DNA of 63,463 nucleotides, filler included, from Sphaeroforma arctica JP610 (taxonomy: Eukaryota), in the NCBI RefSeq assembly GCF_001186125.1. It is 5 parts of 3 records of this genome, joined end to end, with 100 filler letters (N's around TTAATTAATTAA, not from the genome) between each part and the next. Parts side by side here need not be neighbours in the genome. Positions count along the whole stretch, not along the records: positions 17,271 to 40,813 come from NW_014040557.1; 4 more parts are not named here. One strand, written 5' to 3'. This document shows, piece after piece, positions 1 through 63,463 of the stretch. How positions within the stretch are numbered: the stretch's first letter is position 1; the number at the start of each line of letters is the position of its first letter. The notes below the pieces were generated by a model that did not search any database, was not told where the DNA came from, and saw only the letters and a program-made list of their open reading frames with translations. The position numbers and the translations under genes were made by a program.

Positions 1-13100: not shown

Positions 13101-16100
13101 TCAAATTTCTGTTAACAATTTGAGTAAGCTACATGTATATACGTGCATATGTATATAGATAACCAAATCTCGATTGCGAAAAGGCTAAATGTCAGACACG
13201 AGCAGGTATTCGCTTTAGCGTAAAATAGAGGTATACACCAAAGTAGGCAAGCCCCGACGTACCAGGTTTATATCGTCCTTGGACGGCAGCAGGGTCCCCA
13301 GTTTCCGAAACGAGTCGTTGTGCATATCGCGGCGTTTGCGCTCCTGCTTCTTGTGCTTCATCTTCCGCCAGTTCTCCTTCTCAGCCGGCGTAGCATCGAC
13401 CGGCTCCACATCAGACCCCCCAGGAGACCCCCCCGAGCCGGTCGTGTGCATCGAGTTTCTCCTCACCCGGCCAGAACCTTGCTTCGAGTCGGCATTGTTA
13501 TGCGAATCGCTCACGATACTGTACTTCCGCTCCCGTGTATAGTAAGGCCCGGCCACTAGGCTGCCAGCAGTACCGGAGCTCAGGAGCAGCGAGCCTTTGG
13601 TAGAACTCACCCCCAGATGCGCGTTCGTCCCCACCACGCCCAGGTGCGACTGAGATACGCTCGGCTGTTCATGGCCCTGTCCGCGTACCTGTGCGTTGGA
13701 CAGATGACGTGCCCGTGCACTCGGGGATTGCTCCTTACGTGCTTTGGGTGGTACTGCACTCACATGGGACGCCCTGCTTCTTTGGGCTATCCCCGGTTGA
13801 CTCCGTGCTCGCGACAGACTACTCTCTCGGTCTACGCCTGCGGGCCAGTCGCCGGCCTCTCGGTCACTCCTTGGGTCTCTTGCACTAGCCGTGTTCTGGT
13901 CCGCGATACTCTCCAGATAATCTCCCCCCACGTCTCTACCCCCACTTGTCCGCCCATTTTCCAAATAGGGCGAGTGCCGCAGCTTACGCGCACTATCGGC
14001 CTCTGCTTCGACCTCAAACCTCGACCTGTCTCTGGGGTCTGCCCTAGTCCACTCCGATGGCCTGGTCCGCGAGGGCAAACGGTCCATACCGTCCCTGTCC
14101 GCCTCTCTCCGTCTATCCTCGAGCATGCGAAGATCCCGCTCACTCTCTGCCTGTGTGCGGAAGGCACGTGACTCGTGCATATCCCTCTGCCTTGCGTCGC
14201 CCATTGGATCGAACGCACCTCGACTCATCGCACGCGCTCTCTCGCGCTCGTCTACCAAGCCGTCCTTGCTGTCAGTATACACCTCCCGATAGTCATACGG
14301 ACTCTCGGATATAGCCTTCTTGGGATCCACAGAACCGTCTATGTCTCCACGCTTGTGCATGTAATCGTAACCCCTATCTGTGGGCATTGTGGACCTCTTG
14401 TAGGTTCCCTCTACCATGTACCGTTGGTTCGCCACAAGTGGTCGGTCGTTGAACCATGGCCCATCCTCTCTGGACAAACCGGGTAGAAATTGTCCCAGAT
14501 TCTCACCCGTGCGGTCGAGATAGTCTCTGTACGTTATCTCCCGAAATCCGTCGAGTTCCATGTCTCGTCGCCGGTCCTCTCTTCTCTTCATATCTCTGCC
14601 CGTGCTTGCACCCTTGTGCCATTCTCTGAGGTCTGATTCCTCCTTATCTCTTCCTCTATATCTTTCCCATTCCCTTTCCCATTCCCTTTCCCTTTCCCTT
14701 CCTATTTCCCTTTCTCTTTCCAATTCTCTTGCCCTTTCCAATTCTCGTTCGTATCGATACTCTCGGTTAGACAACCCCCCGCTTGCTTGGTAGTACTTTC
14801 TGTCGTAGTCATCTTCACCTCTGTGACCGCGGTAGATCTCCCGATCCCCTTCACGACCCCGCTCGCGCAACCCACCGGTGACATTCCCTTGTAGACGCTC
14901 AGCGTACGCCCTCTCGGCCGTGTCCCGCCGTTGATGCGGGATAGACTCCAGCGTTCGCTGCGACCGCAGGCTTTGATATTGAGGGCTCTTTTGTCCTGCC
15001 TGTTGCGCCATACTCCGCATAGCCCCAATACCGCCCGCACCTTCATCATTCCAATCCAGGCCGTGCTGATCATCTCCCACACTCCTGGACGGTGCAGATT
15101 TGTGCAAGTAGGCCTCGCCTCTTTCTAGCTGGCGTTGTCCCTGTGCTTCCGCATCTCTCGTCGGCTGTGACTGCATTTGCGGTGATTGTGTCCTCTGTTG
15201 GAGCTGCGCCCGGGAATACATACCTTGGTCTCGTGTATGCATTGCTTGTTCTCGAGTAAGACCCTGAGGCTGCCTTCGCAAATGCGCCTGGGTTTCCAGT
15301 TCTGCTTGGGCTTGTGCTTGTGCCTGTACTTGCGGTAATCGTGGCTGTGACCGTGAGCTGACCATGGGCCTCATCTCATCCAACCGAACCCTCTTCGTCT
15401 CCCTTCCCGCATGCATATCCATACCATGTGTGAGTACGTCTGCACTTCTCGGGCGAGTAAGAGACACGTTGACCCGTTGTTCTCGGTGATATTGTGAGTG
15501 TGGCTGTGCTGCATCATGCTTCGCCTCCCCTCCCTGGATAGTTGGCGTCATACCAGCCCTTGCCGAATACTGTGGGGACCGCGCCATACCGAGATTCTCA
15601 CTCTGGGTAGATGGATTGCGTTGCCATTTCAACGGCACCTCCAAACCCATACCCATACTCGGGCTGACGCTCGCACATTCGTTGGCCCCTCTTCTCAAGC
15701 TGCCATTCGCAGGGCTTGCAACTGTAGGCAACTCCGCATCAGAACCCGCACCCGAGCCATACGGCTTCAAAGTGTCCTGCTGAGACTTCGAGCGGTGTGT
15801 CACAAGTAGCTCGTCGCGCACACTCAGCCGTGGGGAGTACGTGACTGACCGCGCCTTCATACCCTCGCCAAACTGATCCTTCAGAGAGTCCCCCAGACTT
15901 CTGCCCACTTCTCGGTCGGGCCTTTGGTCGAACCGATACACCCTGTCTTGCGGCGCACTGCTGGCCGCTTCCGTATCGTGTTCTCGGAACTTCATGGGCC
16001 CTGAGCCATTCCAAGCCCCCCCATCCGCCCCTCTCTGTGCTCGCGCCTGCTGTGTGCCACTGGGCGATTGCTGGGCACGTATTGAGGGAGAGGCGTCCTG

Positions 16101-17045
16101 TCTTTGGGGCCATTGCCCTCTGTCGGCCCCTTTTATATCCCTAATGCTCCCCACTCGCGGGGACGGCGATCTCTCAGTCGTCGTCGATGCTTCGTGCTCG
16201 TGTATGGCCTCCAGCATGCGCTGCTGTTGCTCTAACTGGTGGGCCCGCTCTTGCTGTTCCTGTATGCGCTGATCGTAAGTCTGGGTCTGTGGCGGCTTCA
16301 CTTGTTTGCCCGATGCTTCCTCCAACAACGTGCCATTCCCACGTGCTACAGCAGCGGCCGGTCGGGGTGCCAAGAGGCGGTTAGGGGCTTGCGATAGAAT
16401 TGGCGACAGGCGCTGTGACATGTACTGCGATGGACTGTGTGCCGCGCTGTCGCCCCGTTCATGCCTCTGTGCTTGTGAAGACGGCTGTGCTTTGAGGGAT
16501 GTCTGCTCTATCCGCGCCTGTTCTCCAGCGAGTGCTTGCATTAGTTGCGACTGACTCTGGTAAGCATGCAAATGCTCCCGCCTATCGTTCCGGGTTTTTA
16601 GAGGCTGCGATGGCGGCAGGGGGGGAACTTGGCGCTCCTCCTTTACATCGCTGTTGTTCTCTTGTTTATAGTCCACATTTCCAGTACCCCCACCCTCACC
16701 AACTCTATATCGGTCCCCAAAGTCAGCACCCATCGCGGATCCGATATCTGATTTCTTGTCCACCTCACCAACACCTTTACTATCACCGTCCCTGGATGCA
16801 TCTCCCCAGCCGGTAGTCACGACTGGTTCAGTTTTCAGCTTAACTTCCGAGCCACCGGAAGGCATACCCGCTCGGCCCTTATCGTTCATATGTACAGCAC
16901 TCACATTCTTTTCCCGGCGATCTTGCGACCCATTGGTCTGCGATCCTGAATCTGTTTTTGTTTGCACAATGTGTGCTTGTGCTTTTTTAATGTGCTGGTC
17001 TCGAAGATCAGAACTAGCCACCGCGCTGCGATTTTTCGTCGACAC
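10142..17045 (-). CDS. Very large (>2030 aa) transcription factor with two bHLH-ZIP domains (Myc/Max/Mad/Mlx-like, group B); 5' exon(s) missing at the contig end
   Basis: Exons 17045-13263, 12858-10681 and 10279-10142, both introns phase 0 and GT-AG. bHLH1: 'KMKHKKQERKRRDMHNDSFRKLGTLLPSKDDINL|PKVQVLTEAITHIHELRRIGSALENV'. bHLH2: 'GHNENERRRRSQMNQAFNELQLRLPVFRAMSKPSK|AHILDEAKKCLVNLKSTRAKLKGQISDLQYSIEDKRRRLEALRSR*'. The GTG at 17045 follows a ...ctgcag acceptor, so it is not the true start. Confidence 0.88.
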
Positions 17046-17170
17046 CTGCAGTTACAGAATGTGATCCAAGATGGGGTAAATAAAAACCGATAGCTAAAAT
17101 CACATAAAAAAACGAAAACTTCAACATCGTTAGAGTTTCTCAGTATATACGTGTATATTTGCATATATAT

Positions 17171-17270
17171 NNNNNNNNNNNNNNNNNNNNNNNNNNNNNN
17201 NNNNNNNNNNNNNNTTAATTAATTAANNNNNNNNNNNNNNNNNNNNNNNNNNNNNNNNNNNNNNNNNNNN
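17171..17270. other. Artificial contig-join spacer (44 N + TTAATTAATTAA + 44 N)
   Basis: The identical 100-bp structure recurs at 40814-40913, 58020-58119 and 60352-60451; the 12-mer gives stops in all six frames. Confidence 0.95.
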
Positions 17271-17873
17271 GGCCGCACAACCAAAGCAATGCGACCAATG
17301 TTTGGACCATACGTTGTCAAAGCCAGACAGGGACAAGGATATGAACTGACACACAAGGATGGTTCACTTCCAGATACTTTCAAAGGTAAACCAGTTAGAG
17401 TGGAACTTTTGCGATTAGTCCATAGAGCCACCGAAAAACCTTTAGAAGATCATATGTGGCAGGATAGTTCCTCGTTCCGTTATATCATTCGACATAGACA
17501 AAATGATTCCACAGGAAATACAGATTACTTGGTTCTCTGGCGGGAAGGTGATCCAACTTGGGAGTCAGCCGAAGCTTTTGACGATCCGAATGATATCGCT
17601 GCATACCACAAAGCCGAGCAAACTCGAAAGAAGAAGAAAGCGGCACAACAACAATAAGTACAACGTTACGTTGATGAATACTAGATGTCCATCATCTACT
17701 TCCGGATCGGAGTTTGTCTCTCCTCGTGAGATCTCACCACGGTGTAGAGGCGAACGACGATTCCACAACTCGAGCTTATAGGCGAGTGTAACTCCAGCGG
17801 ATACCCTAGCTTAAGGGGGGGGGGGTGAAAACATAACAGCGGATACCCTAGATTTTTGGGGGGGGTGAAGATA
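17271..17873 (+). mobile_element. 3' end of a Ty3/gypsy chromovirus: integrase C-terminal GPY/F domain + chromodomain, polypurine tract and probable start of the 3' LTR
   Basis: ORF 17289-17657 has 'FGPYVVK...GYEL' and a chromodomain 'RYIIRHRQ...TDYLVLWREGDPTWESAEAFDDPNDIAAYH'. G-runs followed by TG occur at ~17814-17827 and ~17858-17868, just before the N gap. Confidence 0.85.
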
Positions 17874-18708
17874 NNNNNNNNNNNNNNNNNNNNNNNNNNN
17901 NNNNNNNNNNNNNNNNNNNNNNNNNNNNNNNNNNNNNNNNNNNNNNNNNNNNNNNNNNNNNNNNNNNNNNNNNNNNNNNNNNNNNNNNNNNNNNNNNNNN
18001 NNNNNNNNNNNNNNNNNNNNNNNNNNNNNNNNNNNNNNNNNNNNNNNNNNNNNNNNNNNNNNNNNNNNNNNNNNNNNNNNNNNNNNNNNNNNNNNNNNNN
18101 NNNNNNNNNNNNNNNNNNNNNNNNNNNNNNNNNNNNNNNNNNNNNNNNNNNNNNNNNNNNNNNNNNNNNNNNNNNNNNNNNNNNNNNNNNNNNNNNNNNN
18201 NNNNNNNNNNNNNNNNNNNNNNNNNNNNNNNNNNNNNNNNNNNNNNNNNNNNNNNNNNNNNNNNNNNNNNNNNNNNNNNNNNNNNNNNNNNNNNNNNNNN
18301 NNNNNNNNNNNNNNNNNNNNNNNNNNNNNNNNNNNNNNNNNNNNNNNNNNNNNNNNNNNNNNNNNNNNNNNNNNNNNNNNNNNNNNNNNNNNNNNNNNNN
18401 NNNNNNNNNNNNNNNNNNNNNNNNNNNNNNNNNNNNNNNNNNNNNNNNNNNNNNNNNNNNNNNNNNNNNNNNNNNNNNNNNNNNNNNNNNNNNNNNNNNN
18501 NNNNNNNNNNNNNNNNNNNNNNNNNNNNNNNNNNNNNNNNNNNNNNNNNNNNNNNNNNNNNNNNNNNNNNNNNNNNNNNNNNNNNNNNNNNNNNNNNNNN
18601 NNNNNNNNNNNNNNNNNNNNNNNNNNNNNNNNNNNNNNNNNNNNNNNNNNNNNNNNNNNNNNNNNNNNNNNNNNNNNNNNNNNNNNNNNNNNNNNNNNNN
18701 NNNNNNNN

Positions 18709-21033
18709 GTATACACTGAGCTCGACATCGTGATAGTATGTACCATTCATCGAAAGTATGTAACATAGCGTCAAGGATCGTTGTTGCTTTCAGATCGCCC
18801 ACAGAATATACCTTAGCCATATTGAAATAGTCATCTATGATCGAAACAGCATGTGTGTTGGAGTCGATTGATGCTGTAAACGGGCCGATGATGTCAATGT
18901 AGATTAGCTCAAGAGCCTCAGCTGCAGGTTCATGTTGTCTTTCCTTGTTGGTATTCTTCTTCTTCTTCTTGGCTATGGTACATGCTTTCCATCGATCTTC
19001 GGGCTGTCTGATGTATGGCAGATGTTTTGGAATGTAGCTAGTATGCGCTAGTCTGTTGTGCCATGTAATTTTGTTGGCCATCTCCAGTGTTGGTTTGGCT
19101 GTAGCCCCAGATATATCGTCGATGTGAACACAATATATTCTGTGTTTTTCATTTTTGAAGTTAGGCAACAATATATACAACATACTGTTGGTAAACTCAA
19201 ATGAATAGAGTCGAGCCGAGAGCAGGCTGACGCTTAGTAGGGCTGTTTTGAAGGTAGTGTCGATAAGTACCTCTCCCAAATCTCCCAGTTGTGCCATTAG
19301 GATAAATGATGGTTCCATTTGCCACTTCAAGTGCGTACCGGTCATTGACGCACATCTTGTGGATGAGGTAATGCTGATGATACTTGCATGGGAGTACATG
19401 GATGGTAGCGCAACTGCCACAAGCTAGTCAGTATCCACGTTCAGGATCCCTATTTGGTCGATCGTTCACATCCTTATTGTCAACTGTAGGGTCTATAGCC
19501 GAAAACGCAATTCGTCTGTCAGAACGAGGAAAGTCATTGAATTGCGCTGACATTGCTTTGTCCTTTCTACCGTCCCTTGTATGGCGTCGGTTGTCTTGAG
19601 ATCGATAGGTGCTATCTCGGTCTTGAAAGCGCTGGTTGTCATGTGAGTATCTGTCGTTGTTTCCGTAGTTGCGTTGTCTGTTTCTATCTTCTTGATATTC
19701 CGGTCGGTAGTAATCGTCGCGGTTGTCATGATATCGGCGTTGATAGCGGTCGTTGCTGCTGTCTCTATCATTTTGTGTATTACGGCCACGATCAGAGTAG
19801 GGTTTGTTGTACTTATCATTGTTGTTAGATTTTCTGTAACCTCTTGTATCGTTGCGTGGGCCGGTTTTGTCAATGCGACGGTAGTAAGGTTTGCGATTGT
19901 TTCGATCACCGCCCGCAGTCTGCAATTTTCTGGTAACACATGATTTGATTAAGAACTGAAGCTTGCGGCATTGTTCTATGGAATGACCTCTGTTATTACA
20001 GAATGCGCAATTATCTGATGAAATGGCTGAATGTGCCCCGTGAACGATAGTCGATGGGTCATTTTCGTCTGGATCCAATGCTGTGAGATACGAAGTAAGG
20101 TCATCGTACGACATAGCCATCATTGCTGGTGTTTTCAACGTGATCGTCACCGTCTGATTGTCGTCGTGCACAGCTTGACGTAATATAGCGCAGGGACTGT
20201 TATCGGATTTCACACCTCCGGCATTCTTGAATTTCACCAAGGACGTGTTGAGACGACTAATGAGAGTAGCGTACGGCTCGTTCCGTTTCTGCATGATGCG
20301 ATTCAGTTTTGCTTCCAAGTATTGGATATCATCTTCAGTCAGAGCTTCAAACTCTTGTTGCAGTGCAGCAAATGCATCCCAAGGGGACTCGATGAATTGG
20401 CTGATTTCCGTTTGCAGTAGCGGAGACAGGGTACGGTTGATAATCCGATATGCTTCAGCAACTTGCTTACAAGTCCAACGGCTGCCTCGAGAAGCTGTCG
20501 GGTTGGTCAGGATATCAGAGATTCCTTCGCAGTTCACAGATAGGATGGTTTGAGTTTTCCAGGGAAGCCAGTCGACCTTCGACTCGAGAATGGTGGTGGT
20601 TTTGATATCCTTAGAGTTGACAGTAGGCATTTTGGTAGCGTAAGAGCAGAGTGACCTGATAAGTTGTTAGAGTGTAAGATGGTAGTATTTGAATAAAGCG
20701 TAATTGTATATCTTTATTTACAACCTCACCTTTGGTTTTATATTCAAGGTGTTTGTGCTAGTGTTCAACCGCTTGGGTTGGCCAGGGTGATAACTCATAT
20801 GGTCAGTATGAGAAACCTTTTGCAGAACACTTTAACACTTAGATATTGTTCTATAGCATAATCTCTGCTGCTCGCTTTTACGCCGATCAATTCATGCTGC
20901 TTGGCTTTCAGAGCAATTCTCTCCTAGGTATCGGCTTTCGGAGCAATGCTCTCATAGGAGCAAATGTATTAATAATATGATGTGTTCAATAATTTGAGCC
21001 GCTTTTCGGAGTGACGCAACTCTTGTGATTTCA
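18709..21033 (-). mobile_element. Ty1/copia LTR retrotransposon (5' LTR, gag, degenerate protease, GAG-pre-integrase, integrase N-part); the rest is lost in the gap
   Basis: Gag ORF 20630-19428 has copia-type 'DWLPWK...' and zinc knuckle CAFCNNRGHSIEQC. The protease region is broken by a stop and frameshift ('GY*LACGSCATIH...LEVANGT'). It is followed by 'TWHNRLAH...CTIAK' and 'LELIYIDIIGPF...SIIDDYFN'. The order PR-IN is copia-type. Confidence 0.9.
20657..21033 (-). repeat. Probable 5' LTR of the copia element
   Basis: On the minus strand it runs TGA...TCA, contains TATAAAA (~20735-20741) and AATAAA (~20713-20718), and ends ~27 nt before the gag ATG. The far boundary abuts unrelated coding sequence. 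No second LTR is visible to confirm it. Confidence 0.6.
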
Positions 21034-21041
21034 TTCAAGAA

Positions 21042-23230
21042 AAAGAGTTTTCTTGCTATTGAAACTTGCTTGAGATCTGTAGTCTCTCACCGTGGGCTGC
21101 CATCCCGCGTGTCTTAGCCAAGGTGATTGCAGACGAGGCGGACATAACCCTAATGTGCCCATACCTCGCTAATGCTCCTTGGTTCCAACCAATGCTGTCG
21201 TTATTGTCGCGGGAGCCTATCATCATTCCCCCAGAGAAAGGTGTCTTTTTCCAATATGGCCATGAAGAAATGCCACCCCATCGATGGGGCCCAACGTTGC
21301 TGTGCCGACTCTCCGTCAAGGGCGCAAAATTCCAGGTTCCTAGGGATTTCTGGCGTCAGTGTGACACGTTTGTCCCTGGTGGTGTGGCTGGCGGGGCGGC
21401 TCGTTCCGTTTTACGAACCAGCCCACGTACCATGGCTCCTCAGCCTACCCCGGTAGAGCTAACGTCGCTGGAGCGGGAGGCTGCCCAAGCTACAGAACCC
21501 AAGCGTCGAATGCCTGAGCGGCGTGCTCGTCGAGGCCGTGTTCGGCAGGAACAGGTCCTCGTAGCTGAGCAACGTGAAGTGCCCAAGTCCAAGCAAGAAG
21601 TGGAAGTAGCGGTCAAACGCGCCATGGAAGGCCCCTCTCCGTATAGGATTCCCTGGTTTGTCTTGTCGTGGCCGGAAGTCCACAATGTCATTGCGGCTAC
21701 GCACAAGGTGTATATGCATGCTGGCACCGATAAGCTGGTTGCTAAGCTCTACACCCTCTATGGCTGGAACGGACTACGATCCCTGGTTAGGGTGGTCAAG
21801 CGCTCGTGTCACGCTTGCCAGCTTCGCGCTCCGCACGTCACGCAAGAGCTCGGTCTCCTCCAGCAGCCCAAGCGTGCTCGGGGGTTATTTGACCATGTTT
21901 TCATGGATTTTGCGCAGTTGCCGAAGACCTCTGCCGGTTATACGCATCTTCTCTTAGTCGGGGACAGAGCGACGTCTATGGTACTCGGGAAACCGTCGCG
22001 GTCGAAGAGTGCTCGTAAAGCCATTAAGTTCCTCAGTGAAGTGGTGCACCCCTGGGGTCAACCCAAGCTGTACACATGCGATAAAGACTCGGTGTTCATG
22101 GCCAAGGAATTTAGTGACTTTGCCAGCCAGTCCAGTGGCGAGGTTCATGATGTCACTACGGACCATCACCAGGCCAATGGCGCAGCTGAGGCGATGGTCA
22201 AGGTTGCCCAGGATTGGATCCTCAAGTCTATGACAGCTAAGGATGAGGGTGATTGGGTTCCCTGGTGCTATCGTTTTCGGAACTGTTACAACGCAGCAAC
22301 CACAGCGACGCATGGGTTTGCCCCTTACACCATGGCTACGAACCGGGTGTATGACGGTGAACGGGAGTTCAAGCTTGAGGCTGACGTGCGTCGCCTCCTT
22401 GCCACTGAAAAATCGGCTTGTGCCTTAATTCGTGACGACGCAGCTTACCAGCGTACACAACGGGCAAAGGAAGCACAAAGGACGAGGGCGAATAAGATTC
22501 GGAAGAAGGCTCCTAAACTCGCTCCTGGCTCTCTCGTTAAGTTCGAGGCTTCCGCGGATCGACCGAAGTCCGAGGACCGGTGAAAGGGTCCGGCCACTGT
22601 CCGGTCACAGGATGGCCCGGTGATATACACCATTGCTTTCCGCGGCAAGGAGGTGCGTCGCCATAGCACGCAACTCCGTCCGTACATCTCACCTATCTCT
22701 CCCATCATTGGGCAAGAGGTGGACTTAGTCTTCTCAGGAGCTTACGAGCAGTGGCTCTTTATGCATTCTCCTTTTAAGAAGGCGCCGATTGAGGAGCGCA
22801 GAGCGGTTTTGCACCACCTTAACCGCACTGATAAGGGTTTGGAGTTGAAGAGCCTCACCAATTCGGCTTTTGGTCTTATGCAGAAAGTGTATACCCGTCA
22901 AGACAAGACGGTCAAGTACCATTTGTCTCGGGCGGCCCGTGCATACTTGCACAAGGAGTGGAAAGCGCTTTCCCCTGGAACTCTTCAGTCGCGCATATCC
23001 CTTGTTGGGTCTGCGCTGGCGTTTGCCCAGGTCCCCTTATTCCGAGCGAAGAAGGTCAAGGAATGGACGGACGCGGCAAACAATGGGGCGCATACACCAG
23101 TATTGGGTGCGACCTCTACCGGTCGGCCGCTGCAGATGCACAGCGTGCCACTGCCAGCCGGCCTGCTGAAAGCTTGGACGTTATCGCCGTCGGCATAATG
23201 GTGTTAGCGTGGTGAGCGGTGTGAGGAAAG
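21042..23230 (+). mobile_element. Chimeric retroelement fragment: DIRS-type Dam-like methyltransferase domain - gypsy-type DDE integrase - SH3 - tyrosine recombinase N-terminal part
   Basis: One frame runs 21042-23198, interrupted only by TGA at expected Trp positions (21060, 22581). MT-like: 'EFSCY*NLLEICSLSPWAAIPRVLAKVIADEADITLMCPYLANAPWFQPMLSLL'. H-x4-H-x29-C-x2-C at 21702-21819. Catalytic D(21906)-D(22080)-x35-E(22188). SH3-like '*KGPATV...IYTI...RHSTQLRPY'. Then 'LSPGTLQSRISLVGSAL' and, after frameshifts, 'VGIMVLAW/VSGVRK' (YR box I-like). Confidence 0.75.
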
Positions 23231-23309
23231 TTAGGTCTAGCATGACCGTGGCCTGCGGCAACGCTCAAGAGGGACATACTATCATTATATATATTATATA
23301 CATATGTAC

Positions 23310-23368
<59 letters not shown>

Positions 23369-23732
23369 NNNNNNNNNNNNNNNNNNNNNNNNNNNNNNNN
23401 NNNNNNNNNNNNNNNNNNNNNNNNNNNNNNNNNNNNNNNNNNNNNNNNNNNNNNNNNNNNNNNNNNNNNNNNNNNNNNNNNNNNNNNNNNNNNNNNNNNN
23501 NNNNNNNNNNNNNNNNNNNNNNNNNNNNNNNNNNNNNNNNNNNNNNNNNNNNNNNNNNNNNNNNNNNNNNNNNNNNNNNNNNNNNNNNNNNNNNNNNNNN
23601 NNNNNNNNNNNNNNNNNNNNNAAAACAATAATAATAAACAACATTAACCTCCCTACTAACAAATTTATTACGTCAAAATTTGATATAGCCGTAAGGCTTC
23701 TTTAATTTAAATTTAAACAAATTTTGCACGAT

Positions 23733-23887
23733 AAAGTCACTAAATGTACATAACTTTTTTTTTGGAATTGTCGCTAAATGTATATTTGTACATATTTGAT
23801 CAATATTTCAGTATGCTTTCATCGACAAAATGGGTGAATGTACATTTAGTGACTTTTCCACATTTTGAATGTACATTTAGCGACTTT
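23733..23887. repeat. Cluster of four 16-19-bp repeats arranged as two forward then two inverted
   Basis: aaagtcactaaatgtacat (23733-23751) is the exact reverse complement of atgtacatttagtgacttt (23838-23856). Variants lie at 23770-23785 and 23869-23887. Confidence 0.85.
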
Positions 23888-26039
23888 GTTCTAGTTTTTT
23901 AGAAGTTCGGTTTTTTGAATATCACATTTATGTACGATATCATTGCAGTTTGTTATCGAATTTTAAATAGATTTATACTACTTAACTACGTGCTATTGCT
24001 CAGGGTGAGGCACATAGCGAGATAACCCATAGTGCAAATTTTCATCTTAGTGATATCTACATATTCTAAGTCCTAATCAAATTGATCGATACCACGGGAT
24101 TGAAGCGGTATATATCTATCGTCCGCTGCCTCAAAGTTTTTTTTGCTAAGAAACTTGTGTCATACAAGTCGATAGCATATCTGCTTTTAATGTTAACTTT
24201 ATCTAGCAAAGTGACTATGGAATGCCTTCAAATAAGTACTAAACCAAACAGCAATAAATAAATGGTATAGTTCTTCGGCAAGACGAGGCCAAATGAATCA
24301 GAACTTGTAGTGTCAAGTGTGAAAAATGAAGTTTAATGTGTTCTTGTGTGCTGGTATACAATTCAACAATGTAGTCTGACCTAAACTAGTGTACAATTGA
24401 GCAGTAGCGAGCAGGATCAATCAGATAATCCATTCCATGTACTTCCGCCAGTGAGCATTTTTAGATTAGAAAATAATAATAATAATAAGCTGACCAGTTG
24501 CTCTATCTCTACCATACAAATCGCAGTTTGATGTAAAGGTAGATGTAAAACAAGGCTGTGCATCAAATTTAAATGTGCTCAATAAGTGAATCGTTTGCAT
24601 AGTGGCGTATAGATATAGGCATTTTATTCACAGCTAGTCGAGACAATGGCAACGCCGTTTTCAGGGTTTATATTTATCGACAGGTCTTATACATCAGGAC
24701 ACCCAAAAGGTAGCATTTATGAGACAACAGGTTAGATGTATAAAGAGTCGTAAGGTCTGAATGTAAGTAGTTATTTGACCTAGGCACAATATCAAACGGA
24801 TATAAAGTCTTTAAGCATATAGAAGCAAATGTCAGCCGAAATACTACGCAACCCTTTTTTTAAGTCTACTGTTGAATGTACGATGCTTCATTACCCTGAC
24901 TCTGATTATGAACAAAATGAACCTTATAGACAGCAATATAGGAAATAATAGTTTCGGTTATGGGCATCGCGGCTCTGCTTTGAGTTGTTTTTTACAAAAA
25001 TTGATAGTGATTTTGATTATAAACCGGCATTGGACACAAAAAATTATGTTAAGATTCAACAGGACGAAAGTGAACGGGATTAGTGATTATTATGGTTGTA
25101 ATGTACTAGTAGAGTATAACATTGACAGGCTTAGAGCCTTCAGAAAACTGAGGGTCTTTTCATACTGTACAAAGAATAGAGAAAAAATTGTATTTATCTA
25201 GAATAATGCTCACTGAAACGTAAGTTGTAGCTAGATATTTGTTGTATTAGTTGATCACTGTCAGTTAGTTCGATATCCATGTACCAGGACTGTCGGTCTT
25301 TGTAATACGTGGGCCTCCACATTAGACTCTTATGTTATAAAAGTACTCTTAAACAGTACGTAAACTATAAATTCGAGGAAATTAAGTTTCCTAAATGGTT
25401 TTTAACGGTTTTATTAATTAATACCTTTTCCATTTTACATATCAGATATTTGGACAAGGCCATTAAAAGGCCCCAGTAAAATACCAAACATAAGGTTTGG
25501 CCTAGTTCTATTAATAGAACTATATTTATTTTCCAAATCAATTTATATCTGAATACTTCGGTAGCGAGATGGCTCAACCGAATATAGGTTTCTAGGGACT
25601 ATTAGCGTTACCTAGTTTAACCTCCGTTCAGCCAACCAGATGTGCCAGCCTGATGAAGGCTAAGTCGGTAATTCTTGATAAGTGGCAGGTTATTGGTTAA
25701 TACATTAACTATGGACATCAAGAGTATTTTTCTTTTTTCTATTCTTTTTTTTCTAAAGATAGGATTTTATGAGTATCTCGGATTCGCCCCAACGAAACAT
25801 ACCATAGTTTCTAATAGAGCGACAACGAAACACTAAATAAAATCCCTTCGGCGAAAACAGTACTGAGAGGATTATATATAGGCAATGTCTCAGCCCTCAG
25901 AGTATTGCTGTTTTTACGAGGCATACCTAACTTTACTAAAAGACTCATTTCGTTTATTTATTTCGAATTTAACTATACTTAGACTTAACCTAAGCGTTTA
26001 ATTACTCTAAGGCGTTAATATCGCCTTGATAGACCGAAT

Positions 26040-27480
26040 CTTGCAAGCCGGTGGGGCCTAAGCTACAAGCATTGGAGGTTCTGAAGGAGCCCGAGGCTGC
26101 GCTGTACGATCCTGGGGGTCCGATTGGTTATGCACAGATGCCACGATCGATACTTGTGAGGCGATGATCTCGACTGATCGGCGGTGTTGGTGCTAGCTGG
26201 GGGAAGTCGGCTAAGGCGGACAGGGGTACTGATGGGCCTTTATCAGTCACCTGGCTACTACGTTGTATTAAGTCATAATTGGTCTCGCCAGATAGCAGGG
26301 CCAGCCGCGGTACTTGAGGGTGGGATGAGATCGTAGGCAATCCGAATCCAGCTCGGTAATCGTTGCACTGGTCAATGGCGACCTGTTCTGCATTCCACTA
26401 TTGTGTGCCAGAAGTGTGGGAGTAACTGTACAGACACCGGCACCAATCACCCTATTGCTGGCGTCCGGTGTGGCTACCAGGAGTCTGTGTGGTAGTGGTT
26501 GGTAGAGGCGTATACAGAGAGCTATAGCCGACAGGAGGTAAGTGTGTGCTATATCGTGAGTCGTGTCTCATTTAAATATAACACCCTCATGCGTGAGGTC
26601 GGAGAGGACCGCTGCCTGTACTGCATATCCTGGTATATAGTTAGCCCACCAGGACATCACAGCGATTAAGCTAATATACAAGTTCCTGTCAACGATTCGT
26701 TGGCGCTGGTCGGTCGAACAGGGCTTCAGCTCGTTTAAACATGATGGCCGATGTGTTACGAATGTTCTCTCTTCAAAGAAGCTGATGATACAATCCATGA
26801 GCATAGCCCATTAGCATTTGTATATCCTTTTTGATGCAGTTAAGTGCGACCCGAAATATATCGTTCTAGTGAACGTTAAGGGCTTTGAGGTTTGTTTGTG
26901 CTGCCTTACAGCGAAAGGTCGCTAAGTTGCCGTCATCAAGGTACGCTTTGAATGCCTTTTTTCAGTCGAAAAGTTGTGTCCATATAATGTTGCATGTCGT
27001 AGCAATCATTCTCCACCCCTTTGATAAGGCACCTGTGTTGATGAAAGCGACTATCCGCCGTTGTAAACGTAAGACAGCCTCGCGAATCAGGGTGCAATAA
27101 GAGCTGATGATATGATGTCGCTAGGTCCGCCGCCAACTGTATGATCGCGTTGCGGGAGTTTTCGGCCATGTCTGCTTCAATTGAAAGCTGGTATGGGAAA
27201 TTATGTAGCCCAACGGTTAATCGAGACGTACCTGTTGTTCATTCGGTAGTGGTCAGGGCATGTTGGTGTAATCTTGTAATCCTTTCGGACGATCCTCACT
27301 GAGCTCATCCACTGACTGAAACTACTACCCTCTTCCGCTTTACCATCCCTATAGTTCTGCTCCATATTCACCGTCTCAACGGCTTAGAGTACTGGGTCCC
27401 GGGTAAATGTTCCTGTGCCTGGGAAATAGGGGATCTAACCGGGCACTTCACCCGTGAGAGGTCCAGCTGGAACTTCGGGG
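26040..27480 (-). pseudogene. Decayed Ty3/gypsy pol fragment (RT + connection + RNase H)
   Basis: Frameshifted pieces: 'SQWMSSVRIVRK...YRMNNRYVSIN', 'DLATSYHQLLLHPDSRGCLTFTT', 'YLDDGNL', 'SWWANYIPGYAVQAAVLSDLTHEGVIFK*', and RNase H 'LVATPDASNRVIGAGV'. Confidence 0.85.
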
Positions 27481-28059
27481 GGCTGGTCGACTGGTCCCAA
27501 GAGATGCCGATGAGTTTCGTCAAATGATTGAGATAAGGATATGTCCCCTAAAAGGCTCTCTTTTTCCTCCCTTTGCCTCAAACAATTTTATAAAAATGCC
27601 TCAATAGCGCTCGCTCCCGGCAAATTCAAAAATAAATAATTCAAAATTGCGTCATTTGTTTACATAGTATCGTTATTCGTATGCCGAGATCGGGTAACAA
27701 GGAGTGTTCCTGGTTAGCAGTGAGAGCTCAAGGGAGCTCAAGACCCAAACACGTGACATGTTCCATTGGTAGAAAAGATCAGAAGAGCTCAAAAGACCTC
27801 AATAATCATGACTTCATTGAATGTTAACAGAATATAGTCATTAGATTTGAGCTTAGATACGAGGTTCTACTGACTTAAATATAATCTAATATGAAATTTT
27901 ACAGGGTCTAAGTCCGCGCTCAATTTTGTCGGTCCAATTTTGCACCATCTTCCGAACCGCTCATACTTATGACTCACATTATTGTTTTAGATTATGCGTG
28001 TGTATATATAAAATACATAGTTTTGTAGTCAGAACCGTATAGTACATAGGCGTTTGAGA

Positions 28060-30450
28060 TAGTGGTGTTATTATCTAGAAGAGGGGCGAGGGCCTTGAAT
28101 AACAACACAGCAGCTGATGACCCTGCAGCAATCGATGTTGACGATGATTATGAACCGGTTATTAATGATGCAGAAGAGAATGAAGTTGTGGACGTCAATG
28201 ATGAACTGGATGATGTTGTGGATGTTGATAAGGACGAAGAGGGTGACCAAGCCGAGTATGCTTCTTATGAAGGTACCTTTGGTGATGATGGTGATGTCCC
28301 GGGGGATAATAAAGGCATGTCAGGTGGTCCTGAACCAGTGTCTGTGTATCGTCACGTACTCAAGGACATATTCCATCTTATGGACTTGATCAAGGTGAGC
28401 AAAAGGCATGGCTACCACTGGCACTTTTGACAGCTATTTAGGGATGCCTTGTATATCGATAATGCTGACGCTAGACAAGCAGTAGAGACTGTACTAGCAT
28501 CATGTGGTTTATTATATACTAAGATGCTCACTACAGTACGAGGCCTGCATTAAATTCGACGTCGAGCACCACGAATTGTACCGCCACCTGGTCGTTTGCA
28601 ATTGAGAGTCGGAAGAGTTTTCGATATGTTCAGAGATTAAGTCGATACAGTCACTCACGAGCCTCTCTTGCTAAACCTCGGAAAGATAGTATGAATAGTG
28701 CTTAAGCTAGTAGCATAAGAATATGTTTACGATCCTCCAGGAGTGAAGTTATTTGTTCCTAATGGGACTGATAAACACGGTCTCAAACTTTATAAGTATC
28801 CTCGAGGTACAAATAGTGTGAAAGCAGGTGTTCATCAGGCAGTGAGTAGGAAGTTCGTATGTAAGATAATTAGTGGAAGATTCTCAGATGATGTCCTCGC
28901 TTACTTCCGACACAAACGCAATTATAAACAGGCTATTGCTAGACTTGGGGTACTAGGTGTTGGTCATTTTTTCATACAACTGGTAGATGTGCCATAATAT
29001 ATTCCAAATTAACAGGCGAGGTTTACAGAGAACGGCCGTATGCGTACAAAGATTACCGTACAGTGGGTATGGTTTGGCCCCGGACAGACGATTATGTTCG
29101 AACTGATGAATCCTTCGGGATCGCTAGGCTCAATCATTTGTTTGAGGGCGAATTAACTGATGAGTTGTATAATAAGCTGAGGCGTAGTGGACAAGCCAAG
29201 GACCACCAATGCCTATGTTGCAGAAGCACAAGGATTACCATGCCTATGTAGAGATATGCAAACTCGAGAAGAATGGAGACTTTTTGAGAGACTCGATAGA
29301 GAACCAGAGTCAAGAGGATTGCGACTTGGATCGCGACTGTATATGCGTGAGATCAAGACACAATGGTATACCTACGTCTGTGGTCAGAATACAAGTACCT
29401 AGGTTTTAGTTCTTTATTTTAGCTACTATAGTTTTTTTACAGTATAATCTGATATACTTGGTTTTGCTGACTATTACAGCACATGACTTATGACTCACTT
29501 TTAGAGTCACTAATTTTACAATTACTAATAAATGAACAACGTCTCCCTCTCTATGGAGGGAGAACGTTGCGATACAGTTATTGAAGCGTTCGTTTACCAC
29601 ACGTCGATGGAGTTAACTACTTCCTTAAACTACCAATCCACACGAAACAGCAGTCGCCCACCTTAAGAAGCGAGCAGATGTTCATAAGAACATAGTGGAG
29701 AATCAGCGTGAAGTTCGAGGCTTACACCGTGAACTAATGAACGAGGATGTATCCTTTAAAGTAACAAAGGATAATACTGAGACACTAGAATAGGCACAGG
29801 CATTCAACGAGTCGCGACCTCCGCCACCTAAACAGCCTATTGTGGGTGATTTAGGACTCAACTACCTTCCACCATTGCATCAAGCACGGGGTACAAGTTA
29901 TTTAAACAAGCCAAAAGCAAGTGAAAAACTAATTATATCGACAGATAACGATAGCACAGTAGAGCCAAAAAGGGAAGAAGAGCAAGACATGAGATGCCGA
30001 TCAGAACAGGTTCAATAGTAGCAATCAACCAACCACAAGCACCACACAATACACATCAATCGGGCATATATGTCCAGAGATACATGCCTAATCCAATACA
30101 AGCTACACGTGTAGTAACTCCAGACGGACGGACATTTATCCAGATGATTCCGTATGATCTATACAACCGACCACACTACCAAAACGGAATTCAGATAGAA
30201 CACATTACCACACAGTTGCCTCCTCAACCCCAGGAGTTGTTTTCTCAACAACAGAAGATGTCTCAATCCCAGGACGATGCCACTGACACAACAGCAGCTG
30301 AAGAGGTCAAGACTGATGATGAACAGCTGCCGCCTGAAGCGTACATTATGGAAGGTCGTGTAAGAAAATGATGTTCTCGCTGTGGCGATAATCAATCATG
30401 TGGACGCTCATACGGAGGTACTTGCAATTTGGATCTTAAAAATAGCAATT
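28060..30450 (+). pseudogene. C-terminal half of a Zisupton/DUF6729-type DNA transposase, with many stops and frameshifts
   Basis: An acidic linker precedes 'RHVLKDIFHLMDLIKVSKRHG...FRDALY', 'RRRAPRIVPPP', 'YVYDPPGV.LF..GTDKHGLKLYKYPRGTNSVKAGVHQ...FRHKRN' (the expected catalytic E reads K), and a terminal Cys cluster 'CSRCG...C...C'. Confidence 0.75.
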
Positions 30451-30486
30451 AAAATTCCATTATATTTGTGTGTAAACAAATATGCT

Positions 30487-33116
30487 TTAATCCAATTTCT
30501 TCATTAACATATAAACACTACAAGCGACTAGAAACGGAGTTGTCTCAAAAGCTCCATAATTCTCTCGTTGTAAACCATCTTGAGTCACATTTGGGTAGCA
30601 TAGTGCAGCATGAGAATTGATTACATGTGGGACCGGCACTATACGACGATTATATGCGCCTTTGGGTACATTGACTAGGCCTTCATCTCTCTCTTTACAT
30701 TCCAATTCTGCGTGCTACCGTTCTCTCTATGGAGTTTCCAACCAGAAGTAGCGGCTACTGTGTTGCATAGTACGCCCTCGGCTACAATTTTGCTTTCCGA
30801 CTTGGTGTAGAGCAGTATGGCGCCTTCACTATCGGATTCCTGTATGTTTCGCAGTGGTGTTTCCTTCCCTAGAATATACAACTTATAGGGCGTATGTATA
30901 TCTAGTGCTGCGTAATTCATTTGTTGTTCACTCAGATCGAGGGCACTCCAATTTCCGCATCGTATACTATTTGTTTTAGTTAGAAATTCATGGATGAGTA
31001 GCAGTAGCTTTCTCTATGAGTCGTTTCTCTTTGAGATAAACGGCAAGATTGCAGCCACCTGTCATTTTGATCTCATATAACTTGCGCATGTGTCGGATAT
31101 CGAGGGAGATCACCTTAGACCCCACCCATATGGCGCCGTCTTGTTCAAGGAAGCTACGCAACTGCTGCGAAAAGTTATCTTCGTTGTCGGCCATAAGGTA
31201 TTGCAAGCGTTTCAGTAAACCTACTTTATCAGTACCCACTTGAATTAGATCAATCTTCTGGGGATTACCCCCTGCTGCAGGTACTTCCCACTCTGTATCG
31301 AAGGCATAAACATGTGTGTGTGTGTGTGTGTGTGTGTGGTGTTCATGTTTGTGTTCACTAGTGAGGTCAATCCATGGGCGAGTTAATCCATACTCGTTAT
31401 AATTATTCTGTTGTATACGGCTGGCAGTGTACATAGCGGTAGATTCGTGTCATTAGTGGGTTCTACTTCTGGAGGCACTTCATTATTTTATAGTGACTGT
31501 GGCGCCGCACGTTTGAGCATCGGCTCGTTTCACGTTATCTGTGTACACTATTCAATCCTGTACACCTTGCCGGATATAACGATCAGCTATGTCCTTAATA
31601 GATTTTTCAATTTCAATCGTCGACTTTGTTGTGTTGCAGAACAACATCTGCAGAATCTGCTCATATTCATCCACTATCGAGAACAGCGAGCCATAATACC
31701 TACGCATTTTGCTATCATGCGCGCGTTTAGGTAGTTTAAAGCTAAAATTTACTTTTATGATTGTACCTGAAAGGTTCTGCATTCTCAAGTCGTAGTATTC
31801 TCGGTCATTCGCTGCAATATCATGTAGAAGGTCGCCAAGGAATCTATTGCTGAAGAAACTACCGCAGTAATTCTTGGGATCGGCGGAAAGTGAGAAGTCT
31901 TTCGCTTTCTTTGAGCAATCAGGGATCTCTGCTACGCATCTCTCAGTTAAAATGTTGAAGTGTGTTAATAGGTATGAATACCAGGCTAGAGACATTCCGT
32001 ATATGTTTTCAGGTATCTACTTTTAACAGCCTCTCTTAAGTTATTCACTGTCCAACCCTCAAATAATTGTAGAAGCAGACCGGCAGCGAGTTGTCCTTCA
32101 AACCCGCTACGTGCTGTCAAGAACGCTTGAAAATTTAACTGTGGATGTTCGGGCAACGCTGCAATTAATCAGAGTTATTGGGCTATAAAGCGCTTGTCGC
32201 AGTCCTTACATGTATAACGCCAGTCCTTGTATCTATCCCACCCAAAATCACGACGTGATCTTGGTTTTTCTGGCCATCCGTCTGGTCCCGTCTTCAATGA
32301 TTGACACATGGGGCAGGTAAGCTTGGTTTTATAGTATATATCTGAGAGCAAATGAAGACATCTGGAATATAATAAGGGTTTGGTACGAGAACTTGGTTCT
32401 TTTTTGGTCGCAAGGCCACACAAGGTGGGATTTGGGGCACGAATCCACATCGATTTATTCAAATACTCCAACAAAGCTGTTGCGGAAGTCTTACAACATT
32501 TCGAGATCTTATCATAAACACTCTCTATGTAATACAGCACTAAAATTTCGCCGTCAGGTCTAGGACCATCGGATGTGGTAGACTCCGCTCTTTGTATTTG
32601 AGATGCATGTACGCCAGCATCTTGCAGTAAAGGGTCGTTTAAACGTGTGAATGATGTGTTCGTCACATTACTAATCACTACGTCCTCGCTACTGTTTAAA
32701 GCTGCAGTATTATCTGTGTCATTTGATAGTATTGCCACCGACGTACTCGAAATTTGAGGAATCAAAGCTTGGTCGACGATCTCCGCATGCGCATGAACGA
32801 TCTCCGCTTGCGATTGTATCGACGACCTCCGCAAGAGCATCAACGATCTCAGTCTGATCTGGTTAAGGTGTGTGTGTTTCTGTTGGTTGAGGGTCAGCTG
32901 CTGCATATGTGTCTGTGTCTGCGATTGTTGGTGTTGGTGCGGTGGATGTGACAGAAGTTTTTGCTATGTCAGCAAATTGAAACAGAGTCGGTTGATCAGG
33001 GTTGGCCGCCAACCCCCCTAAAGTCTTAAACTCTGCTGTGCGCGAGGCCTACCTGGGTTTTTCCGTTTACCGCCGGAGCCTTTTTTGTACTGTTGCATGT
33101 TGCCGTGTTTGCCCAT
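30487..33116 (-). pseudogene. N-terminal half of the same type of transposase, with an inserted DEDDy (WRN/RNase D-like) 3'-5' exonuclease domain
   Basis: ATG at 33116 gives 'MGKHG...KRKNPGRPR' (AT-hook-like). Then 'LTCPMC...GWPEKPRSRR...RYTCKDC', 'LSGTIIKVNFSFK...LFSIVDEYEQI...TTKS' and 'VYTDN'. Exonuclease motifs: 'AFDTEW...LIQVG...WVGSKVISLD' and 'NWSALDLSEQQMNYAALD'. Confidence 0.78.
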
Positions 33117-33629
33117 ACTGGTGGTGGTGACGATGAGTATAACGGCAGGTACGGAGGTGGGAGAGTCTGTGGTAGTACAGGACTACAGGGGCTGTGTGTG
33201 TTGATTCTGTTGCTGTGAGTGTTTCCTGTTTCTGACTATGAGAAAATATATGTTTTTTTCGGTCGCTCAACCAAAAGACGCGCGCAACGCGCCTAATTTT
33301 TATTTATTAAAAATGTTCGCTCCGCGAACACCCGATGTATTCAAAAAATCGATGTGTCCTATATTTATGTATTGTAGCATAGAACATACGGAGAGATCAT
33401 CCGCTGTGGTTTTCAGACGTTCCGGTTGAGTATACAGACAGTATTTTGCACGGATGACCGCAAAAGTTTACCATTTTAGTGCAGGACCCGCTTACTTTAC
33501 AACAGGTCTCATCGCCCCTCCTTCTTCCGGCCAAAATGTTACCCCAATAGACCGAAAGCTGGGTATATTTATAAATGTATGTATATAAATGCATTTCTGT
33601 TAATGCGTGAGAGAACGTCAAATACACGT

Positions 33630-33895
33630 GACTGTGAACTGTATAAGTAAACTTTATCAGAGCATCTGCCCTATCAGCAAGTGTACTCTGTGCTTTATGT
33701 TTGATTAGACTATTGAACAATTGCCTACGACGTGCTTATACTGACCCGTCATTGCCTGAAAGGATGTCAGATGCACTTGACTGTGAACAATATAAGTGAA
33801 ATCTACCAGAGTATCTGCCCTATCAACAAATGTAAGCTATGCTTTCTGTTTGATTAGACTATTGATCAATTGCCTGTATCATGCATGTACTGACC
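33630..33895. repeat. Diverged ~149-bp tandem duplication
   Basis: gactgtgaac...aga(g)(c/t)atctgccctatca...gtttgattagactattga..caattgcct starts at ~33630 and again at ~33779. Confidence 0.8.
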
Positions 33896-36800
33896 TAAGC
33901 ATCTTACTGACAAACATATAAAAACGTGTATAGTTCCCGTTATAATCCTGTTCACATACCTGCGATTTTCTAAGTAAACAACAGTCTTAGGATGTGGTTC
34001 GAGTGTAGCAACTTTTGTTTTGTGCAGTATATTGGTCGCAGTCCTCACCAATTTCAAATTATGCTAGTAATACACACCTCTATGGGTATCTGGCTCACTC
34101 GATTAGGCAATGAGGCTTCAATTAATTCCATCTATTACCGCCCTATATGCACGATTTGAGTCAAGATTTTTCACTTGTTGCTACTGGACAGAAGGTTCTA
34201 TATAGAGGTAATACTATACAATCGCGCGGGATATATGATCGAAAAACCACTTGGACTGAATCTGAAGGTCATATACCACTCTCACAACATTAGCTGAGGC
34301 CGGTCTTTGCCTACAAGTCACTTGGTTGTCAACAGCGACGCATATAAAAGTTGCACACGAGCAGTTGCAGAAAGCGACACATCGCCATAATTGGTTCTGC
34401 AGCGCAGCTTAATTATCCTGAAATATCATGGAAAAGCATATATTTGTATACTACTTGAACGTTAGTAGTGATCTGAGACACTGGTCCTTAGTCTGTTGCT
34501 AGTTTACCAACTGACCATCTGTGTGTATCCCACACTAGCACACTATTACACGTGGGGTTTTCCTGATGTACCCCTTGCTAGACGGTGCACTTGTGAGAAC
34601 AAAGATCTCTTCCTTTCACGTACAATTGTACAGAGCGTGTTCGCATTGTCTCCTGATTCAATGCTGAGCATTTTTTTTTGCGTGTGATCGATCTGCAAAT
34701 GCATGTACACATATACGTCGTCCAGAAGTTCTCAATTTGTAAACATATACATTTCAGCTGTGTATCTGTCGCACGTGCGCGGGGGCCAAAAGAAGTTCTG
34801 TGAGCAGTAAACGGTTTATCGCAACGTGGTATCGACTTATCAAATCAAAAAAAGGTGCACTGAACCATAGGCATTGTACGTGACGCTAATATTTGAAAAA
34901 TAATTATGGCAGTTATCGCATAACAAAACTGAACTGATAACACATGTCTATACCAGTCGCCACTCGTACTATGCCTTTAAACGTCAACGATATACAAAGT
35001 GCTGATGGGTGGGTCAGGCAAATATGTATCAGTCCTTGAAAACGGTGAAGCTAGAGTGAAATTAGCGTCTAGGTCGACTGCAACCACATTTTTGAGCCAA
35101 AATTTTATATTCGGTTAATCAGTCCACTTCTTGGACTGTCTGGTGCGCTCCAGATGACCCGTATATGCCCCAAAAGGCACATTCTCTCTATACCGACACT
35201 TGATGTGTGCTGTTATTTAACGTGTGCTAATGAGAAGCCTCTCACATAAAAATCTACTGCGTACAGAGGAACCTGTGGCAATACAGGCCGCAAGCCCACC
35301 TGCCTTAGTTGATACCGGTATGATAACGAGTGCAAAACGGGACATTTCTCCGCCCATGACACAGTCATGATGGCAACCACTGTAGAAGGCTGTTCTCCGG
35401 TATGTATTGGGACCCGTGTCTGATGTCTGATAGGGTGGTATTCTCTTAGCATACAACCAGAGTAACAGATCACCCCGTATAGCCTGTATACACTCTCTGC
35501 GGCGCAAGTGACATCGCTTGACGTACGACATTTTGGCGTCACAGGCGTTGGTATGTCATGTAGTCGTTGGCCTGTGCGCGTCCCTAGTCTTGGAAAGGCT
35601 ATGCACACGATTTGCTGCTGAGAACTATTTCCTTCTCATTGTCGTAGGAGCTTCGGAAGACGCTGGTTGGTGTAGATGCACTGTGTAGAGCAAGCTCGAA
35701 GCTGCGCGAGCATGCCGAGGATAACTTGTACAAGCCATTGATCTTGTGCTCGGAAACACCTGGACTGGAAGAATCGGTAAGGCATTACATGTGCATTGTA
35801 TGTAGGCCGAATCACGTATCTGTGGGTGTAGGTCTGTACATGCTTACAGTAATGTGCATGCATGTGATTTTCTCAATATAACTGTTGTTTGTATTGTCAA
35901 TAATATTGTATTTGTAATTATAATGTATAATGTTTCTCAACCGTGATTCATGGTGGTGGTGCGTCATGTTGTAGGGTATTTGATGCGAGAACAGTCTGTA
36001 AAGATATTGTACGAGTCGCGCAGCTACTCAACCTTGCAACTTATTCCTATAGAGACGTATGCGGGAAATGTAATATGGTGGCCCTACGGCAAAAGCCCTG
36101 GGTAAACCACGTGCCAGGTGTCTTTGTGTGACCGCATCATGGCGGTTACAGCAGCTTATAGGCAAGACACATAGTGCGTTGTCCAACTGTTGAACTGACT
36201 CGATGTGACCCTCAAGGGCATGAATATATAGAACGGACAGAGTGCGTGTTACGGCTCATTTCAACAAGAATAAATGGTTATACGTAAGTATGGCGTGCTG
36301 TTCGTAGTGGCCAGCTTGTATTAGTTTTGGCTGAGAGATTATAAGTAGGTATCATCATTGATTGGTAGATTACATCAACGTGTGCACATCAAACCAAGTA
36401 TAGGGAATTGCCAAAACACCAGAAGATATAGTATCAGAACAAGTAGTAAGTTTGTCAAGCGGATTGCACGTCACATCACTATTTGTTCTATTGCATTGAC
36501 TGTCCTGTCCAATTAACCGGTATCAGTGCGAGACAATCTAGACTTAAAGGTATAGCTCATGCTATACATCTGAATCGCAGAGTAAACGCAACAGAATTGA
36601 ACGGCAACCCAGGCACATACATAGCGACCAAATAATAGGGTTCCTTCGTGTCAGCACTTTATGCAACCACTCATACTCTATCACAGTGTGTAACCTATAT
36701 ATATCTGCCGCTTCTCTCACAACCCCCAGGATGCCCAATCGGTCCAATTCATCAGCAACATGTTTGGTGTGCTGCTAGACTGTGTTGCGTTCATTGACGA

Positions 36801-37534
36801 CTGTACGCGCGTTACAGCACGGCTACTACAGATCATCTTTGCACTGGCCTGCGATCAAGAGAGTGTCTTCACAGGCTCTACACTGCTCGTAAGTCTTGTT
36901 TCTATCTGACTCGTAAATATTGTGATCATATTAAAACATAGCTTGTTTCGATTGTCGCGCACACGTGGCTGCCTAGAGTGACTATACTCTTCAAGATTAG
37001 ATCTTACTATGACTCGATTATAACATACCTTTGTAAGTTATATATGGAGTGGGGGCATATACACTTATAAACATACCGGAACACACATATAGAGAATCAG
37101 ACATTCTCCAATAATGTTCTCTTGTATCTCTTACTATTCACCGCAATAGGCATTACGCAATCAAGCGCAGCGAAATACATATATACCTACATCAGTCGGC
37201 TTAGCCTCCATTGGTTATCAGAGCCATTTCTGACCACCACAAACGTGTGCCTAAACATCAGGCGGACACTCAACATATTTGCCAACGAATACATAGCAGC
37301 AGTCTAACCACACCTCACCTCTGTCACTGCGCACCTCTCCTGCATAGCCGTTATACGCACACGTGTGCGAGCTGTTCGGTACTTTGTGTGGGTTGGAGGA
37401 GATCATCAGGCGCACACCAGCCATCCACACGTGCTGGCCTGTTTTTGAGTCTACGGTTGTCGGACGACGCGACGCTGCGAGCTCCACAGGGGGGGAGTCT
37501 GTAGAGTAAGATGTTCTGTACATTTTCAGCTCTG

Positions 37535-50700: not shown

Positions 50701-52282
50701 CGCTGTCGGCACAGTTAACACTTCTTGATGGGGATGCAGGTGCTCTCGAATCGCATGATTGGATCTGCGACTCCGCCAATAGCGTACTTTGGCGAGGCAC
50801 TTGCTCTCCAGGACTTGATTGGGACACTGGAGCATATGCATCCAATCCATTGAGATGAGGTGCTTGTTCACTGATGATGCAGTCGGTGTCTGAAGTTCGG
50901 GATGCTGATGGTTGCGATTCGCGGGAGTTGATCTGTGACTCCGCCAGGAATGTGCTTAACACAGGCGTTCGCTCGCCATGCTCGTTTGCTTGGGGCACTG
51001 GCGCTTGTGCTTCTCCGTTTGCGTGTGATAAAGGGTTGCCGATATTGCAGTCGAGGGCCGCTGTTTGGGCTGCTGGTGCTTCTGAGTGGCATGATTGGCT
51101 CTGTGAATCTGCCAATGGTGCACTAGACGGAGATTCTTGCTTGCCAGAGTCGTTGGTTTGGGCAGCGGGCGCTTGTAGATTTAATTCGTTTACGCCACGT
51201 GTTTGCTCGCTGACGATGCTTGTCGCTTCCATTTCCGCACTATTCGTTAAATATGCTTGCTCATTGCCTTTGTACTTCGTCCAAAGTGAGAACTTTTCTT
51301 TCTGCTGAGCCACATACTCCCGGTCCAAGGTCTAGAAACAAACATATAAACAACTAACAGTGAGCAATTGGGACGGAACAGAATCCATCCAAAAATAGTA
51401 TGCTATATCACTGGCCACTGACCCAACTATATAGACTGAACTAACAATATACTTACCTTGTAGATCTCAGTAATCAACAGTTTGAATCGCCGCCTATGAA
51501 CCTCATCCTCAAAATCCCACAAGTGTCCATCGGTGATTCCTCTCTCTAGAACTTGCTCCACCAGCGGCAGAATCTTAGAGGTGAAGAATCGTGCAGCTTT
51601 CGCTCCTCCATGCCCATCTGCCAATGCCATTACAACGTATTGATGCAGAGGGTTGTGGTGAACCAGCACCTTGTCCTCGGCTTCCTTCTTCCACACCTGC
51701 GTTGATGTATAAGTACATACAAAACAGCTCAATGTATGCACATACCGGTGTAGCGGATATAGTATAGACGAGCAGCACAAAACACCAAAATTATATCCAT
51801 AATAGTTCTGCAAAGATCCATAAAAGTCGTACATCGCACACCATCGTCCTAGCAAAGCATACCTTCATTCTCGACTTTCGGTTTCCAGTGAACTCGTAGC
51901 CTTGCTGGATCGCATTACCCCACAGGAACGGCACAGGGAGTGTGTTCCAAACCACGCGCTGGGGCACATCATGCTTCTCAGGCATCTGCACTTGCACCCG
52001 ATCCCCCCGTTTATCTCGCGTGGTTTCCGCTGTGTGTTTCTTCACCACTAGTCGCGCCGTGCAGGTCGAAGATTTTCGTGCCTGCTTCGATTGCTGCGAA
52101 GTTTTCGAGCTCGGCGGCTGAGGAGCCGTACATGTGATTCGTTTCATAGAGTTGTTGGGTCGCTTTCCTTGATTAAACTTATTCTTCTGTATTTGAAGTG
52201 CCACTTTGCTTGGAATTGCTTTGGAATGCTGCGATGGCTTCGATCGCTCTGGCTGCTTCGGCTTATTCACGACGCGCTGCAT
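47718..52282 (-). CDS. PP2C/PPM-family Ser/Thr phosphatase with a very large low-complexity insert in the catalytic domain
   Basis: Exons 52282-51863, 51696-51457, 51331-48909, 48736-48645, 48433-48310, probable 48228-48214, and 48117-47718, with consistent phases. Motifs: 'EAEDK', 'LADGHGG', 'DDGCT', 'CNVGDSR', 'LNLGGTMGD...PDV', 'MMSDGL', 'DDCAV'. Confidence 0.92.
50555..51175 (-). repeat. Four ~56-aa (~170-bp) coding tandem repeats in the PP2C insert
   Basis: Recurring 'AP..Q....GEQ....S..LA[DE]SQ.QSC.S.APAS' in ORF 48857..51328. Confidence 0.85.
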
Positions 52283-52411
52283 TCAGAAAGTAATCTCCAT
52301 CAGTACGGCCCTTGGACAAGTACGCAACAGCACCACTGCACGATTCAACAACACTTCGCAACCACCCACCCTTAGGGTCAGAAAACTCCTACGCAAATAG
52401 ATACTTATCAG

Positions 52412-57463
<5,052 letters not shown>

Positions 57464-58398
57464 CCGACTATGAGCTATGCCTGATAGACACTGCGTGCAA
57501 ACAGCATGGATGTGGATCGAAGCGGCGTGATAAGTACGTGTGCACATGCTTGTATCGCACTATACATATATTTGCACATACACAACAATTTACACGTACA
57601 CATATATTCACGTGTACATGACATAGTTAGCGACGATATGGATGTGGTGTTCAAGTGAGCCTATGGATCCGTGCACAAGTGAACGACGTGCGCAACATAA
57701 AAAAGCCAACCATGTCTTGTGGATTCAATGGCATCTAGTACATATGTACGGAATCCATATAAAAATATAAACACACATATGCGTTGGTGTGTATACCTAC
57801 TAAAATATCTCCAAAATGGTAGGTACATCCACTCGAAAATGAGCATCAATTCGCTTTCATATAATACCAGCACAGCAATATATATACATCGTTCTATATA
57901 CCATTATAGATATATTCTTTCAATTTGAATGTTTACTATTAACATAATCGTCTGCACACACACAGAGACAGATATATATATATATATATATATATACTTA
58001 TATAATAATACACACACACNNNNNNNNNNNNNNNNNNNNNNNNNNNNNNNNNNNNNNNNNNNNTTAATTAATTAANNNNNNNNNNNNNNNNNNNNNNNNN
58101 NNNNNNNNNNNNNNNNNNNCGTAGCCATGGATGTGTGTGTCCATGTGTGTGCATTGATGTAGATAAACAGATACACATACACACGTGAGCATATTCGTTG
58201 CTTAGTTCCAACGTCGCCGGGGTATAAAGCAGTAGGACACATCCCACTCCTTCACCTCTGTGGCATGAATGGCATCGAGGAGTGAAAGTTCTACCCTTTA
58301 AACCTTTTAATAGGCACAAAACAAACATATACTCGTATATATATATATATATATATATATGTATCCTATGCACACCTATACCATATACACCCACCCAC

Positions 58399-58690
58399 CT
58401 TTGAACGCACACATGTCATGCAACGTCTCCCAGTCCACCGTATCCGGGGTCAGCTTTATACTATGCAGCCGGGGCAGACAGTTGATAATAGCCTTGACCC
58501 TCCTACCACCCCGGATAGGCTTAATAACCCAATCTAAAGGCAAGCGGGATATGACATCACGGATCTTATGACATGTCGCAGCAAACTGCAGCAGCGACCA
58601 CTGGGGCAGACGCACGGCTATCCGGGCGATAGCGCCATCGGGAAGTGAAGAGATGTCGTTGGCGTGAGGGGTGGTGGGTTCTTTCGGGTC
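58399..58690 (-). CDS. Exon encoding an F-box domain (probable F-box/LRR protein fragment)
   Basis: An AG/GT-bounded exon reads 'DISSLPDGAIARIAVRLPQWSLLQFAATCHKIRDVIS...LPRLHSIKL'. The next exon (~58256 downward) continues in phase as LRR-like 'EVKEWDVSYC'. Confidence 0.75.
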
Positions 58691-59144
58691 CTGCGATGTA
58701 GGGATGTGAGCGGATTTGGGAAGGTGAGTATATATATATATATGTGTGTATTATCGGTTGAGGGTATAGGTGTGTATGTGTATTCAAGCGTGGATAAGCG
58801 TACGTGTGTGGACCACGTGTATGCCAGAGAGTCCGTCTAGGCTGGTGATACGATACACAGTTATGCGTACTACGGTGGCTGAGAAACGTGCCGATATGGC
58901 GGTGGTGTGAGAGCGAAGCGACAGAATCTATACGATGGTCCTTGTATATGTATGTACACGCATGTATGTACACGCATGTATGAGGCAGATTTGTGTAAGT
59001 AGGCGTAGATACGTGTCTGATGAGTACACGGCTACTTGTGTATGGAGTGGTGCGTGCGTGAAAGATCATTGAGGCAGACGCACGGCATTTTATGTAATGG
59101 GAGAACCCATTGTCACACACTCGAGCATTGTAACTTGATAGGCT

Positions 59145-60020
59145 GACGCTATTTTCTCACATAAGTGCATATATGGGCCTTATTATCTCATACATGGGCT
59201 TTATTTTCTCACACATGGGCCTTATTTTCTCATATATAGTCACCCATTCATTTCTTATACATAGGTTATCCGGTGGTCGGTTTGTGTGTATATCCTGCGC
59301 GTGTGGCTGCGGACTGGTTCTCTAAGGACTGCCAAAACCCAATCACAACATACACACTAATCAAACAATAAAGTACTACACACACCCACATATGATATTC
59401 ATTTGCGTATATTCCTCCAGTATAACCGGATGTTCATATACGTATATAGTTACAAAGACGAATGTGTACGTATACGTGCACGTGTACATGATATAGACAC
59501 ATACGTTATCTGGTGGTGAGGTCACCTACTGGCTATCACCAGAATGCCACATCATCACAAATTTCATACACACGTCTTATTCTCTCATACACGGACAGTA
59601 TTTTTTCATACATTGGCGTTATTTCTACACACACGGGCAGTATTTTCTCATACGTTGGCGTTATTTCTGCATACACGGCCGTATTTTCCAATATAGGACA
59701 CGATATCCTCATACATGCGTTAGCCGGCCGTGAGGTTTGAGAGTGTACTACCTGTGCTGGTGACTGTGTTCGTGTCATTTTACGAACATTATACAAAAGG
59801 TCTGAATCTCTCACACATCAATAGTAAAACGTCACATAGGCATTGTTTTCTCATACATACTTTATCGGTCGGTTCGTTTTACGAATATAATACAAAAGAT
59901 CTTAATCTCACATCAACAGTAAAACGTCACACATAGGCATTGTTTTCTCATACATACATTATCGGTCAGTGAGGTTTGCGTGTGTGTGCCCTGTACGGGT
60001 GACTGTGTTCGTGTTGTTCG
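59145..60020. repeat. ~22-bp minisatellite units (tattttctcatacatgggc-like) and ~110-250-bp internal duplications that include a short exon-like segment
   Basis: Units at 59150-59235 and 59565-59700. 'TRTQSP.Q..H.QTS' is encoded twice on the minus strand (~59720-59780, ~59960-60020). 'ctcacatcaa(t/c)agtaaaacgtcac(ac)ataggcattgtttt' occurs twice. Confidence 0.75.
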
Positions 60021-60451
60021 ATTACTTCCTGTGCGAGCCACTGGAACGGCAAAGTCACCTGAGGGATTTGATAATGATACAAGAGAAACACATGAGTGAA
60101 TGTACACATATGAACTACATAGATATTATATACATATGATTTGTGTAAGAGGTTAAATCCCTGACTGGATGGAGATGAAGGTGTACCTTCCAGAAGTGGA
60201 AGGCAGTATATATATATATATGTGTGTGTGTGTTAAGTGTGTATGTATATGTATATATCTATCTCAATATATCTATCTGACTATCTATCTATCTAGCTAT
60301 ATATATATAAATATATACATGTACATGTACATATACATATGCATATACATTNNNNNNNNNNNNNNNNNNNNNNNNNNNNNNNNNNNNNNNNNNNNTTAAT
60401 TAATTAANNNNNNNNNNNNNNNNNNNNNNNNNNNNNNNNNNNNNNNNNNNN

Positions 60452-60540
<89 letters not shown>

Positions 60541-63078
60541 ACGTGTGCCTGTGTCTGTGCCTGTGCCTGTGCCTGTGCTTGTACCCCTTCAGTATATTGT
60601 ATGAGTTGGGCTTTGTACTTGGGAGACGCAATACCCTCATCCCCCCGATGGTGTGCAGCGTACATATGCGGGGTGGTCTGAGTGTGCTCCTTAGCGGCTG
60701 ATGCAGTGACAGTGCGTGCATGCACCTGTGTATGTGTGTCTAGTGCACGTGTATGTGTAGATGCATTCGCGGCACCGACTGGGGCGGGTGGGGCAGCGAA
60801 CTCCTCTTCGTCAGACGCACAACTGCTCTGGGAGGCTGATAGGATAAGGAGTATATATATAAGAACCGTATGAGCACGGAGGAAAATGAGAGGGTCAAAC
60901 TATATAGTCTTTCGTACTAAATTAGTATATCAACGCATGACAGAGCCAGCAAGCACCCACCGGACCTCAGATTGTAAGTAAAGGCGAATATACAACATAC
61001 TACTGCACACATGGACATACGTAAGTCGCACTATCAATCATAACAACACGACACATAAGCATGATAGAACTACGAACTGCCAAACAAGGCATTTAGGTGT
61101 GTGATGTTGTGATTCATAAGTCAGATGCGTACGATATGCTCCGTCACAAACACGCACAAAAATGACATTTCAACACGCCACATAAGCATGATAGTGTTGC
61201 CAAACAAGGCGTACAACCGTGATTATTATGTCAAGCGTGAGGTCATGCACGTTTGATGTCAAAACGCAAAAAGAAAGGTCAGTGTGATATCATTGTCAAT
61301 CAAGGCATTGCGCATACCATTGCCAATCATACGATCAAATTCATGTGAGAACACCACACACAGACTCGATAGCAAGGTTTAGATATTAAATTTGCTCCAT
61401 ATGCGTCTTTTGTCCTATACCACATACCCGAGTCGTCGTCATCTGGTTTTCCGACCAAACGATTGCCCAGCGGTGTGCGCACACGGATGCCACTCCGTTT
61501 CAGATACTTGTTGACCCACTCCCGGCGCAACGTGGCCTCGGCTGAGTTGGATATCTTTATCAAGTGCTGTCAGATAAAGCAACACCGATGGAATTGTAAA
61601 TGGAATGAGCGGGGTGTAAATATATCGATCGAAATAGTATTGCTGTATGGAGTATAAGAGTGGTGAGAGGTAAAATATTATCGAGTTAGAATACTAGGGT
61701 ATCAAGGGTATATAATGTGAACAAGTTGAGCAGAAGGACAAAAATGGTTGAGGTGGTAGATTCGAATGGTTGAGGTGGTCGTTTGGAAGCGTTAACAGGG
61801 CATCGCCTAGGTTTCTTTTTTACTAATGTTTTAGAGGCCATCTACGACCATTTAAATTGGTGACCAATGTTTGAAGTGTTCACACATTCATATCTTCCTG
61901 TCAATTCAGAACACCAGAACTGATCGACTACAACTTTCCTACATGCGCCTCCAAGATTCCTCCCCGTACGAGTATTTCGAATGTATTTGAGCGCGTAAAG
62001 AATTAGCGCGTGTCCGTGTGCGTGCGCAACGAAGCGGTTAGCAGCAGAAAGCTTTGATATACTTTCCATTCATTCAGAAAAACTGTTTGCTGAATTTATC
62101 CTGATCGTTTGGCAGCCGCACAGCTGCCAATGCAAGCACACATATATAGACGCAAAACAGCTCACAGAAATGTATGTGTTCAACTGGAAAATACTCGCAC
62201 ATAGAATAAACCATTTAAACACAGCATACTTATCCGTACCCATGAATAGTTGCCTACACATGTATTGCAGTGTGTAATTCGGAGACATTTAAACACTATA
62301 CAAACTAATACACCTCAACAGTATCGCGTTTCTTTTGAAGGGCATGTCTCTGTATACATGTGGAAGATACATACCTCGTTTGTACTGAATCGATCCGCAG
62401 GACGCTTTCTGTGATAAGGTTTGCGTGTAGTGATTGGTGCAGTCCTTCGAGGCGCTCCGGATTTGATGTGGGCTATGTGAATGCTACAGTATCTGGGCAT
62501 CGTACAGTAGGCATGGGCATTAAGGGTCAGTACGGCGAATCGATATCTGCAGAACGATACTTTATAGTACAGATCCGCACACTATTCTGTGAGAATGTAT
62601 CACTATCATTATTTAGGTTTTGTAGACGGAAATTACTTGATTTCTCCAAGACACTTGTGGCGGTTAAGATACCTCTATATCGTATTACTGAGTATCAGTG
62701 GTTGTAAAGCACAGCACACACACGTTCGCGTACCCGGCCAAAAGTCCGCACAAGACTCGCATATCGCTTAGCAGGCACAGTACAGCACGTGTACAAGCGC
62801 ATATACACCTGTACATATCCTGTGTATTCACACACACAAGCGCACGTACAGTACATGTGCACATATTGTAAATGATGCTACAAGTTCACATACAGTTCAG
62901 CGCCACTCTTTGAGATCGGATTCGCACATCGTCTTCCAGATACGATATGGTTAAACGCACACTGCTTGAACGGTGCCTGTGGATCACTCAGTATGTGTTT
63001 AGTGCACAGTATGTAGCCCTTCATCGGAGGCTGATGACATGTACGACCAGTGTACTGGCATTCTGTCGAGACTGAAGT
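60452..63078 (-). CDS. Multi-exon gene fragment with a zf-C3Hc3H domain (INO80D/KANSL2-type) and a poly-(QA) tract
   Basis: Exon 63078-62894 reads 'CQYTGRTCHQPPMKGYILCTKHILSDPQAPFKQCAFNHIVSGRRCANPISK'. Exon ~61567-61429 reads 'HLIKISNSAEATLRREWVNKYLKR...'. Exon ~60835-60452 ends in (QA)n encoded by (caggca)n. Confidence 0.8.
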
Positions 63079-63463
63079 CTGGTAATGCAAGTGCATGTGT
63101 AAATAGAGATCAGTACAACACGATGTGGTATATGTGTCTGTAGCATATAGAACATGCTTGGTCTACATAGGGTTAAGTCCTACATAAAAAGTGTAGACTA
63201 TGCTCACAGTAAATATATAGTGCACTACACCCATCCTTTCCACAACGATTGGCGCGATCAATGACCAGGTATTGTGCGCGAAAAGGCGTCTGGTTAGTAC
63301 GCTAGCCAGATATTGTTTATACTGTTTTGCAATATAAGTATGTTTGTACAAATTTGTCAACAAAAGTGCAAGTATATATTTGACAAGATTCGACGTATAC
63401 AACGACTACTTAGAGTATGTGTAGTGTATGGCAGAAAACCATATAATTTACTTTAAACATCCC

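What the first reader, a model, noticed from the sequence alone, without database searches (positions are those of the whole stretch)
21042..23230. Retroelement carrying both a DDE integrase and a tyrosine recombinase, fused behind a DIRS-type adenine-methyltransferase-like domain
Seen: one frame (21042-23198, broken only by TGA at two expected Trp positions) encodes three things in order. (1) 'FSCY*N....SPWAAIPRVLAKVIADEADITLMCPYLANAPWFQPML'. (2) A complete integrase with H-x4-H-x29-C-x2-C, D...D-x35-E and a (W)KGP..SH3 tail. (3) A helical segment 'LSPGTLQSRISLVGSALAFAQVP'. After two small frameshifts it reads 'SLDVIAVGIMVLAW-VSGVRK', then a (TA)n tract and gap. Established: DIRS elements have the order RT-RNaseH-MT(Dam-like) then YR and lack a DDE integrase, whereas gypsy/copia elements have a DDE integrase and lack YR. 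Inference: a DIRS-like element captured a gypsy integrase in frame between MT and YR, giving a dual-integrase architecture I do not recognise as described. The seamless frame argues for a once-active fusion rather than random nesting. The YR call is the weakest link, because only the core-binding region and box I Arg are visible.
Basis: partly seen in the sequence, partly recalled or inferred. Interest (0 to 1): 0.9.

Follow-up and report, generated by a model that had tools for sequence, protein, structure and literature searches.

The report
Gypsy integrase with recombinase DNA-binding tail
A broken copy of a repeated mobile element, likely from a Sphaeroforma-type single-celled relative of animals, encodes an adenine-methyltransferase piece, a retroviral-type integrase and a tail predicted to be the DNA-binding half of a second, unrelated integration enzyme (a tyrosine recombinase), so it likely bridges two retrotransposon classes, though a working second enzyme is not shown.

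The parts
20665..20837 (-). Neighbour: LTR-like stretch of a copia-like element, with ends inverted-complementary at 10 of 11 bases; a weakly gag-like ORF lies at 19428-20666 (-)
   Evidence: ends; very high depth, loose ends at 20834; Retrotran_gag_2 E 0.053, weak
20838..21089 (.).
   Evidence: depth and loose end at 21089; MT alignments start at 21090
21090..21335 (+). C-terminal half of a Dam-like adenine methyltransferase domain, starting at the PW of the NPPW motif
   Evidence: hhalign prob 98.6, E 1.4e-15 against three MT domains of Gypsy polyproteins; alignment with DIRS and DAM-LTR MTs; no direct Pfam hit
21336..21690 (+). Arg/Glu-rich linker, shared with close copies, shorter in a distant copy
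   Evidence: P0003 89%, P0005 77%, P0008 38%
21702..21818 (+). Integrase H2C2 zinc finger
21900..22360 (+). DDE integrase core, catalytic D 21906, D 22080, E 22188 intact
22520..22700 (+). GPY/F-SH3-like integrase tail, with a TGA at 22581-22583 where relatives have Trp
   Evidence: aligns through the SH3_Tf2-1 region of P0030; W in relatives; no direct Pfam hit
22737..23042 (+). Helical domain predicted to be a tyrosine-recombinase core-binding (SAM-like) domain
   Evidence: Atlas 0.95; AF2 pLDDT 65 and VIA-align top ten; hhalign E 0.005 in register
23043..23198 (+). Linker to the stop codon; two relatives end in the same frame at the matching place
   Evidence: P0002 and P0152 in alignment A8
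23141..23226 (+). Possible vestige of YR catalytic box I (hydrophobic run, then SGVR), spread over two other frames; unresolved
   Evidence: spacing fits; HMM inconclusive
23286..23621 (.). (TA)n tract and 253-N assembly gap that end the readable copy

Best explanation
This is a truncated copy of a multi-copy element, likely a Ty3/Gypsy-type 'DAM-LTR' retrotransposon, whose reading frame runs Dam-like methyltransferase, DDE integrase, then a tail predicted to be the DNA-binding half of a tyrosine recombinase, likely kept without a working catalytic half. Shown: the domain order in one frame, intact integrase catalytic residues, and the same order in other, diverged copies. Predicted: the core-binding fold of the tail. 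Inferred: cDNA made by an upstream RT (not seen) is inserted by the DDE integrase; the tail, taken from a DIRS element together with or after the MT, serves as an added DNA-binding or targeting module at the place where chromoviruses carry a chromodomain; the sequence after it is a decayed or lost catalytic domain. This copy is dead: it is cut inside the MT by another repeat and has a stop in the integrase tail.
Confidence: 0.55

Rival explanations
1. A true dual-integrase retroelement: intact members carry the DDE integrase and a complete catalytic tyrosine recombinase, the catalytic half being reached by a frameshift, a splice or an overlapping frame, or simply broken in the copies seen. The backbone may be DIRS or Gypsy.
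For: Core-binding fold; candidate box-I Arg 75 codons after the reference Ser, range 70-83 in 15 of 15 YRs; the -1 frame is open 22835-23215; the two differences between window and P0002 after 23160 (L to P, A to G) would both be silent in that frame (read); other copies share DNA past the stop and differ by small indels at 23117-23135 and 23225. MT and YR flank the integrase in their DIRS order (PMC3783388, passages).
Against: Needs two frame changes in 100 bases in a copy with none in the previous 2 kb; no canonical slippery site in the tail; three copies, one about 50% diverged, end frame 0 at the matching place; a search of longer proteins with the tail profile returned only P0023 and P0152, neither with a catalytic domain (weak test); alternative frames over 100 codons are common in this GC-rich stretch.
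Confidence: 0.27
2. The tail is an unrelated helical extension of the integrase in an ordinary ichthyosporean DAM-LTR, and the YR likeness is a common helical arrangement.
Against: Two methods with different inputs rank the same fold first, and the weak profile match falls in the same register.
Confidence: 0.1
3. Not a retroelement: an RT-less DNA element (Ginger-, Polinton- or adintovirus-like) with Gypsy-type integrase, Dam and a YR piece.
For: No RT in the window next to it or in any of the 14 family proteins; adintovirus DAMs are reported in an ichthyosporean; a Crypton with a second DDE gene (MarCry) is mentioned in PMC13465315 (passage).
Against: The MT aligns with retrotransposon MTs of DIRS and LTR type; no capsid, polymerase B or ATPase gene nearby among 19 ORFs scanned; the 5' part is lost to an insertion, which explains the missing RT.
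Confidence: 0.05
4. One-off nested chimera or misassembly.
For: The window is gap-rich and full of nested elements; no listed near-identical contig bridges 21090-21798 (most records not shown).
Against: Independent contigs span integrase to tail, and diverged copies and seven proteins repeat the junctions.
Confidence: 0.03

Closest known systems
Ichthyosporean DAM-LTR lineage (bioRxiv 10.64898/2026.05.21.726589; read parts 1-4 of 5 of the text; figures and supplements not seen)
   Same: Dam-like MT with a Gypsy-type integrase, no chromodomain, reported in S. arctica, whose gene models are the nearest relatives here
   Different: The text read calls the organisation conventional and mentions no YR-derived domain after the integrase; I could not check whether this family is among their sequences
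DIRS-type YR retrotransposons (PMC3783388, passages; loci L029, L030, L031, L035 here)
   Same: Dam-like MT followed downstream by a YR core-binding domain
   Different: DIRS lack a DDE integrase and have a full catalytic YR in its own, often overlapping ORF; here the domain is fused in frame to an integrase and the catalytic part is not shown
Chromoviruses and other Gypsy elements with Dam (P0137, P0082, P0030, L034)
   Same: H2C2-DDE-SH3 integrase with an accessory C-terminal domain; Dam in the same polyprotein
   Different: Their C-terminal module is a chromodomain or Dam, not a YR core-binding domain; none of 30 scanned hits had a Phage_integrase domain
ALOG domain (PMC3537659, passages)
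   Same: A DIRS YR N-terminal domain used without its catalytic half as a DNA-binding module
   Different: ALOG is a domesticated plant factor with a zinc-ribbon insert; here the domain is still in a mobile element, fused to an integrase
MarCry Crypton (one passage in PMC13465315)
   Same: YR and DDE enzyme in one element
   Different: A DNA transposon with the DDE transposase as a second gene; no MT, no retroviral-type integrase fusion

Membership tests
DAM-LTR (Ty3/Gypsy) | Dam-like MT domain in the polyprotein | tested here: met
   hhalign 98.6%; only the C-terminal half survives in this copy
DAM-LTR (Ty3/Gypsy) | Gypsy-type integrase: H2C2, D-D35-E, GPY/F-SH3 | tested here: met
DAM-LTR (ichthyosporean lineage) | No chromodomain | tested here: met
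   No Pfam hit in 22584-23195, while Chromo was found elsewhere in the same scan
DAM-LTR (Ty3/Gypsy) | Protease-RT-RNase H upstream, RT in the Ty3/Gypsy clade | not testable with these tools
   5' part absent from the window; no genome held; MT search found no longer family member
DAM-LTR (Ty3/Gypsy) | LTRs, PBS/PPT and target-site duplication | not testable with these tools
   Both ends lost (repeat at 21089, TA tract and gap from 23286); only 8-base purine runs after the stop
DAM-LTR (ichthyosporean lineage) | Dam falls in the preprint's ichthyosporean clade | not testable with these tools
   Their sequences are in supplements I could not see; my 12-row tree groups the three Sphaeroforma MTs (92/94) and resolves nothing deeper
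DIRS | MT domain | tested here: met
DIRS | No DDE integrase | tested here: not met
   A complete DDE integrase is present
DIRS | Catalytic YR with R-H-R-Y | tested here: inconclusive
   Frame ends after the N-domain in three copies; candidate box I unresolved; gap follows
DIRS | DIRS-clade RT; ITR/ICR or split direct repeats | not testable with these tools
   No RT or termini available
Tyrosine recombinase core-binding domain | Four-helix SAM-like fold of Cre/Xer N-domains | tested here: inconclusive

The most novel reading that the evidence does not exclude
A retrotransposon family that carries two working integration systems in one coding unit, a DDE integrase placed between the MT and YR of a DIRS-type module: a living intermediate between DIRS and LTR retrotransposons, able to insert linear cDNA by DDE chemistry or circular cDNA by tyrosine recombination.
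Probability: 0.25. Interest if true: 0.88.

Novelty: new variant of a known kind. Interest (0 to 1): 0.58.

Why it matters
LTR and DIRS retrotransposons are separated by their integration enzyme. A family with DIRS-type modules on both sides of a Gypsy integrase would show how Dam moved from DIRS into LTR elements, a transfer the 2026 preprint infers from trees, and suggests that more than the Dam domain came along. Even without catalysis, a recombinase core-binding domain fused to an integrase would be a new kind of integrase accessory module and a candidate targeting domain. The question is directly testable, because long-read data for S. arctica are reported in that preprint. I found no description of this integrase-plus-YR architecture in six PMC/bioRxiv searches; subscription journals, Repbase and the preprint's figures and supplements were not seen.

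Tried and rejected
No whole genome was held. Single-sequence AF2 of 22584-23195 failed (pLDDT 35). The tail had no hit in Pfam, PDB sequences, PHROGs and NCBIfam (only unrelated weak rows), plasmid tblastn (one E 4 match), Foldseek pdb and viral. YR HMMs built from 4 DIRS or 15 mixed sequences did not hit the window's six frames or the stored proteins. Locus scans for the family were empty: tail in viral and metagenome contigs, MT and integrase in viral contigs. The MT scan of metagenome contigs gave 7 unrelated loci: 5 DIRS-like and 2 near-identical Dam-bearing Gypsy-type. Codon-position test for selection on the -1 frame: P0002 alone gives 15 first-position against 20 second-position changes over the tail, compatible with neutral drift, so not used. 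Box-I HMM was too insensitive to decide. MT tree does not separate DIRS from DAM-LTR. No RNA holder was listed for the stretch. The C-terminal 326 residues of P0001 look gag-like to me (recall) but had no gag hit in Pfam or among stored proteins. Pfam was run on 30 of the 150 representative hits only. Three look-ups of earlier findings returned nothing. Variants of other copies over 22950-23284 were not obtained in detail, so the frame of other copies past the stop stays open.

Full report
Setting. The window is a gap-rich eukaryotic scaffold with (TA)n tracts and nested elements. No genome is held. The nearest protein relatives of the finding, 77-89% identical, are named by their source as Sphaeroforma arctica gene models, so the host is likely a Sphaeroforma-type ichthyosporean (inference).

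The frame. Stop-to-stop frames 21063-22583 and 22584-23198 are in phase, split by one TGA. Five relatives have Trp there. The integrase is complete: H-x4-H-x29-C-x2-C, D 21906, D 22080, E 22188, 35 residues between the last two; Pfam H2C2 E 1.4e-7, rve E 0.0023. Apart from the family's own fragments, the best of the 150 listed representatives match over the integrase; of the 30 I scanned with Pfam, 25 carry H2C2 and rve and 5 family fragments have no hit. The tail after the TGA aligns through the SH3_Tf2-1 region of P0030.

The methyltransferase. Pfam does not see it directly, but a four-row family profile matches three MT domains of Gypsy polyproteins at probability 98.6; two of those three proteins have Pfam Dam hits. 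Six of seven MT homologues begin to align at 21090, the PW after the catalytic NP. Contigs of a more abundant repeat end at 21089 on CA.

Not an artefact, not unique. In four runs from four studies, contigs matching this copy span 21798-23272 (X1, X10) or 21872-23272 (X15); in X8 two overlapping contigs do. Diverged contigs of about 80% identity are collinear from the MT end into the integrase core (290 bases skipped, 291 between) and, judged by equal depth in the joint table, from the core through SH3 into the tail. No listed near-identical contig bridges 21090-21798, but 1847 records were not shown. Fourteen database proteins belong to the family; seven join the SH3 region to the tail start at 27-81% identity. 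Two pairs of consecutive locus tags give MT end, then integrase tail and helical tail. All are fragments.

The catalytic half. The window, P0002 and the roughly 50%-identical P0152 all stop in the same frame at the matching place, after a shared GRP...G-x-x-[KR]-A stretch. So the end of the frame is a family trait and not a lesion of this copy. Its Arg is 75 codons from the reference Ser, and 15 of 15 real YRs have 70-83, which is suggestive. A box-I HMM scores it -1.0, within controls, but scores two of four real DIRS boxes under 2 bits when they are left out. Other copies share DNA past the stop and show small indels at 23117-23135 and 23225. A TA tract and gap follow at 23286. The question is open; a decayed or absent catalytic domain is the simpler reading.

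How it likely works. Shown: order and integrity of the integrase. Inferred from established LTR-element biology: an upstream RT makes cDNA and the DDE integrase inserts it. Inferred: the tail binds DNA as Cre/Xer N-domains do and may steer or stabilise the integration complex, in the position of a chromodomain. The Dam domain may mark new copies with 6mA, as the preprint proposes; it reports more 6mA and expression on DAM-LTRs in S. arctica but no activity in E. coli. The order MT-integrase-YR keeps the DIRS order around a Gypsy integrase; whether a DIRS took the integrase or a Gypsy took both flanks cannot be told without the RT.

What is known. DIRS elements have MT and YR and lack a DDE integrase (PMC3783388, passages). 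DAM-LTRs, including a chromodomain-less Ty3/Gypsy-like lineage in S. arctica, are described in bioRxiv 10.64898/2026.05.21.726589 (parts 1-4 of 5 and passages read; figures and supplements not seen, and they may list this architecture). ALOG is a precedent for a freed DIRS YR N-domain (PMC3537659, passages). MarCry pairs YR with a DDE gene in a DNA transposon (one passage in PMC13465315). PMC6431247 (passages) had nothing relevant. Six searches showed no retrotransposon with integrase plus YR; most hits were seen as listings only.

Verdict. A new variant of a known kind: likely a DAM-LTR family with a YR-derived tail. It is not filed as DIRS, since a defining feature (no DDE integrase) fails, and DAM-LTR membership is not proven without RT and ends. 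Interest 0.58; the dual-integrase reading has about 25% and would rate 0.88.

Noticed in passing
window 10645-17051 (-): Two very long low-complexity exon-like ORFs (1278 and 827 aa), each ending in the first part of a bHLH domain (Pfam HLH): likely one large gene with two bHLH domains.
   Followed up: no
window 17271-17873 (+): End of a chromodomain-bearing Gypsy integrase (Chromo E 0.0004), then a G-rich polypurine tract and TGAAAA start; the roughly 35-base stretch ending in this tract occurs twice in a row before a gap.
   Followed up: partly
window 18709-20837 (-): Copia-like element: LTR-like stretch, gag-like ORF of 412 aa and a degenerate following frame, cut by an 835-N gap; part of the LTR has very high depth in all four runs.
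   Followed up: partly
window 26439-26672 (-): Degenerate Gypsy RNase H fragment (tblastn with P0025, E 1e-4).
   Followed up: no
window 39086-40116: Tandem array of a 32-base unit, about 32 copies, 73-84% alike.
   Followed up: no
window 40927-43824 (+): Non-LTR (LINE-like, my reading) RT element with in-frame stops (RVT_1 E 2e-5).
   Followed up: no
window 48857-51331 (-): 824-aa low-complexity ORF ending in a PP2C-like motif (recalled; no Pfam hit).
   Followed up: no
window 17171-17270, 40814-40913, 58020-58119, 60352-60451: Paired 44-N gaps around a 12-base spacer (TTAATTAATTAA at the first site): looks like a scaffolding linker, not genomic DNA.
   Followed up: no
P0030, P0137, L034:2-2263: Gypsy polyproteins from environmental assemblies place the Dam-like domain in three different positions: between gag and protease, between RNase H and integrase, and after the integrase SH3, consistent with repeated captures.
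   Followed up: partly
P0001 residues 159-484: After the start of the tail this gene model switches to a gag-like stretch (my recall; no Pfam support); it may be the gag of a tandem copy and so a lead to the family's 5' half.
   Followed up: partly
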